NCBI GenBank assembly: GCA_045644745.1 | Contig: JAZRHL010000020.1 | Location: 2,998 to 66,997 of the forward strand | Length of the DNA stretch: 64,000 nt | Reading direction: 5' to 3' | Source of the DNA: Akkermansia sp. | Lineage (GTDB): Bacteria > Verrucomicrobiota > Verrucomicrobiia > Verrucomicrobiales > Akkermansiaceae | Shown here: piece by piece, positions 1 through 64,000 of the stretch | Numbering within the stretch: position 1 is the first letter of the stretch | Layout of the letters: each line of letters begins with the position of its first letter | Translations under genes and position numbers: made by a program | The notes under the pieces: generated by a model | Told to the model about the DNA's origin: nothing | Seen by the model: only the letters and a program-made list of their open reading frames with translations | Database searches by the model: none

Positions 1-1221
1 GGTTACGGTAATATCGCCCCAGGTGCTGCGCTTGTTGGGCTCATTACCATAGGTAATCTCCAGCGCGGGGTTCTTCAGCGCCTGTTTCACCGTGAAGGTG
101 TAGGTCTGCTGCGTGTTGGACCAAGTGACATCGCGAGGCGTGTCATCGGAGACGATGCACTTGTTGCCATCCATGAGGCGCAGGCGGTTGACGCGGATAG
201 CATCGCGCCCGGTCTTGAGCTTGAAGGTCACATTGTACGTGCCGGGCTTCTTCATCGGGACATCGTGCATCAGCATCGGAATCGGGCCCGAGGGGATGAT
301 GCCATCGCTCCAGCCCATACCATAGCGGTAGGTGCGCACCCAGTCGCGCATGACCACAGGAGCTGAGACACCCAGAGTGGACTCGGGGTCGAGCTTACGC
401 ATGGCCTTGGCATACTTGGTGATGAGCTCGCCGCCTGCCATGGTGCCATAGGAGCGGCGGATGTGGCCGATGGCGGTAGCGCAGGCGCGCTGCTTCTGCC
501 AGTTGGAGAGCATCTTGTTGTCGAGCACCTGGTCCAGGCGCTTGAGGAAATCCTCCATGCTTTCGTCCTTCTTCACGCCGAAGCCGAAATCCAGCGCGCC
601 ACGGTATCCGTGGGTGTCAGAGTCATCATTCTTTCTCATAGCCTCCTTGAGGCCGCCCGGCCATTCCAGATCCGGCACGCGGGAGGCTTCGAGCAGGAGA
701 CGGTTCTTCTCCTTGGCATCCGGGGCGGCGCCGGACTGGTCGAGCAGGGACTGCTGGTGTTTCTTGGCATCCAGACGCTTCTTAATCAGCTCGGCAGCTT
801 CCGATACGGAGGCATTCATGAGCTCCTCGCCACACAGGGTGGAGTAGCAGCGGCCGCCTTTTTCATAGAAGACAACGGCGGGGTAGGAGATGTTGGACAT
901 GCTCCCGGGGTAGCCGAGATTGCCCATAATCTTCTTGGCCTTGGCTGCAGTCTCATCGTTGCCTTTCTGGTAGACAGGGGCCATGAGCATCACAGCATCA
1001 CCGGCGGCGTTGCATACGGCTTCGGAGGAAATCAGCTTCTTACAGAACTTCTCGCCGTACTTATCCCACCCGGCAGGGTAGAAGAAGAGAATGTAGCCGG
1101 TATCCGTCACCTTCTGCGTGGCGGCTTCGAAGCTGCTGTATTGCTTGGCGGCCTGAACAGGGGCAACCATACCTGCCAGCAGGCTGCCGGCCAGCAACAG
1201 GGAAAGAGATTTTTTCATCAT
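1..1221 (-). CDS. Secreted protein of unknown function, C-terminus runs off the window start (5' part with signal peptide present)
   Basis: Open minus-strand frame from ATG at 1221 (MMKKSLSLLLAGSLLAGMVAPVQA, signal-peptide-like) to position 1 with no stop (407 codons). Protein-like composition. The plus-strand ORF 463..1836 is its GC-rich shadow. Confidence 0.6.
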   Translation of the reverse strand, partial: MMKKSLSLLLAGSLLAGMVAPVQAAKQYSSFEAATQKVTDTGYILFFYPAGWDKYGEKFCKKLISSEAVCNAAGDAVMLMAPVYQKGNDETAAKAKKIMGNLGYPGSMSNISYPAVVFYEKGGRCYSTLCGEELMNASVSEAAELIKKRLDAKKHQQSLLDQSGAAPDAKEKNRLLLEASRVPDLEWPGGLKEAMRKNDDSDTHGYRGALDFGFGVKKDESMEDFLKRLDQVLDNKMLSNWQKQRACATAIGHIRRSYGTMAGGELITKYAKAMRKLDPESTLGVSAPVVMRDWVRTYRYGMGWSDGIIPSGPIPMLMHDVPMKKPGTYNVTFKLKTGRDAIRVNRLRLMDGNKCIVSDDTPRDVTWSNTQQTYTFTVKQALKNPALEITYGNEPNKRSTWGDITVT

Positions 1222-1245
1222 AATCTTTATTCTGGTAAAGGGTTA

Positions 1246-3645
1246 TTATGCTGCGGGTTCGCCATACACATAGATGCCGTTGGCGTGGAAGAACTCCGGA
1301 CCGCCGCCGCGGAGCACACGCACATAGAGTGCCTTCGGGCGTTCGCTCTGCAGGTCGAAGCGGTTGATGTAGTTGCCCGTGTTCTCGATAACGGGACCCA
1401 CATCATGCCAATCGTCATCGCGACCGGTATCGGACACCTGTACACGCAGGGGACGGAAACGGTGAATCAGCTTCCACTCATTCGTGCCGGCAAACACCAC
1501 ACCGGTGATGTATGCATGCTTCGGCAGCTTCACAGCAAGCCATGCATTCTTATCCTTGCCTGTGTGGAAGGTACCACCCTTCTGGGTGACGAGTCCGGAG
1601 TGCGTGTGCGGAGCATCCCATTCGCTCGTGGAGCTGCCGAAAGGCATGCCGCCGGCAGACACCAGCTTGCCGGGGAAGGGCGGGAACTCCGGAATGGCTG
1701 CGGTACCATGAATCTCCTTCGGGTCAATCATCTTGCTGATAGCGTGGAAGGTGGTGGCGTCACGAGATTTTTCTGCAGCCAGGATAAGACCGCCGAAGAG
1801 CTTGGCCTTCTGCGCGGAATTGAGCTTCTTGGCTGAGCTCAGGGACTTGATGGTGGCGTCAGAAAGTTTCTTGCGGCCCTCCTCGCTGAGGCTTTCGGAA
1901 ATCCTGTTACCCCAGGACAGCATCACGCCGGTATATGCATCGTGAGCGCCGGACTGGGTCATCGCACGCACAAACAGGTTGATGGCTACGTCTTCGGAGT
2001 TACCACCCAGCTTCTTGCATGCCTGCAGCTGAGCATCGGCAAACTTTTCCACATACCAGCGGTCCGGGCCCATGGTGGCAGCGCTCTTCCAGAACAGGGC
2101 GCAGGCCTCGGTGAGGTCATCGATGCTCATGCCGGAGTCAGCGAGGCTGTTGAGGATGCCCTGCTTGAGCAGCTCGGAAGCCTGCTCGGGGAAATCCTTG
2201 GCCATGCCCTTGCAGAGTCGGGAATTGAGCTTCTTCCAGGCTTCGGCGTTCTTGGGCATCTTCTCACCCAGGAATGCGGAGTAATCCTTCCACAGAAGGT
2301 AGTTGTAGGGAGCAGCCTTTGCGCCGTTCTCGTAGCAGTCCAGAGCCTTCTCGTTATTCTCCTTCTCGCGGAACACACTGGCAAGCGTGCGGTATGCATT
2401 GGAAAGGCGGGTCTTGGATTCAGACTTCTTCTCATACAGCGCATCCATCAGGTGCAGCGAGCTGTAGGTCCAGTTGTTGTTCCACGGATTCCAGTGCAGG
2501 CCACGTTCCCAGGTCAGCGAATAGGCAGGTGTCCATCTGCCGTTAATGAGCACGGCGTAGGCGCAGTGGCCGGGTTCACCCATGGTCAGGGCCGGCACAC
2601 CGTTGGCGCAGGCGCAGGCGGCACCGAAGTGCGACAGACCACCGCACACACCGCCCACGTTCTTGGTGAGAATCATGTGGTTATCTGTCCATACGCCTTC
2701 CCAGGGGGCGAAATAGTGGGCGCCATGAATGCTGTCGCCATACACGTTGTCGAGAATATACCCGCAGCGCCAGCAGCTGTCGGGGTACTGCCAATCCGGT
2801 ATATGCACATTGTTCAGAGCCCATTCGAAGGCCTTGACCGTGCCGCTGCGGTGGCCGGGCTTCCAGCCGCACGCGATGCGGCGGTGGTGGATAGCCAGCG
2901 AATCGAAGCTGGCATTCAGGCGGCCCTGGCGCCAGTACTTCAGGAAATACTGCGCACGCTCAATGGCATCCACCACCGGCATGTTGTTGCGGACGTATTC
3001 GAGCGCCACCGCGGTGGTGGTGTCGCGTGCCACGCCCTTCTTCAGTGCGCCCTTCTCGGCGTCGGCAATGGCGTTGATAATCTGCACCACGCGGGCAAAG
3101 GAGTGAATCTCACCCGAGAAGGCAATCTGCTCCATCCAGTCAGCATCGGCCAGAATAGACTTGAGCACATCCTCGTACTTGGAGTAGTTGATGGGGTACT
3201 TCGTCTCGGCCTGAAGTTTCTTCAGGGCAGCCTTGGCGCAGGAAAGGCGGTACTCGGCATTCTTCTTCTCCGGGCCTTTCTTATCCTTCACTTCCTTCTC
3301 AAGACGGCCGATTTCGTCCTTCTTGTTCTGCACATTCTGCCCGAGGTTGTTGTTGTGCTTCTTGTAATCCTCCTGGCGTGCGCAATCCAGGGAAACCAGG
3401 TGATACATGAGCAGAAGACGACGGTTTTCATCGCTCTTTATAAACTCCTGGATCGACTTGGTATCAACATTTTTTGCCCGCTTGGCAATCTCTGTTGCAA
3501 GCTTCTGGCGTAATTTATCCGGCGACTGCCAGGCTGAGGCCCCCGGCGTTGCCACTGCTGCCGGCTGAGACTGCTGCGCCTCTACCGGAAGCATGCCCCC
3601 GAACATTACGGCGGCCAGTGCTATGGAAAATAAGCTGATTTTCAT
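1246..3645 (-). CDS. Large secreted multidomain protein. Coiled-coil N-part, Cys/His-rich central core, discoidin (F5/8 type C)-like C-terminal domain
   Basis: 799-aa ORF with signal peptide MKISLFSIALAAVMFGGMLPVEA. C-terminal stretch (NAWLAVKLPKHAYITGVVFAG...RVQVSDTGRDDDWHDV...ALYVRVLR...IYVYG) follows the discoidin-domain pattern. The function call is tentative. Confidence 0.7.
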   Translation of the reverse strand: MKISLFSIALAAVMFGGMLPVEAQQSQPAAVATPGASAWQSPDKLRQKLATEIAKRAKNVDTKSIQEFIKSDENRRLLLMYHLVSLDCARQEDYKKHNNNLGQNVQNKKDEIGRLEKEVKDKKGPEKKNAEYRLSCAKAALKKLQAETKYPINYSKYEDVLKSILADADWMEQIAFSGEIHSFARVVQIINAIADAEKGALKKGVARDTTTAVALEYVRNNMPVVDAIERAQYFLKYWRQGRLNASFDSLAIHHRRIACGWKPGHRSGTVKAFEWALNNVHIPDWQYPDSCWRCGYILDNVYGDSIHGAHYFAPWEGVWTDNHMILTKNVGGVCGGLSHFGAACACANGVPALTMGEPGHCAYAVLINGRWTPAYSLTWERGLHWNPWNNNWTYSSLHLMDALYEKKSESKTRLSNAYRTLASVFREKENNEKALDCYENGAKAAPYNYLLWKDYSAFLGEKMPKNAEAWKKLNSRLCKGMAKDFPEQASELLKQGILNSLADSGMSIDDLTEACALFWKSAATMGPDRWYVEKFADAQLQACKKLGGNSEDVAINLFVRAMTQSGAHDAYTGVMLSWGNRISESLSEEGRKKLSDATIKSLSSAKKLNSAQKAKLFGGLILAAEKSRDATTFHAISKMIDPKEIHGTAAIPEFPPFPGKLVSAGGMPFGSSTSEWDAPHTHSGLVTQKGGTFHTGKDKNAWLAVKLPKHAYITGVVFAGTNEWKLIHRFRPLRVQVSDTGRDDDWHDVGPVIENTGNYINRFDLQSERPKALYVRVLRGGGPEFFHANGIYVYGEPAA

Positions 3646-3794
3646 AATAACGTAAGGTTGTTAGAGATTACCATTTTATTAGAGCGGACTCAAGTAAAAA
3701 AACTTGGGCGTAAGGCCTCTGATTCTGCGGGGAAAGACGAACCTCCTCGGAAGCTCTCCTTGGCGCGGGGTTCACGCCGGTGTACAACACAGGC

Positions 3795-4310
3795 ATGGGA
3801 TTTACAACTGCCGCCACGATACTGACCACTGCCGCCAGCGTTGCGGGCAAGGCCATGGAGGCCTCTGCCGAGCGCAAACAGGCCCGCGAATACAACGCTG
3901 CCGCCGAAGAACGCCGCCGCCTGGCCGAAAACCAGGCAGGCGCCATCACCCGCACCGCCATGGAAAACCGTAGGCGTGAGCAGCGGAATGCCCGCAGCCA
4001 GGTGGCTACGGCGCGGGCAGATGCCGCAGCCTCCAACCTTATGAGCAGCGGCACCGCCACCGTGCGCGAGACCGACCTCGCCACCCGCCTGGAGGACGAT
4101 ATCAACAACCGCACCAATGCCGCCCTGCAGGAGGCCAATACCCTCCGCAGCCAGGGCGCTTACGATGCGCACGACCTGGAGATGCATGCCCGCCAGTCCC
4201 GCCTGCGCAGCCAGGGAGCCTGGATTGGTGCTGCCGGCGGTATCTTCCGAGGTCTCAGCTCCGTGGCGGAGAACTCAGGCGGTTCAGGTAGTAATGCAGG
4301 GCCAGCTTGA
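3795..4310 (+). CDS. Hypothetical protein. Short hydrophobic N-terminus, long Ala/Arg/Glu/Asn coiled-coil, Gly-rich tail. Reminiscent of phage internal/pilot virion proteins
   Basis: ORF 3780..4310 in the track (GTG). First ATG at 3795 (MGFTTAATILTTAASVAG...). Composition is coherent for a real protein, unlike the two minus-strand shadow ORFs. No family identified by eye. Confidence 0.45.
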   Translation: MGFTTAATILTTAASVAGKAMEASAERKQAREYNAAAEERRRLAENQAGAITRTAMENRRREQRNARSQVATARADAAASNLMSSGTATVRETDLATRLEDDINNRTNAALQEANTLRSQGAYDAHDLEMHARQSRLRSQGAWIGAAGGIFRGLSSVAENSGGSGSNAGPA

Positions 4311-4395
4311 GCACCGAGGTGCGGTCGATGCCGTGCCGTAGGGCAAATTGCTCCAGCCGGAGGAAAAGTGATTCTCCGCAGCGGAAGGTAATCAT
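4255..4395 (-). CDS. Candidate 46-aa ribbon-helix-helix (CopG/Arc/MetJ-like) DNA-binding protein
   Basis: Hand translation: MITFRCGESLFLRLEQFALRHGIDRTSVLKLALHYYLNRLSSPPRS. It shows a beta-strand/helix/helix pattern typical of RHH proteins. It is below the ORF-track length cutoff and overlaps the 3' end of 3795..4310 convergently by 56 nt. Confidence 0.4.
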   Translation of the reverse strand: MITFRCGESLFLRLEQFALRHGIDRTSVLKLALHYYLNRLSSPPRS

Positions 4396-4397
4396 GT

Positions 4398-4432
4398 GAA
4401 GTGAGGGCATATCTGCAATATGCCCTCACTTC
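4398..4432. repeat. Perfect 15-bp inverted repeat with 5-nt loop (GAAGTGAGGGCATAT ctgca ATATGCCCTCACTTC)
   Basis: Read directly. It lies 2 nt upstream of the RHH ORF start and 41 nt downstream of the M16 peptidase stop. No T-run follows on either strand, so an operator is as likely as a terminator. Confidence 0.9.
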
Positions 4433-4473
4433 TGTCTGTTTGCAAGTTATGTTGGATGTGCGGCTGCTAATTC

Positions 4474-6975
4474 TTACTCCGGTCGCACAGAAATCCAGGT
4501 GCGGGTGGCCTGGGGATTCAGCACGGCGGCGAGGAAGCGGTTCATGCCTTCGGGGGTGACGGCGCGGAGGAGGTCAGGCACGCGGTCGTCGTAATCAGCG
4601 CCGAGGCCGAGGAGGGTGTTCACCGCCATGCCGGAGCAGCGCTTGCCGCAGCTCTGCAGGGCCAGCACGCGGCTGGTGAGGGCGGTGGAACGGGCTCGTT
4701 CCAGGGCATCAGCGGGCATACCTTCGGTGGCCAGTCGGTTGAGTGTTTCCTCGAGCACGGTGCGGGCTTCCTGCAGCTGCTCAGGGGCTGTGCCCAGGTA
4801 GAAGTAGAGGCAGCCTGCATCCACCCCCAGCAGGGATGAGGCGGCGGCATAATAGGCCAGACCCCGCTTCTCGCGGATTTCATCGAAGAGAGGGCCTGCC
4901 ATGTCGCGGCACCATTCCTCGAAAAGCAGCTGGGTGGGTGTGGAGTCGGAAAGGGCATTGGAGGCAGGCACGGCCACGGCGAGCACGGCCTGTTCCTTAT
5001 CCAGAATCTCCACAGCATCCGCAGGCATCTGGGCAGGGGTGTCGGTGCGCACGGCGGGTATGCCGGCGGGCATGCTGCCGAAGAGTTTTTCTGCCTGCTC
5101 CAGCACGGCGGCGGGGTCGATATCGCCCGCGACGGCCAGCACGGCATTCTGCGCGCAGACCAGGCGGGCGTGCTGCGCCAGCAGGGCCTCGCGGGTGAAG
5201 CTCTGCACGCTTTCCACATAGCCATCTCGGTGGTTGCCATAGGAAACAGGGCCGAAGCACAGGCGGCGCAGTCGGCGGAAGGCGAGGGCGGCGGGGTCCT
5301 CCTCGGCATCCATGATATCGGCAATCATGGCGTGTTTCTCATTTTCCACCGTTTCAGCGGGCAGGGTGGGGTACAGCGTGGCATCTGCCAGCAGGCCGAG
5401 CAGGGCAGGCAGGTCTGCTGCCAGGCCGCGGATGGAGAGGTTGAAGGTGTTGTTGCCGGCGGCGCTGGAAATCGAGCCTCCCAGGTTTTCCACCTCGCTG
5501 GCCAGTTGTTCGGCGCTGCGGGTGGTGGTGCCCTTGAGCATGCACTCAGTGAGCAGGGAATTGATGCCGGCGGTCTCGGCGGTTTCGGTCTGGCTGCCTG
5601 CGCCGAACACGATTTCGGCATAGGCCATGGGCACGCGCTTATCCACTCGGGTGACCACGCGCAGACCGTTGGGCAGGGTATGCACCACGGGGGCATTGGT
5701 ATCGGCAGCACTGCTGGCGGCATCGGCATCGGTATTGCTGCCGGTGGGGTCCACGCTCACTTCCACCAGACGGTCGGGGGTAAAGTAAGTGGCAGCGGCG
5801 GTGGCGATATCCTTGTTGCGCACATGGGAGAGGGCCGCATCCCATTCCTCCATGCTGTTCGGGTTGCGGCTCAGGTGCCAGGACATGCCCAGCACATTGG
5901 CCACGCCCTGCACGGTGGAAAGCCCGCGCAGACGCCCCGTGAGCATCTGGCGGCGGGTGCGGCGTCGCGCTTCATCGAAATCTGCCTGCGGCAGGGTGGC
6001 CATGAATTCCAGCACGGCGTCGCGCAGGGTGTCGCGCTTGTCGCGATCCACATCGAACTCCAGCACCAGGGCGCCTTCTCCCGTGCGGTCGGGCACGGGC
6101 ATGACGGATACATCGTGCGCGAGCCCCAGCTCATCGTGGAACTTCTTGTACAACCACGCCGAGCGGCCATCGCCCAGAATGGAGCCAAGCATGGAAATGG
6201 CGGCGGCATCCGGGTGGTTGGAGGACGGGGTGCGCCAGGCCAGCATGAGGGTGCTGGTGGGCTGGGCAAACTCGCAGCGGTGGGTGCGCGGCCCCCACTG
6301 GCGGGGCTCGGCGGCAGGTGTGGCCTGCCTGGCCGGGCGGGCAGGCACGCTGCCGAACTCTGCTTCCACGGCTTCGAAGAGCTCCTGCGGGTTCACATCG
6401 CCCGCTACGCACAGGAACATGTTGCCCGGCACATAGCGGTCGCGGTGGTAGGCCACCATGTCCTCGTAGCTCAGGGCATCGAACCCGCTGCGGGTGCCGA
6501 TGACCGGCTGGCGGCGAGGGGCCACCTTGAACAGCGTGCGGATGAGCGCGTGGTAGGCGGTGTCCTGCGGGTCGTCATTGTACATGCCCATTTCGCGGCG
6601 GATGACATCGCGCTCGCGTTCCCATTCATCGCGGGGGAAGGCGGGGTGCAGGGTGAGCTGGCTGAGCAGGTGCAGGAACTCGCGCCAGTGGGCGGCGGGG
6701 CCGTCGATGTAGAACACGGTGCGGTCGGTGCTGGTGTAGGCATTCCACATGCCGCCCAGTTCGGGCACACGCTCGTTGAGCTGGCGGGCGTTCAGTTCCG
6801 CGGTCCCCTTGAATACCATGTGCTCCAGCAGGTGCGAAAGCCCTGCGCCCAGGTGCTCGCCCTCGTGAATGGAGCCGGTTTCAATCCAGACTTGGAGCGA
6901 AACCAGCGGAAAGGCGTTCTGCGGAGCCACTACTGTGGTAAAACCATTGGAACAAACGTGAACCTCGTGCTGCAT
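4474..6975 (-). CDS. M16 (pitrilysin/insulinase) family zinc peptidase, duplicated two-unit architecture
   Basis: Inverted zincin motif HLLEHMVFKGT near the N-terminus. There is a second M16-like half. Start moved to ATG 6975 (MQHEVHVCSNGF...) because a -35/-10 promoter sits just upstream. The track ORF extends to 7257. Confidence 0.9.
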   Translation of the reverse strand: MQHEVHVCSNGFTTVVAPQNAFPLVSLQVWIETGSIHEGEHLGAGLSHLLEHMVFKGTAELNARQLNERVPELGGMWNAYTSTDRTVFYIDGPAAHWREFLHLLSQLTLHPAFPRDEWERERDVIRREMGMYNDDPQDTAYHALIRTLFKVAPRRQPVIGTRSGFDALSYEDMVAYHRDRYVPGNMFLCVAGDVNPQELFEAVEAEFGSVPARPARQATPAAEPRQWGPRTHRCEFAQPTSTLMLAWRTPSSNHPDAAAISMLGSILGDGRSAWLYKKFHDELGLAHDVSVMPVPDRTGEGALVLEFDVDRDKRDTLRDAVLEFMATLPQADFDEARRRTRRQMLTGRLRGLSTVQGVANVLGMSWHLSRNPNSMEEWDAALSHVRNKDIATAAATYFTPDRLVEVSVDPTGSNTDADAASSAADTNAPVVHTLPNGLRVVTRVDKRVPMAYAEIVFGAGSQTETAETAGINSLLTECMLKGTTTRSAEQLASEVENLGGSISSAAGNNTFNLSIRGLAADLPALLGLLADATLYPTLPAETVENEKHAMIADIMDAEEDPAALAFRRLRRLCFGPVSYGNHRDGYVESVQSFTREALLAQHARLVCAQNAVLAVAGDIDPAAVLEQAEKLFGSMPAGIPAVRTDTPAQMPADAVEILDKEQAVLAVAVPASNALSDSTPTQLLFEEWCRDMAGPLFDEIREKRGLAYYAAASSLLGVDAGCLYFYLGTAPEQLQEARTVLEETLNRLATEGMPADALERARSTALTSRVLALQSCGKRCSGMAVNTLLGLGADYDDRVPDLLRAVTPEGMNRFLAAVLNPQATRTWISVRPE

Positions 6976-6981
6976 GTGGGG

Positions 6982-7010
6982 AGTATCGCACACCGCGCCG
7001 CTTCGCGCAA
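6982..7010 (-). promoter_or_regulatory. Sigma70-like promoter for the M16 peptidase: TTGCGC-17-GATACT, 6 nt before ATG
   Basis: Reverse complement of 7005..7010 = TTGCGC and of 6982..6987 = GATACT. ATG at 6975. Confidence 0.55.
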
Positions 7011-7022
7011 GCCATTTCGGGC

Positions 7023-7050
7023 TTGCCTCTGCCTGAAACGGGGATATAAT
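7023..7050 (+). promoter_or_regulatory. Sigma70-like promoter TTGCCT-16-TATAAT, 6 nt before ATG 7057
   Basis: Consensus TATAAT at 7045..7050. Divergent from the M16 promoter. Confidence 0.6.
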
Positions 7051-7056
7051 AAGGTC

Positions 7057-7407
7057 ATGTGGCGGAGATTGTTCTGTGTGCTGGCCTTTCTGGCTTCTCT
7101 GTACTGCCTGAGCGGCGCGGCTCAGTGCGGCTGGCTCACGGCGGCTGACCCTGCCCTGGTGGAGCTTCACCGTACATGGCACTATGTGTGGCTGGTAGCA
7201 GCGCTGCTGTGCTATGCGGGATTCGGGGCGCTGCTCCGCCCGCGGAGTGTGCTGCATTTTGTGCTGTGCAGTCTGGCTGTGCCTGCTGCTGTAATATCCG
7301 CCATGGCGGTGCAGTACCAGGGATGGTGCACCGCATGGCCGGTATTGCTTGCCGTTTCCTGTGGATATCTTCTCCGGCGCACGTGGGTAGCGTTGAATTC
7401 CAGATGA
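7057..7407 (+). CDS. Small (116 aa) polytopic membrane protein, Cys-rich (7 Cys)
   Basis: This is the C-terminal part of the artefactual 745-aa plus ORF. From ATG 7057 the sequence (MWRRLFCVLAFLASLYCLSG...) is hydrophobic-segmented and is preceded by TATAAT at the leaderless distance. Confidence 0.5.
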   Translation: MWRRLFCVLAFLASLYCLSGAAQCGWLTAADPALVELHRTWHYVWLVAALLCYAGFGALLRPRSVLHFVLCSLAVPAAVISAMAVQYQGWCTAWPVLLAVSCGYLLRRTWVALNSR

Positions 7408-7428
7408 AGTATCGCAAAAAATCCCGAC

Positions 7429-7456
7429 TATTCACTATTCCTTATTCACTATTCAC
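7429..7456 (+). repeat. Tandem heptamer array TATTCAC TATTCCT TATTCAC TATTCAC
   Basis: Read directly. It occupies the -35 region upstream of the TGtTAGAAT -10 (7465..7473) of the AEC transporter gene. Confidence 0.85.
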
Positions 7457-7473
7457 TCCAACTATGTTAGAAT
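7445..7473 (+). promoter_or_regulatory. Putative promoter for the AEC transporter: TTCACT-17-TAGAAT with TGn extension, 15 nt before ATG
   Basis: TGtTAGAAT at 7465..7473. The -35-like TTCACT lies inside the heptamer array. Confidence 0.5.
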
Positions 7474-7488
7474 ACCCCCGTTCCCGCC

Positions 7489-8481
7489 ATGTTTGACCTT
7501 GTTCTCAATTCATTCTTTGCCTCTATTCCGGTATTCATCTTTTTCGGAATCGGTTTCTGGCTGCGGTACAAGAAGGCTATTGCCCCGGAGCACGACAGTG
7601 TGATTCTGCAGCTGGCCATGGATGTGGGCTACCCCTGCCTGATTTTCCACAGCATCATGAAATACATGGTGGTAGAGGCGAATCCCGTGATGAGTACCTT
7701 CGGCTTTTCTCTGCAAGGTATCCTCTGCGGCTTCCTGGAGCTGCTGGTCGGTGTGCTGGCGGCCTATGCTGTGGCCTGGGTGCTGCGCCTGAAGATTGGC
7801 ACGGGGCTGCGCACCTTCACGCTCACCGCGGGTGTGCAGAACTATGTGTTCTTCGTGGTGCCCATCATCCAGATGCTCTTTTCTGCCCCCGGCGACCCCA
7901 CGCTGGGTGTACTCTTCATCCACAACATGGGCTGCGAAATCTTCATCTGGAGCCTGGGGGTCATCCTCATGTGTGGCGGGGTGAAGGACCTGCGCATCGG
8001 CATGCTGCTGCGCGGCCCGCTGCTGGCTGTTATCGTTTCGCTCATCATTGCCTGGGTAGGGCTGGGCGAATATGTGGCGCTGCCGCCCATCATGAAAGCG
8101 GCAGAGATGATAGGCGCGGTGTCCACGCCCATCTGCCTGATTATCTTCGGTTGCTCGCTGTATGACCTGACCCGCAACTTCGTGTGGCAGCCGCGCATGC
8201 TGGCTGCGGGCGTGATTACGCGCCTCCTGATTGCGCCGGCGCTCATCCTGCTGCTGGCCTGGGTGCTGCCGGTGGATCCTCTGCTCAAGCGCATCATGGT
8301 GATTCAGAGCGCCATTCCCAGCGCGGTGATTCCCGTGATTCTGGCAAAGCGCTTCGGCGGCCGACCGGATGTGGGTGCTCAGGTGCTGCTGGCTACCACG
8401 CTCTGTTCCTTTGTGACCCTGCCGTTCTGGCTGGCCATGGGTAGCAAGTACGTGGTGCCGCTGCTCGGCACGACTCCGTAA
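7489..8481 (+). CDS. AEC (auxin efflux carrier) family permease
   Basis: 330-aa polytopic membrane protein. The N-terminus MFDLVLNSFFASIPVFIFFGIGFWLRYKK and overall pattern are typical of AEC transporters. Confidence 0.8.
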   Translation: MFDLVLNSFFASIPVFIFFGIGFWLRYKKAIAPEHDSVILQLAMDVGYPCLIFHSIMKYMVVEANPVMSTFGFSLQGILCGFLELLVGVLAAYAVAWVLRLKIGTGLRTFTLTAGVQNYVFFVVPIIQMLFSAPGDPTLGVLFIHNMGCEIFIWSLGVILMCGGVKDLRIGMLLRGPLLAVIVSLIIAWVGLGEYVALPPIMKAAEMIGAVSTPICLIIFGCSLYDLTRNFVWQPRMLAAGVITRLLIAPALILLLAWVLPVDPLLKRIMVIQSAIPSAVIPVILAKRFGGRPDVGAQVLLATTLCSFVTLPFWLAMGSKYVVPLLGTTP

Positions 8482-8490
8482 ATGAAAAAG

Positions 8491-8515
8491 AAAACGCCGC
8501 ATCTGCGGCGTTTTT
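8491..8515. terminator. Bidirectional intrinsic terminator AAAA-CGCCGC-atct-GCGGCG-TTTTT
   Basis: GC hairpin flanked by an A-run and a T-run, between convergent genes ending at 8481 (+) and 8518 (-). Confidence 0.7.
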
Positions 8516-8517
8516 CG

Positions 8518-9258
8518 TTATCGGAGCATCAGTCGGTCCCTGTCCAGCCCAGTGAGTATTTCCAGCCGGGAAATGAGGTGGCGGATGACGCCTATGAGGG
8601 TGAGCAGCAGGGGAACGCCGATGACCAGGTAGCCCCACCAGGTCATGCGCCCTACTGCGTAATTATACTCGAGCGCCTGCCGGGCTGCGGGCTGGTCGAG
8701 CACGGGCAGCAGGAAGCAGAGGGAAAGAATGAAATTGCCCACGGCTGAGACCACGAGCGAGAGCCCGAGGAAGAGGCTGGAGCGCCAGAGAAGGGCATCG
8801 TAGGCCGTCTGCTGGTTCTTTTCGGTCACCTGCTTTTCGATGGAGGGGATGTCGAAGAGGGAATCGGAATAAAGCAGCACGCGCAGCAGGGAATCCTGAC
8901 GCTTGGCGGTGACCATGACAGCCCCGCAGAGCAACAGGGGGATGGCGGCTTCCTTGGCGGCGTACCACCACGGGGTGTCGGGGCGGATGGCATCGCCGCT
9001 GCCCGTGTTGGCATAGATGGTGACCACGCCTGTGAGGATGGTGCCCAGCAGGCCGAAGAGGGTGAGCGGCTCCACCCGGCGGCTCTGGGCAAAGGTCCAC
9101 ACGCCGAAGCCCAGCGGCAGCGAGAGCGCCACGCACATGGCTGCCGTGGTGCCCAGTTGCCACAGCTCAGGGCCGGAAACTGAACAGTGGTCCAGCACCA
9201 TGACAGGTGCCAGCACGCTCAGCAGGACATTCAGCAGGCTTTGAGTCCCTTTGTCCAT
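8518..9258 (-). CDS. Polytopic inner-membrane protein (possibly VC0807/YciB-like)
   Basis: 246-aa hydrophobic ORF. Its start abuts the rpe stop (TAA ATG), suggesting an operon. The family assignment is only a recollection-level guess. Confidence 0.65.
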   Translation of the reverse strand: MDKGTQSLLNVLLSVLAPVMVLDHCSVSGPELWQLGTTAAMCVALSLPLGFGVWTFAQSRRVEPLTLFGLLGTILTGVVTIYANTGSGDAIRPDTPWWYAAKEAAIPLLLCGAVMVTAKRQDSLLRVLLYSDSLFDIPSIEKQVTEKNQQTAYDALLWRSSLFLGLSLVVSAVGNFILSLCFLLPVLDQPAARQALEYNYAVGRMTWWGYLVIGVPLLLTLIGVIRHLISRLEILTGLDRDRLMLR

Positions 9259-9909
9259 TTACTTCATGGAAGCGATGGCGGCTGCCATATCGGGAGCCTT
9301 GAAGGTGGAGGAACCGGCCACGAGGCAATCGGCGCCGGCCTCAGCGCAGAGCGGAGCCTGGGTGGCACCGATGCCGCCATCCATCTGGATGATGAAGTTG
9401 AGCCCCTGTTCCTTGCGGGCGGCATCCAGCACGCGCACCTTATCCAGCACTTCGCCCATGAAGCTCTGGCCGCCGAAGCCCGGCACCACGCTCATGACCA
9501 GCACCATGTCCAGCTCGCCGAGGTAGGGAAGTACCTTCTCCACGGGGGTGGCCGGGTTCACCGCCAGACCGGCATGAATACCGGCAGCACGGATGGCGGC
9601 CAGGGTGGTATGCAGGTCCACAGCGCCTTCGCGCTCTACATGGATGGTAATCATGTTCATGCCTGCTTTCACGAAGCGGGGCAGGTAGTGGTCCGGGGCG
9701 TCAATCATGAGGTGCGCATCCAGATAGGCCTCTGCCGGCACGGCGGAGCGGATGGCGGCGCAGATATCCGGGCCGAAGGAAATGTTGTCCACAAAGGAAC
9801 CATCCATCACATCCAGGTGCAGCCAGTCGGCGCCGGCTTCAAGGGCGCGGTTGGCTTCTTCACCGATGCGGCGGAAATCACAGGCAAGCATGGAGGGGGC
9901 AATCAGCAT
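9259..9909 (-). CDS. rpe: Ribulose-phosphate 3-epimerase
   Basis: MLIAPSMLACDF...HLDVMDGSFVDNISFG...GGI motifs. Start set at the second ATG (9909) because TTGCCT-17-TAATAT lies 6 nt upstream. The track start is 9915. Confidence 0.93.
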   Translation of the reverse strand: MLIAPSMLACDFRRIGEEANRALEAGADWLHLDVMDGSFVDNISFGPDICAAIRSAVPAEAYLDAHLMIDAPDHYLPRFVKAGMNMITIHVEREGAVDLHTTLAAIRAAGIHAGLAVNPATPVEKVLPYLGELDMVLVMSVVPGFGGQSFMGEVLDKVRVLDAARKEQGLNFIIQMDGGIGATQAPLCAEAGADCLVAGSSTFKAPDMAAAIASMK

Positions 9910-9915
9910 AGCCAT

Positions 9916-9944
9916 ATATTAGAGCCTTGCTGTTGATAAGGCAA
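9916..9944 (-). promoter_or_regulatory. Promoter TTGCCT-17-TAATAT, 6 nt before rpe ATG 9909
   Basis: Reverse complement of 9939..9944 = TTGCCT and of 9916..9921 = TAATAT. Confidence 0.55.
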
Positions 9945-9946
9945 GG

Positions 9947-9975
9947 AAAAACCGCCTGAGATTGCTCTCAGGCGG
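9947..9975 (-). terminator. Intrinsic terminator after the DUF3472-like gene
   Basis: CCGCCTGAGA-ttgc-TCTCAGGCGG 10-bp stem, followed on the minus strand by TTTTT. Confidence 0.7.
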
Positions 9976-10003
9976 TTCCGGTATCTGAAAATATCAGCTG
10001 ACT

Positions 10004-10966
10004 TCAGCTGGCGGGGTATTCCTTAGGCTCCAGCGTACCGCGCTGAATGAGCTGCATGACGTCTGCGCCAGGCTGCTCCACATTCTTCGGCTCCACGGGC
10101 AGGGCCTTGGAGCTGAACACGGGGAAGTCTGCCTCGGGGGCGATATCACCGCCGGAAGCCATGGAGAAGTAGCCACGCTCGGGGTTGAAGCGGCAGTTGA
10201 TTTCCATGTTCGGGTTGCCGTCCTTGGTGAAGCGGTATTCCTTGGCCATGTGCCAATCCTTGCCGTCCCAGCGGAATGCGGGGCCAAAGGTGGCGCGGCG
10301 CTCATACTTCTTGGATTCCACGTCGCGCTTGAAGTCTTCCACGAAACCGCAGCCGCCGCCAAGGCCACGGCTCAGGGCCTGGATGCGCCAGCAGCTCATG
10401 AGAGTCCACTTGTTTTCGGCGGGGTCAAAAATATAACCGGCAATCTGGCGGAAATCGGGGCCGTCCTCGTGCTCCACCACCAGAGTCTTGATGACCTGGC
10501 CTTCCTTCCAGGGGAAGGGGCGCATGGAGTTGCCGCCCGTGCCCTCGCCACCGAAACGGCGGTGGGTCACCTTATCGCCCTTCTGGATGAGTTTGGCGCG
10601 TTCCTCCTCGGGAGCAGCGTGGGGGTTGTCGCCGCTGTCCTTGGCGTCCCAGATGGAGAAGATAGCCACACGCACGGGGTTGCCGTTCTCGTCCTTGTGG
10701 CCGAGTTCCTGCACGCCGATGTAGCCGCAGCCGAAGTTGTTGCAGGCAAAGTAGGTGCCGGGGGCGCCCTTTTCAATCACCGTTTCCTGGTAGGCAGCGG
10801 TGTGCTTGGGAAGGGTGGGGCCGTAGTGAAGATGCACAGAGGTGCACTGGCGCTTGGCCATGTTCTCAGGCGCCCAGTAATCCGAATAGCGGTCGGCCCG
10901 GGCTTCCTGCGTGCAGCATGCGGCAAGTGCCATCAGGCCCGTCATCAGGGTGTAGATGCGTTTCAT
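10004..10966 (-). CDS. Secreted protein, DUF3472/DUF5077-like
   Basis: Signal peptide [18 protein letters not shown]. Body motifs (GCGYIGVQE..., [23 protein letters not shown]) match my recollection of DUF3472 proteins. Confidence 0.6.
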
Positions 10967-10974
10967 CGCCTGTC

Positions 10975-11002
10975 ATTATAACTGTTTTTGTGGAATTTAC
11001 AA
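10975..11002 (-). promoter_or_regulatory. Promoter TTGTAA-16-TATAAT, 8 nt before ATG 10966
   Basis: Reverse complement of 10997..11002 and 10975..10980. Confidence 0.6.
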
Positions 11003-11025
11003 GTCTAAAGAATCACGGATTAGCA

Positions 11026-11054
11026 TTGACTCCCCGGGCGTTTCGCGGTAAACT
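11026..11054 (+). promoter_or_regulatory. Promoter TTGACT-17-TAAACT, 10 nt before ahcY ATG 11065
   Basis: Read directly. Divergent from the promoter at 10975..11002. Confidence 0.55.
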
Positions 11055-11064
11055 CGCCGCCGAC

Positions 11065-12473
<1,409 letters not shown>

Positions 12474-12477
<4 letters not shown>

Positions 12478-12519
12478 CGATTGACAATTGACGATTGACA
12501 ATTGACGATTGACAATTGG
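12474..12519 (+). repeat. Tandem heptamer array (TTGACGA TTGACAA) x3 plus TTGG. Left arm of an inverted repeat
   Basis: Read directly. The array starts on the ahcY stop codon (tTGA) and ends 1 nt before the four-helix-bundle ATG. Confidence 0.95.
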
Positions 12520-12520
12520 T

Positions 12521-12907
12521 ATGGATGCGCGGGAATTGCGAGAACGGACACTTGAGTTCGGGCTGCGTATCGTTCGTCTGTGTCAATATCTGCAGGGACA
12601 TCCTGTGGCCGAGGTGCTGGGCAAGCAGTTGCTGCGATGCGGCACCTCGGTCGGGGCTAATTACCGGGCTGCTAGTCTGGCCAAGAGTTCTGCGGATTTC
12701 GTCTCGAAAATCAAGATATGCGAGGAAGAAGCAGATGAATCCATCTATTGGCTGGAGCTGCTGATGCGTTCTGGTGAGGTGGATGCCGCTCGCCTGAAGC
12801 CCCTGCAGGATGAGGCTGCAGAATTGCGCAATATCATGTCCGCTAGTGCTATCACAGCTCGTAAGAACTTAAAACAAGAGAAACATAAATCCACCAATGG
12901 TCAATAG
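12521..12907 (+). CDS. Four-helix-bundle protein (23S rRNA intervening-sequence protein / Avd family, TIGR02436/PF05635-like)
   Basis: MDARELRERTLEFGLRIV...GKQLLRCGTSVGANYRAA...ADFVSKIKICEEEADESIYWLELL matches the family signature (xSxGANIxEA ... ES.YWLxL). The track start 12509 is a TTG inside the repeat. Confidence 0.85.
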   Translation: MDARELRERTLEFGLRIVRLCQYLQGHPVAEVLGKQLLRCGTSVGANYRAASLAKSSADFVSKIKICEEEADESIYWLELLMRSGEVDAARLKPLQDEAAELRNIMSASAITARKNLKQEKHKSTNGQ

Positions 12908-12928
12908 TCAATTGTCATTAGTCAATGC
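12894..12928 (+). repeat. Inverted copy of the heptamer array (GTCAATA GTCAATT GTCATTA GTCAATG). Right arm
   Basis: The reverse complement of 12894..12926 matches 12487..12519 at 29 of 33 positions (aligned by hand). It contains the four-helix-bundle stop (12905..12907) and the folC ATG (12897). Confidence 0.9.
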
Positions 12929-14114
12929 CCTTGATTGGTTATACTCGACGCAGGCTTTCGGCATCAAGCTGGGGCTGGAGGGAGTGACCCGTCTGCTTTC
13001 GGCCTGCGGTGTGCTGTATCCCCGGGCGCAGGTCATTCACGTGGCCGGCACGAATGGCAAGGGCAGCACCTGCGCTTTCTGCGAGAGTGTGGCTCGCGCT
13101 GCCGGGTACAAGACAGGCTTGTTCACGTCGCCGCATCTGGTGGAGTTCAGTGAGCGTATCCGCGTGAACGGGGTGAATATCCCGGATGCGGATGCCGCAC
13201 GCCTGATTGCCAAGGTGCGCGAGCTGGTGCAGAGCTGGGACCCGTGCCCGACTTTCTTTGAACTGGTGCTGGCCGTGGCCATGCTCTGGTTTGCTGAGCA
13301 GGAGGTGGAGCTCATTGTGCTCGAAACCGGCATGGGCGGCCGACTGGATGCCACCAATGCCGTGCCCAAGGACGTGGCTGTGCTTGCCCCCATAGGACTC
13401 GACCACACCCAGTATCTGGGCGAAACGCTTTACGAGGTGGCAGGTGAGAAAGCCGCCATTCTTTCCTGGCACCGCCCGGCGGTGTGTGCTCCGCAGGAGC
13501 CGGAAGCCATGCGGGCTATTCATGAGGCAGCACAGCACATGGATACCTACTGCCGCGTGATTACAACCGAATGCGCCCAGCCGCTGGGGCTGAAGGGCGA
13601 ACACCAGCGCCGCAATGCTGCGCTGGCCCTCGCTGCTCTGCGCGCCCTGCCGCATTTCCTCTGCAGCGCCGAGGAAGAAGCCCGCGGCCTGGCTCAGGTA
13701 AGCTGGCCGGGACGTTTCGAGGAAGTGCAGCCCGGTGTCATCATGGACGGCGCGCATAACCCGCACGCCATGCAGGTGCTTACCCGCACCTGGCGCGAGG
13801 CCTTCGGAGAGCAGAAAGCCCGCTGCATCTATGCCGGCTCGGCAGACAAGGCACTGGATGAGGTGCTGGAGCTGCTTGCCCCCATCGTAGGTGAGTGGGT
13901 GCTGCCCCCGGTGCAGTCTCCCCGTATCCTTCCCCCCGCCGAAATGGCAGCCAAGGTGCAGGCGGTGTCGGCTGCTCCCGTTTCCACTCCCGACACGCTG
14001 GCCGAATGCCTGGCCGATATGCCCGCCGGCACCCTCATCTGCGGTTCTTTCTTCCTCCTCGGCGAGGCTAAGGCTGTTCTTCGGAGCGCTGATTACCGCA
14101 GTACGGTGCAGTGA
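12897..14114 (+). CDS. folC: Bifunctional folylpolyglutamate synthase / dihydrofolate synthase
   Basis: ALDWLYSTQAFGIKLGLEGV..., P-loop HVAGTNGKGST, Mur-ligase fold pattern. The only in-frame start is ATG 12897, inside the repeat. Confidence 0.9.
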   Translation: MVNSQLSLVNALDWLYSTQAFGIKLGLEGVTRLLSACGVLYPRAQVIHVAGTNGKGSTCAFCESVARAAGYKTGLFTSPHLVEFSERIRVNGVNIPDADAARLIAKVRELVQSWDPCPTFFELVLAVAMLWFAEQEVELIVLETGMGGRLDATNAVPKDVAVLAPIGLDHTQYLGETLYEVAGEKAAILSWHRPAVCAPQEPEAMRAIHEAAQHMDTYCRVITTECAQPLGLKGEHQRRNAALALAALRALPHFLCSAEEEARGLAQVSWPGRFEEVQPGVIMDGAHNPHAMQVLTRTWREAFGEQKARCIYAGSADKALDEVLELLAPIVGEWVLPPVQSPRILPPAEMAAKVQAVSAAPVSTPDTLAECLADMPAGTLICGSFFLLGEAKAVLRSADYRSTVQ

Positions 14115-14202
14115 TTTCACTTTTCACATGCGCGCAGCGCATGTTTTCATTTTTCATACGAACGCGCAGCGTGAGTTTTCATGAAAAAAAGCTGCGAGCA
14201 TG
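14115..14202. repeat. Mosaic of TTTTCA(C/T) motifs and short GC hairpins with a palindromic centre TTTTCATGAAAA (14176..14187). The first hairpin plus T-run is the likely folC terminator
   Basis: CATGCGC-gca-GCGCATG (14127..14143) is followed by TTTTCATTTTT. The motif orientation flips at 14176..14187. Confidence 0.75.
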
Positions 14203-14272
14203 AAATGAAAACGCCCGCATTCGCAGGCGTGTGAAAAATGAAGGGTGAAAACGCGCCTTGTGGCGCGTGAGA
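14203..14272. repeat. 70-bp direct repeat, copy 1 (two hairpins, each followed on the minus strand by TTTTCA)
   Basis: AAATGAAAACGCCCGCATTCGCAGGCGTGTGAAAAATGAAGGGTGAAAACGCGCCTTGTGGCGCGTGAGA. It differs from copy 2 at 4 of 70 positions (hand alignment). Confidence 0.9.
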
Positions 14273-14277
14273 AAACA

Positions 14278-14622
14278 TCAAGCATTATCTTTTGCTGTTT
14301 TGATGGAGCGAATCAACATGAATCTGATTCGTCGGCAAGTATTCAGTAGTGTTTCGGCTTTATCCGGCTCCAATGTCTGAGTATTTGCCATCAGTTCAAG
14401 CCAGTATTCGCTTTCATTGCTTTCTTTGAGAGCAATTTGTAATTTGGCGATGAAATCGGCTCGGCTGCTGGCGTATTGTGCTTCGCGGATGTTCGCTCCG
14501 ATACTTGTAGATGACCGGAGTAACTGGTTTTTGAGTACTCCTCGTTTTTCTACCGTATCATGAGTAAGAACAGTCGCTATCGCGAAGTTCATGGATTCCG
14601 TCATTAACTGATTCTCAGACAC
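14278..14622 (-). CDS. Four-helix-bundle protein (23S rRNA IVS protein / Avd family), second diverged copy
   Basis: ...LKNQLLRSSTSIGANIREAQYASSRADFIAKLQIALKESNESEYWLELM, the same signature as 12521..12907. The start is uncertain: GTG 14622 lies 7 nt after TCGACA-17-TACAAT, and ATG 14604 is the alternative. Confidence 0.85.
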   Translation of the reverse strand: MSENQLMTESMNFAIATVLTHDTVEKRGVLKNQLLRSSTSIGANIREAQYASSRADFIAKLQIALKESNESEYWLELMANTQTLEPDKAETLLNTCRRIRFMLIRSIKTAKDNA

Positions 14623-14679
14623 AATCTTGATTGTAACGGATTGAGATGATGATGTCGATGTAAAAATGAGAATAAAAGA

Positions 14680-14749
14680 AAATGAAAACGCCCGCTTTCG
14701 CGGGCGTGTGAAAAATGAAGGATGAAAACGCGCCTTGCGGCGCGTGAGA
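14680..14749. repeat. 70-bp direct repeat, copy 2. Doubles as the rubrerythrin terminator module
   Basis: AAATGAAAACGCCCGCTTTCGCGGGCGTGTGAAAAATGAAGGATGAAAACGCGCCTTGCGGCGCGTGAGA. It ends 2 nt from the rbr stop codon. The period between copies is 477 bp. Confidence 0.9.
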
Positions 14750-14751
14750 CC

Positions 14752-15294
14752 TTAGATCTCGATGTACTTGGCCTTGGGGAAGTTGCAGAGCGGGCAGCGT
14801 TCCGGCTCGGTGCCTTCGGCAAAGGTGTCGCCGCAGAGCGGGCACACGTAGTACTTGGAGGGCAGGTCGAGCTTCTCGCCGGCTTCGAGCTGGGCAAGAG
14901 CCTTGCTGTACAGGTCGGCGTGTTCCTTCTCGGCCTCGTTGGCCCAGGTGAAGCTGCGCACGGCGTCGGAGATTTCCTCCTCCTGAGCCTTGGCAATCAT
15001 GGGGGGATACATCTCGGTGAACTCGTAGGTCTCGCCGGCGATGGCGGCCTTCAGGTTCTCAATAGTGTTGCCCACCTCGATGTGCATCTCGATATCGATG
15101 GGAGCCTGACCCAGTTTCACGAGCACTTTGTTGTGGTTGGTGGCGTGAATGCGCTCGGCGCGGCTGGCGGCGGCAAAGAGCTTTTCGATGAGCGGGTAAC
15201 CCTCCTGGGCTGCGCGGGTGGCGTAGGCAGCGTACTTGGCGCTGGCGGTGCTTTCGCCGATGATGGCGGTCTTGAGATTGTCGATTGTTGTCAT
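14752..15294 (-). CDS. rbr: Rubrerythrin family protein
   Basis: Ferritin-like diiron N-domain (E..H motifs: SRAERIHATNH, ETYEFTEMYP) plus a C-terminal rubredoxin-like CPLCG...CPLC. Confidence 0.9.
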   Translation of the reverse strand: MTTIDNLKTAIIGESTASAKYAAYATRAAQEGYPLIEKLFAAASRAERIHATNHNKVLVKLGQAPIDIEMHIEVGNTIENLKAAIAGETYEFTEMYPPMIAKAQEEEISDAVRSFTWANEAEKEHADLYSKALAQLEAGEKLDLPSKYYVCPLCGDTFAEGTEPERCPLCNFPKAKYIEI

Positions 15295-15300
15295 GGCCGT

Positions 15301-15328
15301 AGTTTATCTTATTTTAGAATAATTACAA
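15301..15328 (-). promoter_or_regulatory. Promoter TTGTAA-16-TAAACT, 6 nt before the rbr ATG. Overlapped by a Per-box-like palindrome TTAGAATAATTACAA (15314..15328)
   Basis: Reverse complements read directly. The palindrome matches the Fur/PerR-type 7-1-7 consensus TTATAATnATTATAA at 12 of 15 positions. Confidence 0.45.
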
Positions 15329-15366
15329 GAAAAATGTGTGAAAAATTGAAAAATAGTTATTTTTTC

Positions 15367-16461
15367 TTACAGTGCTTCAATGATGGCATCGCCCATGCCG
15401 CGGGTGCCAACACGGATTTCGCCTTCGGCGCCGGTGGCGAGGTCGCCGGTGCGGTAGCCGGCAGCGATGACCTTGCGCACAGCGGTGTCAACGGCATCGG
15501 CAGCTGCGGTTTCCTTGCAGGTGTAGCGCAGGAGCATGCCCATGGAAAGAATCTGAGCGATGGGGTTGGCGATGCCCTTGCCGGCGATGTCGGGTGCGGA
15601 GCCGCCGGAGGGTTCGTAGAGGCCGAAGAAGGTGTTGGAACCGTGGCTGAGGGAGGCGCTGGGGAGCATGCCGAGGGAGCCGCAGACGATGGCCATTTCA
15701 TCGGTCAGGATATCGCCGAAGGTGTTTTCGGTGACCATCACGTCGAACTGCTTCGGATTGCGCACCAGCTGCATGGCGGCGTTGTCCACATACATGTGGG
15801 TGAGTTCCACATCGGGGTATTCGGGGGCAATGGCGTTCATCACATCGCGCCACATGACCGAGGAAGCCAGTACATTGGCCTTATCCACGCTGCAGAGCTT
15901 CTTGTTGCGACCGCGGGCGGCCTCGAAAGCCACGCGGGCGATGCGTTCCACCTCGCTCTTCTTGTAGATGAGCGTATCCAGGCCGATAACCTCGCCATCG
16001 CGTTCGCCGTAGAACTTGGGCTCGCCGAAGTACATGCCGCCGGTGAGCCCACGCACACAGAGAATGTCGAAACCGCCGGGGATGAGGGAGTTCTTCACGG
16101 GCGATGCGTCCACCAGCTCGGGCAGGCAGATGCCGGGGCGCAGGTTGGCGAAGAGGGAGAAATGCTTGCGGAGAGGGAGCAGAGCGCCGCGCTCGGGGCG
16201 TTCATCAGGGGGCAGGGAATCCCACTTGGGGCCACCCACGGAACCGAAGAGAATGGCATCTGCCGCTTCGCAGGCAGCCAGAGTCTCTGCGGGCAGAGCC
16301 TTGCCGCAGTTGTCGATACCGGCGCCGCCCACGAAACATTCGGTGCGCTCAGTCTTGAATCCGAACTTTTCTTCCACGGCGTCGAGCACGCGGAGTGCCT
16401 CTGCCATAACCTCCGGGCCGATACCATCGCCCGCCAGGACTGCAATCTTGTAGGTGTTCAT
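15367..16461 (-). CDS. leuB: 3-isopropylmalate dehydrogenase
   Basis: [18 protein letters not shown]..., ...NLRP..., [11 protein letters not shown], and the pattern of the IDH/IMDH family. Confidence 0.95.
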
Positions 16462-16472
16462 GTTCGCGGGCG

Positions 16473-16501
16473 ATGATACACCGCAAGTGCAGCGGTGTCA
16501 A
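16473..16501 (-). promoter_or_regulatory. Promoter TTGACA-17-TATCAT, 11 nt before the leuB ATG
   Basis: Reverse complement of 16496..16501 and 16473..16478. Confidence 0.6.
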
Positions 16502-16524
16502 TTTAGAATCATGTTCACCCCGGA

Positions 16525-16932
16525 TTATTGCTGGAAGCAGCTGCGGGGGAAGTGCAGCGGAGTGGAGATGAACGGTGTTCCGTATTCATCGGTGCCGAAG
16601 AGGCGGAGCTCCATGGCTACGGGTGGGGTATCGAATTCCTGGGTGCCGCTGGTGGAGAATACGGCGCCGGGGGTGAGTACCGGTGTGCTGCCGAATACTT
16701 TGTCGGCCTCAATGATGCGGGTACTGCCGTTGCGTTCGCGAAGAGTCCATTTGCGACCCAGCAGGCGTAGCGGCCTCTGGCTCTGGTTGCTGATAGCCAC
16801 GCGGAAAATGGCGCGGTAGAGCGGGCGGGGATGACGCAGCGCCTGCACTCCGGCCATGACGAGGCGGAGCTCCAAGCCGGGATTGACAGGCAGACTGCGG
16901 TTATCAGTGCTCATAGCCTGCCCCCACGGCAA
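16525..16932 (-). CDS. apaG: ApaG-domain (DUF525) protein
   Basis: RPLRLLGRKWTLRERNGSTRIIEADKVFGSTPVLTPGAVFSTSGTQEFDTPPVAMEL...GTPFISTPLHF parallels the E. coli ApaG core. The start could be ATG 16914. It overlaps the upstream gene's end. Confidence 0.7.
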   Translation of the reverse strand: MPWGQAMSTDNRSLPVNPGLELRLVMAGVQALRHPRPLYRAIFRVAISNQSQRPLRLLGRKWTLRERNGSTRIIEADKVFGSTPVLTPGAVFSTSGTQEFDTPPVAMELRLFGTDEYGTPFISTPLHFPRSCFQQ

Positions 16933-17836
16933 TGGTGGAGATGCTGCCGGAGATTTCGCGGATGGCGCGTGTTTTCTCCAGACTAGGTTGCTCGCCCGGA
17001 ACCAGTGTCATGGTTTCAGCCAGTTTGTTAAGCAGGCTGCTCATCTGTTCAATTTTCAGGCGCTTGACGGTACGCGGATGCAGCCCTGCCAGGATTTCGT
17101 TGAAATAGGTGGGGGCATCGGGGTAGAAGATGACTGCTGCCTGCCCGGCATCGAATCGCTGCTCAATGGCTGCGGCAGAGGCTTCGAGCGCGCGCAGCCA
17201 GCCACCCAGGGCAAGCAGGTGGGCCAGGTCCGGGTCGCGCAGTGCGGTCAGCTCTTCGTTCACCGCGTTCTGGGTAGAGGCGAGGATGCGCTTGAACTCT
17301 TCCAGCTGTCCCTTTTCTGCATGCTCGAGCAGGCTGGCTGAGTATGTGTTCATCTTGTCTCCCACGCCGATTGCCTTGCCATAGCGGGAGAGATCCAGAG
17401 CAATGGGCTTGATGTCGTTCATGTGGCCGCTGCGCACAGCAATGAAACCATCTGCCATGAGGTAGCCCATGGAAAGGGCAAGTTTTCCGGCATCCAGCGG
17501 CAGGTTTTCACTGCGCTTGCGGAGCACGTAATCCTCAGGAATAGCCGGCAGGTGGTCAAGCTGGGCAAAAATCTTGCTGATGGAGGGGGCTGTGTAAACG
17601 TTGATGCCCAGTTCCTGGTTGGAGTGAGAGTCATCGAGCATGGAGTCATCGCGGAACATGGCCGGTACTTCGCCGGGCTGGCGCTCGGAGTCTTCCCCGG
17701 CTGCAAAGTCAGGCATGCCGTCGGTGGCGGTATCTACGGCTTCCTCGTATATTTCGACTTCATCCTGAGCGTAGAGCAGGGGGGCGCTCAGGAGGGATGC
17801 GGCAAGAAGAAGGCGGCAGACTCGGGGTGTCTTCAT
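16904..17836 (-). CDS. Secreted hypothetical protein
   Basis: 310-aa ORF with signal peptide MKTPRVCRLLLAASLLSAPLLYA, an acidic linker, then a helical domain. No family recognised. Confidence 0.65.
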   Translation of the reverse strand: MKTPRVCRLLLAASLLSAPLLYAQDEVEIYEEAVDTATDGMPDFAAGEDSERQPGEVPAMFRDDSMLDDSHSNQELGINVYTAPSISKIFAQLDHLPAIPEDYVLRKRSENLPLDAGKLALSMGYLMADGFIAVRSGHMNDIKPIALDLSRYGKAIGVGDKMNTYSASLLEHAEKGQLEEFKRILASTQNAVNEELTALRDPDLAHLLALGGWLRALEASAAAIEQRFDAGQAAVIFYPDAPTYFNEILAGLHPRTVKRLKIEQMSSLLNKLAETMTLVPGEQPSLEKTRAIREISGSISTIAVGAGYEH

Positions 17837-17985
17837 ATACTCTCTGTGTTTAATTTAGTCTTGACTCAACCCCCAGTTTACATTACTATCGCCGCGCGTC
17901 AAGTATGCGCTGGAATGCTGACGCAGAAATGGCCTGCTCTGCAGCAGCCGGGTATCACTGTATTACGAGTATCACTTTAGAACTT

Positions 17986-19518
17986 ATGGAGTCGTCTCAC
18001 TACTGGTTCAATTTTATTTGGCTTGTTGCTTATTTCCTTGTGCTTGTGGGCATGTCGGGCTATGGTTTTCACCGCCTGCTTATGGTGCTCCTGTACCTGA
18101 AGCACCGCAAGGATGTGCCTAAGCCTGCAGGGCAGTGGGAGGAATGGCCCATGGTGACGATTCAGTTGCCCATGTTCAACGAGAAGTTTGTGGTGGAAGG
18201 CCTGCTGAAGAAGGTAACGGCCATTGACTACCCCAAGGATAAACTCGAAATCCAGATTCTGGACGATTCCACTGATGATACCTACGACCTCTGCATGCAG
18301 CAGGTGGAACTTTACCGTGCGCAGGGCTTCGATATCGTGTGCCTGCATCGTACAGACCGCACGGGCTTCAAGGCCGGTGCACTGGAAGCAGCCGATGCTG
18401 TGGCCAAGGGTGAGTTCCTGCTGATCCTTGATGCCGACTTCCGCCCCGAACCGGATATCCTCAAAGTGTGTGTACCGTATTTCACCGACCCGAAGATTGG
18501 TGTGGTGCAGACCCGCTGGGCTCATATCAACCGCCGCTACAACCTGCTGACCCGTCTGCAGAGTATTTTCCTGGATGGCCACTTCGCGCTGGAGCAGACC
18601 TGCCGTAACCGTTCCGGCCGCTTCTTCACTTTCAATGGTACTGCCGGTATGTGGCGCAAGAGCACCATCGTGGATGCCGGTGGCTGGGAGCACGATACCA
18701 TCACCGAGGACATGGACCTTTCCTACCGCGCTCAGATGAAGGGCTGGCGCTTCGTGTACCTGAACGACTACGAGACGCCTGCAGAGCTTCCTGTGGATAT
18801 GGATGGTTTCAAGGCTCAGCAGCACCGCTGGACCAAGGGCTGCATCCAGGTGTGCCGCAAGATGCTTTTCGATATCTGGCGCTCCAATGCCCCCTTCAAG
18901 GCTAAGATGGAAGCCACGACTCATCTGACCTGCAACTACTCCTATCTGGCGCTCATCCTGCTCTGCTTCCTGGTGATGCCGGTATGCACGGGTATGGTGG
19001 CTCCTACGGGTGACTGGGCTTGGGACCAGTGGCAGATGATGCTGCTGACATTCACACTCTTCTTCTTTGCGACTATTTCGGTCTGCCTGTTCTACATTGC
19101 AGCTGAGATAATCGTGCGCCCCCGCCGCTGGTACATGGTGTTCCCGCTCATGATTCCGCTGCTGGCACTGGGTGTGGGTATGGCGGTGAACAACGCCAAG
19201 GCAGTGCTTGAGGCTATGGCCGGTCAGCAGAGTGAGTTCGTGCGCACCCCGAAGTTCGGTGAGTCGAACCAGGGTGCCCTCTCCATCGAGAAGCGAGCCA
19301 AGGGATACAAGGCTATCAAATCCATTCTGGTGCCTGTGCTGGAGCTTTGCTTTGCGCTGTTCTTCGGCTGGGTGGAATACGTGAACTTCTGCAATGGTGA
19401 TTACCTCACCTTTGTGCTTATGACCCCGTTCCTGGGTTTCTTCTATACCAGTTTTGCTTCCATTGCCCGACTGGTGGACGGAGCTGTGCAGAAGCGCCGC
19501 GCAGCCAGCAATGCCTGA
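17986..19518 (+). CDS. Family 2 glycosyltransferase, processive synthase type (CslA/BcsA-like membrane GT2)
   Basis: DDSTDDT, ILDADF (DxD), TEDMDLS and Q(Q)HRW (QxxRW) motifs, plus N- and C-terminal TM segments. Start set at ATG 17986 (MESSHYWFNFIW...). Confidence 0.85.
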   Translation: MESSHYWFNFIWLVAYFLVLVGMSGYGFHRLLMVLLYLKHRKDVPKPAGQWEEWPMVTIQLPMFNEKFVVEGLLKKVTAIDYPKDKLEIQILDDSTDDTYDLCMQQVELYRAQGFDIVCLHRTDRTGFKAGALEAADAVAKGEFLLILDADFRPEPDILKVCVPYFTDPKIGVVQTRWAHINRRYNLLTRLQSIFLDGHFALEQTCRNRSGRFFTFNGTAGMWRKSTIVDAGGWEHDTITEDMDLSYRAQMKGWRFVYLNDYETPAELPVDMDGFKAQQHRWTKGCIQVCRKMLFDIWRSNAPFKAKMEATTHLTCNYSYLALILLCFLVMPVCTGMVAPTGDWAWDQWQMMLLTFTLFFFATISVCLFYIAAEIIVRPRRWYMVFPLMIPLLALGVGMAVNNAKAVLEAMAGQQSEFVRTPKFGESNQGALSIEKRAKGYKAIKSILVPVLELCFALFFGWVEYVNFCNGDYLTFVLMTPFLGFFYTSFASIARLVDGAVQKRRAASNA

Positions 19519-19557
19519 TTGTTTTTCTGAATCTTTTCCAACTGTTTTTCTCTCTAC

Positions 19558-20379
19558 ATGATAAGTAAGAAACATTTTTCCGGGGTTTCCACCCTGCTGC
19601 TTGCCGGTGTGGCGATGCTGCTGAGCGCCTGCCATCATCACGGTGGCAAGAAGATGTATGCCGAGGATATACCGCCGAAAGCCGTCGTGCGCGATGGTGT
19701 GGCGGTGACGCTGTGTGACCAGAAACTTACTCTGTTCAAGGATGGACAGAAAGTGAAGGATTACAGCATCAGCTCCTCCAAGTTCGGTATCGGCAATGCC
19801 AATGGCAGCAATCGTACTCCGCTGGGTATTCACGCCGTGTCCCAGAAGAATGGCGATGGCCAGCCTGAGGGCATGGTGTTCAAGGGTTGCAAACCTACTG
19901 GTGAAGTAGTGGATGTGGATGCCGCTGGCCGAGATCCGGTGGTTACCCGGGTGATTCAGCTGGCCGGCCTGGAAAAGGACAACCGCTCCACTCACCGCCG
20001 CCGTATCTATATCCACGGCACCCCCGAGGAACGCTATATTGGACAGCCCGCATCTTACGGCTGCATCCGCATGAAGAGTAACGATATCGTGGATTTGTTC
20101 GGGCGCATTCATCGCGGTATGCCGGTAGCTATTGAGAGCTGCACCCAGGAAACCTATCTCAAGGCTGAGCAGGATAACCGTCTTGGTAGCATTCAGATTC
20201 CCAAGGAAATGGTAGCCAAGCTGCCTGTGGATGGCCTCCGCCCGACTCACCGTTACCGTGGTCGCAGCTCCCGCAGCTGGTCACGCCGCAGCATGGCTAA
20301 TACCCGTTTTAAGAAGCGCACGGTGAAAGGCAAGACGACGACCAGCCGCCGCCTGGCGCTCCGCAAGCGTTCCAGCTGA
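19558..20379 (+). CDS. L,D-transpeptidase (YkuD domain) with a highly basic C-terminal tail
   Basis: Lipoprotein-like N-terminus (LLSAC). YkuD motifs RTPLGIH...IYIHGT...SYGCIRM. The last ~50 aa are R/K/S-rich. Confidence 0.85.
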   Translation: MISKKHFSGVSTLLLAGVAMLLSACHHHGGKKMYAEDIPPKAVVRDGVAVTLCDQKLTLFKDGQKVKDYSISSSKFGIGNANGSNRTPLGIHAVSQKNGDGQPEGMVFKGCKPTGEVVDVDAAGRDPVVTRVIQLAGLEKDNRSTHRRRIYIHGTPEERYIGQPASYGCIRMKSNDIVDLFGRIHRGMPVAIESCTQETYLKAEQDNRLGSIQIPKEMVAKLPVDGLRPTHRYRGRSSRSWSRRSMANTRFKKRTVKGKTTTSRRLALRKRSS

Positions 20380-20404
20380 CAGTTGGAGACAGAATCATCC
20401 TGCA

Positions 20405-20443
20405 GGGCAGATGCACGGCGGTGCGTCTGTCCTGATTTGTTTT
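20405..20443 (+). terminator. Intrinsic terminator after the L,D-transpeptidase gene
   Basis: 12-bp stem GGGCAGATGCAC-ggcg-GTGCGTCTGTCC (two G.U pairs), followed by TGATTTGTTTT. Confidence 0.6.
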
Positions 20444-20466
20444 AGGACAGGGCTGAATTTTCGCCC

Positions 20467-20495
20467 TTGCTCCGCCCGGGCTTATGTGGTAGAAT
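20467..20495 (+). promoter_or_regulatory. Promoter TTGCTC-17-TAGAAT (TGn-extended), 9 nt before the purD ATG
   Basis: tgGTAGAAT read directly at 20487..20495. Confidence 0.55.
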
Positions 20496-20504
20496 GCTGC
20501 TAAC

Positions 20505-21749
20505 ATGAAAATAGCCGTCATAGGAAAAGGTGGGCGCGAGCAGGCTCTGGTAGAGACTCTGGCCGCAAGCCCGTGCAAACCCGAGCTCTTCACATTCCCC
20601 GGCAGCGATGCCATCTGCCGCACTGCCACCCGTATTGATGCGGATGGTTTCGATGCCCTTATCCAGTGGATGGTGGATAACAAGATTGACCTCTGCGTAG
20701 CCGGTGAGGAAAGTTACCTGGTGAAGGAGGATGGCCTCGCCAACCGCTGCGCTGCTGCCGGTATCCCCTGCTGGGGGCCGCAGAAGGAAAGTGCCCAGCT
20801 GGAGGCCTCCAAGGAGTTTGCTAAGAATTTCCTCCTGCGTCACAATATCCCCACCGGTATGGCCACGGCAGTGGAGAGCTATGATGAGGCGATTGCTGCC
20901 ATCAATGGCCAGTATCCCACTGTGCTTAAGTTCGATGGCCTGGCCGCCGGCAAGGGTGTGGCTGTGTGCCCCGATGCCGCCAGCGCTGAGGAGTTCCTTG
21001 ATGAGGTGTTTGTTCAGAAGCGTTTCGGTGCAGGCCGCCTGTTGGTGGAAGAGTTCCTGACCGGCCCTGAAATTTCCATCTTTGGTGCTATTTGTGACGA
21101 TAAGTACCTGATCCTTTGCCCTGCCCGTGACTATAAGCGCCTGGAAGTGGGCGATGCCGGTCCCAACACGGGTGGCATGGGTGCCGTGGCTTCCCGCCAG
21201 CTGGCTTCTCCTGAGCTTATCAAGACGATTGAGGAGACTATCGTTGCTCCCACCGTGCGTGGCCTTCAGAAAGACGGCCTGCCGTACCGTGGATTCCTGT
21301 ATTTCGGTCTCATGCTTACTCCGCAGGGGCCCAAGGTAATTGAATACAACTGCCGCTTCGGTGACCCTGAGTGCGAAGCTGTGATGCCCCTGCTGCAGGG
21401 CGACCTGGCCACGTTCTGCCTGAAGGGTGCCAAGGGCGAGTTTGCCCCCGAGCTGATTTCGTTTGATGAGGGTTGGAGCATCTGCTGCATTCTGGCCAGT
21501 GCCGGTTATCCCGCCAGTTCTCACAGCGGTGATCTTATCTCCGGTCTGGAGGATTGCGGTGCACGCGTGTTCCACTGCGGTACCAAGCTCACCCCCGAAG
21601 GATGGGTGACTGCCGGTGGACGAGTGCTTGCCATTGTGGCCCAGGGTGATACGCTGGATGAAGCCCGCACCCGCGCCCACGCTGAGGCAGCCAAGGTTGA
21701 CTTCGATGGTTCCCAGCGCCGCAGCGATATAGGCTACGCTAATATGTAA
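20505..21749 (+). CDS. purD: Phosphoribosylamine--glycine ligase
   Basis: MKIAVIGKGGREQAL..., ATP-grasp pattern, ...GGRVLAIVA... typical of the PurD C-terminus. Confidence 0.95.
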   Translation: MKIAVIGKGGREQALVETLAASPCKPELFTFPGSDAICRTATRIDADGFDALIQWMVDNKIDLCVAGEESYLVKEDGLANRCAAAGIPCWGPQKESAQLEASKEFAKNFLLRHNIPTGMATAVESYDEAIAAINGQYPTVLKFDGLAAGKGVAVCPDAASAEEFLDEVFVQKRFGAGRLLVEEFLTGPEISIFGAICDDKYLILCPARDYKRLEVGDAGPNTGGMGAVASRQLASPELIKTIEETIVAPTVRGLQKDGLPYRGFLYFGLMLTPQGPKVIEYNCRFGDPECEAVMPLLQGDLATFCLKGAKGEFAPELISFDEGWSICCILASAGYPASSHSGDLISGLEDCGARVFHCGTKLTPEGWVTAGGRVLAIVAQGDTLDEARTRAHAEAAKVDFDGSQRRSDIGYANM

Positions 21750-21826
21750 CGATTCCATACCAATCCGGTGCTTCTGGCACCGGATTGGTGTTTTGTGCCA
21801 AGACTGTTTTTTTGTTTGTGATTGCT

Positions 21827-22909
21827 ATGAATGAGAAATCTGCAGAGTTTCTGAGCGAATATCTGGAAACGCCGGCTCCGACAGGGCTGGAGATGGATGC
21901 CCAGCGTTTGTGGGCGGAATATATCAAGCCGTATACCGATGAAGTGCAGTGTGATGCCTATGGTTCTACCTGGGCTGTTCTTCGTGCGGCAGAGGCTAAT
22001 GCCCCGACGCTGATGCTCGATGCGCATGCTGATGAAATAGGCTTCTCCATCCGTTATATCGATGAAAGTGGTTTTGCACGTGTGGAGCGGGTGGGTGGCA
22101 GCGACGTGGCCATTGCCCGCGGTCGTCGTATCCGCTTTCTGGGTACGGATGGCGAGGTAATCGGCATTACGGGCAATACGGCCATTCATCTGCGCGGTGG
22201 TGCTGCAGATGAAAAAGCGCCGAAGCTGCACGAGCTCTATGTGGATTTCGGTTGCGATTCTCGCGAAGAAGTGGAAGCGCTCGGCCTGCGCGTGGGTTCG
22301 GTGGGGGTGTATTGTGATGGCCCGCTTATGCTGAATGACGGGCGACGCCTGGTGTGCCGCGCTCTGGATGACCGCCTGTGTGGCTTTATTCTGGCTGAGG
22401 TGGCCCGTACCCTTGCTGAAAAGGGGTGCAGGCCTGCCTGGAATGTTGTGTTTGCAAACTCTGTTCAGGAGGAAATCGGCTGCGTAGGTGCAGGCATGCT
22501 GGCCTTCCGTCTGCAGCCGGATGCCGCTATTTGTCTTGATGTGACGCATGCAACAGATTCTCCCGGGTTGGATAAGGGACGCTATGGTGATGTCCGGCTG
22601 GGGCAGGGTGGTTGCCTGAGTTATGGCCCGGTGTGTCACCCGAATATCAACGCCCGCCTGGAGTTGCTGGCTTTTGAACAGCAGCTTCCCTTGCAGCGCG
22701 AAACTACAGGCCGCTCCACCGGCACGAATACGGACCAGGTGTATCGTTCCCGAATGGGGGTGCCGGCCACCTGTTTCTCCCTGCCGCTCCGATACATGCA
22801 TAGCCCTGTGGAAACAGCAGATATGCGCGATGTTCAGAGCTGTGTGGACTTGCTGGTGGCATTTGTGGAAAGCCTGCGTGTGGAAGACGATTTCCGGCAC
22901 CGTCTGTAA
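21827..22909 (+). CDS. M42 family metallopeptidase (glutamyl aminopeptidase / FrvX-like), copy 1
   Basis: TPAPTGLE..., LMLDAHADEIGF..., RALDDRLCG, VQEEIGCVGA motifs. Confidence 0.85.
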   Translation: MNEKSAEFLSEYLETPAPTGLEMDAQRLWAEYIKPYTDEVQCDAYGSTWAVLRAAEANAPTLMLDAHADEIGFSIRYIDESGFARVERVGGSDVAIARGRRIRFLGTDGEVIGITGNTAIHLRGGAADEKAPKLHELYVDFGCDSREEVEALGLRVGSVGVYCDGPLMLNDGRRLVCRALDDRLCGFILAEVARTLAEKGCRPAWNVVFANSVQEEIGCVGAGMLAFRLQPDAAICLDVTHATDSPGLDKGRYGDVRLGQGGCLSYGPVCHPNINARLELLAFEQQLPLQRETTGRSTGTNTDQVYRSRMGVPATCFSLPLRYMHSPVETADMRDVQSCVDLLVAFVESLRVEDDFRHRL

Positions 22910-23022
22910 AAAGTGATTTTTTTCACAAGTATGTTCAATTTTTTGCTTGCTTCCTGCGCACGTCATGGTAGACTGGCAAGAGTAAGGCGTTTTACCTTTT
23001 ATCCAATTTACAACTCAAAAAT

Positions 23023-23607
23023 ATGAAAAAGATTTTCCTTTCTCTCCTGGCCCTCGTGGGCGTGGCTGGTGGTCTGTTGTGCACGTCCTGCAGCGGCGGT
23101 AATGGTAAGAATAAGGATGGTTATGCAAAGGCTATGACGGGTGTTACCATTGATTTCTGGCCTTCTGTGACTCCCTGCTTGACTATTCAGTTCGCTCAGC
23201 CGATTTCTGCTAATGTATGTTCGGCTACATATAGCGCTGGCAACAGCACTGACTATCCTGGCCAGTTCACCATCAACCACGTAGAGAAGCTTACCACCGG
23301 TGACCATGCGGGAACATGGATGGTCCGTAGTGATATCAATATTCAGGATTCCAGCATTACAGGTGATCCTGAGTTCGCGAGGGCTCTGAAGATTCCCGAT
23401 GCGACCGAAGTTCTCTTGCATGAGTTTACTATCGTTCTTTACTTTGAGGAGGGCGCTTATGCCGGTCAGGCTGAAGTGTGGGTAAAGGGCACGTATGGTG
23501 AAGAAGCAAAACCGATTGAAAATTTCTATCCCACCGGCGGTAAGTTTGATATCCTTGGTAAGGAGCCTGACTATACGCACTTTGCCCCTAAGAGTGAGAA
23601 AAAGTAA
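23023..23607 (+). CDS. Lipoprotein of unknown function (AT-richer gene)
   Basis: MKKIFLSLLALVGVAGGLLCTSCSG, a signal peptide with a lipobox Cys. No family recognised. Confidence 0.7.
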   Translation: MKKIFLSLLALVGVAGGLLCTSCSGGNGKNKDGYAKAMTGVTIDFWPSVTPCLTIQFAQPISANVCSATYSAGNSTDYPGQFTINHVEKLTTGDHAGTWMVRSDINIQDSSITGDPEFARALKIPDATEVLLHEFTIVLYFEEGAYAGQAEVWVKGTYGEEAKPIENFYPTGGKFDILGKEPDYTHFAPKSEKK

Positions 23608-23638
23608 TATTTGCTTGACTCTCGTAATGAAAACTTTG

Positions 23639-23670
23639 AGAGCGGCCGTGATTGCGGCCGCTCTTTTTTT
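23639..23670 (+). terminator. Intrinsic terminator
   Basis: AGAGCGGCCG-tgattg-CGGCCGCTCT 10-bp stem, followed by TTTTTTT. Confidence 0.85.
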
Positions 23671-23706
23671 GTTGTTCTGAGATGCCTTTTATTAGGGTGC
23701 GGGCAA

Positions 23707-23741
23707 ATAAAAAAACAGCAGCTGCCAGGGCGGCTGCTGTT
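23707..23741 (-). terminator. Intrinsic terminator for ychF
   Basis: AACAGCAGC...GCTGCTGTT stem, followed on the minus strand by TTTTTTTAT. Confidence 0.8.
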
Positions 23742-23760
23742 AAATGAACTTTGGGAAGGT

Positions 23761-24882
23761 TTACTTGGAGACGTTGAATCGGAACTCGATTACATCACCA
23801 TCCTGTACCACGTATTCCTTGCCTTCGATGCGGAGTTTGGCCTGCTCCTTGGCTTTGGCCATAGAACCACAGGCTACCAGGTCTTCGTATGCTACGACCT
23901 GGGCGGCAATGAAACCGCGTTCGAAGTCGGTGTGGATGACGCCGGCAGCGCGGGGGGCTTTGTCGCCTGCGTGGATGGTCCAGGCGCGGGTTTCCTTGAC
24001 GCCGGTGGTGATGTAGGTGCGCAAGCCAAGGAGGTGGTATACAGCGCGGATAAGGTCGCTCACGCCGGAATCCTCCACGCCGATGTCGTTGAGGTATTCA
24101 CGGGCTTCTTCGGGATCGAGTTCGGAAAGTTCTTCCTCGATGCGGGCAGAGATAACCACGGCTTCAGCGTTGTGATGCTCAGCCACATATTTGCGCACCG
24201 CGGAAACATAGGGGTGAGCATCCGGATTCTTGACTGCTTCTGCCAGTTCCTCTTCGCTCACGTTGCAGGCGAAGATACTCTTCTTATCAGAAAGCAGGAA
24301 GAAAGTGCGCAGGAGTTTGCGTTCATCTTCAGAGAGTTCCAGAGTGATAGCGGGGTTGCCGGCATCCAGATGGGGCAGAAGTTTTTCGATGAGTTCTACC
24401 TCGGCCTTGGCTTCCTTGTCGCCGCCACGGGCCTTCTTGATTCGGCTTTCCTTACGCTTTTCCATGGCGGCAAGATCGGCCAGGATGAGCTCAGCGTTGA
24501 TGATTTCAATATCACGCACAGGGTCAACGGAACCGAGCTCGTGGATAATGTCGTCGTTTTCAAAGCATCGGACAACCTGCACAATGGCGTCGGTTTCGCG
24601 GATGTTGGAAAGGAACTTGTTGCCGAGGCCTGCGCCTTCAGCTGCACCCTTGACCAGTCCTGCGATATCAACGAATTCAATCGCGGTGGGAACGATGCGC
24701 TCGCACTTGCTCATCTCGGCAAGTACGGCCAGGCGGGCATCCGGGACTTCAACCATGCCCACGTTGGGATCAATCGTGCAGAACGGGTAGTTGGCCGCTT
24801 CGGCCTTGCGGGAACGCGTGACGGCGTTAAACAGGGTGGATTTACCAACATTCGGGAGACCTACAATACCAGCTTGTAACAT
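23761..24882 (-). CDS. ychF: Redox-regulated ATPase YchF (Obg-like)
   Basis: MLQAGIVGLPNVGKSTLFNA P-loop. The TGS-like C-terminus ...VQDGDVIEFRFNV is the canonical YchF ending. Start set at ATG 24882. Confidence 0.95.
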   Translation of the reverse strand: MLQAGIVGLPNVGKSTLFNAVTRSRKAEAANYPFCTIDPNVGMVEVPDARLAVLAEMSKCERIVPTAIEFVDIAGLVKGAAEGAGLGNKFLSNIRETDAIVQVVRCFENDDIIHELGSVDPVRDIEIINAELILADLAAMEKRKESRIKKARGGDKEAKAEVELIEKLLPHLDAGNPAITLELSEDERKLLRTFFLLSDKKSIFACNVSEEELAEAVKNPDAHPYVSAVRKYVAEHHNAEAVVISARIEEELSELDPEEAREYLNDIGVEDSGVSDLIRAVYHLLGLRTYITTGVKETRAWTIHAGDKAPRAAGVIHTDFERGFIAAQVVAYEDLVACGSMAKAKEQAKLRIEGKEYVVQDGDVIEFRFNVSK

Positions 24883-24891
24883 AACGGGGAG

Positions 24892-24897
24892 ATTGTA
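24892..24897 (-). promoter_or_regulatory. -10 element TACAAT, 9 nt before the ychF ATG (weak -35)
   Basis: Reverse complement of ATTGTA at 24892..24897. Confidence 0.45.
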
Positions 24898-24922
24898 CAC
24901 GAATGAGGCCCTGCGGGAAAGC

Positions 24923-25852
24923 CTAATCTTCGCCATGAAGCAGAATCCGCCGCATTTCGTCTACTGAGATGCAGCGGCGAAGCTGGTATTCCTGCTCCGG
25001 GGAGAAGTCCGGGTAGCAGAAAGCCAGATATTTCTTCATGCGGTTGCAGTGGCCTTTTTCCGTTCGCTTGTGAAGAAAGACCTTGCCGGTTTCCTCGATG
25101 AGGATGCTGTAGTATTCCTTCATTTCCGCAGCAGTAGGGGGAAGCCCGCCTCTGAGCTGGCGGAACAGGTAGGGATTGCGCACGGCTCCCCGCCCCAGCA
25201 TGAGGCCGGCTGCGGAGGTTTCATGAAAACAGCTGGAGGCTTGTTCTGCAGAGTTGATATCGCCGTTTGCCAGAACCGGGCAGGGCAGGGTGGATACCGC
25301 TTGCTGAATGTAGCTGAAATCGGGAGTGCCACCATACAGTTGGCGGCGTGTGCGTGCGTGAATTCCGACTTCGTCGGGGGTTGCGGCAGCCAGCAATTCC
25401 AGTATCCGGGGGAATTCAGTAGCCGCGTCGTCCCAGCCGAGACGGCACTTAATGCTGAACTTACCGGCGGGGAGTCCGGCGCGGAGCTGTTGCAGAATAT
25501 CGTTGAAACGAGGGAGGTCTCGCAGCAGACCTGCGCCGGCTCCATGACGGTTCACCAGAGGCGAAGGACAGCCGGCATTCAGGTTGATGCCTGCGACGCC
25601 GGGACGTTCCATAAGCATGTGGGCATCGCGGAGCAGAGGCTCTGCCTCACTGCCTGCAAGCTGGGCCAGAATGGGGATGCCGGTCTCATTTTCGTCGATA
25701 CAGCGTAGGTTGGCCTCTGCCAGAGCACAGGTGGTACTGGTGCTGCGGAAATATGCTGTGATGAATGTATCCGGCAGGGAGCCAATGCGCTGAAGAGTGC
25801 GCATGAAGGCCAGGTCAGTCACATCCTGCATGGGGGCCAGCACCAGTTTCAT
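24923..25852 (-). CDS. tRNA-dihydrouridine synthase family protein
   Basis: MKLVLAPMQDVTDLAFR-type N-terminus, ...INLNAGCP..., and a TIM-barrel Dus pattern. Confidence 0.85.
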   Translation of the reverse strand: MKLVLAPMQDVTDLAFMRTLQRIGSLPDTFITAYFRSTSTTCALAEANLRCIDENETGIPILAQLAGSEAEPLLRDAHMLMERPGVAGINLNAGCPSPLVNRHGAGAGLLRDLPRFNDILQQLRAGLPAGKFSIKCRLGWDDAATEFPRILELLAAATPDEVGIHARTRRQLYGGTPDFSYIQQAVSTLPCPVLANGDINSAEQASSCFHETSAAGLMLGRGAVRNPYLFRQLRGGLPPTAAEMKEYYSILIEETGKVFLHKRTEKGHCNRMKKYLAFCYPDFSPEQEYQLRRCISVDEMRRILLHGED

Positions 25853-25858
25853 GCCTTC

Positions 25859-25887
25859 ATGCTAACATGATGAGCTGCTGCTGGCAA
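25859..25887 (-). promoter_or_regulatory. Promoter TTGCCA-17-TAGCAT, 6 nt before the dus ATG
   Basis: Reverse complement of 25882..25887 and 25859..25864. Confidence 0.55.
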
Positions 25888-26021
25888 GCTGTGCAGACAC
25901 GATTTGCTATGTAAATTAGATTGAGGGTGTGGGAATGAGCTTGACAAAATCGTTCTAAACGTGCATAAAAACTCAAGTCAATGATGCATGAGCATCTGTA
26001 GCCCTACCGATAAAACGAGAC

Positions 26022-26621
26022 ATGAAACGTACCGTCATCATACCGGCCGCGATATCTGCGCTTACTCTCAGCTCCTGTTTCAGTTCGCCGTATGACCTGG
26101 CACATGCTGCGAATGGCTATGCATTCGCTCGTCCGAGTATCAAGATGAATGTTACGGACTCGGTCAGCACGGGGCAGTGGGACGTGCCTGCCGGTCTGGA
26201 TGGTCCCCGCCGCATTGTGATTGATACGGAGCTGCAGCAGGCTCATTATTATATTGCCGGTCGCCGGGTAGGCTGGAGCACAATTTCATCCGGCAAGGCA
26301 GGTAAGGATACACCCAAGGGGGTGTTCCCGATTATCGCCAAGGATGAGGACCATGTTTCCTCCACATACGGCAGCATTGTTGATGCTGATGGCAATACGC
26401 TTATTGCCAATTATACCAAGGGTGAACCCATACCGCCCGGTGGTATTTACAAGGGCGCGCCCATGACAAATGGTATGCAGCTGACCTGGGGTGGCATCTG
26501 GATGCACGAAGGCCTGGTGACTTCTGCGCCGGAGAGTCACGGTTGCATCCGCCTGCCGAAGCGTATGGCCAAGATTTTCTTTGATAACACCCCCGTGGGT
26601 ACACCCGTAGAGATTAAGTGA
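26022..26621 (+). CDS. L,D-transpeptidase (YkuD) lipoprotein
   Basis: Lipobox LTLSSC. TPKGVFPI...SHGCIRLP...GTPVEI motifs. Confidence 0.85.
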   Translation: MKRTVIIPAAISALTLSSCFSSPYDLAHAANGYAFARPSIKMNVTDSVSTGQWDVPAGLDGPRRIVIDTELQQAHYYIAGRRVGWSTISSGKAGKDTPKGVFPIIAKDEDHVSSTYGSIVDADGNTLIANYTKGEPIPPGGIYKGAPMTNGMQLTWGGIWMHEGLVTSAPESHGCIRLPKRMAKIFFDNTPVGTPVEIK

Positions 26622-26622
26622 T

Positions 26623-27363
26623 ATGGTGCGATTGTTCAGACTTGTGGCCGGGGTTTCTTCCATAGGACTTCTGGGGTTTCTGGCGTCCTGTACGCAGACC
26701 CGCCCTGTGGCGGTGACAACTGAGGTGTCTGAGTTGACTCCCTATGAGCAGTTTGTTGCTCGTAGCAAGAATTACCCCACTGTCATGGAGGTATATCTGG
26801 ATGATGAGCTGCTGAAGGAGGCTTACGGCAAGGGGACAATCTATATATGCCTGGGGCAGCAGCGTGGCCGACTCTATGTGGATGGTAAGGTGGCGGCAGA
26901 CTGGCCTGTTTCTACCGGTGCTGATACGCACCCCACTCCTACCGGGCGTTACCGCGTGCGCCTGATGAAGAAGGAACATGCTTCCAACCGCTACGGTAAG
27001 TTTTTTGATGCCGAGGGCAAATGCGTGGATAATAATGCCGATGTATTTACCCAGACCGTGCCGGAGGGCGGACGTTTCGAAGGTTCTGCCATGCCGAACT
27101 GGATGCGCCTGACCTACGATGGCGTGGGTATGCACACGGGTAAGGTGAAGGCGGGCAAGCGCCTTTCTCATGGATGTATACGACTGCCTCACAAGGTGGC
27201 CTGCATGCTGTTTGATGAGGTGGTGAAGATTGGAACGCCCGTAATCATCATGGAGGATATTGAGCAGGGGTATCCCGTGGCCGAGATTATGGCTCGTCGT
27301 GAGATTGCTGCTGCGGAGGACTTGTATGAAGCCTCTGTGGCTGCGGCGGCGGATGCGGAGTAA
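26623..27363 (+). CDS. L,D-transpeptidase (YkuD) lipoprotein
   Basis: Lipobox FLASC. TPTGRYRV...SHGCIRLP...GTPVIIME motifs. Starts 1 nt after the previous stop. Confidence 0.85.
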   Translation: MVRLFRLVAGVSSIGLLGFLASCTQTRPVAVTTEVSELTPYEQFVARSKNYPTVMEVYLDDELLKEAYGKGTIYICLGQQRGRLYVDGKVAADWPVSTGADTHPTPTGRYRVRLMKKEHASNRYGKFFDAEGKCVDNNADVFTQTVPEGGRFEGSAMPNWMRLTYDGVGMHTGKVKAGKRLSHGCIRLPHKVACMLFDEVVKIGTPVIIMEDIEQGYPVAEIMARREIAAAEDLYEASVAAAADAE

Positions 27364-27378
27364 TGCCTGCTTCTATTC

Positions 27379-27407
27379 TTGACCCGGCAAGGCATTCGGT
27401 GTAGAGT
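27379..27407 (+). promoter_or_regulatory. Promoter TTGACC-17-TAGAGT, 6 nt before ATG 27414
   Basis: Read directly. Confidence 0.55.
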
Positions 27408-27413
27408 AGCCGT

Positions 27414-28454
27414 ATGCTGAATCGTGAATTGCTTGAGCGCTGCAGCAATGCTGCGGGTGTGTCCGGGTTCGAGGGGCCGGTGCGTGATATCCTGGTCGCA
27501 GAACTGGGCGATATCTGTGATATTACCGAGACTGTTGCCGGTAATCTGGTGTGCCAGATGAAAGGCTCCGGGGATGGCCCCGTGGTGGCCTTGCTGGCCC
27601 ACATGGATGAGGTCGGCTTCATGGTGCAGGGGATAACCCCGGATGGCTTTCTGCTGATAGTGCCGCTCGGCGGGTGGTGGAACCACACCCTGCCTAGTCA
27701 GCGGGTATTGGTACACACACGCGACGGCCGGAGTATTCCCGGGCAGATTGGCACCAAGCCGCCCCACTTGCTGCCGGAGGCCCAGCGCCGGCAGGTAATG
27801 GAAAATGAATCCCTTTTCATCGATATCGGTGCCTCCAGTGCAGATGAAGTGGCGGCGTGCGGAATCCGCATTGGTTGTGCGGTGACTCCGGATGTTCAGC
27901 TGCAGCCTCTGGAGGTGCCCCACCGATGGATGGGTAAGGCTTTTGATAACCGCGCCGGAGTGTACTGCATGATTGAAGTGATGCGCCGCCTGGCCGGCGA
28001 AGAACTCGATTGTACGCTGCAGGCTATCGGTACGGTGCAGGAGGAGGTCGGTACCCGGGGCGCCCGGGCACTGGAGCAGACTCCGGACCTTGCCATTGTG
28101 CTGGAAGGTCCGCCTGCTGATGATACCTTCGGGCAGAGTGGTATTTGCCGCCAGGGAGTGCTGGGCAAGGGGGTGCAGGTACGCCTTTACGACCCCACGA
28201 ATATTACACCCCCGGCTCTGGTGGATACGGTTCTGGAACTGGCCGGGCGTGAACAGATAGCCTGCCAGCCCACGGTGCGCCGCACAGGTGGTACGGATGC
28301 CGCTGCGAGTTATCCTCACTGGTACGGATGCCCGGCCATTGTGTTTGGTGTGCCTGTGCGTTACATTCACTCGCACAATGGAATACTTGACGACCGCGAC
28401 CTGGAGGCCTGTGTTGAACTGACTTGCGCGCTGGTGCGCAGCGTGAGCAAATGA
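27414..28454 (+). CDS. M42 family metallopeptidase, copy 2
   Basis: AAGVSGFEGPVR..., LLAHMDEVGFMV, AFDNRAGV, VQEEVGTRGA motifs. Confidence 0.85.
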   Translation: MLNRELLERCSNAAGVSGFEGPVRDILVAELGDICDITETVAGNLVCQMKGSGDGPVVALLAHMDEVGFMVQGITPDGFLLIVPLGGWWNHTLPSQRVLVHTRDGRSIPGQIGTKPPHLLPEAQRRQVMENESLFIDIGASSADEVAACGIRIGCAVTPDVQLQPLEVPHRWMGKAFDNRAGVYCMIEVMRRLAGEELDCTLQAIGTVQEEVGTRGARALEQTPDLAIVLEGPPADDTFGQSGICRQGVLGKGVQVRLYDPTNITPPALVDTVLELAGREQIACQPTVRRTGGTDAAASYPHWYGCPAIVFGVPVRYIHSHNGILDDRDLEACVELTCALVRSVSK

Positions 28455-29395
28455 GCGGAAGGCAACGAGCGGAATGGGTGGATTGCTCCCGCCTGTTGGC
28501 CATGTTCTTCATCATCTGGCTGCATGCTAACGCAGCACCCGGATGGGTAGGCAAGGTGGTGGGGGGTGCTATAGCCTTGTTTTTTCTGCTTGCGGGGTAT
28601 TTTCTGCCAGCTTCAGCGGGCAAGGTGATGGAACGGACGGGGCGCCTGGCTCTGGCCTGGGGGCTGTGGTCGCTGCTCAGCGTGCTTTTCCTGCTGGTGG
28701 TGAAGCCATATGTGGATATATCTTGGCAGAGGGTCGTCGGCTGGGGGGTGGCGGCATATAATACGCCCCTGTGGTTTCTTAAAACTCTGGTAGCCTACCA
28801 GTTGGTGGCAGCCGGACTTATGGCAATGCGCCTGCTGCCGAGGTATATATGGGTGGCTGTGGTGTTTCTGGCGCTCTGCAGCTATACCACTTCGCCTTCG
28901 CAGCATCTGAGCGTGAGATTTGATTATCTGTGGATATTTCTGCTGGGCTTTGCTGCGAAGACTGCCCCGCTCGAGACGATATATGACTATATCCGCAGGA
29001 ACTGGTGGGTGTTGGTGCTGGTAGTGGTGGGTGTGTTCATGCAGCCTGAGTGTCTGGAGGAATATGCAGAGGAGGTGGATGCTTCGTGGAGGCATTGCAA
29101 TCTGCCGCTCAAGAGCCTGGCTTTCATGGCCTCGTTTATCATGGGCGGGGTATTGCTGCAGATGTGGCTGCCCCGTGCTGCTGGCCTGTTGGCTGGCTGT
29201 GGCCGGTGGATGCTGTTCATATATGCCGGGCATTCGTATGTGCTTTCGCCTTTGTACCAATGGAAAGGCAGTAGCTGGTGCTGGAATGTGTGGGTACCGG
29301 TTCTCGTGCTGCCGCTGATGGCACTTGCTGCCTGGTGGCTTGCCCAAAGATTTCCTCGGGCCATGGCTATTCTGCAGGCGCAGCGCTGTAAGTGA
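28451..29395 (+). CDS. Acyltransferase family 3 (OatA/NolL-like) membrane protein
   Basis: RAEWVDCSRLLAMFFIIWLHA, an acyltransferase_3-type N-terminus, and ~10 TM segments. The ATGA start/stop overlap with the M42 gene indicates translational coupling. Confidence 0.7.
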   Translation: MSGRQRAEWVDCSRLLAMFFIIWLHANAAPGWVGKVVGGAIALFFLLAGYFLPASAGKVMERTGRLALAWGLWSLLSVLFLLVVKPYVDISWQRVVGWGVAAYNTPLWFLKTLVAYQLVAAGLMAMRLLPRYIWVAVVFLALCSYTTSPSQHLSVRFDYLWIFLLGFAAKTAPLETIYDYIRRNWWVLVLVVVGVFMQPECLEEYAEEVDASWRHCNLPLKSLAFMASFIMGGVLLQMWLPRAAGLLAGCGRWMLFIYAGHSYVLSPLYQWKGSSWCWNVWVPVLVLPLMALAAWWLAQRFPRAMAILQAQRCK

Positions 29396-29401
29396 AATCG
29401 G

Positions 29402-29430
29402 TTGACCTGAGGGCGGAAACAGGGTATTAT
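29402..29430 (+). promoter_or_regulatory. Promoter TTGACC-17-TATTAT, 8 nt before the nrnA ATG
   Basis: Read directly. Confidence 0.6.
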
Positions 29431-29438
29431 ATTCCCAG

Positions 29439-30410
29439 ATGTACGAGGATTTATATTCACGCATTCAGCAGAGTGACACGATTGCCGTCACGTCCCATTT
29501 CCGGCCCGATGGCGATGCTATTGGTTCGACTCTTGCATTAGGGCTTGCTTTGCAGGCTATGGGCAAGAAAGTCTACATGTGGAATGAAGACGGGGTGCCG
29601 GCCCGCTATGCATTCCTGGAAGGAGCTGCTCAGATAGTGCCTGTGCCGGAGATGATACCGGCTGATCTGCAGATGCTCATTTGTGTGGATACGGGCGACT
29701 GGAAACGCCTGGGTGACCGCACGCAGAAGCTTTTTGCAGACTTTCCGCTGATCGTCAATATAGACCACCATGGCACTAACTCCCGCTACGGGCATGTGCA
29801 TGTGATTGAACCGGAAACGGCCGCCTGTGCATTTGTGCTTTTCAATGTGCTGAAATCCTGGGGTGTTAAGCTTACCAAAGCCATGGCAGACGCTCTCTAT
29901 GTGGGAATCAGCACGGATACAGGGTCGTTCCAGTATGGCAGCACCACGCCGGAGGTGATGTATGCTGCGGGTGAATTGCTTGCAGCCGGGGTGAATGTGG
30001 CAGATGTGAACCGCCGTGTGTACCAGGAAGTGCCCTATACCTCGCTGCTGATGCAGCGTGAGGTGCTGAACCACATGGTGGTGGAGGCTGAGGGAATGCT
30101 TGCTCACTACTCCATGCCTGCCGGCCGTAAGGCTGAGCTGGGTGTGGGTCTGGAAGATACCAAGGACCTGGTGGACGTGGTGCGGGTGCTGGAGGGTGTG
30201 CGTGTAGCAGTCATCTTTGAAGATTTGGAGGACGGGCGTATCCGTGTTTCCCTGCGCAGTAAGGATCCCGCCGTGAGTGTGGCTGCCGTGGCTTCCCAAT
30301 TCGGCGGTGGCGGTCATGCCATGGCCTCCGGTATACGCATGGCCGGGGAACTGGGGGATTGCCGTGAGCGTGTGCTGAGTGCCATCAGAAAGGAGCTGAG
30401 CCATGGCTGA
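29439..30410 (+). CDS. nrnA: DHH-family phosphoesterase (NrnA-type bifunctional oligoribonuclease / pAp phosphatase)
   Basis: SHFRPDGDAIGS, CVDTGD, NIDHH, and GGGGH in the DHHA1 part. Confidence 0.85.
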   Translation: MYEDLYSRIQQSDTIAVTSHFRPDGDAIGSTLALGLALQAMGKKVYMWNEDGVPARYAFLEGAAQIVPVPEMIPADLQMLICVDTGDWKRLGDRTQKLFADFPLIVNIDHHGTNSRYGHVHVIEPETAACAFVLFNVLKSWGVKLTKAMADALYVGISTDTGSFQYGSTTPEVMYAAGELLAAGVNVADVNRRVYQEVPYTSLLMQREVLNHMVVEAEGMLAHYSMPAGRKAELGVGLEDTKDLVDVVRVLEGVRVAVIFEDLEDGRIRVSLRSKDPAVSVAAVASQFGGGGHAMASGIRMAGELGDCRERVLSAIRKELSHG

Positions 30411-31122
30411 TGCCCCTAGTGGAGTGCTGCTGGTGGACAAGGATCAGGGATTCACTTCGCACAACGCGGTGGCTCTCTGCCGGCGTGTGCTGCAGACCAA
30501 GAAGGTGGGGCATTGCGGTACACTGGATCCCATGGCTACGGGCATGCTGATTGTGGTGATTGGCAAGGCCACAAAGATGCAGGACCTGCTGATGTGCGAG
30601 GATAAGGTCTACACCGCCACGATGAAGCTGGGCGTGGAGACCAATAGCCAGGATGCCGATGGTGAGGTAGTGGCAGAGAAGCCGACGGATGACTTGACTG
30701 AAGATGCGATCCGCGCTGCATTTGAACATTTTAATGGCGAGTTTGACCAGGTGCCGCCCATGTATTCGGCGGTCAAGATAAACGGGGTGCCCTGCTACAA
30801 ACTGGCCCGGAAGGGTAAGGAGGTGGAGCGCAAGGCCCGCCATGTGGCAGTGCTGGATTACGAAATTACCCGCATTGACCTGGTTGCTGCTGAGGTTGAT
30901 TTCACCGTGCACTGCACCAAGGGGTTCTATGTGCGCACCTATGCACACGATATTGGCCAGCTTCTGGGCTGCGGTGCGCACCTTACGGCACTGCGCCGCA
31001 TACGCAGTGGTAAGTTTGATATTTCCGAGGCGGTGGATGTGCCTGCTCTGAAGGCTGCGGGGCGGGATGAGCTGCTGTCCCGCCTGCTGCCGGTAGAAAA
31101 AGTGCTGTCAGACCGTTCCTGA
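30403..31122 (+). CDS. truB: tRNA pseudouridine(55) synthase
   Basis: GVLLVDKDQGFTSH..., GHCGTLDPMATGMLIV catalytic Asp motif. Confidence 0.93.
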   Translation: MADAPSGVLLVDKDQGFTSHNAVALCRRVLQTKKVGHCGTLDPMATGMLIVVIGKATKMQDLLMCEDKVYTATMKLGVETNSQDADGEVVAEKPTDDLTEDAIRAAFEHFNGEFDQVPPMYSAVKINGVPCYKLARKGKEVERKARHVAVLDYEITRIDLVAAEVDFTVHCTKGFYVRTYAHDIGQLLGCGAHLTALRRIRSGKFDISEAVDVPALKAAGRDELLSRLLPVEKVLSDRS

Positions 31123-31127
31123 TTCTT

Positions 31128-32030
31128 ATGCTGATTATGCATTCCATGGAGGAGCTTGCAGCAGTGCACCAGCCGGTGCACTGGGCTATGGGTTTCTTTG
31201 ATGGTGTGCATCGCGGTCACCAACGGGTGATAGGCTCGGCGGATACGCCGGGCAGCCTGCGCGGTGTGCTTACCTTTGCGGAGCATCCGCTGGCGATATT
31301 GGCGCCTCAGAAACAGCCCGGACTGATTACTCCTGATGTGGAGCAGAAACGCGCCCTGCTGGAAGCTGCCGGGGTGCAGGTACTGCTGGAGCTGCCTTTT
31401 ACAGCGGAGCTTGCTTCCACGGGCCCCCGGGAGTTTCTGGATGCCCTGAGAACGGCATGCCCCATAGCGGGTGTTTCGGTGGGGCGTAACTGGCATTTCG
31501 GCAGGGGCGGCGCAGGTAATGCTGATTTTGTGGAGTCCTATGCTGCAGAGTTCGGCCTGCGTGCTTGTGTGCAGGATATGGCAGAGCATGAGGGGGAGCG
31601 TATTTGCTCAACCCGCATCCGAGCGTTGCTTGCAGAGGGAAATCTTCTGCTTGCTCAGATTATGCTGGGGCATACCTTCAGTATAGTCGGCACTGTAGAG
31701 CAGGGGCAAAAACTCGCCCGCCAGCTGGGATTCCCCACGGCTAATATGAGGGTGATGCCGAATGCTGCGCTGCCGACTTTCGGGGTATATGAGATTCAGG
31801 CCTGGGTCAATGGCGAATTGTGCCGAGGTATTGCAAATCTCGGAGTTCGGCCTACGATAGATGAAGTCCGGAAGGTGGCCCGACTGGAAACCCACCTGAT
31901 TGGTTGGCAGGGGAATTTATACGGGCGCAGAATGCAGGTGGAATTACTGCGGTTTCTACGCCCGGAAAAGAGATTCGGGGCTGTGGAGGAACTCCGCGCT
32001 CAGATAGCGGCGGATATTCAGATGCTGTGA
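31128..32030 (+). CDS. ribF: Bifunctional riboflavin kinase / FMN adenylyltransferase
   Basis: GFFDGVHRGHQ..., the C-terminal kinase motif GFPTAN...G(V)Y, and LRPE(K)RF. Confidence 0.93.
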   Translation: MLIMHSMEELAAVHQPVHWAMGFFDGVHRGHQRVIGSADTPGSLRGVLTFAEHPLAILAPQKQPGLITPDVEQKRALLEAAGVQVLLELPFTAELASTGPREFLDALRTACPIAGVSVGRNWHFGRGGAGNADFVESYAAEFGLRACVQDMAEHEGERICSTRIRALLAEGNLLLAQIMLGHTFSIVGTVEQGQKLARQLGFPTANMRVMPNAALPTFGVYEIQAWVNGELCRGIANLGVRPTIDEVRKVARLETHLIGWQGNLYGRRMQVELLRFLRPEKRFGAVEELRAQIAADIQML

Positions 32031-32800
32031 TTCACGGCAAATTGCTCACCCAGCTTGTGTGAGGTGGCAATGGCGTTCGCAATGTAGTTGAGCCCGTTTT
32101 CCACGGCCTGCTCGAGAGGCTGTCCCTTTGCCAGGAATGCAGTGATGGCGCTGGACAGTGTGCAGCCGGTGCCGTGGGTGGAGATGCCCTCTGTGCGGGG
32201 ATGGCTCCAGCGGAGTGTCGGCTTGCCGGGCTGTACCAGAATATCGGTGCAGGTGCTGCCGCCAACGTGGCCACCCTTGGCCAGAATGGCGCAGCCGTAG
32301 CGGCTGCAGAGCTTTTCGGCTGCGGCTTCCAGTTCTTCCTCTGTGGTGATGGGTCCTGTGCCGGCCAGCTTGGCGAGCTCATCGCCATTGGGGGTGAGCA
32401 GGGTGGTGCGGGGAATAAGCACTTCCTCGTATACGGCAATGGCTTCCTGCAGAATGAGTGCCTCACCCGCGGTGGCTATCATGACCGGGTCAACCACGAT
32501 GGGGCCTTCAAAGCCTTCCAGAGCTGCCACGGTAGCGCGCACGATTTCCGGCGAGTAAAGCATGCCGGTCTTGACTGCCTTGACCGGGAAGCTGCGCAGG
32601 CAGATGCCCACCTGGGATGCTACAAAACCGGGTTCCATGGCCACGATGTCTTCTACCAGCCCCGGAACTTCGCTCACAACACAGGTAACGGCAGTGAGGG
32701 GATAGCAACCCAGGGCAAACCCCGTCTTGAGGTCTGCCTGAAGTCCCGCTCCGGCGGAACAGTCTGAACCTGCAATGCTGATATAGACCGGAGCTTCCAT
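32018..32800 (-). CDS. thiD: Hydroxymethylpyrimidine / phosphomethylpyrimidine kinase
   Basis: SIAGSDCSAGAGLQADLKT..., GTGCTLSSAI motifs. Confidence 0.9.
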   Translation of the reverse strand: MEAPVYISIAGSDCSAGAGLQADLKTGFALGCYPLTAVTCVVSEVPGLVEDIVAMEPGFVASQVGICLRSFPVKAVKTGMLYSPEIVRATVAALEGFEGPIVVDPVMIATAGEALILQEAIAVYEEVLIPRTTLLTPNGDELAKLAGTGPITTEEELEAAAEKLCSRYGCAILAKGGHVGGSTCTDILVQPGKPTLRWSHPRTEGISTHGTGCTLSSAITAFLAKGQPLEQAVENGLNYIANAIATSHKLGEQFAVNHSI

Positions 32801-32806
32801 CGTGTG

Positions 32807-34216
32807 TTACTTGAATGCTTTTTCGAGAGCGGATGCAGCCTGAAGCAGACGCGTTTCGGCGAAGTGGGGAGCCAGCAGCTGGATGCCCACAGGGTGTGCG
32901 CCTGCTTCCACGGGGCAGGGAATGGAAATGCCGGGAAGACCTGCCAGATTGGCCGGGATGGTGTAGATGTCTGCCAGGTAGGTCTGCAGCGGGGTCATGC
33001 TGTCATCGTTGAGCTTCGGGGCGCTGGTGGGTGCCACAGGCCCCAGGATGAGATCCACCTTGTCGAATGCTGCAGCAAAGTCGCCTGCCACCAGGGAGCG
33101 CACTTTCTGAGCCTTGGCGTAGTAGGCATCGTAGAAGCCGCTGGAGAGCACATAGGTGCCCAGAATGATGCGGCGCTTCACTTCGGGACCGAATCCGGTT
33201 TCTCGGGTCTTGCTGTAGAGATCGTCCAGCCCGTTCGTGCCGGAGGCGCGGAATCCGTAGCGGATGCCGTCGAATCGGGAGAGGTTGGAGGATGCCTCGG
33301 CGCAGGCAATGATGTAGTAGGCGGCAACTACAGCTTCTGCATGCGGCAGGGAGATTTCGACGATTTCGGCACCGAGGTCGGTGAGCTTCTGAATGCTTTG
33401 CTGCAGGGCTGCTGCTACGGCGGGGCTGTTACCGGAGGAAAGGTATTCCTTGGGCAGACCAATGCGCATACCCTTGATATCCTTGCCAAGAGCGGCTGCA
33501 AAGTCTTCTGTGGCTACTGTGGAGGATGTGGAATCCTTGGCATCGTGGCCGCAGATGGCGTTGAGAATGGTGGCGGCGTCTTCCACATTCTGCGTGATGG
33601 GGCCAATCTGGTCGAGAGATGAGGCAAAGGCCACCAGACCATAGCGTGACACGCGGCCGTAGGTCGGCTTGATGCCGACTACACCGCAGTGAGAAGCCGG
33701 CTGACGGATGGAGCCACCGGTATCGGAGCCGAGGGCTGCGATGGCCATGCCGCCCGCAACGGCTGCGGCAGAACCACTGGAGGAGCCACCGGGAACATGG
33801 CCGGGTGCTGAGGGGTTCTGAGTTTCACCGAATGCGGAGTTCTGGCCATAGGAGCCCATGGCGAACTCGTCCATATTGGTGCGGCCAAAAGGAATGGCAC
33901 CGGCTGCGCTGAGTTTGCAGATGGCAGTGGCGTCGTAGGGGGAGACAAAGGATTCCAGCATGCGGGAAGCGCAGCGGGTAGGCTGCCCCTGCATGGCGAT
34001 ATTATCCTTGATGGCAATGGGAATGCCACCTAGCGGCTTGCTGATATCGGCATGCGCGGCAGCTGCGAGAGCGGCGTCCTTATCCCAGGAAATGTAGGCA
34101 TTGGTGCCGGGGTTGCGCTGCTCCATGGTGCGTGCAACTTCCTCGACCAGTTCGGTGGGGCTGATGGCGCCTGTTGTAAGCTGGTGACGCCAGTGGGAGA
34201 TGGTTCCGATGAGCAT
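32807..34216 (-). CDS. gatA: Glu-tRNA(Gln)/Asp-tRNA(Asn) amidotransferase subunit A
   Basis: Amidase signature GGSSSGSAAAVA...DTGGSIRQPA. Confidence 0.95.
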   Translation of the reverse strand: MLIGTISHWRHQLTTGAISPTELVEEVARTMEQRNPGTNAYISWDKDAALAAAAHADISKPLGGIPIAIKDNIAMQGQPTRCASRMLESFVSPYDATAICKLSAAGAIPFGRTNMDEFAMGSYGQNSAFGETQNPSAPGHVPGGSSSGSAAAVAGGMAIAALGSDTGGSIRQPASHCGVVGIKPTYGRVSRYGLVAFASSLDQIGPITQNVEDAATILNAICGHDAKDSTSSTVATEDFAAALGKDIKGMRIGLPKEYLSSGNSPAVAAALQQSIQKLTDLGAEIVEISLPHAEAVVAAYYIIACAEASSNLSRFDGIRYGFRASGTNGLDDLYSKTRETGFGPEVKRRIILGTYVLSSGFYDAYYAKAQKVRSLVAGDFAAAFDKVDLILGPVAPTSAPKLNDDSMTPLQTYLADIYTIPANLAGLPGISIPCPVEAGAHPVGIQLLAPHFAETRLLQAASALEKAFK

Positions 34217-34234
34217 GGCTTGTTCTGGAAAGTA

Positions 34235-34534
34235 TTAGTGTGCGGATTCTACAACCTTGGGCACGCGGAACTGCCCTTCTTCCTGAGCGGGGGCATTGGA
34301 CAAGGCGGCTTCATTGCTCAGGCTTGTGCCGGGGATGTCCTCCCGGAGTGCGTTGTATACCGGCAGCGGATGGTACATGGGTTCAACACCCTCGGTGTCC
34401 CACTGACCAAGCTGCTCTACGTATGACAGCACCTGGTTGAGGTCTTCAGAAAAACGGGAGGTCTCTTCCTCTGTGAGTTCGAGTTTTGCAAGTTTTGCGA
34501 TGTATGCAACATCGATACGCGTGTTCTGTTCCAT
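34235..34534 (-). CDS. gatC: Glu-tRNA(Gln)/Asp-tRNA(Asn) amidotransferase subunit C
   Basis: 99 aa directly upstream of gatA. IDVAYIAKLAKLELTEEE... is a typical GatC start. Confidence 0.9.
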   Translation of the reverse strand: MEQNTRIDVAYIAKLAKLELTEEETSRFSEDLNQVLSYVEQLGQWDTEGVEPMYHPLPVYNALREDIPGTSLSNEAALSNAPAQEEGQFRVPKVVESAH

Positions 34535-34546
34535 GGTGTCGGTTTC

Positions 34547-34846
34547 TTAGTTGGTGAGCAGGTACATGGTAAGCGAGAAAAGACCCCAGATAGATAAGGC
34601 AAGTGCCGCCAGAATGAAGAGGTTTTCCAGCAGGAGATTGCGGTTTTCGGGGGCGGTTCCTGTAATGGTGACTCTGTTGCGCTTCAGCCCTTTACGACGT
34701 TCAAGCACATCCTCCTGAGGCCCAAGTGTATTGGCCGGATAGCGGCGCTGGTAGTCGCGGCGGGGCCTGCTGCTGCCTGTCTGGCGCATGTTGCGGCGCA
34801 GTTCCAGCTCGCGGAGGCGGTCGTAGGATGAGTTGTCGTATGGCAT
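34547..34846 (-). CDS. Small tail-anchored membrane protein, basic N-part
   Basis: 99 aa. Arg-rich soluble part, then a single C-terminal TM (LFILAALALSIWGLFSLTMYLL). Tightly packed upstream of gatC. Confidence 0.55.
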   Translation of the reverse strand: MPYDNSSYDRLRELELRRNMRQTGSSRPRRDYQRRYPANTLGPQEDVLERRKGLKRNRVTITGTAPENRNLLLENLFILAALALSIWGLFSLTMYLLTN

Positions 34847-34876
34847 GGTGTTCAGTAAGTAGAGAAAGAAAAAGTA

Positions 34877-35500
34877 TCAGTTGCGTGTGGCCAGCATGTA
34901 AATGCCCCATGTTGCCAGTAGCAGTATAAACAAGGGCAGGTGAAAGAAGAAGCCTTTGACTAGCTCTGCGCGCATGTGGTCCCAGGTCGTTTTAATGCGT
35001 GAATCCACGCCGGGCTTATGCCGGAACACTTGAGTGTGCCGATAGTGCGATGCCCCGGCGTATGCTTCTTCAAAATCGTTTTCCGCACGTTCCAATTTAG
35101 GCATTGCTTCCCGGAGCCGGTCGTTGAATCCTTCTGTGCTCCAGTTCTGAGGCTGCATTGACGAGAGAATCTGCAGATGGCGCTTCAGGCATTCATTTAC
35201 CTGCGCTACTTCGCTGTGTTCCCGCTTCATGGACTCAAGCTCTTTCTCCAATCTCCTCACCGCGTTGTGCAATTTCATGCCTATTTCATTAAGGCTATCG
35301 TTGAAAAGCACTTTTTTTTCGTTGCTCTCTTCCAATTCGCGGCGCTGCGCTTCCCATTGGTCACGTTGGGCTTCGTAGAACTCTGCCTGCTGTCTTGCCT
35401 GCTCAACCTGTTGCCATACCTGTTCAGGCGAATGCATCTCCCCATCGGCCATGCGAGGATTCAATTCCATTTGGCGATAGGGTGTGGATTGCTTCATCAT
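34877..35500 (-). CDS. Coiled-coil tail-anchored membrane protein
   Basis: 207 aa. A Q/E/R heptad-like region (QQVEQARQQAEFYEAQRDQWEAQRRELEE) and one C-terminal TM (FFFHLPLFILLLATWGIYML). Confidence 0.6.
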   Translation of the reverse strand: MMKQSTPYRQMELNPRMADGEMHSPEQVWQQVEQARQQAEFYEAQRDQWEAQRRELEESNEKKVLFNDSLNEIGMKLHNAVRRLEKELESMKREHSEVAQVNECLKRHLQILSSMQPQNWSTEGFNDRLREAMPKLERAENDFEEAYAGASHYRHTQVFRHKPGVDSRIKTTWDHMRAELVKGFFFHLPLFILLLATWGIYMLATRN

Positions 35501-35571
35501 GGCAGATTTGTTTAGGGAAAGTTAAATGTTTCGTGCTGGATTGTCAAGCTTATATGTAGAAATCAGGTACT

Positions 35572-35602
35572 AAAAACGGCAGAGGCGACTGGCGTCTCTG
35601 CC
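35572..35602 (-). terminator. Intrinsic terminator after tRNA-Gly(CCC)
   Basis: GGCAGAG(ACGCC)...(GGCGT)CTCTGCC hairpin, followed on the minus strand by GTTTTTAG. Confidence 0.7.
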
Positions 35603-35611
35603 GTAGGTCAG

Positions 35612-35682
35612 TACGGGCGACGGGAATCGAACCCGTGTCTCATGCTTGGGAAGCACGCGTCCTACCATTGAACGACGCCCGC
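35612..35682 (-). tRNA. tRNA-Gly (anticodon CCC)
   Basis: Hand-folded cloverleaf: acceptor GCGGGCG/CGCCCGT, D-arm GTTC..GGAC, anticodon loop TTCCCAA, T-arm ACGGG-TTCGATT-CCCGT. No encoded CCA. Confidence 0.9.
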
Positions 35683-35697
35683 ATGTGGTGCGCGCAG

Positions 35698-35726
35698 ATT
35701 CTAGCGCTGGAGGCCCAATCTGTCAA
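35698..35726 (-). promoter_or_regulatory. Consensus promoter TTGACA-17-TAGAAT for tRNA-Gly(CCC)
   Basis: Reverse complement of 35721..35726 and 35698..35703. 15 nt to the mature tRNA 5' end. Confidence 0.7.
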
Positions 35727-35806
35727 GCAAAAAGCGAAAAATATAAAAATGTATCACATTTGGCTTGCAAACGGGGGGTAGGTTGTGATATAGGTATACC
35801 CACAGC

Positions 35807-35877
35807 GCGGGTATAGCTTAATGGTAAAGCTCCAGCCTTCCAAGCTGATCATGCGGGTTCGATTCCCGCTACCCGCT
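35807..35877 (+). tRNA. tRNA-Gly (anticodon TCC)
   Basis: Acceptor GCGGGTA/TACCCGC, D-arm GCTT..AAGC, anticodon loop CTTCCAA, T-arm GCGGG-TTCGATT-CCCGC. The track ORF 35821.. overlaps it spuriously. Confidence 0.9.
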
Positions 35878-35898
35878 TACCTTAACCAACATGCGCGT

Positions 35899-36426
35899 AT
35901 GAAAAAGGTTCTTTCCATGATTTTGCTGGCCGGTGTGTTAAGCGGCCCTGTTTATGCTGCCGATGTGCAGTCCGTGGCGGCTAAGGCCGCAACGTCAGGA
36001 GTGTCTATCGATGCTCTGAGTATGGCAGTTTACGAGGCAGTGAAGGCTGATCCTCAGAGTGCGGTTGAAGTATTCCGAGCTGTGATGGAAAAGCGAAACG
36101 GAAGTGTCACGGAGACGTATGCAGTGCTTCGTGCTGTTCTGTTGGCTTCTCCGTCTCTCGAAAGTGAGTTTGTTAAGGCTGCATCTTCTCCTCAGACTGT
36201 AGGTTCTACGCTGGGTCAGCAGCTCCTCGAGACTCTGTATTCCATGTCTCAGACCTCCGCAGTTGCGACTACGGTAGTGCAGGGTGTGGTTGGTAGCTCT
36301 TCGGTTGGGAATGGAGTGCCGTCTGCTGCTTTGGATGCCTATGTGCCCGCAGTTCCGACGGCTCCGTCAGCTTCCCCCGAATATACAGTGACCCCGACTC
36401 CGCCTCCCACTTCGGCGAACAACTGA
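35899..36426 (+). CDS. Secreted Ala/Ser/Val-rich protein with a Pro-rich C-terminus. First ORF of the polysaccharide export cluster
   Basis: Start at ATG 35899 (MKKVLSMILLAGVLSGPVYA signal peptide), 21 nt after the tRNA 3' end. Confidence 0.6.
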   Translation: MKKVLSMILLAGVLSGPVYAADVQSVAAKAATSGVSIDALSMAVYEAVKADPQSAVEVFRAVMEKRNGSVTETYAVLRAVLLASPSLESEFVKAASSPQTVGSTLGQQLLETLYSMSQTSAVATTVVQGVVGSSSVGNGVPSAALDAYVPAVPTAPSASPEYTVTPTPPPTSANN

Positions 36427-36457
36427 TGGGTGTTGTTGCGGAAAGTGTATTGATAAT

Positions 36458-37657
36458 ATGAAATCTTATTTTTATAAGGCAGTGCTGCTCGCTGGAGTGT
36501 TTGCGGGCAGCGCTGCTGCTTTTTCTCTGTACGATACTGCGCCGTCTGTGGGATTGCCTCAGTCTCATGCGATAAAATATAATTCGTATGTGCGGCTCGG
36601 TTACGACAGTAATATGAACGCCTCGTTTTATAATGAAACCGCCAGCTGCTATGTTAATGCCGGCGTGGGGGCTTCGTATGCTGATTTTGAATCTGTGAGT
36701 AAATTATCATACAGATTCAACCTTGGCGCAACCAAGTATTTCAAGGAGGCTGATACCTATGGCAAATCTACGTATGCAGACTGTGGTTTGTCGGCCAGTT
36801 TTGTGCATTCGTTTAATGCTCGCAGTACGTACATGGCAAGCCTGTCTCTGACGTATTGTCCTGAGCCGGACTATGCTAATGGTATTTCTGCATCTCGCCG
36901 CCAGGGTGACTGTCTGTACTGGGCTCTCAGCAACAGTTATAATCAGTCTATTGATGCTCGCTGGAGCTGGAATGTCAACGCCAGCTATAGCGGTAACCTG
37001 TATAGTGAGACGGCGTATCAGACTGACGACAGACAGTATCTCAATGCCAGTGCTGGGTTGAGATACCGTGATTCGGCGCTTCTTAGTTACAATACAAGCT
37101 TCTCGTATCGCTACGATATGCGTTTCAAAGGGTATAATTCCAAGAATTATACTATATCGATTGGCTTTTCTCGCTCGCTTGATCCCACGTCAAGCTGTAG
37201 CGGCAGTATCGGTTTGCAGACAAAATATGTGCATAAGGATACAATACTTTCGCCTAACCTTCATTTCGGCTATAACCGGAAGGTGGCGGAGGGGCTTAGT
37301 GTGAACTCATATGTGTCTCTTGCAAATGAAAATGTGGACACCTACCGCGTAAACGGTGACTATTTGTCGGATATGACCTGGCGTGTGGGTGTCAATTGCT
37401 CATATGCTCTTTCGCCTGATGTGTCGTACAATTTTGGGCTTTCTCTGGTTCGGAGCCAATATGCAAAGGGAACCAGAAGTATGGCAGATGAGACCAATAC
37501 TTCACTCAACCCATCTGTTGGGATGAGTTATCGTTTCTCTGACGATTTGCTTGGTTCCATCAACTACACATACACATGGTACTGTTCTGAACGTTCCGGA
37601 AGAAACGACAGCTATAACCGTCATAACATATCCACAGGTTTGACCTATACTTTCTAA
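36458..37657 (+). CDS. Outer-membrane beta-barrel protein (polysaccharide-export-associated porin candidate)
   Basis: Signal peptide. Alternating Tyr/Ser/Asn-rich amphipathic strands throughout. C-terminal ...GLTYTF with a terminal Phe typical of OMPs. AT-richer than its surroundings. Confidence 0.7.
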   Translation: MKSYFYKAVLLAGVFAGSAAAFSLYDTAPSVGLPQSHAIKYNSYVRLGYDSNMNASFYNETASCYVNAGVGASYADFESVSKLSYRFNLGATKYFKEADTYGKSTYADCGLSASFVHSFNARSTYMASLSLTYCPEPDYANGISASRRQGDCLYWALSNSYNQSIDARWSWNVNASYSGNLYSETAYQTDDRQYLNASAGLRYRDSALLSYNTSFSYRYDMRFKGYNSKNYTISIGFSRSLDPTSSCSGSIGLQTKYVHKDTILSPNLHFGYNRKVAEGLSVNSYVSLANENVDTYRVNGDYLSDMTWRVGVNCSYALSPDVSYNFGLSLVRSQYAKGTRSMADETNTSLNPSVGMSYRFSDDLLGSINYTYTWYCSERSGRNDSYNRHNISTGLTYTF

Positions 37658-37727
37658 TAATATAAAATAAGAACCGAGAGGGGTCAGTGGAGACACTTTC
37701 CCCTTTTGTTTTAATACACGAGAGAAT

Positions 37728-39932
37728 ATGGAGAAGAATTTCACAAGTCCGAATCAGGCGGAAGCCTTGCTGCATGCGCAGGATTACATGCAGGTACTCA
37801 AGAGTAGATGGAAGCTTATCTTTCTGGTGTTTTTGCTGGTGTTTGTGAGTAGCGCTATCGTTACTAAGATGATGACGCCGAAATATGATAGCGGCATGTC
37901 ATTCGAGATTAAGCAGCCCCGAGATTTGATTAATGTGGCTGTTGGTGGTGAGGGAAACCCTATTGCCGCCATGGCTGATAGCGCAGCCTACATGCAGACT
38001 CAGTTTGAAATTCTGGTGTCGCAGCAGAACTTGATTGCAGTGGCCAACAAGTTGGATCTGCCGAATGAGTGGCAAACAGATGAAACAACGGCTGCTGCCC
38101 GATTGATGCAGATGGTAAAGGTGATGCCCCGTAAGAATACCAATCTGGTTGATATTTCTGTGACGAGTGATGATCCCCGGGTTTCTCAACAGGTGTGCCA
38201 GGCAGTAGTGGACTGTTATAAGGAGCTGCGCGAGGAGAAGGAAAACGCGATTATCAACGAGGCAATCAACAAGCGTTATGAAGTTCTGCGCTCCCGCCAG
38301 GATGAGCTGGAACGCAAGGCTGATGTTGTGCGACAGTATATTCGCTCCGGTAAGTATATTCAGGGAATGTGGAATAACGGGGGACAAGGGGTGCCGATGT
38401 CTACCGGTGCTGAGGAGCAGACTCTTCAGCAGCTTAATAATTCCAAGCTTGCTTTGGAGACTGAGATTGCGCAGATGACTGTTCATATTGGCAAACTTCA
38501 GGATTTGAAGGATGCTGAATTGCTTAGTTATGTGACGCGCACAGGTTTGCTTACTGCAGAGTCATATTGTTCTGCCAAGGTTCGAGAGCTTAATAACCGT
38601 TTTACGGAGGAGGAAAACAGCCGTGTGCAAATGCTGCTCAGCGGGTATGGCCCCCGGCATCCCAATGTGCTGCGCCTCGACGAGCAACATAAGTCCACTC
38701 GTGAGCAATTGTATGAAGAACTGGTCGGTATGCGTGATGCCATGGTGGACCAGCTCGATGTAAAGAAATCAGAACTGCAGGATGTTGAGCAGCGTTATGT
38801 ACAGGCTCGTGACCGTCTGCGCGATAAGACTCTGGAAGACCAGAAGGTCAAGAATGCGTTGCAGGAGTACACCGCTGAAAAAGCCCGTTATGATAAGCTG
38901 GAAAATGACTACATAGCGGACAAGATGCGACTGATGGCTCCTCGCACGAGTCTGGAGGTGTACAGCCGTCCGGGCCTGCCTGGTGCCCCCAGCAGCCCGA
39001 ATTACCGCCTTAACCTTATTGTGGGTGCAGTGCTTGGCCTTTTTGTCGGTATTGTAGTGGCGTTCATGAGTAATTATTTTGATACGTCCATTAAGACGCT
39101 TGAGGATGCTGAACGCAGCCTGGGTCTGCCTGTTCTGGGTGTCATTCCGCAGGATGCCGGACTTCTGATATTGCAGGGTGGTAATAGTCCGGATGCGGAG
39201 GCATACCGGATCCTGCGCACGAATATCGAGTTGAAGCGAGACCTTTATAAGGCTACTACCTTTACAGTGGTTTCTGCAAATGCTGGTGAAGGTAAGACTA
39301 CAACACTGAGTAACCTTGCTTATGTGTGTGCCCAGGCTGGGTACAGCACGTTGATGGTGGATGCGGACTTGCGTCGCCCCCGACTGGCTCGCTATGCTGA
39401 AATGAAGAGTGATGTGGGTCTTTCCACTTATCTTTCTGGTGCAGCAGAACTGAAGGAAGTGGTGTTCCAGACAGGACATGAAAATCTGTATATGATGCCC
39501 AGTGGCCCGGTTCCGGTTGACCCGAGCGGCCTGATTGGCTCTCATCGCATGCAGACGTTGCTGTCTGAGGTGTCGCGCCGGTTTGATATTGTCCTGATTG
39601 ACTCGCCGCCCGTGCTGGGCGTGAGCGATGCTTCTCTGCTTGTCAGTAAGGCTGATGCAACACTGATGGTGCTGCAGCCTCGGAAGATGCCGATTAAGGC
39701 TCTGCTGAGAGCCAAGATGCTGGTTCAGAATGCCGGCGGACAACTGATGGGTATCGTGATGAATAACGTGGATATCAGTGGAGATACGCAGTATCAGTAT
39801 TACACGACTTACTATTCATATTACACTAAGGGTGATAATCGCAAGGAGCCGGTAGCTGTCGAGAAGAATGAGAAGAAGCCGGCTGATGCGGTTGCGAAGG
39901 AATCAAAGTCCATTGAGGAAGACCTGTACTAA
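37728..39932 (+). CDS. Polysaccharide co-polymerase / tyrosine autokinase (Wzc/GumC-type PCP-2a)
   Basis: N-terminal Wzz-like TM plus a long periplasmic coiled-coil, a second TM, a cytoplasmic P-loop VVSANAGEGKTTT, and a C-terminal Tyr cluster YQYYTTYYSYYT. Confidence 0.9.
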   Translation: MEKNFTSPNQAEALLHAQDYMQVLKSRWKLIFLVFLLVFVSSAIVTKMMTPKYDSGMSFEIKQPRDLINVAVGGEGNPIAAMADSAAYMQTQFEILVSQQNLIAVANKLDLPNEWQTDETTAAARLMQMVKVMPRKNTNLVDISVTSDDPRVSQQVCQAVVDCYKELREEKENAIINEAINKRYEVLRSRQDELERKADVVRQYIRSGKYIQGMWNNGGQGVPMSTGAEEQTLQQLNNSKLALETEIAQMTVHIGKLQDLKDAELLSYVTRTGLLTAESYCSAKVRELNNRFTEEENSRVQMLLSGYGPRHPNVLRLDEQHKSTREQLYEELVGMRDAMVDQLDVKKSELQDVEQRYVQARDRLRDKTLEDQKVKNALQEYTAEKARYDKLENDYIADKMRLMAPRTSLEVYSRPGLPGAPSSPNYRLNLIVGAVLGLFVGIVVAFMSNYFDTSIKTLEDAERSLGLPVLGVIPQDAGLLILQGGNSPDAEAYRILRTNIELKRDLYKATTFTVVSANAGEGKTTTLSNLAYVCAQAGYSTLMVDADLRRPRLARYAEMKSDVGLSTYLSGAAELKEVVFQTGHENLYMMPSGPVPVDPSGLIGSHRMQTLLSEVSRRFDIVLIDSPPVLGVSDASLLVSKADATLMVLQPRKMPIKALLRAKMLVQNAGGQLMGIVMNNVDISGDTQYQYYTTYYSYYTKGDNRKEPVAVEKNEKKPADAVAKESKSIEEDLY

Positions 39933-39940
39933 GAGATATT

Positions 39941-40558
39941 ATGAAGAATAAAATGATACGGATGATACTGGCATTGTTGCTTGGGGTGTTTGCGATGCCC
40001 CTGCTGGCCCAGGATGCATCAACTGAGCCCCGTGCTGCACGTGGCGGCGTCATTCACGTTCAGTTTAAGAATATTCCCAGCGAGGATGTGAATAATGTGA
40101 GTGGCGACTACACTGTCAGCCGTCAGGATGGTACGATATCGATGCCATACCTTGAAGGGCGAGTGCGCGTTGTGGGAATGACAGCCCGACAGGTCGAAAA
40201 TACTTTGCGGTCACTTTATGTGGCTCAGCAGATTTATTCTGACCCCATCGTCATGGCAAATGTCGGTCCCAGAAATGAGACTCCGATTGATACCCGTTAT
40301 GTGCAGGTGACCGGATATGTGGCGGGTAAGAAAAATCTGCCGTATCGCGAGGGTATGACTTTAATTCAGGCTCTCATTGAGTGTGGTGATATTACGGACT
40401 TTGGCTCGCGTAAGATTCAGGTAACGCGAGGTAAGGTAACGCGTGTGTATGATTACTTCAGTGCACGCGACCGCGCCATCAAGCTGATGCCGAATGACTC
40501 GATATATGTGCCACGCCGACCTCCGTTTGAGGGTCGCCCGGATAAGATTGGTCCGTAA
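39941..40558 (+). CDS. Short outer-membrane polysaccharide export (OPX, Poly_export + SLBB) protein lacking a Wza-type C-terminal region
   Basis: Signal peptide. Poly_export-like (ISMPYLGRVRVVGMT...) and SLBB-like (VQVTGYVAGKKNLPYREGMTLIQAL) segments. Only 205 aa. Confidence 0.8.
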   Translation: MKNKMIRMILALLLGVFAMPLLAQDASTEPRAARGGVIHVQFKNIPSEDVNNVSGDYTVSRQDGTISMPYLEGRVRVVGMTARQVENTLRSLYVAQQIYSDPIVMANVGPRNETPIDTRYVQVTGYVAGKKNLPYREGMTLIQALIECGDITDFGSRKIQVTRGKVTRVYDYFSARDRAIKLMPNDSIYVPRRPPFEGRPDKIGP

Positions 40559-40580
40559 CGGCGATAAAAAGCAACTTTAC

Positions 40581-40612
40581 AGGCTCCGGTGTTAATGCCG
40601 GAGCTTGTTTTT
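40581..40612 (+). terminator. Intrinsic terminator after the OPX gene
   Basis: (AG)GCTCCGG-tgttaatg-CCGGAGC(TT) stem, followed by GTTTTT. Confidence 0.7.
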
Positions 40613-40635
40613 CTGAAAGATAAGTCATTGAGGGG

Positions 40636-41739
40636 ATGGAATTGGGTAAGGCAAAACACCTGCTTGTTCTGAGCATCGGCTATGGTCAGGGGCATCATTC
40701 CGCCGGTTCTGCTATCGCTGAGCATTATTCATCGGCCGGGTGGGAAACCCGGATGGTGGACGTTTGCGCTGAAGCCTGCCCTTTTCTGTTTCGCCTGACC
40801 CAGGAGTTTTATCGGTTTTGTGTGCGGCGTGCTCCGTGGCTTTGGGGTGTGACTTATTCGCTTACCGATACCGCTGATTGGGCAGATCTTGTCAGAAATC
40901 CTTTGTTTGCACCGGTGGTGCGGCGTTTGTCTGAAGTATTGCGGGAATGCCAGCCCGACCTCATTATCTGCACTTATCCGCTATTTGCATACATACTCGA
41001 CGTGCTCAGCCCAACTGTGCCTTATGTTGTGCTGGTAACGGATGCTCAGGAAATCAGCCGGCCGTGGATGCTCAGTAAGGCTGGATTGGTAACAGTACCG
41101 GATGAAGAATCTTTCCGCATGGTCAGCGAACGGTACGGTCTGGAGAGTGATGCTGTGGTTGCGGCTGGTTTCCCTGTGTTGCGGGCGTTTAGCCCATCTG
41201 TGGAGCGCAGGGCTCCGGATGAGATGAGCCTGCGGGTTTTGTATGGCGCATATAGGCGTCCTGGTGGAGTGCTGGCTGATGTGGAGGCTTTGTTGCATGA
41301 GTTTCCGCAAATGAAACTGACAGTGCTGGCCGGGCAGCATGAGCGCCGTTTGTTGAAGGCGTTTGCTCCGTATTGCCGCAGTGGTCGCCTTACGGTGTTG
41401 AGGGAGACTTCGGATATGCCCTCATTGCTTCCGGAAAATCATTTATATATAGGGAAAGCAGGCGCAGCTACCATGTTTGAGTGTTATGCTGCAAATGTGC
41501 CCGCAATTGTGAATTTTACACTTCCTGGTCAGGAACAGGGAAATCTGCAGCTGTTGCTGCAGGACGGTGCCGGGTGTCATGCGGAATCTACTGCACATCT
41601 GGTGCAGGTGCTCAGGAAACTGCTGGCAGATAATGCAACAGGATGGCATGCACTGTGCGTTGCCATGCGGCGTGCAGGTCGAACCCGGGCGGCAGAGAAA
41701 ATTGCGGATGTAATAGAAGGGAGATTTGGTTTGCGATGA
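40636..41739 (+). CDS. Glycosyltransferase, MGDG-synthase / GT28-like (GT-B fold)
   Basis: N-terminal LVLSIGYGQGHHSAGSAIAEHY resembles the MGDG_synth motif. The C-terminal half is GT-B like (IGKAGAATMFEC). Confidence 0.65.
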   Translation: MELGKAKHLLVLSIGYGQGHHSAGSAIAEHYSSAGWETRMVDVCAEACPFLFRLTQEFYRFCVRRAPWLWGVTYSLTDTADWADLVRNPLFAPVVRRLSEVLRECQPDLIICTYPLFAYILDVLSPTVPYVVLVTDAQEISRPWMLSKAGLVTVPDEESFRMVSERYGLESDAVVAAGFPVLRAFSPSVERRAPDEMSLRVLYGAYRRPGGVLADVEALLHEFPQMKLTVLAGQHERRLLKAFAPYCRSGRLTVLRETSDMPSLLPENHLYIGKAGAATMFECYAANVPAIVNFTLPGQEQGNLQLLLQDGAGCHAESTAHLVQVLRKLLADNATGWHALCVAMRRAGRTRAAEKIADVIEGRFGLR

Positions 41740-42485
41740 TTTCTGAGTCTTGTCTGCTGGTAGATAATTCCAACACCCGGACTAAGTTTATGCTGTACCG
41801 CGTGGGTGCTGAGGCAGAGCTTCGGGTGTTGCCTACCGCTGAAATATGCGCGGAATCGTTATGTGCGATATTATCAGGCTGGACCTTCCGTAGAGTGGTT
41901 CTTTGCTCTGTGGTTCCATGGGCGGCAGAGGAAATTTCTTCTGCTTTGAAGGATTCGGAGCTGGTTCTTGTGAGCTCAGGAAACGTGACGGGGGTGGACT
42001 TTTCTGGCTATCCGGGGCGCGCTACCCTGGGTGCTGACCGGGTTGCCAATGCGTTGGCTGCAGTGCGCTATGCGCCGTTACCGCTTGTTGCGGTCGATAT
42101 GGGTACGGCCACTACATTTGATGTTGTAGTGCAGGGGGAAGACGGTCCGAAGTTTGCCGGTGGAATTATAGCGCCTGGTTTGTCGGCTGTTGCCGGTTGC
42201 CTGCCTCGCTGTACCGCCCAGCTGCCTTCTGTGAATCTGAATATCCATGGACCGGTTATTGGGAGGAATACTGAGGAGGCCATGGCATCAGCTGTTTGTG
42301 TGGGGTATCCGGGGATGATGGATTCTCTTCTGGATGCGATTGAATCGGAGTTGGGTGAGCGTGTGCATGTAGTCATTACAGGCGGAGATGCTGAACAGCT
42401 CGTTCCCGCTATGCGGCATAAGTGCATACACGTACCTTCTCTTACTCTGGAAGGTATTGCATCTGTTGCTCATATTTCCCTTTAA
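41736..42485 (+). CDS. coaX: Type III pantothenate kinase
   Basis: LLVDNSNTRTKF, AVDMGTATTFDVV, GGIIAPG motifs. ATGA overlap with the upstream GT. Confidence 0.9.
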   Translation: MISESCLLVDNSNTRTKFMLYRVGAEAELRVLPTAEICAESLCAILSGWTFRRVVLCSVVPWAAEEISSALKDSELVLVSSGNVTGVDFSGYPGRATLGADRVANALAAVRYAPLPLVAVDMGTATTFDVVVQGEDGPKFAGGIIAPGLSAVAGCLPRCTAQLPSVNLNIHGPVIGRNTEEAMASAVCVGYPGMMDSLLDAIESELGERVHVVITGGDAEQLVPAMRHKCIHVPSLTLEGIASVAHISL

Positions 42486-42576
42486 GAAGTTTTTTTGAGT
42501 GTGCTTCAGTTTTTTTTGTTGCAAGGAGCGAATGAACGCGCTAGAATATGGGCACCTATAAAACTTGTCAAATCTT

Positions 42577-42816
42577 ATGTCCGACAATATCGAATCCCAG
42601 GTAAAAGAAATCATCGCTGCTCAGCTCAGCGTTGACCCCGAAAAAGTGACCTCCGATGCTAAGTTCATCGAAGATCTTGGTGCTGACTCCCTTGACACCG
42701 TCGAGCTCGTGATGGCTTTCGAGGATAAGTTCTCTGTGGAAGTTCCTGACGAAGACGCTGAAAAGCTCAAGTCTGTGGCTGACGTGGTGGCTTACATTGA
42801 GTCCCACAAGGCTTAA
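42577..42816 (+). CDS. acpP: Acyl carrier protein
   Basis: [17 protein letters not shown]...[16 protein letters not shown], with the canonical phosphopantetheine Ser motif DSLD. Confidence 0.95.
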
Positions 42817-42846
42817 TCCGGCCCGGTTACTTTTTTTAATGATAAC

Positions 42847-42888
42847 GGGCGGTTCCTCCTGTGTTGGTGGAGCCGCCCTTTGCTTTTT
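42847..42888 (+). terminator. Probable intrinsic terminator after acpP
   Basis: GGGCGGTTCCTCC...GGTGGAGCCGCCC imperfect stem, followed by TTTGCTTTTT. Confidence 0.55.
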
Positions 42889-42903
42889 CCTTAGAGTTAA
42901 AGA

Positions 42904-43428
42904 ATGAACCGGAGTTCTATCGATTACGCTATGAGGGAGACGCAGGTGCATTACGTGCCTGATCGTCGCATAGATACATTTGGTGATACCCGGTTCAACT
43001 TTCGCTTGATTACCGAGCCTATGGATGAGGCTGGTGTCTGCCGCATTCGTAGCGGTTGGGTAGAGGCAAATCGTCCTCGTATCCTGCGGCCAGTAGATTT
43101 AAGGGGCATCGAAACTGAGGGCTTCGGTAAGGATGCCGCCCGCTTTTTTGATTGGATGCAGGAGCACGGAGCGAGCCTGCAAGCTTTGCTTAAATACGGA
43201 TTCCGGTTTGGACGAAGTGAGGTAAATGAGGAGTTGGTACACGATTCTCTGGCTGAAGTAACGGATCGTGTCGTGGCAGAGGCGCTCAGTTCCGGAGATG
43301 CATTTCGGGCAGTTATTGTAGGTGTGGATGATGCCTGGGAGGTGTCATTATTGTACTTCATGGTTCAAATGATTCAGAAATCTCATGAAATCAACATATT
43401 CGATTTTCGCCGTCGTGGCCTTCTTTAG
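42904..43428 (+). CDS. Hypothetical cytoplasmic protein (no family recognised)
   Basis: 174-aa ORF with balanced composition. Its 3' end overlaps the next gene by 44 nt. Confidence 0.55.
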   Translation: MNRSSIDYAMRETQVHYVPDRRIDTFGDTRFNFRLITEPMDEAGVCRIRSGWVEANRPRILRPVDLRGIETEGFGKDAARFFDWMQEHGASLQALLKYGFRFGRSEVNEELVHDSLAEVTDRVVAEALSSGDAFRAVIVGVDDAWEVSLLYFMVQMIQKSHEINIFDFRRRGLL

Positions 43429-44152
43429 CCTGCTTGCTCAGGTCGGAGCAGCAGATAATTTTTCGTTATGGCCACGGAGACCGGATGAGCTTGAGATGGC
43501 TCGACGCCTGATGCAGGAGCAGAAAGGAGGCGAGGCAGTCTTGTTGCTTCAGCCTTTTGTGGGTGATGAGGGAATTGCCGGGCGTGAGGCCCGGCAGATA
43601 TGCGGACGGGTTAATGTGCCCCGCTATTTGTCGAGATTGCACCCTGGGGCAGTAGTGTACACTGTGCGTTCGGGTGATAATATGGCTCGTATCGCAGCGC
43701 AGCAAAAATGCCCTCAGGATGTCATTATGTTGCTTAATGGTATCGTGGATCCTTCCAGTCTGCGAGTGGGGCAGAAACTTGTACTTGTCCCTATGCGCTT
43801 GAGGGCTGAAATCCGGCCAATGCAGCGAGAGATATCTGTGTGGGATGATCAGCAGCTCGTGGCAGATTATCCGATTCTCAGCATGGATGACATCCCGGCA
43901 GAGCAGCGTAAAGGCGAAGTCACCAGTATAGCTTCGCGTGAAGGATATATCGATGGGCTTGCCGTCCAGGCCCGGTCTCCTCAGTTTTCAGCGTCAGAGC
44001 GTGTGCTGGTGCTGGCCAATGGTGTTACTATAGCTGGGGGACAGAACGGGCAGGGAAGGATAGTGCTGCGTATGGATCAGAAGGATGTCAATGAATTGGC
44101 GTTGATGCTTGGCCTTGGAAATGAGGTGAAGTTCATTTACCCCGGGCGTTGA
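43385..44152 (+). CDS. Secreted LysM-domain protein with a degenerate YkuD-like C-terminal domain
   Basis: Signal peptide MKSTYSIFAVVAFFSLLAQVGA. LysM: YTVRSGDNMARIAAQQKCPQDVIMLLNGI...LRVGQKLVLVP. The C-terminal GRIVLRMDQKDVNELALMLGLGNEVKFI aligns with the GCIRM...D...L...G..V motif, but no Cys is present. Confidence 0.7.
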   Translation: MKSTYSIFAVVAFFSLLAQVGAADNFSLWPRRPDELEMARRLMQEQKGGEAVLLLQPFVGDEGIAGREARQICGRVNVPRYLSRLHPGAVVYTVRSGDNMARIAAQQKCPQDVIMLLNGIVDPSSLRVGQKLVLVPMRLRAEIRPMQREISVWDDQQLVADYPILSMDDIPAEQRKGEVTSIASREGYIDGLAVQARSPQFSASERVLVLANGVTIAGGQNGQGRIVLRMDQKDVNELALMLGLGNEVKFIYPGR

Positions 44153-44296
44153 CATGATTTTTGCATGTTCTGACATGTATGGGCTTGTGGTGTCGAAAAA
44201 TATGCTTTCCAAGTGAAGCTTGCTTTGGTATAATCCGGCCCGAGTGCAGATGTGAATAGAGAAAATCTGCCATAATCACATAACATATACAAAATC

Positions 44297-46150
44297 ATGA
44301 ACAACGAGTCCACATGCAAGTCCAAGTCTGAGGGTATAATGATGACCGGGGCCGAAGCCCTCGTGCAGAGCCTAGTACGAGAGGGTGTGGATGTAGTATT
44401 TGCTTATCCCGGTGGTGCAAGTATGCCGATTCACCAGGCTCTGAGCCATGAGCCCTCCATCCGGACTATTCTTCCCCGTCATGAGCAGGGTGGCGCCTTT
44501 GCTGCAGAAGGCTACGGCCGAGTCACTGGTAAGGTTGGCGTGTGCATGTCCACCTCCGGCCCCGGTGCAACGAACATGATTACCCCCATCGCTGATGCGA
44601 TGCTTGACTCCGTGCCTATGGTGGCCATTACGGCTCAGGTGGGTAGCGGCCTTATCGGTACATCTGCTTTCCAGGAGACCGACGTGTTCGGTATGACTGC
44701 GCCCATTGTCAAGCACAGCTATCTTGTTACCAAGCTGGAGGATATCCCCCGCATTGTGCGTGAAGCTTTCCATGTAGCCCGTACCGGTCGTCCCGGTCCT
44801 GTGGTGATTGATATTCCCAAGAATTTCCAGGAAGGTAAGTTTGTGCCTGATTTTGAGGAGGCTCTTGATTTGCCCGGCTACCAGCCTGAGATTCCCCTGA
44901 ATACGGCAGCTCTTGATGAGGTGCTTCCCATTCTCCTTTCCGCCAAGCGTCCCGCTATATATGCAGGCGGTGGTGTGGTGATTTCGAATGCAGCTGAGCA
45001 GCTTCGTGAGTTTGCTGAGCGTACTCAGATTCCTGTGGCTACCACGCTGATGGGCATCGGTGCCATGCCTGAGGAGCATCCCCTTTCTGTGCGTTGGCTG
45101 GGTATGCATGGCGCTGTGTATGCCAACAACACGGTAAATGAGGCAGATGTGGTTCTTGCCATTGGTGCTCGTTTCGATGACCGTGTGACAGGTGCCGTGC
45201 GCACGTTCTGTGAGCATGCCTGCATTATCCATGTTGATTATGATGCCGCAGAGCTCAACAAGAACAAGAAAGTTGACTATGCCATCCGCTCCGATGCAGG
45301 TCAGGCTCTTGCCTATCTGAATACCAAGCTTGAAGAAATGGGCATGTCTCCGCGTGCATACGATGTGGCCAACCGCCCTGAGTGGTTCGGTATCATTGAG
45401 GCATGGAAGAAGCAGTATCCGCTGTGTTATGTGAAGAATGAGCGCGAAATTGCTCCTCAGCAGGCAATCGAGGAGCTGTACAACCAGCTTAAGGATGAAG
45501 ATGCCATTATCTGCACAGGCGTAGGCCAGCACCAGATGTTTGCTGCCCAGTTCTACAAGTTTAATCAGCCCCGCCGCCTTTCCACGTCTGGTGGCCTTGG
45601 TTCCATGGGTTATGGCCTGCCCGCTGCCATGGGTGCCCACATGGCTTATCCCGATAAGCCCGTGGTTAATATCGACGGCGACGGTTCCTTCCTCATGAAT
45701 GTTCAGGAACTGGGCACGATTCATATCGAGAAGATGCCTATCAAGTGCATTATCCTCGACAACCAGCACCTTGGCATGGTGGTGCAGTGGGAAGACCTGA
45801 AGTATGATTCCAACCGCGCCCAGACCTTCCTGGCTGACCCGGCAGATGAATACGACCGTACCCACCGTACAGAGGAAATCCTGTACCCGAACTTCCCTGT
45901 GCTGTGCGCAGGCTTTGGTATCAAGTGTGAGCGTGTTGTGGATCCTGCCGACCTGGCTCCGGCCATCAAGCGCATGCTCGAGTCGAAGGAGGCATATGTA
46001 CTTGACGTGATGGTGCCGTATGACGTGCACGTGCTGCCGATGATTCCTGGCGGCATGGGGTATCGCGATGTGCTTCTTGAGCGTATTGCCGGCGATGGTA
46101 AGGGGCGTAAGGCCTCTGAGCTGGGTAAGGAGATACCTTCTGCTCTGTAA
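44297..46150 (+). CDS. ilvB: Acetolactate synthase, large (catalytic) subunit, biosynthetic type
   Basis: MTGAEALVQSLVREGVDVVFAYPGGA..., ThDP motif GLGSMGYGLPAAMGA...NIDGDGSFLMN. The start may be ATG 44339. Confidence 0.93.
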   Translation: MNNESTCKSKSEGIMMTGAEALVQSLVREGVDVVFAYPGGASMPIHQALSHEPSIRTILPRHEQGGAFAAEGYGRVTGKVGVCMSTSGPGATNMITPIADAMLDSVPMVAITAQVGSGLIGTSAFQETDVFGMTAPIVKHSYLVTKLEDIPRIVREAFHVARTGRPGPVVIDIPKNFQEGKFVPDFEEALDLPGYQPEIPLNTAALDEVLPILLSAKRPAIYAGGGVVISNAAEQLREFAERTQIPVATTLMGIGAMPEEHPLSVRWLGMHGAVYANNTVNEADVVLAIGARFDDRVTGAVRTFCEHACIIHVDYDAAELNKNKKVDYAIRSDAGQALAYLNTKLEEMGMSPRAYDVANRPEWFGIIEAWKKQYPLCYVKNEREIAPQQAIEELYNQLKDEDAIICTGVGQHQMFAAQFYKFNQPRRLSTSGGLGSMGYGLPAAMGAHMAYPDKPVVNIDGDGSFLMNVQELGTIHIEKMPIKCIILDNQHLGMVVQWEDLKYDSNRAQTFLADPADEYDRTHRTEEILYPNFPVLCAGFGIKCERVVDPADLAPAIKRMLESKEAYVLDVMVPYDVHVLPMIPGGMGYRDVLLERIAGDGKGRKASELGKEIPSAL

Positions 46151-46160
46151 GAGAGTTTTC

Positions 46161-46199
46161 CTCCACCTGCCGAAATTGATTCGGCAGGTGGAGTTTTTT
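46161..46199 (+). terminator. Strong intrinsic terminator directly after ilvB
   Basis: Perfect 14-bp stem CTCCACCTGCCGAA-attga-TTCGGCAGGTGGAG, followed by TTTTTT. Confidence 0.9.
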
Positions 46200-46213
46200 A
46201 ATTTATTGACGAT

Positions 46214-47749
46214 ATGCAGAACTCTGTTGTCAAGAATGTGCTGGCAGTGCTCGTTCTTGTGGTACTGTGTTTCGTTGTGGGCGCACAAGCCGCTGAAAAC
46301 GCTACATCCTCTGTGGCTATCATAGCTGCAGTGCTTGGTGGTTTGTTGCTGATTTGGCTTGGCCCGCGAAGTTGGATTCTGATTTATCTTCTGCCTCCGG
46401 TGTTGGCTTTGATTCCCCTGCCAGGCGTGCTTGTTCAATTACCGTTCACTTATATAACATGCATTGGTGTGTTTATTTATTGGGGGGTGATGTGGGGAAT
46501 GGGGTATGTCAGGTTCAAATGGCGCAGCCTATTCGTGATGGATATACTGATATTCGTCATGGCTGCGTACATGGTGGCTTCGTATATTAGACATCCGGTG
46601 TCAATGGCCATATTAGGCTTGGAAACCGAGTACGTTGGTGGTAAGGAATATGCTTTCGCCATAGGTGCTACAATCTATTATTTGGCAGTCAGTAGTATAC
46701 CTAGCAGTTATGAGCAGGTGCAAAAGGTGTTTCGCTGGGCTGTCAGATTGGTGATAGTATTAAGTATTTTTACCATTTTTCTCAGACTCGCCGGTGTTCG
46801 AGGTGACGTGAATATGGAAAATCTGGCGGACGCTGCCTCCAATAGCCGTTTCACCATGTTTGCTCCGTTGGGCGCATATTGCATATATATCATTTACGGC
46901 CAGACGCCCCTGTCTGTGGTGCTGACATCTCCATTTAAGCTTGTTGGTATTTTGCTTTCGCTTATTGCAATCCTGTTATCAGGGTGGCGCGAAGTTCTTA
47001 TGTCCAACTGTTTTGTTATTGCTGCGTTAGCGTTTGTAAAACGAGAATTATGGTGTCTTGTCCTGTTGGGGATGATGGCGTATGGCGGCATTTTATTCCT
47101 GAGTGCGGAGGGCATAATTAAAGAAATGCCGTATGGTATTCAGCGCTGTCTGTCTGTTGCCCCTGGTGTGGAAATTGCTCCGGATATTCGCATTGAAACA
47201 GAACATTCGAGTAGCTGGCGTGTAGAAATGTGGCAGTGGGCTCTGGACTCCCGATATGGATATATTAAAGATTATACGTGGGGCGATGGCTTTGGACAGT
47301 CAGTGGATTATTTGCGAAGAGAAGCCACATCCTTGATGCGTGGAACAAGTCTTATGGGTGACCAGGATTATTTCGCGCGTACCGGACTGTGGCATAGCGG
47401 ATATATTACATCTATACACCGATTGGGTTATGTAGGCCTGTGTATAATCAGTTTGATATACCTGTGTGGTATTTGTATAATGTTCAGGACGTGTTTTGCT
47501 TTGAAAGGAACTGTATTATTTTTACCAGCTTTGTTTTTTGTCTTGCCTTATGCAGGGACCCCCTCGTTGTTCTACATTTCTGAAGGTACGATAGTAAAGT
47601 TTTTCAGTACATATATTTTATTGGGCAATATGAAATTGTTCTATTGCGTAGCCAGAGAGCAGGGGCTTATCGAGCCTTGGTTCCGACGTAAGAAGTACGT
47701 GCCTCTGGTTATTAAGGAACATGCTGATCAATTAAGTCTTCCCAGTTGA
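46214..47749 (+). CDS. Polytopic membrane protein, O-antigen ligase / Wzy polymerase-like (AT-rich gene)
   Basis: 511 aa with more than 10 TM segments and one large loop (EHSSSWRVEMWQWALDS...). Markedly AT-richer than its neighbours. The family call rests on topology and is tentative. Confidence 0.55.
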   Translation: MQNSVVKNVLAVLVLVVLCFVVGAQAAENATSSVAIIAAVLGGLLLIWLGPRSWILIYLLPPVLALIPLPGVLVQLPFTYITCIGVFIYWGVMWGMGYVRFKWRSLFVMDILIFVMAAYMVASYIRHPVSMAILGLETEYVGGKEYAFAIGATIYYLAVSSIPSSYEQVQKVFRWAVRLVIVLSIFTIFLRLAGVRGDVNMENLADAASNSRFTMFAPLGAYCIYIIYGQTPLSVVLTSPFKLVGILLSLIAILLSGWREVLMSNCFVIAALAFVKRELWCLVLLGMMAYGGILFLSAEGIIKEMPYGIQRCLSVAPGVEIAPDIRIETEHSSSWRVEMWQWALDSRYGYIKDYTWGDGFGQSVDYLRREATSLMRGTSLMGDQDYFARTGLWHSGYITSIHRLGYVGLCIISLIYLCGICIMFRTCFALKGTVLFLPALFFVLPYAGTPSLFYISEGTIVKFFSTYILLGNMKLFYCVAREQGLIEPWFRRKKYVPLVIKEHADQLSLPS

Positions 47750-47761
47750 AATAAAATGAGA

Positions 47762-47795
47762 ACGCCGCAGAGATCGACCTCTCTGCGGCGTTTCT
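47762..47795 (+). terminator. Hairpin terminator (12-bp stem) between convergent genes
   Basis: ACGCCGCAGAGA-tcgacc-TCTCTGCGGCGT, then TTCTG. A-rich on the other side. Confidence 0.6.
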
Positions 47796-47843
47796 GTAGT
47801 TAGCGTGTCGGCTTCTTGTCGAAGCCCCTTCGCGCACTTACGA

Positions 47844-48095
47844 TTAGTGGCGGAGGGAAAGACGCACCAGCAGATCCTTGTACAGATCCGGGTTCGTGCG
47901 CTTGGCATAATCCAGAAGCTTACGGCGGCGGGCCACCATCATGAGCAGACCGCGACGGGAGGCGTGGTCGTGCTTGTTGGCGATGAGGTGCTGCGTAAGG
48001 TGGGCAATGCGCTTGGTAAGCACTGCAACCTGGAAACCGGTGGAGCCAGTGTCCTTTTCGTTCGTCTTGAAGTCGTTGACGTTGATTTCGCTCAT
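47844..48095 (-). CDS. rpsO: 30S ribosomal protein S15
   Basis: ...TGSTGFQVAVLTKRIAHLTQHL..HKHDHASRRGLLMMVARRRKLLDY. Start set at ATG 48095. Confidence 0.95.
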   Translation of the reverse strand: MSEINVNDFKTNEKDTGSTGFQVAVLTKRIAHLTQHLIANKHDHASRRGLLMMVARRRKLLDYAKRTNPDLYKDLLVRLSLRH

Positions 48096-48160
48096 TTTAG
48101 TATCTTGTGTTAGTGGTTGATTTTTCGTGGCTGCGGCAAATCGACCTACAAGGTGAGTGG

Positions 48161-48188
48161 ATAATAGCACTAATCGACGCATTTGCAA
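48161..48188 (-). promoter_or_regulatory. Promoter TTGCAA-16-TATTAT for rpsO, giving a ~60-nt 5' leader
   Basis: Reverse complement of 48183..48188 and 48161..48166. Confidence 0.55.
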
Positions 48189-48276
48189 GCCTAAAAGCTA
48201 AAAAAATAATCTAACATGTACTAGTGGCTCACTTTCTGCTTGCCTCGGCGGGTAACTGTGATAAGCTGGAAACACC

Positions 48277-48837
48277 ATGGAACTGATGCCCGGATTCGAT
48301 TCTGCTCGCGCGATTTTCTGCACCATAGCCTGGGCCGCCACGCTGCTGGCAGCCCTCATGTTTGTGATTTCTTTTTTCACGGATTTTGATGGCGGAGGTG
48401 ATGCTGATGTTTCAGCCGGCGATGGCGCTGATACGGGGATGTTCTCATTCCGCGCAGTAATTGGTTTCTTCCTCGGGTTTGGATGGGGTGGATATATCTG
48501 CCAGCAAGCCATGGGAGATGCCATGTGGGCCAGTGGTGTCGGGCTTGGCGTGGGCCTTATCATGTTCGTGCTGGTGGCCATGCTCATCCGTATGATTTAT
48601 GGCCTGCGCTCAGATGGTAATATTACCGCCGACAGTCTGGTGGGTTTGATTGGTACGGTGTATGTGACCATTCCTCCTCATGGTGAGCCGGGTGGTCAGG
48701 TTCAGGTGGCTCATCCGAACCAGCTTATTACCATTGCTGCGGTGCAGAAGGGCGCTGAAGCCCTGGCCGCCGGAACCCGCATTACCGTTATTGCTTCCGT
48801 GGCGGGGCAGGTAACAGTACAACCCATTTCCCAATAA
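48277..48837 (+). CDS. NfeD/YqiJ-like membrane protein (partner of flotillin)
   Basis: TM segments, an acidic DGGGDADVSAGDGAD loop, and a C-terminal OB-like soluble domain (GLIGTVYVTIPPHGEPGGQVQV...). Sits directly upstream of the flotillin gene. Confidence 0.7.
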   Translation: MELMPGFDSARAIFCTIAWAATLLAALMFVISFFTDFDGGGDADVSAGDGADTGMFSFRAVIGFFLGFGWGGYICQQAMGDAMWASGVGLGVGLIMFVLVAMLIRMIYGLRSDGNITADSLVGLIGTVYVTIPPHGEPGGQVQVAHPNQLITIAAVQKGAEALAAGTRITVIASVAGQVTVQPISQ

Positions 48838-48863
48838 AACAACAACCCAAAATACGACTGACT

Positions 48864-50360
48864 ATGACCGAAAATACAATCCAGATTGTGGCCGCCTCTG
48901 TGGGCGCAAGCAATATCGTTGCCATCATCATTCTGGTGGCATTCCTGCTGGGTACCGTGGTGTGGCTCTTCAGCCGCTACAAGATGTGCCCGTCTGATAA
49001 GATTCTCATCGTCTACGGTAACGTAGGTGCCGGGCGTTCTGCGAAGTGCATCCACGGTGGTGCAACCTTTATCATGCCCATCGTGCAGAGCTATGCGTTC
49101 ATGGACCTGAATCCCATCAATATTGATGTACCGCTGAAGGGTGCTCTTTCCAGCCAGAATATCCGTGTAGACGTGCCGTCCTCCTTCATTGTGGGCATCA
49201 GCACACAGCCGGAAATCATGCAGAATGCCGCCAGCCGTCTGCTGGGCCGTACTCGCCAGGATATCCGCGACCTCGCCTCTGAAATCATCATGGGCCAGAT
49301 GCGTGTGGTCATCGCTTCTCTTACCATTGAGGAAATCAACGCCGACCGCGAGAAGCTTATTAAGGGAATCACCGGCGGCGTGGATGTTGAGCTGCATAAG
49401 GTAGGCCTTTACCTCATTAATGCCAACATTACTGATATCCGCGATGCTTCCGGTTATATTGCCGCTCTCGGTCAGGAGGCTGCCGCCCGCGCTATCAATG
49501 ACGCCATGATTAAGGTGGCCGAAGAGACCCGCCGTGGTGAGATTGGTAAGGCTGAGGCTCTGCGTGAACAGACGGTGCAGGTGGCCATGGCCAATGCTGC
49601 CGCTGTGGAAGGTAACAACGAGGCACAGATGAAGGTGGCCGATTCCAACGCCCGCCTCAAGGTGCGTCAGGCAGAAGCTGCCCGTATCGCCCTGGTGGCC
49701 GAAAAGGAACAGGCTGCCCAGGCAGAGGCTGCCGGCTACATTGCTAATCGAGATGCTGAAATGAAGCGCGCCGAACTCGAGCGCGCCACGCAGACAGCCA
49801 ATGAAATCGTGAAGGCTGAAATTCTGAAGCGTAAGCAGGAAATCGCCGCCGAGGCCGTGGCCTCTGTCATGGTGAAGGAGCAGCAGGGTAAGGCTGATGC
49901 CCTTGTGATTGAGAAGGAAGCCGAAGGTCTCGCTGCTACCAAGCTGGCTAAGGGTGAAGCTGATGCTCTTCTGCTTAAGAAGAAGGCAGAAGGTGAAGGC
50001 CTCGAGCTGGTGGGCCGTGGTAATGCAGCGGCTATTCAGGCTGCGCTGGAGGCTAAGGCCACCGGTTTCCGCCAGATTGTCGCGGCCGCTGGTGATGCCC
50101 GTGCCGCCTCTGGTCTGCTGGTCACTGAGCAGCTGCCCACTATCGTGGAAACTCAGGCTAGCGCTATCCGCAATCTTTCCTTCGATAAGGTGGTGGTCAT
50201 GGGTGGCGGCGACAGCAAGAGCGGCTCTGTGGGCGGTTTTGTGCAGAACCTGGTCACGGGTACGCTTCCGCTGCATGAGCTTGCTCAGAGCGTGGGTGTG
50301 CAGCTGCCCGATTATCTGGGCAAGAGCACCGATACCCCTGATTCTGCGCCCAAGGCTTAA
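48864..50360 (+). CDS. Flotillin family (SPFH/Band 7) protein, YqiK/FloT-like
   Basis: N-terminal TM, an SPFH domain, then a long Ala/Glu/Lys-rich flotillin coiled-coil (EAAR...AEAEA repeats). Confidence 0.9.
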   Translation: MTENTIQIVAASVGASNIVAIIILVAFLLGTVVWLFSRYKMCPSDKILIVYGNVGAGRSAKCIHGGATFIMPIVQSYAFMDLNPINIDVPLKGALSSQNIRVDVPSSFIVGISTQPEIMQNAASRLLGRTRQDIRDLASEIIMGQMRVVIASLTIEEINADREKLIKGITGGVDVELHKVGLYLINANITDIRDASGYIAALGQEAAARAINDAMIKVAEETRRGEIGKAEALREQTVQVAMANAAAVEGNNEAQMKVADSNARLKVRQAEAARIALVAEKEQAAQAEAAGYIANRDAEMKRAELERATQTANEIVKAEILKRKQEIAAEAVASVMVKEQQGKADALVIEKEAEGLAATKLAKGEADALLLKKKAEGEGLELVGRGNAAAIQAALEAKATGFRQIVAAAGDARAASGLLVTEQLPTIVETQASAIRNLSFDKVVVMGGGDSKSGSVGGFVQNLVTGTLPLHELAQSVGVQLPDYLGKSTDTPDSAPKA

Positions 50361-50381
50361 ATATCCCGATTATATTAAAGA

Positions 50382-50419
50382 AATCCCCCGTTGCTCGGTT
50401 ATGCAGCGGGGGATTTTTT
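50382..50419 (+). terminator. Intrinsic terminator after the flotillin gene
   Basis: AATCCCCCG...CGGGGGATT 9-bp stem, followed by TTTTTG. Confidence 0.8.
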
Positions 50420-50436
50420 GTATCCGCGTGTTAAAG

Positions 50437-51318
50437 TCAGAGTTTCGGAGCCCGGTGTTGGGGTAATGGCATACTGCGCTGCGCATGCATGATGGAATCG
50501 GCCATATTGCGTACCGTCTCTACCAGGATGTTGTTCAGGTGGCTCCCTTCGCGGTAATCAGCCGGGGCGAAGAAATCGACTCGGTGCTGGCTGGATTTCA
50601 GGCCGTAGCATTTGCGGAAACTTCTGCGAGTCTCGTCATCCGGGTTATACACGGCCACACTCAGGCCTCCTTGTTGGCGCATTACTGTGAAACATGGCAC
50701 ATCGGTAGGGCCATCGCCTATGTAGATCATGTGGTCGAACGGAACAGGTCGCAGGTCTGATTCCATATGGTCGTTCACGTCTTCAATGTAATCCAGCATC
50801 CCCTTGTTGATACGGAACAGATATTGCGTTTTACTCGTGTGAGAAATTACCCGCTTCGGGAAGCCTATGCAGCCGTTCTCATCACTGAACTCGCAGGCAA
50901 ATACCTCTCTCATGTAGGGGCGTATGATTGACCCGTCCAGGATGCTCTTGATTCCGCTTGAAATAATGTAGAACTCAACGTGTATACCTGCGTATTTGTG
51001 TTCCTTGGTCAGCGCCAGATCCTCAAATGTTTCAAAGAATTCGGGAATGCCACGGTAGTATGTGAGCTTCTGCCCAAGCTCCCTGAGACGGTTGTTGGTG
51101 ACTCCGTCCAGCTGCAGCACATCCAGTATTTCTTTCAGGTAGCTCAGCTCACCATCCCAGCCTTCTTCCTTGCTCCGGTCATTGCATCGTTTCCAGAATT
51201 GTTCGGGGTTGATTCCGAACTCCGGAAAGATAGTGTCTTCCTGCATGTTGCGGGGGCTGAGCGTCTGGTCAAAATCAAAAACGAGCGCAATAGTATTCTG
51301 AGGAACGGCCATATTCAA
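50437..51318 (-). CDS. HAD-superfamily hydrolase-like protein (AT-richer gene)
   Basis: Motif I FDFDQTL (DxDxT) near the N-terminus and motif [10 protein letters not shown]. 293 aa with a large cap region. Subfamily unknown. Confidence 0.6.
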
Positions 51319-51398
51319 GAATATATCCCTATATCATTTGCTCTGCAAGAAAAATCGCCAATCGTGAAAGCAGAAATTGCATTGACAAAAGGCTCATA

Positions 51399-51896
51399 AT
51401 GGTATTGAATAGAGGCATGCGAGCCCGTCTTGTCCTTTCCGCTGTTGCTGCCTGTCTGTTTGCTGCCTGTTCGCAGGTGCAGACTTCACATATTACCGGC
51501 ATGGTGGATTTGCCGTTGAAAACTACAGCTCTGCCCAACGACCGCTGGCAGGAGGCTCCGTTGCGCGCTAATGCACAGTACGTGCTCTACGGCGCTAACT
51601 CGAACAAGGAGCGTCGGCTGCGCATCGGTGATTACTACTTCCTGAGCTGGTACGACGCAGAGCCGCAGAAGCCAGTGCGCGTGGAAATGCTCTACACGCA
51701 GGCCCTTACCGGGGCGGATGTGCTTTCCCGCGTGGTGGAGTACAATGAACCTCGCGAGTCTTGTGGTACACGCAAGGAGAAATTTCACTTTTCCGGGCCG
51801 GAACGTGCCAAACGGGGTGATGTGATGACCTGGAAGGTGAACCTCTACTGCGACGGCAAGCTGGTAGATTCTTTGCAGTCCTATCTTTGGGAATAA
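51399..51896 (+). CDS. Lipoprotein of unknown function
   Basis: RARLVLSAVAACLFAACSQ lipobox, then a beta-rich body. Confidence 0.6.
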   Translation: MVLNRGMRARLVLSAVAACLFAACSQVQTSHITGMVDLPLKTTALPNDRWQEAPLRANAQYVLYGANSNKERRLRIGDYYFLSWYDAEPQKPVRVEMLYTQALTGADVLSRVVEYNEPRESCGTRKEKFHFSGPERAKRGDVMTWKVNLYCDGKLVDSLQSYLWE

Positions 51897-51906
51897 GCGA
51901 ATTCGC

Positions 51907-51935
51907 TTGACTTGTCGGCGCTTGTAGCGTATCCT
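51907..51935 (+). promoter_or_regulatory. Promoter TTGACT-17-TATCCT, 9 nt before the lepA ATG
   Basis: Read directly. Confidence 0.5.
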
Positions 51936-51944
51936 TGCGCGCGC

Positions 51945-53753
51945 ATGGCAACGGATATCAAATTCAAGCGCAATTTCTCCATTATTGCCCACATTGACCA
52001 CGGCAAGACGACCCTTTCGGACCGTCTGCTCGAGTTCACTAACACCATCGGCGAACGAGACAAGCAGGACCAGCTGCTCGATGCCATGGATCTGGAGCGC
52101 GAGAAGGGGATTACCATCAAGTCCCACCCCGTCACCATGCGCTACAAGGCCAAGGATGGTAACACCTACGAGCTCAATCTGCTCGACACCCCGGGTCATG
52201 TGGACTTCTCCTACGAGGTGAGCCGTTCCCTCGCTGCCTGTGATGGCGCCGTGCTCATTGTGGACGCCGCCCAGGGTGTGGAAGCCCAGACTCTTGCTAA
52301 TATGCACCTGGCCGTGGAGCAGAATCTCGAAATCGTGCCTGTGGTCAACAAGATTGACCTTCCCAGCACCAACCTGCCGCAGGTATACCGCCAGCTCGAG
52401 GAAATTGTCTGCATTCCCAAGGAAGAGGCTATCCTTTGCTCTGCCAAGGCCGGTATTGGCATCGAGGACGTGCTCGAGGCCATTGTTACCCGCGTGCCTG
52501 CCCCTAAGGTGATGGAGGACGATAACCACCTCCGCGCCCTGGTGTTCGACTCTGTGTACGATGCCTACCGCGGTGTGGTGTCCTATGTGCGACTTGTGAG
52601 CGGCCGAGTTGCCCGCGGCATGAAGGTAAAGCTTTTCGCTACAGATGAAACCTACGAAGTGAAGGAGGTAGGTATCTTTACTCCCAAGATGCAGGCCACG
52701 GACGAGCTGCACACCGGCGACGTGGGCTACATCATTGCCAACATGAAGAGCGCTGCCGATGTGAAGATTGGCGATACCTACACCAATCTGGCAGATCCCT
52801 GCAGCGAGCCGCTGCCCGGCTTCAAGGAAATCCGTCCCATGGTGTTCTCCGGCATCTACCCCGTGGATTCCGGCGACTACGAGGCCCTGAAGGCCGCCAT
52901 GGCCAAGCTGCAGATTAATGATGCAGCTTTCACCTACATGGGCGAAAGCTCCGTGGCTCTCGGTTTCGGTTTCCGCTGCGGCTTCCTTGGTCTGCTGCAT
53001 ATGGAGATTATCCAGGAACGCCTGCGCCGCGAGTTCAATATGGATGTGATTTCCACCTATCCCTCGGTGATTTACGAAGTGCGCAAGACCGACGGCGAGG
53101 AGATCAACGTGGATAACCCCAGCATCCTTCCCGAACCTCAGGAGATTGATGAAATCCGCGAGCCTATCGTCAAGGTGTTCATCATGATTCCCAGTGAATA
53201 CATCGGCGCTATCATGAGCATCGTGATGGAGAAACGCGGTGAACTGACCCACACGGAGACGATTGACGATACCCGCGTGATGCTTACCTGCCGCATCCCC
53301 ATGGCCGAAATTCTGGTAGACTTCAACGATAAACTCAAGAGCGCCACCCGTGGTTACGGTTCCATGGACTACGAGTACGATGGCTACCAGGCCGCCAAGC
53401 TCGTGAAGATGGATATGATGATTGCCGGTGAGCCGGTGGATGCCTTCTCCATGATTGTGCATCGCGACCGTGCTGAAGCCGTAGGCCGCGAACTCGCCAC
53501 CAAGCTCAAGGATGTGATTCCCCGCCAGCTCTTCACTGTGGCTATCCAGGCCTGCATTGGCGGCAAGATTATCGCCCGCGAAAGCATTTCCCCCATGCGC
53601 AAGAACGTGACCGCCAAGTGCTACGGTGGTGACGTCACCCGTAAGCGCAAGCTCCTCGAAAAGCAGAAGGAAGGTAAGAAGCGCATGAAGGCCATCGGTA
53701 AGGTGAGCATTCCGCAGGAAGCCTTTATCAATGTGCTTAAGAGCGGCGATTGA
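51945..53753 (+). CDS. lepA: Translation elongation factor 4
   Basis: IRNFSIIAHIDHGKTTLSDRLL, DTPGHVDF, NKID, and the LepA-specific C-terminus ...GKKRMKAIGKVSIPQEAF. Confidence 0.97.
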   Translation: MATDIKFKRNFSIIAHIDHGKTTLSDRLLEFTNTIGERDKQDQLLDAMDLEREKGITIKSHPVTMRYKAKDGNTYELNLLDTPGHVDFSYEVSRSLAACDGAVLIVDAAQGVEAQTLANMHLAVEQNLEIVPVVNKIDLPSTNLPQVYRQLEEIVCIPKEEAILCSAKAGIGIEDVLEAIVTRVPAPKVMEDDNHLRALVFDSVYDAYRGVVSYVRLVSGRVARGMKVKLFATDETYEVKEVGIFTPKMQATDELHTGDVGYIIANMKSAADVKIGDTYTNLADPCSEPLPGFKEIRPMVFSGIYPVDSGDYEALKAAMAKLQINDAAFTYMGESSVALGFGFRCGFLGLLHMEIIQERLRREFNMDVISTYPSVIYEVRKTDGEEINVDNPSILPEPQEIDEIREPIVKVFIMIPSEYIGAIMSIVMEKRGELTHTETIDDTRVMLTCRIPMAEILVDFNDKLKSATRGYGSMDYEYDGYQAAKLVKMDMMIAGEPVDAFSMIVHRDRAEAVGRELATKLKDVIPRQLFTVAIQACIGGKIIARESISPMRKNVTAKCYGGDVTRKRKLLEKQKEGKKRMKAIGKVSIPQEAFINVLKSGD

Positions 53754-53770
53754 TGCCTGCCCGATTTTTC

Positions 53771-53809
53771 AAAAAACAAAAGAGCCGCAGTTTTCGCTGC
53801 GGCACTTTT
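53771..53809. terminator. Bidirectional terminator between lepA and rho
   Basis: GCCGCAG-ttttcg-CTGCGGC hairpin flanked by an A-run (AAAAAACAAAAGA) and ACTTTTG. Confidence 0.65.
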
Positions 53810-53830
53810 GTGTCTGGAAACTTTGTATAA

Positions 53831-55192
53831 TCAGCGCTGGGACTTGAGATCCTGCATGAGCTGCGCGTTGCTGTGGCACTTCTTCAGGAAGAAAAGCAGG
53901 CGTTCCATAGCCTCAGTGGGCTTGTGGTTGGCCAGTCCGCGGCGGATGAGGCGTACCTTTTCCAGCCAGAGTTCGGGGAGGATGAGTTCCTCGCGGCGTG
54001 TGCCGCTCTTCAGGATATCCACGGCAGGGTAGATGTACATTTCCGCGATGCGGCGGTTGAGCACCAGTTCCATGTTGCCCGTGCCCTTGAACTCCTGGAA
54101 AATGAGCTCATCCATGCGGCTGTTCGTTTCCACCAGAGCGGTGGCCAGGATGGTGAGGGAGCCGGCGCCGCGTGTATTGCGCGCTGCGGCAAAGAGGCGG
54201 CGGGGTGTCTCCAGAGCGCGTGCATCGATGCCGCCGCTCATGGTGCGGCCGCTGCCTCGCTCTGCGTTGTTGTAGGCGCGGGCAAGGCGGGTGATGGAGT
54301 CCATGAGGATGAGCACGTGCTTGCCGGCTTCTACAAGGCGCTTGGCGCGTTCAATGGCCATTTCCGCCATGCGGCAGTGCTCGCGTACACCGCTGTCGTT
54401 GCTGGAAGCAAAGATTTCTGCGCCGGGCAGGGCGCGTTTGAACTCGGTCACTTCTTCCGGTCGCTCGTCCACCAGCAGTACCATGAGGTGCAGGTCCTCG
54501 CCGTAGTTTTCGATTGCTCCCTCGGCGATGTGCATGAGGAGGGTGGTCTTGCCGGTGCGGGGCGGTGCCACGATGAGCCCGCGCTGTCCGCGTGCTACGG
54601 GGGCCATGAGATCCAGCGTGCGGGTGGTAAAGCGGGAGGGGATGGTCTCGAAGGAGAGTCGGTGAGTCGGGTTGACCGCCTTCAGGTCATCAAAATGGGG
54701 GCAGGCGGCTGCCTCAGCAGGCTCCATTCTATTCACCTTCTGCACGGAGATGAGCTGGTGCCCTCGCTCGTAGCGCTGGGCCATGCCTGTAAGCTGCACA
54801 AAGGGGCGCAGACGAAGTTCGGATATGATATCGGCCGGCACATAGATGGCAGAATCGGAAGGAGCCCAGTCGTTGTCTGCCGTGCGGATGAAGCCGAATC
54901 CCTTGGTTGTTATTTCCAGCAGGCCGGTGATGCTTTCCGGCTCACCTACGGGTACGAACGCGCGTCCCTGGGGTTGCTGCTGGTTCTGGTTGTTGTTCTG
55001 CTTGTTTTTGTTTTTCTGGTTCTGGTGTTTGTGCTGCTTGTGGAAGGACTCCCGGCGCACCTGCCCTCCACCCTGGCGTTCGGTCTGGGTGTTCTTATTC
55101 TCGCTGCCTTGTGGGCGGGGCTTGCGATTAAAATGGCGGCGCTGGTTACGTTGCTGCCGCTGTGGGTTCTGGTGCTCCTCTGGTGCAGTCAT
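53831..55192 (-). CDS. rho: Transcription termination factor Rho with an atypical Q/N/K/R-rich N-terminal extension
   Basis: CSD-like GLLEITTKGFGFIRT, Walker A GLIVAPPRTGKTTLL, and the rest collinear with E. coli Rho. Start set at ATG 55192. Confidence 0.93.
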   Translation of the reverse strand: MTAPEEHQNPQRQQRNQRRHFNRKPRPQGSENKNTQTERQGGGQVRRESFHKQHKHQNQKNKNKQNNNQNQQQPQGRAFVPVGEPESITGLLEITTKGFGFIRTADNDWAPSDSAIYVPADIISELRLRPFVQLTGMAQRYERGHQLISVQKVNRMEPAEAAACPHFDDLKAVNPTHRLSFETIPSRFTTRTLDLMAPVARGQRGLIVAPPRTGKTTLLMHIAEGAIENYGEDLHLMVLLVDERPEEVTEFKRALPGAEIFASSNDSGVREHCRMAEMAIERAKRLVEAGKHVLILMDSITRLARAYNNAERGSGRTMSGGIDARALETPRRLFAAARNTRGAGSLTILATALVETNSRMDELIFQEFKGTGNMELVLNRRIAEMYIYPAVDILKSGTRREELILPELWLEKVRLIRRGLANHKPTEAMERLLFFLKKCHSNAQLMQDLKSQR

Positions 55193-55289
55193 GGCTTCAG
55201 AAAACAAAAAGAAGCGGGGAGATTCAAGCAAAGAGGGCAGGCGGAATCAAATAGGCACCGCCTGCCCATAATAAGGGATGAGTCAGATA

Positions 55290-56042
55290 TCAGAGCTGCT
55301 CGAGCACTGCTTCATCGATCTCGAAGTTAGCGAACACGTTCATCGTGTCGTCGTAGTCATCCAGCAGGTCATAAAGCTTCATGACCTTGCGGGCTACGGC
55401 TACATCGGAAATCATGGTGGGGTTCTGGGGCACGGAGATGAGCTTCATGCCGGTCACGTTCTTGCCGGCTGCGCCCAGAGCTTCGGAAACAGTGCCCAGA
55501 TCCGTGGGGCCACAGGTGAATACCCATTCGCCGTCTTCGTCGCCGGTTTCGAACTCATCGGCGCCGCAGTCCATGGCAAGCTCCATGGCGGAGTCTTCGT
55601 CGAGCGTGGCATCAATGAAACGGATTTCGCCCTTGCGGTCGAATTGGTAGGACACGGAGCGGGGGGTGCCCATGTTGCCGCCATTCTTGGAGAAAATGGT
55701 GCGGATTTCGGAGGAGCAGCGGTTGGTGTTGTCCGTAGCAACTTCCACGATGATGGCGGTACCCTCGGGACCGTAGCCCTCGTAGGTTACTTCCTGAATG
55801 GCCTCGCCCTGGAGTTCGCCCGTGCCCTTCTTGACCGCGCGGTCGATGTTATCCTTGGGCATGGAGGCAGCCTTGGCGCCTTCAATAGCCGTGCGCAGGC
55901 GAGGGTTGGTGTCGATATCGCCGCCGCCGCTCTTGGCAGCCAGGGTGATTTCCTTGGAGAAACGGGCGAATATCTTGCCCTTCTTCGCGTCGGCTGCTGC
56001 CTTCGTGAACTTAATCTTGGACCATTTGTTATGACCGGACAT
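55290..56042 (-). CDS. yebC: YebC/PmpR family transcriptional regulator
   Basis: MSGHNKWSKIKFTKAAADAKKGKIFA... is the canonical YebC N-terminus. Confidence 0.93.
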   Translation of the reverse strand: MSGHNKWSKIKFTKAAADAKKGKIFARFSKEITLAAKSGGGDIDTNPRLRTAIEGAKAASMPKDNIDRAVKKGTGELQGEAIQEVTYEGYGPEGTAIIVEVATDNTNRCSSEIRTIFSKNGGNMGTPRSVSYQFDRKGEIRFIDATLDEDSAMELAMDCGADEFETGDEDGEWVFTCGPTDLGTVSEALGAAGKNVTGMKLISVPQNPTMISDVAVARKVMKLYDLLDDYDDTMNVFANFEIDEAVLEQL

Positions 56043-56207
56043 AAATGTGTTATGTGTGGGGTGAATGAATCACAGGAGGGAGCAGCCTGCCATGCTGTTG
56101 AGCCGGGTGGCCATTGCCATTCCCTCCCTCTGCGCCAGGGCGGAGACCAATCTCCGCTGCGCTGCCGTCTGGTCGACGGCTACCGGCGAATGCCGGAAAA
56201 AGAAAAA

Positions 56208-56281
<74 letters not shown>

Positions 56282-56298
56282 CTGTTTAAGCCGGGGGA

Positions 56299-56326
56299 AT
56301 TATACATGTAATTTTACCTTTGGCAA
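56299..56326 (-). promoter_or_regulatory. Promoter TTGCCA-16-TATAAT with a GC-rich discriminator for tRNA-Pro
   Basis: Reverse complement of 56321..56326 and 56299..56304, followed by TCCCCCGGC. Confidence 0.65.
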
Positions 56327-56360
56327 GCACAAATTTGTATATTTGCCGTAAATATGGCAT

Positions 56361-56395
56361 AAAAAGCACCGCATGGGCGGATGCCATGCGGTGCT
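56361..56395 (-). terminator. Intrinsic terminator after the 690-aa protein gene
   Basis: GCACCGCATGG...CCATGCGGTGC 11-bp stem, followed on the minus strand by TTTTT. Confidence 0.8.
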
Positions 56396-56426
56396 CTGTA
56401 AGCGGTGTATATCTGCGTTGGAATGT

Positions 56427-58499
56427 TTATTCCTTGTCGCGGCTCTTGTAGGAATCGCGCATCTGGGCGTCCTTCACAGCGTTGTTGCGGGCCTTTTCCT
56501 TGGCCTGCTCGGCGGCGAACTTGATGTCTTCGTCCTTGTCGGACACGAAGCGGTCAAGCAGGGCAATCACCCAGTCATGGTCGTGCAGGGTGGAAAGCAC
56601 CGTGATAAGCTGCTTCTTCTGGCCTCGCTGCTTTTCGAGGGTCTTGAGCTGTTCCTGAAGTTTGGGCAAATCCGGGTGGTCATCACCGATGTAGAGCGTG
56701 GACATGGAGTCCGTCTTGTTGATGATGTCCTGAATGCCGGAGGTGTCAGCGAAGGGCTCATCGAAGTAGAGAGCAAGGAGTTTGTCAGCTGTTTCAACAG
56801 AGCGCTCGCGGTTCTGGGCGAGGATGGTGCCGATGACGGAGTTGATGCGGTCCTGAATCTTGGCGTCATCCTTGTTGGCCTCCTTCTGTTCGAGCACGAA
56901 GTCGAGGATGTCATCGTTACCCCAGGCGCCGATGAATACGGAGGGCGCGCCCTTCCATTTTTCGGATTCAAGCTGGCTCTTGTAGAACTCCAGAGCCTTG
57001 GGTGAGCAGGCGCGGGCAAGAGAGGTGACAATGGAGGTGTTCTTGCGAAGTTTCTCCGGGATGCCGGTGAAGATGTCGTCGCCCAGCTTGGCCTTGGCAT
57101 CGGCATCATCCATCATGGAAAGAATGTTATCCAGACAGATGCAGAGGTTGCCGGCAAGCTTGTTGTCGGTGATGTCGGACTTGAGCAGAGCAATGATTTC
57201 CGGCGCATCTGCAGGAGAAACACGCAGACCGATGCATTCCCAGATGGAGGCGAGCACCGTGCTCTTCTGCATCCAGGGCTTGGCGGTCTTCTTGTCCTGT
57301 ACCACCTGAGCCAGCTTCTTGAGGCTGGCGTTCACGCCCTTTGCGTTGGAAATGGCGATGCGCTGCAGCAGCCAGGTGAACAGCGTGGGCTTGATCTTGT
57401 TGCAGTTCTTGCCCAGGGAATCGAAAATCATGTCGCGGATGGCTTCATCCTTTTCTGCGGCCAGACCCAGCAGCAGACAGGCGTTCTGAGCCACACCCTC
57501 TGCACGGGCGCCGTAGCGGGGCTTACCGTTCTCTCCCTTCACAAAGGGATCGATAACCACCTCCATGAGAGCCTTGGCATCTGCCATGGTGCAGGTTACA
57601 TCCACATTCTTCTTGGCGGCATCGGCCAGGTTTTCCACGGCCTTCATGTTGATTTCCTGGGCGCGCTTGAGCAGGGAGTTCGTGTAGTCAATGTGAGCCT
57701 GGATACGGGCGTTCTCAGCCTGCTTCTGTACCACCATGGTGGTGCAGACGCCGATAGTCACAACCAGAGCAGCAGCGCCACCGATGAAGAGCTTGTTCTT
57801 CCAGATGGGGACTTGCTGGCTTTCCTCTGCGAGAGCCTGCATGTAGGCTTCACGCTGGGCGGCCTCATCATCGCTCATGTCTGTGCTGCTCTTGGATGCT
57901 GTTGCGGCGGGCTTTTTCTTTTTCTTTGCACCGGCCACGGAGATGTTACTCTTGGGCTTGCTACCCTTGGCGGCGCGAAGCTTTTCGGTAGGCGTGGGTG
58001 CATCGGGAGCCTCTTCTTCCACCATGGTCTGAGCTGCAGCCGCGGCTTCAGTAGCGTCATCGGCTGCTGCGGTAGCAGCTGCCTGTTCCTCTGCGGCCTG
58101 CAATGCGGCCATCTGGCGGTTATACTCCTCCATCTGGCGGTTGTACTCCTCCATCTGGCGCTCGTATTCTTCCTGTGCTTGGCGGGCAGCTTCTGCTTCT
58201 GCGGCAGCCTGAGCCTCGGCTGCTGCCTTGGCTTCGGCTTCAGCCTGTGCTGCTGCAGCGATGGCGGCTTCATCTACCTGCGGTTCAGCTGCGGGTGCAG
58301 GGGTGGGTGCAGGAGTAGTGGTCTTAGGATTCTTGGGTGCAGCTGTCTTAGGTTCTGCGGGCGCAGCGGTCTTGGGGGTAATCGTCTTGCCGGTGGCGCT
58401 CTTGAGAGTCACTTGCTTGGCAGGGGCGGTGCCGGAGGGGCGCAGCAGACGAGCCGGAGTCGCCGGTGCGCTGGCGGTTTTCAGTTTCGGAGTAGCCAT
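56427..58499 (-). CDS. Membrane-anchored protein: Ala/Pro/Glu/Lys-rich disordered N-region, one TM, large helical-repeat C-domain
   Basis: 690-aa ORF. Low-complexity N-terminus with a tandem EY(E/N)RQM(E/A) x3 repeat. TM LFIGGAAALVVTIGVCTTMVV. The C-terminal ~430 aa are helical (HEAT/ARM-like impression only). Confidence 0.7.
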   Translation of the reverse strand: MATPKLKTASAPATPARLLRPSGTAPAKQVTLKSATGKTITPKTAAPAEPKTAAPKNPKTTTPAPTPAPAAEPQVDEAAIAAAAQAEAEAKAAAEAQAAAEAEAARQAQEEYERQMEEYNRQMEEYNRQMAALQAAEEQAAATAAADDATEAAAAAQTMVEEEAPDAPTPTEKLRAAKGSKPKSNISVAGAKKKKKPAATASKSSTDMSDDEAAQREAYMQALAEESQQVPIWKNKLFIGGAAALVVTIGVCTTMVVQKQAENARIQAHIDYTNSLLKRAQEINMKAVENLADAAKKNVDVTCTMADAKALMEVVIDPFVKGENGKPRYGARAEGVAQNACLLLGLAAEKDEAIRDMIFDSLGKNCNKIKPTLFTWLLQRIAISNAKGVNASLKKLAQVVQDKKTAKPWMQKSTVLASIWECIGLRVSPADAPEIIALLKSDITDNKLAGNLCICLDNILSMMDDADAKAKLGDDIFTGIPEKLRKNTSIVTSLARACSPKALEFYKSQLESEKWKGAPSVFIGAWGNDDILDFVLEQKEANKDDAKIQDRINSVIGTILAQNRERSVETADKLLALYFDEPFADTSGIQDIINKTDSMSTLYIGDDHPDLPKLQEQLKTLEKQRGQKKQLITVLSTLHDHDWVIALLDRFVSDKDEDIKFAAEQAKEKARNNAVKDAQMRDSYKSRDKE
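58110..58172. repeat. 21-bp tandem repeat x3 inside the CDS (CATCTGGCGGTTATACTCCTC and variants)
   Basis: Read directly. Encodes the EY(E/N)RQM(E/A) peptide repeat on the minus strand. Confidence 0.9.
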
Positions 58500-58605
58500 A
58501 GTATGCTGATATGGTGAGAGATTGAACTACGTACACCACACATTTACCATATTTTCTGCCGGAATGCAATCATTCATTCCTGCCAATTCCTGCTTTTTTG
58601 CAAAA

Positions 58606-59334
58606 TCAGTTGCGCTCAGTCATGAGCTTGATGCCCAGTGGTAGTGCCAGACAGAGCAATGTGGCCGCGTATGCGATTTCGCTGGCGAGGTCGGAGCAGG
58701 AGAGCAGGGCGTGGGTGCAGATGCCCACAATGCAGACGAAGAGGGCGACAGAGAGGTGACGTCTAGCGATGCAAAGGGCCAGCCCGGTGGCAAGAAAGAC
58801 AGAGCCGGGCAGGGTGTTGATGGCCTGTCCTTGGAGCTCTCCGCATATCATCAGGCTGAGCAGCGAAACGGGCAGGCAGAGCCATGCAAAGGCCTGGTGC
58901 TTGAGCTGGGCTGTCAGTAGGCATAGTATCAGCGCGAATGAGACAACGCCCAAGATTTCGAAAGGTAATTCAGATGGCACGCATGTGGCTTCCGGTGGAA
59001 AGATGAGGTGCATGCACAAAGTGCAGCTGGCCAGAGTAGGGACTCCGCACCAGAGACAGGAGGAAGCTACGCGAAGGAGCGTGTCGATATTCCGCATTTT
59101 TCCCCTCGCCAGTTTCAGTGCTGCCTGCATACACAGGGAAAAGGCAGCGCCACAGATAAGGAAAAGTGCGGCCGTAAATACTCCCTGCGGCAGGCTGTGG
59201 CGTAAGTCCCAGAAGCTGATGCCGCCCAGTGTACTGCCGCCCGAGAAGGGGGTGGCCATGTGCGCAGCGCGCAGCGCCGCCAGTATCAGCATGAGTGCTG
59301 CTACCAGAGACATCAGGAAAAGCCGCCTGCGCAT
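58606..59334 (-). CDS. Cys-rich polytopic membrane protein of unknown function
   Basis: 242 aa, ~7 hydrophobic segments, 15 Cys counted. Starts 9 nt downstream of the map stop. Confidence 0.65.
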   Translation of the reverse strand: MRRRLFLMSLVAALMLILAALRAAHMATPFSGGSTLGGISFWDLRHSLPQGVFTAALFLICGAAFSLCMQAALKLARGKMRNIDTLLRVASSCLWCGVPTLASCTLCMHLIFPPEATCVPSELPFEILGVVSFALILCLLTAQLKHQAFAWLCLPVSLLSLMICGELQGQAINTLPGSVFLATGLALCIARRHLSVALFVCIVGICTHALLSCSDLASEIAYAATLLCLALPLGIKLMTERN

Positions 59335-59343
59335 GGGAATGTA

Positions 59344-60141
59344 TTACAGGGTGATGCCGAGTTGCTCGGGAAGGGCGATGCGCGGACGCTCGGTCAGGAT
59401 TTCGCCACCGTGGGAGCCGACTGCCACGGTGTGTTCGAAATGGGCAGCCCAGGAACCATCGGTGGTCACGGCGGTCCAGTCATCCTCCAGCACGCGCACG
59501 CGATAGGAACCGAGCGTAATCATGGGCTCGATGGCGAGAATCATGCCGCGCTTCAGGCGGGGCAGGGCGTAATTCGGGCGGTAGTTCGGAATCTGCGGTT
59601 CCTCGTGCAGGTGGCGGCCCACGCCGTGGCCCACATAGTCACGCACAATGCCGAAGCCGAAGGGACGCACAAAATCCTCGATGGCACCGCACACGTCCAT
59701 AAGGGAATTGCCCTGCTTGGCCTGCTCGATACCGCGGAAAAGTGCTTCCTCCGTCACAGCCATGAGCTTGCGGGCTTCCGCGCTGACATTGGAGCCCACG
59801 CCCACGGTCATGGCGTTGTCGCCATACCAGCCGTCCACAATGGCGCCGGCATCCAGACTGACGATATCGCCATCGTGCAGCACGCGCGGTCCACCGATGC
59901 CGTGTACGATTTCCTCGTTCACCGAGATGCACAGCTGGCCGGGGTAGCCACCGTAGCCGAAGAAGGCGTTGCCGCACTTCTCTCGCTGGAAAAGCTCTTT
60001 GGCGTAATCATCAATTTCCTTGGTGGTGATTCCGGGGCGGATAATGGTCTGCAGCTCCATGAGAATGCGGGCAGATACCTCGCCTGCCTTGCGGAGCTTG
60101 CTGATTTCGTTCGGGTTTCGTACAGGAATTCGGTTTGACAT
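59344..60141 (-). CDS. map: Type I methionine aminopeptidase
   Basis: LRKAGEV..., the metal ligand pattern D..D..H..E..E (SLDAGAIVDGWYGD, VGHGVG, AIEPM, EHTV). Confidence 0.95.
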   Translation of the reverse strand: MSNRIPVRNPNEISKLRKAGEVSARILMELQTIIRPGITTKEIDDYAKELFQREKCGNAFFGYGGYPGQLCISVNEEIVHGIGGPRVLHDGDIVSLDAGAIVDGWYGDNAMTVGVGSNVSAEARKLMAVTEEALFRGIEQAKQGNSLMDVCGAIEDFVRPFGFGIVRDYVGHGVGRHLHEEPQIPNYRPNYALPRLKRGMILAIEPMITLGSYRVRVLEDDWTAVTTDGSWAAHFEHTVAVGSHGGEILTERPRIALPEQLGITL

Positions 60142-60237
60142 GGGGCTGGAGGCATTCTATCACAGCCCGGCGGCGGGGGCAAGCGTGTTCCCTGCGAAAT
60201 TTTGGTCAGTTTTAGGGAGAAAAACGCCATTTTGTGC

Positions 60238-60266
60238 TTGAAGCCACGCGGAACGGGGTGTAGAAT
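60238..60266 (+). promoter_or_regulatory. Promoter TTGAAG-17-TAGAAT, 7 nt before the lpxA ATG
   Basis: Read directly. Confidence 0.5.
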
Positions 60267-60273
60267 GCGGGTT

Positions 60274-61062
60274 ATGGCAGATATTCATCCGACAGCTATT
60301 GTTGACCCGACTTGCGAAATTGCAGATGACGTGAAGATTGGGCCGTATTGTGTGGTGGGGCCGCATGTGCAGCTGGGTGCCGGCTGTGTGTTGCACAGTC
60401 ATGTGGTAATTGGTGGCCCGTCGAAGTTCGGCAAGGGGAACGAGTTCTTCCCGTTCTGCACTATCGGCACAAAGACTCAGGATTTGAAGTATGCCGGTGA
60501 GCCTACGACGCTGGAAGTAGGTGATTACAATGTGTTCCGTGAATACTGCAATATCAACCGTTCCACCGCACCTGACCTGCGTACAGTAATCGGTTCGTAC
60601 AACAATTTCCTCATTCATTCTCATTGCGGTCACGAGTGTATTGTGGGTGACCACAACATCTTCTCCGGTTATGCTGCTGCTGCCGGCCACTGCGAAATCG
60701 GCAACTGGGTAATCGTTTCCGGCTGCGCTGCTCTGCACCAGTTTGTGCGTGTGGGCGACCACGCCATGGTAGGCGGTATGGCCAAGGTGGTGCAGGATAT
60801 TGCCCCCTACATGATTGCCGAAGGTTCTCCTGCCTGCCTGCGTTCGGTCAATCAGGTGGGGCTTTCCCGTCGCGGTTTCTCTGATGAGGATATCCGCGCT
60901 ATCCGTTTTGCGTATCGTAAGTTGTTCCTGTACAAGGAAGATAAGACCAAGCTGGAAGACAAGCTGGCCGAGGTGCTGGGCGATGAAAAGTACGGCAGCA
61001 ACTCATGCATTGCTTACATCGTGGACTTCCTGCGTAATTCCCAGCGCGGATTTGCCCGCTGA
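60274..61062 (+). CDS. lpxA: Acyl-ACP--UDP-N-acetylglucosamine O-acyltransferase
   Basis: MADIHPTAIVDPTCEIADDVKIGPYCVVGPHVQLG hexapeptide repeats and an LpxA-type C-terminal helical domain. Confidence 0.93.
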   Translation: MADIHPTAIVDPTCEIADDVKIGPYCVVGPHVQLGAGCVLHSHVVIGGPSKFGKGNEFFPFCTIGTKTQDLKYAGEPTTLEVGDYNVFREYCNINRSTAPDLRTVIGSYNNFLIHSHCGHECIVGDHNIFSGYAAAAGHCEIGNWVIVSGCAALHQFVRVGDHAMVGGMAKVVQDIAPYMIAEGSPACLRSVNQVGLSRRGFSDEDIRAIRFAYRKLFLYKEDKTKLEDKLAEVLGDEKYGSNSCIAYIVDFLRNSQRGFAR

Positions 61063-61733
61063 TGAAAAAGTATCTGGTTTTTGATCTGGATGGTACACTG
61101 GTTGATTCCCTGCCCGGTATAGCGGCGGGAATCAACCGTGCTTTATCTGCCTGCGGGCTGCCGACGCATGCACCGGAGAAAGTGCGTGGCATGATTGGTC
61201 GCGGTGCGGCAAATCTGTGTGCGCAGGCGATCGGGTTTGCCAGCTCGGCAGATGCGCCTGCTGCCCAGCTGGATGCTGTGCATGCCGCTTTCCGCAGGGA
61301 ATACCCTCACTGCTGGTGCGGGGAGGAGTATACCCGCCCGTATGATGGTATCACCGCGCTTCTGGAGAAACTGGCTGCAGCCGGTGCGCGTATGGCGGTG
61401 CTCTCCAATAAGCCGCACGAGGTGACGGAACCTATGGTGCGTCATATTTTTTCCACGGTGCCGTTTGATGTGGTGCTCGGTTTCACTCCTGCCTTCCCCC
61501 GCAAGCCGAATCCTGCCTCCATGCACCACATTGCAGAGCATTGGGGTGTTACTCCTGCAGAAATTACACTGGTGGGAGATTCTCTCTTTGATGCCCGCTG
61601 TGCTGAGAATGCCGGTACCTCCCTGGTGCTGGTCGGCTGGGGATACGCTGCAGACCCGGCGGCTCTGCGGGCCTGGACTGCGCCCGTATGTGAAACGATG
61701 GAGGAGCTGGAGTCTCTGTTGCTGGGGGTATGA
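61062..61733 (+). CDS. HAD-family hydrolase (phosphoglycolate phosphatase-like)
   Basis: LVFDLDGTLVDS motif I, SNK motif, GDSLFD motif IV. Confidence 0.8.
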   Translation: MKKYLVFDLDGTLVDSLPGIAAGINRALSACGLPTHAPEKVRGMIGRGAANLCAQAIGFASSADAPAAQLDAVHAAFRREYPHCWCGEEYTRPYDGITALLEKLAAAGARMAVLSNKPHEVTEPMVRHIFSTVPFDVVLGFTPAFPRKPNPASMHHIAEHWGVTPAEITLVGDSLFDARCAENAGTSLVLVGWGYAADPAALRAWTAPVCETMEELESLLLGV

Positions 61734-62662
61734 AGTGGTTGTATGGCGTTCTTCGTGTGGCTCTGGCGCTGTTGCTCATGCTGCCTGTATTGGCTTTGCC
61801 GTATTATTTTGCCCGGTGCGCTGGGAATTGGTACGAGGTGCTGCATGAGGAACCGTATCTGAAGATTAACCCGGACGCCGTAGACCCCGCCAATGAAGGC
61901 CGAAAAGTGCAGTTGACAGCCCCTGCGCATACGGATGAGTGGCTGGAGCTGCGGGATATCGGCGTGCGCTGCCAGGCGCTCCGGTTGGAGTTGCGTGATA
62001 GCGCTTTCACTCGGGAACGTTCGTTCATGGGCTTGCCTTTGCGGAGTAGGTGCAGCTTTGCCCGCAATGTCCGGCTGGGGGCATTTTCCATGCGGGTGAA
62101 GGATGAATATATGGCGGAACGCATGGGAAATCAGGCGATTCCGTGGGGACTGTTGAATCTGCCGGATGCGTGGGTACCGCATTGTCGTGTAGTGCAGGAT
62201 GGGTTTTATGAGGCACCACGTTTCCTGAATCTGGAGTTCGGGTCGGATTCTCCAAGGCGAATGCACTGCAGTATGGCTGCCAATGGTTCGGTCGTGGTGG
62301 TCCGCGGCGTGCAGCGTGGCTCGGAAATCAGCCCGGTTCATGGGCTGGCCCGTGATGAGCAGTTTTTTGCGTTAAATGATGTGTCATTGCGGGAGTTCAA
62401 GAGGAACGATGCAGGTATCGCCTTATTAATGACTCTGATGCTGCCGGCCGTGTTGATTGGGGTGTTCCGTCTGGTGTATTGGCAGAAGGGGGCAAAAAGC
62501 ACTTCGCTGGTTATCTACCTCATGATATTGCTGGATGCCGGGGCTTTCCTCTGTTTCAGTGGAGTGGTAGATGGTGTATGGCTCGGCGTTGTCGGCATGC
62601 TGGCTGTCTTGTCAGCGTGGCAGATTGTCAGGAGTGTCCGCGCTTTTGGCGTTGACGGTTAG
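61730..62662 (+). CDS. Membrane protein (1 N-terminal TM + soluble domain + 3 C-terminal TMs. TMEM43/DUF1625-like topology)
   Basis: Topology read from the hydrophobic segments. The family guess is weak. ATGA-type overlap with the upstream gene. Confidence 0.55.
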   Translation: MKWLYGVLRVALALLLMLPVLALPYYFARCAGNWYEVLHEEPYLKINPDAVDPANEGRKVQLTAPAHTDEWLELRDIGVRCQALRLELRDSAFTRERSFMGLPLRSRCSFARNVRLGAFSMRVKDEYMAERMGNQAIPWGLLNLPDAWVPHCRVVQDGFYEAPRFLNLEFGSDSPRRMHCSMAANGSVVVVRGVQRGSEISPVHGLARDEQFFALNDVSLREFKRNDAGIALLMTLMLPAVLIGVFRLVYWQKGAKSTSLVIYLMILLDAGAFLCFSGVVDGVWLGVVGMLAVLSAWQIVRSVRAFGVDG

Positions 62663-62680
62663 ACGGAATGCGGGTATGAT
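62652..62680 (+). promoter_or_regulatory. Promoter TTGACG-17-TATGAT, 6 nt before ATG 62687
   Basis: Read directly. The -35 overlaps the end of the preceding CDS. Confidence 0.55.
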
Positions 62681-62686
62681 ACCTGC

Positions 62687-63919
62687 ATGAAGATTCAGGA
62701 TAAGGAAGTTCCTACTGTGTTTCAGCGCAAGATCTGCTGGGCTGCCCTTACCGGTATCGCCCTGGCGGTAGTGATATTACTGGTGTGCAGCCTGTTGTTC
62801 GGGCTTGGTGCGTTGTTTGTGGCGCTGGAGCCGGTGCTTCTTCCTGTGGTGATTGCCGGATTTTTTGCTTACATCCTTTCTCCCTGTGTGGCGCTGGTGC
62901 AGAAGCGTATCACGAAGCGTGTGTGGGCTGTGACCACGGTGATGGCTGTGGCCGGTGTGCTGGTGGTGGGGCTGGGTCTCACTATTGTGCCGCCGCTGGT
63001 GAGCCAGACGGGTGAGCTTATCACCAAGCGTGAGCAGATTCTGGTGAGCGCGGTGGAAGGTGGCAGGGCTCAGCTGGAGGAGAATAGTCTGCTGCAGCGA
63101 GGCGTGGATATGCTTTACAGCAAGATGCTCAAGGATGCCCGAGCTTCGGAGCTGCCGGTGGAGGATTATGAGAACCTGTCGCAGGAAACAACATACGAAG
63201 GCAAACTGATTGCCATTCTGAGCTTTAATTCATCCTATCTTACGGAGAAAGCCTTGTCCTGGCTCACGGCGGGTACTCGCGCACTTTCCGGTTTGTCGAT
63301 GGCCTTTATCGGTGCTATCATGGTGCCTGTTTTCCTTTTCTATTTCCTGCTGGAAAGCGCCAGCATCGCCAAGAACTGGCACACAGTGCTGCCCATCCGT
63401 CGCTCTGCTTTCCGCGAGGAGGTGGTGGGCACGCTGCAGGAAATCAATAACTACATCATCTCCTTTGTGCGTGGGCAGATGCTGGTAAGTGTGATTGATG
63501 GTGTGATTCTGGCTATCGCGCTGAAGATTATGGGCTTACCGTATGCGGTGACTATTGCTGCCGCTGCTGCTCTGCTGGGTGTGATTCCCTATCTGGGCAT
63601 GATTGGTACCTGGATTCCGGCTGTGCTGATTGCCTGGTTCACCTGGCACGATGTGAGCCACATGGTCATCGTGAGCGTTATCTTCGGCTGCGTGAGCCAG
63701 TTCGACGGCTGGGTGCTGCAGCCGCGTATTCTGGGCAGCCGAGTGAAGATGCACGACCTTACCATCATGTTCTCCGTGCTGTTCTGGAGTTATGTTATTG
63801 GTGGTGTGGTAGGCGCTCTCCTTGCTGTGCCGCTCACAGCATCCATCAAAGTTCTCTTCACTCGCTATATTTGGTCCAGTTATCGCGTGATGGAAAAGGA
63901 TACTGTTGTAAAGGATTGA
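62687..63919 (+). CDS. AI-2E family transporter (PerM/YdiK-like permease)
   Basis: 410 aa, 8 TM pattern with a large internal loop. ...GLPYAVTIAAAAALLGVIPYLG... is typical of AI-2E proteins. Confidence 0.8.
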   Translation: MKIQDKEVPTVFQRKICWAALTGIALAVVILLVCSLLFGLGALFVALEPVLLPVVIAGFFAYILSPCVALVQKRITKRVWAVTTVMAVAGVLVVGLGLTIVPPLVSQTGELITKREQILVSAVEGGRAQLEENSLLQRGVDMLYSKMLKDARASELPVEDYENLSQETTYEGKLIAILSFNSSYLTEKALSWLTAGTRALSGLSMAFIGAIMVPVFLFYFLLESASIAKNWHTVLPIRRSAFREEVVGTLQEINNYIISFVRGQMLVSVIDGVILAIALKIMGLPYAVTIAAAAALLGVIPYLGMIGTWIPAVLIAWFTWHDVSHMVIVSVIFGCVSQFDGWVLQPRILGSRVKMHDLTIMFSVLFWSYVIGGVVGALLAVPLTASIKVLFTRYIWSSYRVMEKDTVVKD

Positions 63920-63958
63920 GAAATTATGCGTTTTATGGAGGTAGGTGGGAGATTTGAA

Positions 63959-64000
63959 ATGAAAAAGGTAATTTTCAGGGGTTGTGCGTTTCTATTGGCC
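63959..64000 (+). CDS. 5' end of an ORF with a signal-peptide-like start (runs off the window)
   Basis: ATG 63959: MKKVIFRGCAFLLA... Only 14 codons are visible. Confidence 0.3.
   Translation, partial: MKKVIFRGCAFLLA

Follow-up and report, generated by a model that had tools for sequence, protein, structure and literature searches.

A PF05635 four-helix-bundle gene between inverted heptamer arrays at the ahcY-folC junction of Akkermansia, and its likeness to the intervening sequences of 23S rRNA

The closest described relatives of the locus considered here are the intervening sequences (IVSs) of 23S rRNA (Leptospira, Coxiella burnetii, Brucella, Haemophilus), which sit in helix 25/45 of the rRNA, ride the host transcript without a promoter of their own, and have terminal inverted repeats that pair into a long stem, the loop of which contains a PF05635 (S23p) ORF with strain-variable tandem heptamers at its ATG. 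In Coxiella, the terminal inverted repeats of the IVS form a 28-bp stem, and the S23p ATG is immediately preceded by 3-4 tandem GACAGAT heptamers, variable in number between strains, the first of which is where RNase III cuts, as shown in vitro and by RACE; the element is regarded as a selfish insertion, and its ORF is reported to be decaying and probably untranslated (PMC4990558). The four-helix-bundle (4HB) family to which these ORFs belong has remained without an assigned function since 1993, its distant relative Avd excepted, and PF05635 is the commonest family adjoining the reverse transcriptases of DGRs (PMC10053308). An excess of heptameric tandem repeats in bacteria has been known since 2007, and the cyanobacterial STRR since 1990, both without an accepted explanation (PMC4692102). 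The STRR and the Xanthomonas GGGAATC and Nostoc GGGGATT repeats are 7-nt tandem units with an AATC/GATT core; those of Xanthomonas and Nostoc are mostly intergenic near gene ends, variable in length between close relatives and often convergent, and were not linked there to the 4HB family (PMC4692102). A GGGAATC array overlaps the start codon of XCC0516, the Xanthomonas 4HB protein of PDB 2GSC (PMC4692102 supplement). A further architectural parallel is offered by the REP/REPIN elements and their RAYT genes, in which a single-copy gene lies between inverted short repeats that are also numerous elsewhere as solo copies and hairpin pairs.

The cassette at the ahcY-folC junction of the window (the whole 64,000-nucleotide stretch of Akkermansia sp. 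DNA that was analyzed) is real, and what the initial annotation had stated of its sequence holds on re-examination with small corrections. On its 5′ side lies ahcY (11065-12477, forward strand), which codes for an S-adenosyl-L-homocysteine hydrolase of 470 aa (PF05221, E = 2e-147) and is called at the same position in the orthologous loci; its TGA stop codon (12475-12477) falls within unit 1 of the left (5′) array (12474-12519, forward strand; TRF period 7/14, score 92, and pattern search), which reads (TTGACGA TTGACAA) x3 plus a partial TTGG, or 6.6 units. Six heptamers had been described as running from this TGA to 1 nt before the next ATG; the array and the TGA stand, but the six full units span 12474-12515 and end 5 nt before that ATG, and it is the partial seventh unit, ending at 12519, that stops 1 nt short of it. 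The ATG at 12521 opens a 4HB gene of 128 aa (12521-12907, forward strand; PF05635/TIGR02436), whose TAG stop codon (12905-12907) lies, as first noted, inside the right (3′) inverted array (12893-12927, forward strand; inverted-repeat and tandem-repeat search). The latter consists of CCAATG followed by four 7-nt units at 12900-12927 (GTCAATA GTCAATT GTCATTA GTCAATG) and also holds the start codon and codons 1-10 of folC (12897-14114, forward strand; folylpolyglutamate synthase/dihydrofolate synthase, Pfam Mur_ligase_M and Mur_ligase_C), the N-terminus of which, MVNSQLSLVNA, is thus array-encoded. The ATG at 12897 had been taken as the only possible folC start; it is indeed in the array, but a TTG at 12912, the only alternative in-frame start upstream of the conserved LDWLY motif, is also possible and likewise lies in the array. 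From the folC start codon to the stop codon of the 4HB gene, the two frames share an 11-nt overlap, ATGGTCAATAG (12897-12907, forward strand, read from the sequence), which is likely a translational coupling site; among orthologues, the distance from the 4HB stop to the folC start is -11, -1 or +4 nt. A search with TTGACRATTGACRA, allowing up to two mismatches, gave 10 matches against 1.0 expected, a number reached in none of 100 shuffles, and eight of the 10 fall in the two arrays. Like the heptameric arrays described previously, those of the window have at least two tandem units, are intergenic and at gene ends, vary in length and are convergent.

The best inverted repeat of the region pairs a 5′ arm at 12487-12520 (forward strand) with 12893-12926, giving 34-nt arms that are 88% complementary, in agreement with the 29 of 33 matching positions counted by hand in the initial annotation. 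The loop between the arms measures 372 nt, which is almost exactly the ORF, and the proposal of an RNA stem that loops it out agrees with the predicted minimum-free-energy fold of 12465-12935, in which the arrays are paired (-176 kcal/mol versus -149 +/- 6 for shuffled sequences, z = -4.5); the pairing of the arms is present in both the MFE and the centroid predictions. The computed energy of the inter-arm duplex in the window is -49.5 kcal/mol, and the predicted stem, which covers the folC start as had been suggested, is retained in all seven orthologous cassettes (-29 to -50 kcal/mol) despite differing numbers and sequences of units. Among the compared loci, the arms are conserved and covary. 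An Rfam E-value scan of 12300-14900 returned no match on the cassette and no rRNA, and we set aside a known RNA family as its identity.

Comparison with the loci of relatives (designated by L-numbers) indicates that the cassette is an insertion at the ahcY-folC junction, acquired in one sub-lineage of Akkermansia-like bacteria. L001 and L003-L007 carry the cassette at this very junction, their 4HB proteins being 76-99% identical, and its structure is seen there in at least seven independent assemblies. The junction alignment that had been proposed as a check on insertion yielded both an empty site and ORF-deleted remnants. In the former (L087), the ahcY TGA is followed by 14 nt and the ATG of a folC that is 91% identical and has the native N-terminus MSTLQEE-LDWLY; in the latter (L089 and L092), the arrays are decaying and the array-derived N-terminus of folC is still there. 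The insertion does not, as first stated, lie exactly between the ahcY stop and the folC start: relative to L087, 35 nt of native sequence, made up of the 14-nt spacer and the first ~7 codons of folC, have been replaced, the codons by array-encoded ones, and the comparison shows no target-site duplication. No further empty sites were found, the relatives with folC of 78% identity or less having ahcY that does not adjoin folC. Among orthologues, the left array ranges from 2.6 to 6.6 units, whereas the right array always has 4 units and folC always has 11 residues before LDWLY; since folC appears to have adopted its start and first 10 codons from the 3′ arm, that arm is fixed at 4 units and the non-coding 5′ arm slips freely. 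When the window is compared with L003, dS is 3-5 times as high in the cassette as in the genes on either side.

The 4HB protein itself is a clear member of its family, with E = 4e-15 and 56.3 bits against PF05635 (curated cut-off 33.8) and E = 4e-21 and 75.4 bits against TIGR02436 (cut-off 24). Its AlphaFold2 model (pLDDT 95) has helices at 3-23, 28-52, 57-83 and 89-126, and Foldseek matches this model to 2RLD (BT_0352; TM 0.80/0.91; phmmer E = 2e-21 for the protein against this entry) and 2GSC (XCC0516; TM 0.75/0.81), the crystal entries of which hold 5 chains each. Avd (PDB 4DWL, 8UB7) was also matched and shares the fold and superfamily (TM 0.64-0.75) at an identity of only 17-19%. The family occurs in most bacterial phyla, with at least 7991 relatives at E <= 1e-5 among the best 8000 scored candidates, and only 6 relatives were found in 2.9 million viral contigs; the protein had 0 matches in PADLOC and PHROGs when sought as a defense or phage protein. 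A dN/dS of 0.03-0.10, similar to that of folC, indicates that the 4HB gene is under purifying selection, which sets it apart from the decaying ORF of the Coxiella IVS. A DGR or Avd context was considered and rejected: the neighbors are ahcY, folC and rubrerythrin, with no reverse transcriptase nearby and no RT families among the called genes of L001, L003, L006 and L087. DGRs moreover comprise a reverse transcriptase with template and variable repeats, all lacking near this locus, and heptamer arrays, which the cassette has, are not a described feature of theirs.

When 91 homologous genes drawn from some 10 phyla were compared with control ORFs, the hairpin-flanked build emerged as a general property that is shared by most sampled PF05635 genes across many phyla. 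Arrays of 7- or 8-nt units are found near these genes upstream in 60%, downstream in 81% and on both sides in 53% of the cases (controls: 6%, 8% and 2%), and their density is 12x higher near 4HB genes than elsewhere in the same loci. A flank complementarity score of at least 14 is reached by 69% of the homologous genes versus 0.9% of the controls; own-flank pairing amounts to 1541 against 685 +/- 30 when flanks are swapped between loci; and in 40 of 49 loci the left and right consensus units are reverse complements with at most 1 mismatch, where permutation gives 8.9. The unit sequences are locus-specific (e.g., GATTGCG, GATTTAC, GATTTTA, GAATGCA and GGATGTC), and 62% of the consensus units contain GATT, the usual form being GATT[GT]NN. 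Base pairing alone does not explain this semi-conserved core, which may point to a partner that recognizes the sequence or reflect no more than common ancestry. The genes are closely packed, with median gaps to same-strand neighbors of 79 nt upstream and 40 nt downstream, and the upstream neighbor is co-oriented with the gene in 67 of 80 loci; such co-orientation with neighbors (84% and 72%) is only modestly above that of typical bacterial genomes and counts against the explanation that we prefer below. In a full-text search of papers available without subscription, no work came up that connects PF05635 genes as a whole with heptamer arrays. The testable link that emerges is that most sampled members of this family sit within an inverted-heptamer hairpin, which is the build of the RNase III-cut IVSs of rRNA.

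The link does not extend in the other direction. The initial annotation had proposed a scan for arrays and their co-occurrence with PF05635 genes; arrays do flank most such genes, but of the 99 TTGACNA arrays located by DNA pattern, no more than 6 adjoin a 4HB gene. As a majority had been expected, this result leads us to read the gene-array link as asymmetric, with most 4HB genes having arrays and most TTGACNA arrays being without a 4HB gene. Many of the latter are ORF-less hairpins: 19 of 85 TTGACNA arrays have an inverse array at a distance of 6-110 nt on the side expected for the gene, versus 5 of 87 on the opposite one. Such arrays thus appear to have a life of their own that our preferred explanation leaves unexplained.

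We posit that the window cassette belongs to a phylum-spanning class of cassettes of which the ORF-containing 23S rRNA IVSs are the only members studied so far. The likeness to these IVSs had been claimed from the start, and it is upheld by the Coxiella stem and the heptamers before its ORF (PMC4990558). The differences are that the window cassette lies between two protein-coding genes and that its arms overlap stop and start codons, so that stem formation would be opposed by ribosomes and the folC message would not survive cleavage. With moderate confidence, we accordingly favor an IVS-type hairpin cassette in an mRNA, transcribed with ahcY and folC and subject to competition between stem and ribosomes, the 3′ arm of which was adopted by folC. 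Having no convincing promoter of its own, the cassette would be transcribed within an ahcY-4HB-folC message, in which the arrays would pair to form a stem of ~34-45 bp, a long duplex like those of the rRNA versions that are cut by RNase III. Translation of ahcY would terminate on the first heptamer, and that of the 4HB frame would cross the loop and stop 11 nt beyond the ATG of folC, inside the 3′ arm, thereby opening this arm and passing ribosomes to folC by termination-reinitiation coupling. An untranslated transcript would instead fold, hiding the folC start and presenting a target to RNase III. In the host, the start codon and first 10 codons of folC would have come from the 3′ arm. The comparisons show the anatomy, the insertion and loss, the selection on the protein, the conservation and covariation of the arms and the generality across phyla; that the arms pair in the cell, that RNase III cuts them, that translation is coupled and that the protein has an activity is inferred. 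Since the 3′ arm has the folC ATG (12897) at its end nearest the loop, a cut by RNase III anywhere in the stem would sever this ATG from the body of folC, and rRNA-style excision therefore cannot be the normal fate of the productive transcript; simple excision of this kind would be harmful in the folC mRNA. Such a cut would also remove the 4HB stop codon. With an essential gene, folC, taking its start and first ten codons from an array, the locus offers a clean natural system for the interplay of hairpin, ribosome and RNase III.

A possible, if rather unlikely, alternative is a mobile element acting at the DNA level, the arrays being terminal repeats that either the 4HB protein or an enzyme of the host would recognize, the unit with the 4HB gene its autonomous form, the many ORF-less inverted pairs and solo arrays its non-autonomous offspring in the manner of RAYT and REP/REPIN, and RNA pairing a by-product. 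Both cassettes of the window are present in some close relatives and absent from others, a 63%-identical gene with a TTGACAA-type unit occurs at an unrelated site (L099), cassettes are tandemly duplicated in L033 and L021, and the elevated dS of the cassette, the conserved GATT core and the common ORF-less convergent pairs can be read in the same direction, as can the 70 convergent pairs among 186 Xanthomonas arrays (PMC4692102). Yet the filled and empty sites differ without a target-site duplication, the only ORF of the cassette is the 4HB gene, with no transposase or recombinase, and its fold is that of an Avd-type accessory protein and not of any known nuclease or recombinase. Near-identical copies at other sites were not seen in the 64-kb window, where the two copies are 33% identical, and the units vary by locus, whereas a shared enzyme should keep a constant recognition site. 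Transposable elements and MITEs likewise have terminal inverted repeats, those of the window differing in being tandem arrays with a locus-dependent unit. The parallel with REP/RAYT appears to be architectural only: RAYT is a Y1 transposase of known chemistry and the 4HB protein has no catalytic motif, and REPs are single palindromic units in place of tandem heptamer arrays. As far as we know, the cassette has neither the attC-like single site nor the integrase of an integron cassette. It is also doubtful that the arrays are operators, that is, RNA or DNA sites bound by a pentameric 4HB protein in an autoregulated unit, the array length of which would tune the expression of 4HB and folC. Avd is basic and binds nucleic acids, and in one of the structural matches (PDB 8UB7) this fold relative is a working part of a ribonucleoprotein; the variation of the left array among close relatives and the conservation of the GATT[GT]NN core across phyla would suit such a role. 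So would the decay of the arrays after ORF loss (L089, L092), although a dead selfish element predicts this equally. Sequence-specific binding is known for no member of the family, however, the conserved protein motifs stay constant while the unit sequence changes, and most arrays have no 4HB gene nearby.

That the heptamers are iterated -35 hexamers, as the initial annotation had suggested, and thus stacked promoters for the 4HB gene and folC, is highly improbable. The unit does include TTGACA/TTGACG, and two weak sigma-70-like matches lie at 12474 and 12488 (9/12 positions, -10 GACAAT); but related units such as those listed above are unlike a -35 box, the unit recurs inverted beyond the other end of the gene, and the 4 matches over 3 kb compare with 1.2 +/- 1.1 expected, for a sigma-70-like consensus that may not be that of Akkermansia. 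Chance similarity or an assembly artefact has a negligible probability: tandem repeats are generally fragile in short-read assemblies, which is all that speaks for it, and the structure recurs in the seven or more assemblies at this site and at about 90 loci elsewhere, with chance excluded by the shuffle statistics. Two readings of the arrays were rejected: that of a three-frame translational stop, as the window unit contains TGA or TAG but the commonest units (e.g., GATTGCG) have no stop, and that of a G-quadruplex, as proposed for the Xanthomonas and Nostoc repeats (PMC4692102), as TTGACRA has no G-run and most related units likewise lack G-tracts.

Beyond the mRNA hairpin cassette that we favor, PF05635 genes and inverted GATT-core arrays might constitute one unrecognized, phylum-spanning element, with the rRNA IVS as a special case and the 4HB protein creating, maintaining or spreading the arrays on hairpin RNA or DNA, by analogy with Avd in the ribonucleoprotein of a retroelement. 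We consider this broader idea improbable; if true, it would explain together the heptamer excess of bacteria, the cyanobacterial STRR and the Xanthomonas GGGAATC repeats.

A second PF05635 gene, seemingly unrelated to the first, lies in the spacer between folC and rubrerythrin (14278-14622, reverse strand). It codes for a protein of 114 aa that is 33% identical to the first (PF05635, E = 2e-22 and 79.8 bits; TIGR02436, 89.6 bits), has a GC content of 39-46%, and forms part of a cassette that is missing in L003 and present in L087. Flanking it is a 70-nt direct repeat, copy 1 of which (14203-14272, forward strand) comprises GTGAAAA/ATGAAGG heptamer-like units and two GC hairpins and is 94% identical to copy 2 on the other flank (14680-14749, forward strand; repeat search). 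These flanks are direct repeats and not simply inverted ones, which counts against our preferred explanation, and their 70 nt far exceed the typical length of a target-site duplication. Further out, a set of TTTCAC TTTTCAC ... GTTTTCA TTTTTCA units (14114-14166, forward strand) is inverted with respect to 14680-14749 (inverted pairs I1-I4, 18-25 nt, 76-86% complementary) and forms the inverted partner on the outside of the second cassette. The Rfam scan gave sub-threshold Gut-1 matches on the repeats around this cassette.

Four-helix-bundle (4HB) genes of the PF05635/TIGR02436 family ("23S rRNA IVS protein", S23p), such as that between ahcY and folC in the window, are widely bracketed by paired heptamer arrays, an association that appears to be undescribed so far and is of more interest than the local case itself. 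Scanning one genome per species, we recovered 80 loci with homologous 4HB genes from Verrucomicrobiota, Planctomycetota, Acidobacteriota, Chloroflexota, Cyanobacteria, Bacteroidota, Ignavibacteria, delta-proteobacteria, Nitrospirales and other groups. When 91 homologous 4HB genes were compared with 108 control ORFs drawn from the same loci, period-7/8 arrays were observed upstream of 60% of the 4HB genes (5.6% of controls), downstream of 81% (8.3%) and on both sides of 53% (1.9%), and complementary flanks with a local score of 14 or more in 69% (0.9%). The units are locus-specific (e.g., GATTGCG, GATTTAC, GATTTCG, GATTGAC, GATTTTA, GAATGCA and GGATGTC, among others), and the left and right sides still match: the summed flank pairing is 1541 within loci versus 685 +/- 30 with flanks swapped between loci, and in 40 of 49 loci the two consensus units are reverse complements with at most one mismatch (8.9 on permutation). 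GATT is found in 62% of the units (2.7% expected for random heptamers), a pattern to which GATTGAC, the unit of the window, conforms. Downstream arrays mostly begin at the stop codon itself or directly behind it (median gap 8 nt), a median of 38 nt separates the upstream array from the 4HB start, and the cassettes are tightly packed between genes, with median distances of 79 and 40 nt to same-strand neighbours. We reject the proposal that the heptamers are stacked -35 boxes, as the units of homologous cassettes differ (GATTGCG, GATTTAC, GATTTTA, GAATGCA).

In the window, the left array, (TTGACGA TTGACAA) x3 at 12474-12515, is read directly from the sequence and is followed by a partial unit TTGG, a T and the ATG of the 4HB ORF at 12521; the first unit of the array contains the ahcY stop codon TGA (12475-12477). 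The ORF encodes 128 aa and stops with a TAG at 12905-12907, and the right array (CCAATG GTCAATA GTCAATT GTCATTA GTCAATG, 12894-12927) contains the folC ATG at 12897, so that folC and the ORF share 11 nt. This bears out the array-ORF-inverted array layout of the initial annotation, as do Tandem Repeats Finder, which detects both arrays (periods 7 and 14, scores 92 and 52), and a repeat finder, which returns inverted-repeat arms at 12487-12520 and 12893-12926 (34 nt, 88% complementary). The long stem it had proposed is also recovered: the arrays pair in the predicted RNA fold (z = -4.5 versus shuffles), with a computed inter-arm duplex of -49.5 kcal/mol. The two-unit pattern with at most two mismatches has 10 matches in the 64-kb window versus 1.0 expected, eight of which fall within the two cassette arrays. 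Across the orthologues, the right array is constant at four units, since it belongs to the folC reading frame and a 7-nt unit is not a whole number of codons; the left array, which is non-coding, varies between 2.6 and 6.6 units.

Related genomes identify the cassette as an insertion. It is present at the same junction in the compared loci L001 and L003-L007, with 4HB proteins 76-99% identical (99% in L007, from an uncultured Akkermansia MAG to which the window is close). L087, a locus whose folC is 91% identical to that of the window, displays the empty site, with the ahcY TGA, 14 nt (ttccggaaaatatc), the ATG and the native folC N-terminus MSTLQEELDWLY. Thus, the cassette does lie between the two genes, but not exactly between stop and start as first described, since it takes the place of the original spacer and of the initial ~7 folC codons; no target-site duplication is visible in this comparison. 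A short native folC N-terminus, M-x-x-Y-x-x-A-LDWLY, is found in farther relatives (folC identity 78% or less), and folC is apart from ahcY in P0235, the one such distant type looked up. In two further loci, L089 and L092, the ORF is lost, leaving a remnant of ~115 nt with decaying arrays and folC N-termini that are still visibly array-derived (MPSSQSSIAN... and MAHHPASIAD...). The insertion is old enough for domestication. At an unrelated site, locus L099 features a 63%-identical gene with a TTGACAA-type unit; therefore, the gene and its arrays move together.

The cassette gene (12521-12904) has a dS of 1.7 relative to L003 (3001-3354), exceeding its neighbours folC (0.58) and ahcY (0.33) by a factor of 3-5, and the values for cassette gene, folC and ahcY agree relative to L001 (0.49, 0.48 and 0.31). 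This elevation relative to L003, with even values relative to L001, suggests exchange of the cassette allele at a fixed site. In L003, the gene encodes 118 aa rather than 128. In L088 (1043-2422), the junction instead houses a 459-aa SLFN/AlbA_2 + HATPase_c_4 gene, and it looks like a hot spot for foreign DNA.

The 4HB ORF passes the curated cut-offs of PF05635 and TIGR02436 in profile searches, and its product matches the crystal structure 2RLD with E = 2e-21. It is modelled with confidence (pLDDT 95) as a four-helix bundle, and nearest to it in structure are 2RLD, XCC0516 (2GSC) and Avd, a retroelement protein. Purifying selection acts on the gene (dN/dS 0.03-0.10, as for folC); therefore, its product is a protein that matters to something. 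The arms stay complementary despite rapid unit turnover, the cassette is gained and lost among relatives, and the arrays decay after ORF loss. We infer that the arms pair within the ahcY-4HB-folC transcript. In rRNA, such a stem is unopposed and the element is removed by RNase III; in the present mRNA, ribosomes would counteract it. Translation of ahcY terminates on unit 1, and that of the 4HB gene terminates 11 nt beyond the folC ATG (the corresponding distance in orthologues is -1 or +4 nt), a layout with the geometry of termination-reinitiation coupling. Because a cut at any stem position would split the folC ATG from the folC body, the stem is more likely to act as a gate, or as a quality-control or decay signal for untranslated message, than as an excision device. 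Pairing alone does not account for the conserved GATT core or for the numerous arrays without a gene, and there may also be a DNA-level or protein-binding role.

The link between gene and array is asymmetric. Co-occurrence holds from the side of the genes, just over half being double-flanked, but not from that of the arrays: an array-first search of metagenome contigs (at least four TTGACNA units) located a homologue of the window's first 4HB gene no more than 150 nt away on the predicted side of 6/99 arrays and on the other side of 1/108. An inverse array lies within 1 kb on the predicted side in 22/85 cases (other side 5/87), at 6-110 nt in 19 of these (ORF-less hairpins) and at 410-534 nt in three (ORF-sized). 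Within the 80 loci, array density is 12 times higher near 4HB genes, and arrays also occur beside ordinary genes and as ORF-less pairs. Short ORF-less and long ORF-bearing forms are both known among rRNA intervening sequences in the Salmonella and Leptospira literature.

The 23S IVS of Coxiella burnetii has a terminal inverted-repeat stem of 28 bp and, directly ahead of the S23p start, three or four GACAGAT heptamers, the copies numbering two or three according to the strain, and is cut by RNase III at the first repeat, as seen in vitro and by RACE (PMC4990558). Its anatomy (stem, heptamers before the ORF start) is the same as that of the window cassette and, together with the family-wide paired arrays, supports the "IVS-like cassette" reading of the initial annotation: the local case is an rRNA-type intervening element in an mRNA junction, with one arm co-opted as the start of the essential gene folC. 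In Xanthomonas campestris, Rehm et al. described 186 GGGAATC arrays, of which 70 are in convergent pairs, and in Nostoc they described GGGGATT arrays, interpreting them as G-quadruplex motifs and remarking that detailed literature on heptameric repeats is lacking (PMC4692102); both units share the AATC/GATT core. Their array #15 extends over the XCC0516 start codon (supplement, PMC4692102); PDB 2GSC is the structure of this four-helix-bundle protein, a tie not made in that paper. A full-text literature search found no published statement of a general link between 4HB genes and heptamer arrays. "23S rRNA IVP" is among the families linked to CRISPR arrays in a large association screen (PMC10910872); it is pure speculation on our part that this reflects a repeat-detection artefact, with the genes being flanked by tandem arrays.

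Tandem 4HB cassettes with identical heptamer arrays between copies occur in L033 (1998-2750, two copies) and L021 (1995-3520, four copies), two of the compared loci; recombination between arrays would produce them. In the Microcoleus locus L065 (1900-4300), AGATTTT/AAAATCT arrays of alternating orientation, resembling the classical cyanobacterial STRR repeats, occupy consecutive intergenic spacers and bracket a 4HB gene, a gene for a 332-aa membrane protein and an acpS-like gene (named from translation by eye). A solo array in the window, ACTATTC x4.4 (rotation ATTCACT) at 7427-7457, has no inverted partner close by; 30 nt downstream of it an ORF begins at 7489. In L009, from another Akkermansia MAG, a 4HB gene is flanked by this same unit, with AGTGAAT upstream and at least eight units of ATTCACT downstream.

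The folC-rubrerythrin spacer holds another PF05635 gene, on the minus strand at 14278-14622 (114 aa, GC 39-46%). Its cassette (14114-14752) features an inverted TTTTCAY block (14114-14166) and two 94%-identical direct repeats of 70 nt (14203-14272 and 14680-14749), each with heptamer-like TGAAAAN units as well as GC hairpins. It is present in L087 with flanking direct repeats of at least 80 nt and absent from L003, whose spacer (4579-4819) is empty yet displays inverted TTTTCAT x3 and ATGAAAR x3 arrays separated by ~75 nt that contain no ORF, i.e., an ORF-less hairpin of the second-cassette unit type. The length of the direct repeats suggests recombination-type integration or local duplication. 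Gut-1 is an orphan motif of human gut metagenomes; its Rfam model (RF01706) aligns over its full length to the repeats at 14203-14278 and 14680-14755 with 20 and 26 bits (gathering score 50), and the 70-nt repeats may be diverged Gut-1 relatives. Elsewhere in the window, Tandem Repeats Finder detects longer tandem repeats clustered at 58109-58373 (21-nt x3, 18-nt x2.4 and 24-nt x2.2).

What the first reader, a model, noticed from the sequence alone, without database searches (positions are those of the whole stretch)
14115..14751. Second four-helix-bundle cassette flanked by a 70-bp direct repeat made of two terminator hairpins (477-bp period)
The minus-strand four-helix-bundle gene (14278..14622) is bracketed by two 70-nt copies, 14203..14272 and 14680..14749, with 66 of 70 positions identical by hand.

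Each copy contains two GC hairpins (ACGCCCGC-nnnn-GCGGGCGT and ACGCGCC-ttgy-GGCGCGT). On the minus strand each hairpin is followed by TTTTCA, so each looks like an intrinsic terminator.

Copy 2 starts 2 nt after the rubrerythrin stop and copy 1 starts 5 nt after the four-helix-bundle stop. The gene therefore looks like a unit of (ORF + terminator module) duplicated or inserted immediately behind rbr.

Upstream (14115..14202), the same TGAAAA/TTTTCA-punctuated hairpin grammar continues in the opposite orientation around a perfect palindrome TTTTCATGAAAA. This gives a REP/BIME-like mosaic.

One of the four differences between the copies (A versus G in the first hairpin) restores a perfect stem in copy 2. 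That hints the stem is under selection.
Basis: seen in the sequence. Interest (0 to 1): 0.65.

Follow-up and report, generated by a model that had tools for sequence, protein, structure and literature searches.

The report
Hairpin repeat arrays around four-helix-bundle gene
The 70-base repeat is real, but it is half of a larger four-hairpin repeat unit that forms variable arrays around a small, horizontally moving four-helix-bundle gene in animal-gut Akkermansia, and the same kind of unit in other gut bacteria is the orphan "Gut-1" RNA motif, which gives that motif a gene partner for the first time.

Summary
In detail: 14203-14272 and 14680-14749 are 66/70 identical, and each holds two GC hairpins followed by TTTTCA on the minus strand.

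The 70-mer (H1+H2) is the forward half of a ~156-nt quasi-palindromic unit, H1 H2 | H3 H4, whose hairpins are punctuated by TTTTCAY / RTGAAAA heptamers.

- **Variable arrays.** In related Akkermansia the rbr-folC spacer holds 1-4 tandem units, with or without the four-helix-bundle (PF05635) gene.
- **Gain and loss.** Empty alleles equal filled alleles minus the cassette and one repeat.
- **Other cargo and sites.** One strain carries hipBA at this site. H1, or whole units, occur at other loci without this gene.
- **The gene itself.** It has its own promoter, low GC (0.44 against 0.61-0.63) and dN/dS of 0.03-0.06. Its divergence does not track that of rbr.
- **Transcription.** Metatranscriptome contigs fit termination at the modules.
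- **Wider family.** In 48 of 67 relatives from other gut bacteria a heptamer-and-hairpin palindrome precedes the gene. In 22 of 60 loci scanned, its first arm scores as Rfam Gut-1, an orphan motif.

The window's module does not reach Gut-1's threshold. The general role of the heptamers is unresolved.

The parts
14680..14749 (-). Repeat copy 2 (H1+H2, the 'TTTTCAY arm'). H1 stem-loop is at 14728-14745 and H2 at 14688-14707, each followed by TTTTCA on the minus strand. It lies 2 nt after the rbr stop.
   Evidence: RNA contig depth is high over rbr and 0 over this stretch in 3 of 4 metatranscriptomes
14623..14679 (-). AT-rich cassette leader with the gene's own promoter: -35 TCGACA at 14658-14653 and -10 TACAAT at 14635-14630.
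   Evidence: 10 of 12 consensus matches. ATCGACA-N17-TAnAAT is conserved in the homologous cassettes of L018, L028 and L017. GC is 0.30.
14278..14622 (-). Four-helix-bundle gene (PF05635, 23S_rRNA_IVP). It is 114 aa from the GTG, or 108 aa from the ATG at 14604.
   Evidence: Pfam E 2e-22; PDB 2rld E 2.8e-25; dN/dS 0.03-0.06; GC 0.44 against 0.61-0.63 in the neighbours; transcribed at low level
14203..14272 (-). Repeat copy 1 (H1+H2). This is the forward half of the one complete unit downstream of the gene. H1 is at 14251-14268 and H2 at 14211-14230.
   Evidence: One RNA contig (X28) ends at 14246, the last base of the TTTTCA tail of H1.
14115..14202 (+). Reverse half of the unit (H3 about 14158-14175, H4 14126-14144), read as terminators of folC on the plus strand. 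The central palindrome TTTTCATGAAAA is at 14176-14187.
   Evidence: It is the same part as H3/H4 of the 37 aligned units. Weak Gut-1 match on the minus strand at 14109-14151.
14752..15294 (-). Rubrerythrin gene (context), highly expressed.
12897..14114 (+). folC gene (context), convergent with the four-helix-bundle gene.
12509..12907 (+). A second, 40% identical PF05635 gene between inverted TTGACRA heptamer arrays. It is a related cassette and is also present or absent among relatives.
Evidence: Absent in L010 and L028, present in L002-L005, L015 and L018.

Best explanation
**What the repeat is.** The two 70-nt copies are two instances of the 'TTTTCAY arm' (hairpins H1 and H2) of a ~156-nt quasi-palindromic repeat unit. 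The unit has four small GC hairpins: H1 and H2 facing one way, H3 and H4 facing the other, each set off by the heptamer TTTTCAY or its complement RTGAAAA. Units of this design travel with this subfamily of PF05635 four-helix-bundle genes in many gut bacteria. There, the RTGAAAU arm is what Rfam calls the Gut-1 RNA.

**What happened in this clade.** In animal-gut Akkermansia the unit has multiplied into tandem arrays of variable length on both sides of the gene, and a few copies have reached other loci. The window's allele is a short one: rbr - H1H2 - promoter + gene - H1H2H3H4 - folC. This gives a 70-nt direct repeat with a 477-nt period.

**Steps that are shown**
- The unit and its variable copy number.
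- Empty, filled and hipBA-filled alleles of the same spacer.
- Empty alleles that equal filled ones minus the cassette and one repeat.
- Divergence of the gene decoupled from that of rbr (horizontal exchange).
- Strong purifying selection on the gene.
- Compensatory changes in the stems.

**Steps that are inferred**
- Arrays grow and shrink by unequal recombination or slippage between units.
- The gene is lost, and perhaps gained as a circle, by recombination between flanking units.
- At this locus H1/H2 terminate the rbr and four-helix-bundle transcripts on the minus strand, and H3/H4 terminate folC on the plus strand. The separately promoted foreign gene is thereby insulated from its convergent neighbours.
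- The constant heptamer is a specific pairing or recognition element of the family. In this clade it merely doubles as a U-tract.
For: **Repeat and hairpins:**

**Unit and arrays.** BLAST of the module against strain loci shows 1-4 copies with a ~157-nt period on either side of the gene. Hairpin maps of about 50 loci are.

**Alleles**
- Empty: L020-L022, L025-L027, L029, L032, L033, L036, L052, L059.
- hipBA-filled: L019.

**Clean indels**
- L028 against L029: rbr dS 0.017, and they differ by the cassette plus one 118-nt repeat, with identical flanks.
- L018/L024 against L025/L026 follow the same logic.

**Decoupled divergence**
- WIN-L002: rbr dS 0.35, gene dS 0.06.
- L028-L010: 0.41 against 0.015.
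- WIN-L018: 0.29 against 0.88.

**Foreign composition:** GC 0.44 against 0.61-0.63. **Purifying selection:** dN/dS 0.03-0.06.

**Stems.** In 37 distinct units 94% of cells are paired and 7 pairs show changes on both sides. 0 of 500 shuffles reach the observed score, and slid controls give 15-65% paired. G.U against A.C counts are 15:1 in H2 (minus-strand sense) and 6:13 in H4.

**RNA**
- rbr contig depth reaches about 400.
- Depth is 0 across 14614-14715 in 3 of 4 metatranscriptomes.
- The gene is covered at depth 3-11.
- One contig ends at the H1 tail (14246).

**Elsewhere in the genomes.** The H1 pattern occurs at 22 loci in 15 Akkermansia assemblies, 12 of them without a four-helix-bundle gene within the stretch held (up to 8 kb). 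A whole unit lies between divergent genes in L058, and units flank a Schlafen/AlbA_2 gene in L046.

**Family-wide.** 48/67 relatives have the upstream heptamer-and-hairpin palindrome, against 3/69 and 3/72 in controls. Gut-1 scores 50.8-89.7 bits (threshold 50) in 22 of 60 loci; 18 of these have a hit on the gene's strand 35-226 nt upstream of the gene start (most at 100-230 nt), and in the other four the hit lies upstream on the opposite strand (L088, and a second hit in L081), further upstream (L079, L101).

**Paralogous cassettes in Akkermansia have the same build**
- L017/L060: inverted three-hairpin arms, which are absent together with the gene in L002, WIN and L018.
- L064: opposite orientation.
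- L062: gene embedded in 135-nt tandem arrays.
Against: - **No direct 3'-end mapping.** RNA evidence comes from assembled contigs, whose depth is a poor measure. One contig (X26) runs from rbr through the module into the gene, which could be read-through or DNA carry-over.
- **Weak U-tracts.** They are only four U long.
- **Termination cannot be the general role.** In other taxa the punctuating heptamers are not U-rich (GTTGAGGA, ATGAAGC, ATGAATT, GCTAAATT).
- **Direction unresolved.** Whether each indel is an excision or an insertion is not known. No recombinase or transposase was identified.
- **Not a Gut-1 member.** The window's module scores only 26 bits against Gut-1.
- **Local peculiarity.** Only a minority (about 6 of 67) of distant relatives have direct repeats on both sides of the gene, so that part of the build is specific to this clade.
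Confidence: 0.6

Rival explanations
1. The heptamers are the specific recognition sites of the encoded four-helix-bundle protein, an Avd-like protein whose closest solved relative is deposited as five chains. Gene plus arms would form a self-propagating element, the free-living form of the ORF-bearing rRNA intervening sequence. ORF-less units would be its non-autonomous derivatives, in the way that REPINs relate to RAYT genes.
For: - Within each locus the heptamer is constant while the hairpin stems vary freely.
- Different protein lineages carry different heptamers: TTGACRA for the 40%-identical cassette 1, TTTTCAY for cassettes 2 and 3, TTCTTCAC for L062, and ATTTCAC, CTTCAC, ATATCAC, GTTGAGGA and others elsewhere.
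- The arms come and go together with the gene at apaG-leuB.
- ORF-less units occur alone (L058, L020) and in the original Gut-1 alignment.
- The gene is under strong purifying selection.
- The closest solved structure, 2rld, has five chains.
Against: - No binding data exist, and no catalytic motif is known in PF05635.
- Co-variation of heptamer and protein is also what plain co-inheritance would give.
- Units also flank hipBA and a Schlafen-like gene.
- Copy number per genome appears low.
- No target-site duplication is seen.
Confidence: 0.25
2. REP/BIME-type extragenic palindromes are spread in trans by a REP-associated (RAYT/IS200-like) transposase. The four-helix-bundle gene is just one of several passengers caught in a recombination hot spot.
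For: - The elements are short imperfect palindromes in intergenic DNA, clustered in alternating orientation, with strain-variable copy number.
- Solo H1 copies sit after unrelated genes.
- Other cargo genes are found between units.
Against: - Copy number is low. There are no other copies in the 64-kb window, and the full 70-mer occurs only at this locus in four metagenomes.
- No GTAG-type head is present, and no transposase is seen in any locus fetched.
- This rival does not explain why a heptamer-and-hairpin palindrome precedes 72% of related PF05635 genes in other taxa.
Confidence: 0.15
3. IVS-like RNA processing. The complementary arms (RTGAAAA against TTTTCAY) pair in read-through transcripts into a long interrupted stem. 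RNase III then cuts this stem and releases the cassette RNA from the host transcripts.
For: - GTGAAAT and ATTTCAC are exact complements.
- The minimum-free-energy folds of the window unit and of L110 use these long-range heptamer pairings, with z-scores of -4.9 and -6.2.
- PF05635 genes are the ORFs of rRNA intervening sequences that RNase III excises (PMC4990558).
- Earlier notes e1-4218358 and e1-3126259 reach the same conclusion.
Against: - In most relatives both arms lie upstream of the gene's own promoter and do not enclose the ORF.
- Seven-base-pair rungs between four-way junctions are poor RNase III substrates.
- In the window the promoter lies downstream of the upstream arm, so the gene's own mRNA lacks it.
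Confidence: 0.12
4. One reading: an ordinary rbr terminator was duplicated when an 'ORF + terminator' unit was inserted or tandemly duplicated behind rbr.
For: - The 70-nt copies flank the gene exactly.
- In species B the filled allele differs from the empty one by the cassette plus one repeat.
Against: - Empty alleles already carry tandem modules (L021, L022).
- Arrays of up to 3-4 units occur on either side.
- The repeat flanking the gene differs between species (H1H2 against H2s-H3-H4).
- The same unit occurs at unrelated loci.
Confidence: 0.05

Closest known systems
Gut-1 RNA motif (Rfam RF01706; Weinberg et al. 2010, PMC2864571)
   Same: - The grammar matches: small GC hairpins separated by (G)UGAAAU.
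- Relatives of the window's gene (45-58% identical) carry bona fide Gut-1 matches (50.8-89.7 bits), most of them 100-230 nt upstream on the gene's strand, followed by the inverse AUUUCAC arm.
- The flanks of the original alignment show the inverse arm too.
   Different: - The window's module scores 26.1 bits against a threshold of 50.
- It has two hairpins per arm instead of three, and uses UGAAAA rather than UGAAAU.
- It is amplified in tandem on both sides of the gene.
- Gut-1 was described as an orphan non-coding RNA from human gut metagenomes, with no gene association.
BIMEs / REP clusters of enterobacteria (from general knowledge)
   Same: - Short imperfect palindromes in intergenic DNA at gene ends.
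- Clustered in alternating orientation.
- Copy number varies between strains.
- Terminator or mRNA-end functions.
   Different: - Low copy number per genome.
- No GTAG head.
- No known transposase partner.
- A constant heptamer separates variable stems.
- Tied to a PF05635 gene family.
ORF-bearing intervening sequence of 23S rRNA (Coxiella burnetii, Leptospira; PMC4990558)
   Same: - Encodes a PF05635 ('S23p') protein.
- A small selfish-looking insert with complementary arms.
- Sporadic distribution.
   Different: - Not in an rRNA gene.
- The gene has its own promoter and is under strong purifying selection.
- The arms are heptamer-punctuated hairpins, arranged here as direct tandem arrays.
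REPIN-RAYT systems (from general knowledge)
   Same: A single protein gene flanked by members of a palindromic doublet repeat family that also occurs without the gene.
   Different: The protein is a four-helix bundle with no known catalytic activity, and the repeat populations are tiny.
DGR accessory protein Avd (PMC10053308)
   Same: Homologous four-helix-bundle fold. Avd binds a reverse transcriptase and RNA.
   Different: There is no reverse transcriptase and no template/variable repeat here. The neighbours are ahcY, folC, rbr and leuB.

Membership tests
Intrinsic (factor-independent) terminator | GC-rich stem-loop directly followed by a U-tract on the transcribed strand | tested here: met
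   The consensus scan finds 14707-14688(-), 14230-14211(-) and 14126-14144(+). H1 has a 7-bp stem plus TTTTCA. The U-tract is short (4 U).
Intrinsic (factor-independent) terminator | Transcripts end at the site | tested here: inconclusive
   Contig depth falls from rbr to 0 over the module in 3 of 4 metatranscriptomes. One contig ends at 14246. One contig reads through. There is no 3'-end mapping.
REP / BIME | Short imperfect palindromes, extragenic, clustered in alternating orientation with variable copy number | tested here: met
REP / BIME | High copy number dispersed over the genome | tested here: not met
   There is no other copy in the 64-kb window. The full 70-mer occurs only at this locus, and H1 at about 1-3 further loci, in four metagenomes. 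There are 1-4 contigs per assembly with exact H1. No whole-genome census was possible.
REP / BIME | Cognate RAYT transposase and conserved GTAG-type head | not testable with these tools
No transposase gene appears in the loci fetched, and no GTAG head appears in the units.
Gut-1 RNA (RF01706) | Score at or above Rfam's gathering threshold (50 bits) | tested here: not met
   26.1, 20.3 and 20.0 bits in the window. No hit in 14 Akkermansia loci or in L060, L062 and L064. Relatives from other taxa score 50.8-89.7.
Gut-1 RNA (RF01706) | Hairpins separated by UGAAA(U) spacers | tested here: met
   The alignment to the model shows the same spacers around both hairpins. The middle hairpin is missing.
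ORF-bearing 23S rRNA intervening sequence | PF05635 ORF | tested here: met
   E 2e-22
ORF-bearing 23S rRNA intervening sequence | Inserted in a 23S rRNA helix and excised by RNase III | tested here: not met
   It lies between rbr and folC. No rRNA match was found at 12300-15400. Cleavage could not be tested.
Integron gene cassette / attC | Promoterless ORF plus a single attC hairpin with core sites, next to an integrase | tested here: not met
   The gene has its own promoter. The repeats are multi-hairpin units. There is no integrase among the neighbours. L003 has a phage-type integrase gene upstream of rbr, but only in that strain.
MITE | Terminal inverted repeats, target-site duplication, many dispersed non-coding copies | tested here: inconclusive
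   The unit is quasi-palindromic, and the apaG-leuB cassette has inverted arms. No target-site duplication is seen. Few copies are known.
DGR (Avd accessory gene) | Reverse transcriptase with template and variable repeats nearby | tested here: not met
   The ORFs within 3 kb are ahcY, a PF05635 gene, folC, rbr and leuB.

The most novel reading that the evidence does not exclude
The PF05635 gene and its heptamer-punctuated hairpin arms form a previously undescribed kind of small genetic element. The four-helix-bundle protein recognises its own heptamer repeats. Gut-1 RNA is one arm of the element. ORF-less units are its non-autonomous offspring. The ORF-bearing intervening sequences of rRNA are copies of the same element that landed in rRNA genes.
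Probability: 0.25. Interest if true: 0.85.

Novelty: new variant of a known kind. Interest (0 to 1): 0.62.

Why it matters
**Two orphans are connected.**
- PF05635 'four helix bundle' proteins are among the commonest unexplained small genes of bacteria. They include the ORF of rRNA intervening sequences and are relatives of the DGR protein Avd.
- Gut-1 has sat in Rfam since 2010 as a structured RNA with no organism, no neighbour and no function.

The two belong together. The repeat design (a constant heptamer with variable hairpins, in mirror-image arms) is conserved across taxa while the heptamer itself changes. This gives concrete experiments: test whether the protein binds the heptamer-and-hairpin nucleic acid, measure termination by the arms, and look for RNase III processing.

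**For Akkermansia.** The finding identifies a strain-variable hot spot behind rbr that carries different accessory genes. It also identifies a small repeat family that will break short-read assemblies and could serve for strain typing.

Tried and rejected
- **Exact look-up of the 114-aa protein.** Nothing was found, because gene callers use the 108-aa ATG form.
- **Integron/attC reading.** Rejected: the gene has its own promoter, there is no integrase, and the repeats are multi-hairpin.
- **DGR reading.** Rejected: no reverse transcriptase nearby.
- **Concerted evolution of the two flanking copies.** Identity between the upstream and downstream modules of one locus (mean 61.9/70) is no higher than between loci (60.2-63.5/70). 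There is no special relation between the window's two copies.
- **A 507-nt cyclic contig in run X1** (14288-14702, then back to 14226-14317, which is 477+30). It could be a tandem duplicate, an excised circle or a de Bruijn-graph artefact. No contig links the module to rbr in that run. I could not resolve it.
- **L024 and L025.** These are filled and empty alleles from one sample, but they are 95.6% identical strains, not parent and product.
- **Local-alignment test for flanking repeats in 67 distant relatives.** It found only about 6 direct and 10 inverted cases, because the conserved part is the short heptamer. The heptamer-count test was the informative one.
- **Other Rfam hits** (TB9Cs1H3, OmrA-B, RsmY, suhB). 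All are below threshold and are single-hairpin look-alikes.
Full report
**1.

The repeat finder gives one 70-nt direct repeat, 14203-14272 and 14680-14749, 66/70 identical, 477 nt apart. Each copy has two GC hairpins: H1, ACGCGCC-nnnn-GGCGCGT, and H2, ACGCCCGC-nnnn-GCGGGCGT. On the minus strand each is followed by TTTTCA.

The hairpin-with-TGAAAAC pattern occurs three times in the 64-kb window, all here, against none in shuffles. Copy 2 begins 2 nt after the rubrerythrin stop. Copy 1 begins 5 nt after the stop of the 114-aa ORF at 14278-14622(-).

That ORF is a PF05635 (23S_rRNA_IVP, 'four helix bundle') protein with E 2e-22. Its closest solved structure is 2rld.

14115-14202 holds two further hairpins of the same style, facing the other way (H4 at 14126-14144, H3 at about 14158-14175). 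They lie around the palindrome TTTTCATGAAAA.

**2. The organism and its strains**

Close homologues of the ORF are labelled Akkermansia sp.. The stretch occurs in bovine, pig and other gut metagenomes.

I therefore collected the same locus from other strains through exact protein look-ups. I also ran one DNA-pattern scan of species-representative genomes and one protein-guided scan of metagenome contigs.

**3. The real repeat unit**

BLAST of the 70-mer against these loci shows that it is repeated 1-4 times on either side of the gene, with a period of about 157 nt. Reading the sequences shows why.

The unit is H1-H2-centre-H3-H4, about 156 nt. H1 and H2 are each followed by (G)TTTTCAY. H3 and H4 are each preceded by RTGAAAA. 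It is a quasi-palindrome whose linkers are complementary while its stems differ.

The window's 14115-14272 is one such unit. 14680-14749 is a lone forward half.

Hairpin maps of about 50 loci give these alleles of the rbr-folC spacer:

- **Empty (no gene):**
  - H1H2-H1H2H3H4 in L021 and L022.
  - One more unit in L020.
  - Two whole units in L052.
  - An extra H2 plus two whole units in L059.
  - Shorter forms in L025-L027.
  - In a sister species, H0-H1-H2s-H3-H4 in L029, L033 and L036, and H0'-H2s-H3-H4 (no H1) in L032.
- **Filled, short:** the window, L001 and L006-L009.
- **Filled, long:** L002 and L004, with three modules before the gene and three whole units after it. Also L043, L049, L051 and L053-L055.
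- **Filled, sister species:** L010-L015 and L028, where the repeat flanking the gene is H2s-H3-H4 (118 nt), not H1H2.
- **Filled with something else:** hipBA in L019.

The 70-nt repeat was therefore not made by the insertion. Empty alleles already have two modules in tandem.

**4. Gain, loss and exchange of the gene**

L028 (filled) and L029 (empty) have almost identical rbr genes (dS 0.017). They differ by exactly the cassette plus one 118-nt repeat. L018/L024 against L025/L026 show the same relation in the window's species. This is the form expected from recombination between the flanking direct repeats. The direction of each event is not known.

The gene's divergence is decoupled from that of rbr:

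| Pair | rbr dS | gene dS |
|---|---|---|
| WIN-L002 | 0.35 | 0.06 |
| L028-L010 | 0.41 | 0.015 |
| WIN-L018 | 0.29 | 0.88 |

The ORF has GC 0.44 against 0.61 and 0.63 for rbr and folC. It is under strong purifying selection, with dN/dS 0.03-0.06.

It carries its own promoter, TCGACA-17-TACAAT. That promoter is conserved in homologous cassettes.

**5. Are the hairpins functional?**

In 37 distinct units (alignment A2) the four stems are paired in 94% of cells. Seven pairs have changes on both sides. Examples are A-U to G-C in 15 units at one H3 pair, and U-A to C-G in 10 units at one H4 pair.

No shuffle of 500 reaches the observed covariation score. Slid controls pair in 15-65% of cells.

Wobble pairs are asymmetric in the sense expected for terminators:

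- H2 has 15 G.U on the rbr-sense strand against 1 on the other.
- H4 has 6 against 13.

These counts are of cells, not of independent events.

The metatranscriptome contigs show the following:

- rbr reaches depths of up to about 400.
- In three of four runs there is nothing across 14614-14715.
- The four-helix-bundle ORF is covered at depth 3-11.
- One contig stops at 14246, the last base of the H1 tail.
- One contig runs from rbr into the ORF.

This fits termination with some read-through, but it is not 3'-end mapping.

**6. Not confined to this locus, and not confined to this gene**

In four metagenomes the full 70-mer is found only at the two sites. A 34-nt H1 piece, however, sits on other contigs of the same depth.

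The exact H1 pattern hits 22 loci in 15 Akkermansia assemblies, with up to four contigs per assembly. Twelve loci have no PF05635 gene within the stretch held, up to 8 kb. The other contexts are these:

- Solo H1 copies lie after unrelated genes, sometimes behind a canonical terminator.
- A whole unit lies between divergently transcribed genes, where no terminator is needed (L058).
- An array lies behind another gene (L049).
- Units flank a Schlafen/AlbA_2-HATPase gene at a site that is differently occupied in the window (L046).

**7. Other four-helix-bundle cassettes in the clade have the same build**

- A 74%-identical paralogue sits between apaG and leuB in some genomes (L017, L060, L061). 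It has inverted arms of three TTTTCAC-punctuated hairpins. Arms and gene are absent together from L002, the window and L018, with no target duplication.
- L064 has another paralogue in the same spacer in the opposite orientation. Its arms include an H2-type hairpin.
- L062 has a 55%-identical gene embedded in 135-nt tandem arrays of hairpins punctuated by TTCTTCAC. There are 3.5 copies before it and at least 3.2 after it.
- The window's other PF05635 gene (12509-12907) lies between inverted TTGACRA arrays. It is also present or absent among relatives.

**8. The wider family and Gut-1**

An Rfam scan of the window gave a sub-threshold match of the module to Gut-1 (26 bits, threshold 50). The grammar is the same: hairpins separated by UGAAA.

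I fetched 80 metagenome loci encoding 45-58% identical relatives. The counts are:

| Test | Result |
|---|---|
| Loci with 330 nt of upstream sequence that have three or more copies of one short motif just before the promoter, plus two or more inverse copies further up, each separated by a small hairpin | 48 of 67 |
| Same test on control regions | 3/69 and 3/72 |
| Loci scanned in which the first arm is a bona fide Gut-1 match (50.8-89.7 bits) | 22 of 60 |
| Of those 22, loci with a hit on the gene's strand 35-226 nt upstream of the gene start (most at 100-230 nt); in the other four the hit is on the opposite strand (L088) or further upstream (L079, L101), and L112 has a same-strand hit 142 nt upstream plus an opposite-strand one | 18-19 |
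| Loci scanned with a tRNA gene just upstream | about 26 of 60 |

The motif is mostly ATTTCAC, but also CTTCAC, ATATCAC and others.

The original Gut-1 alignment shows the inverse arm in its flanks. Its authors reported only that the motif is found in human-gut sequences. No paper in the library links Gut-1 to PF05635.

In some taxa the motif is not U-rich (GTTGAGGA, ATGAAGC, ATGAATT, GCTAAATT). Termination therefore cannot be the general reason for the design.

The arms are complementary through the heptamers, and predicted folds use those pairings, with z-scores of -4.9 and -6.2.

**9. Reading**

The window shows a short allele of a locus where a horizontally exchanged, separately promoted four-helix-bundle gene sits inside an array of its family's heptamer-and-hairpin units.

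I hold the following as most likely (about 0.6):

- At this locus the arms act as two-way terminators that insulate the insert.
- Recombination between units drives both the changes in array length and the gain and loss of the gene.

The deeper question is why this gene family always brings a constant heptamer with variable hairpins. It is open. Recognition by the encoded protein is the most interesting candidate (about 0.25).

Earlier notes of this scan on other PF05635 genes between inverted heptamer arrays (e1-4218358, e1-3126259, e1-3948213) agree with the general pattern. I used them as leads only.

**10. Limits**

- There is no whole-genome census.
- RNA evidence comes from assembled contigs only.
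- The loci were chosen through the proteins or through the H1 pattern, which biases what is seen.
- The cyclic contig in run X1 is unresolved.

Noticed in passing
L083, L087, L079, L080, L101, L108, L115, L120 and others (metagenome loci): In many non-Akkermansia relatives the order is tRNA gene(s) - terminator - Gut-1 arm - inverse arm - promoter - PF05635 gene. About 26 of 60 loci have a tRNA gene directly upstream on the same strand.
   Followed up: partly
L019:2966-4425: One strain carries a hipBA toxin-antitoxin pair in place of the four-helix-bundle gene in the rbr-folC spacer. It starts right after H2 and runs up to the folC stop.
   Followed up: partly
L046:4050-6100; corresponds to window ~3646-4480: In another Akkermansia species whole H1-H4 units flank a Schlafen/AlbA_2 + HATPase_c_4 gene. 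The window holds a different ~0.8-kb insert at this site, so this is a second accessory-gene hot spot.
   Followed up: partly
L041, L044, L056 (downstream of 5S rRNA / tRNA): Solo H1 is followed by a CCGCGCGGCAATGCCGCGC hairpin and a run of TCGTAAA heptamers (AAATTCGTAAATCGTAAATCCAAAATCGTAAATGG). This is another small repeat class of these genomes.
   Followed up: no
L038, L045, L047, L057: A repeated hairpin, GGCACGGGACTTnAGTCCCG, occurs one to three times next to solo H1 copies. L057 also has TCGTCAA/TTGTCAA heptamers like those around the window's first cassette.
   Followed up: no
L005:985-1060, L003:2340-2385, L046:6040-6080: In some units H3 is replaced by a run of (GATGAAA)n, 3-4 copies. 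The heptamer itself can therefore expand like a microsatellite.
   Followed up: no
window 14288-14702 joined back to 14226-14317 in run X1: A 507-nt contig closes on itself (477 + 30), at about the same depth as the flanking folC contig. It may be a tandem duplicate, a circle or an assembly artefact.
   Followed up: partly
L053 (JAFWZN010000066.1): A 1.5-kb contig filed under a 'Clostridia bacterium' MAG carries the Akkermansia rbr - units - four-helix-bundle gene - units - folC arrangement. It is probably mis-binned.
   Followed up: no
L003:1-698: In one strain a phage-type integrase gene and a hexapeptide transferase gene replace leuB upstream of rbr. The left flank of the locus is therefore also variable.
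   Followed up: no
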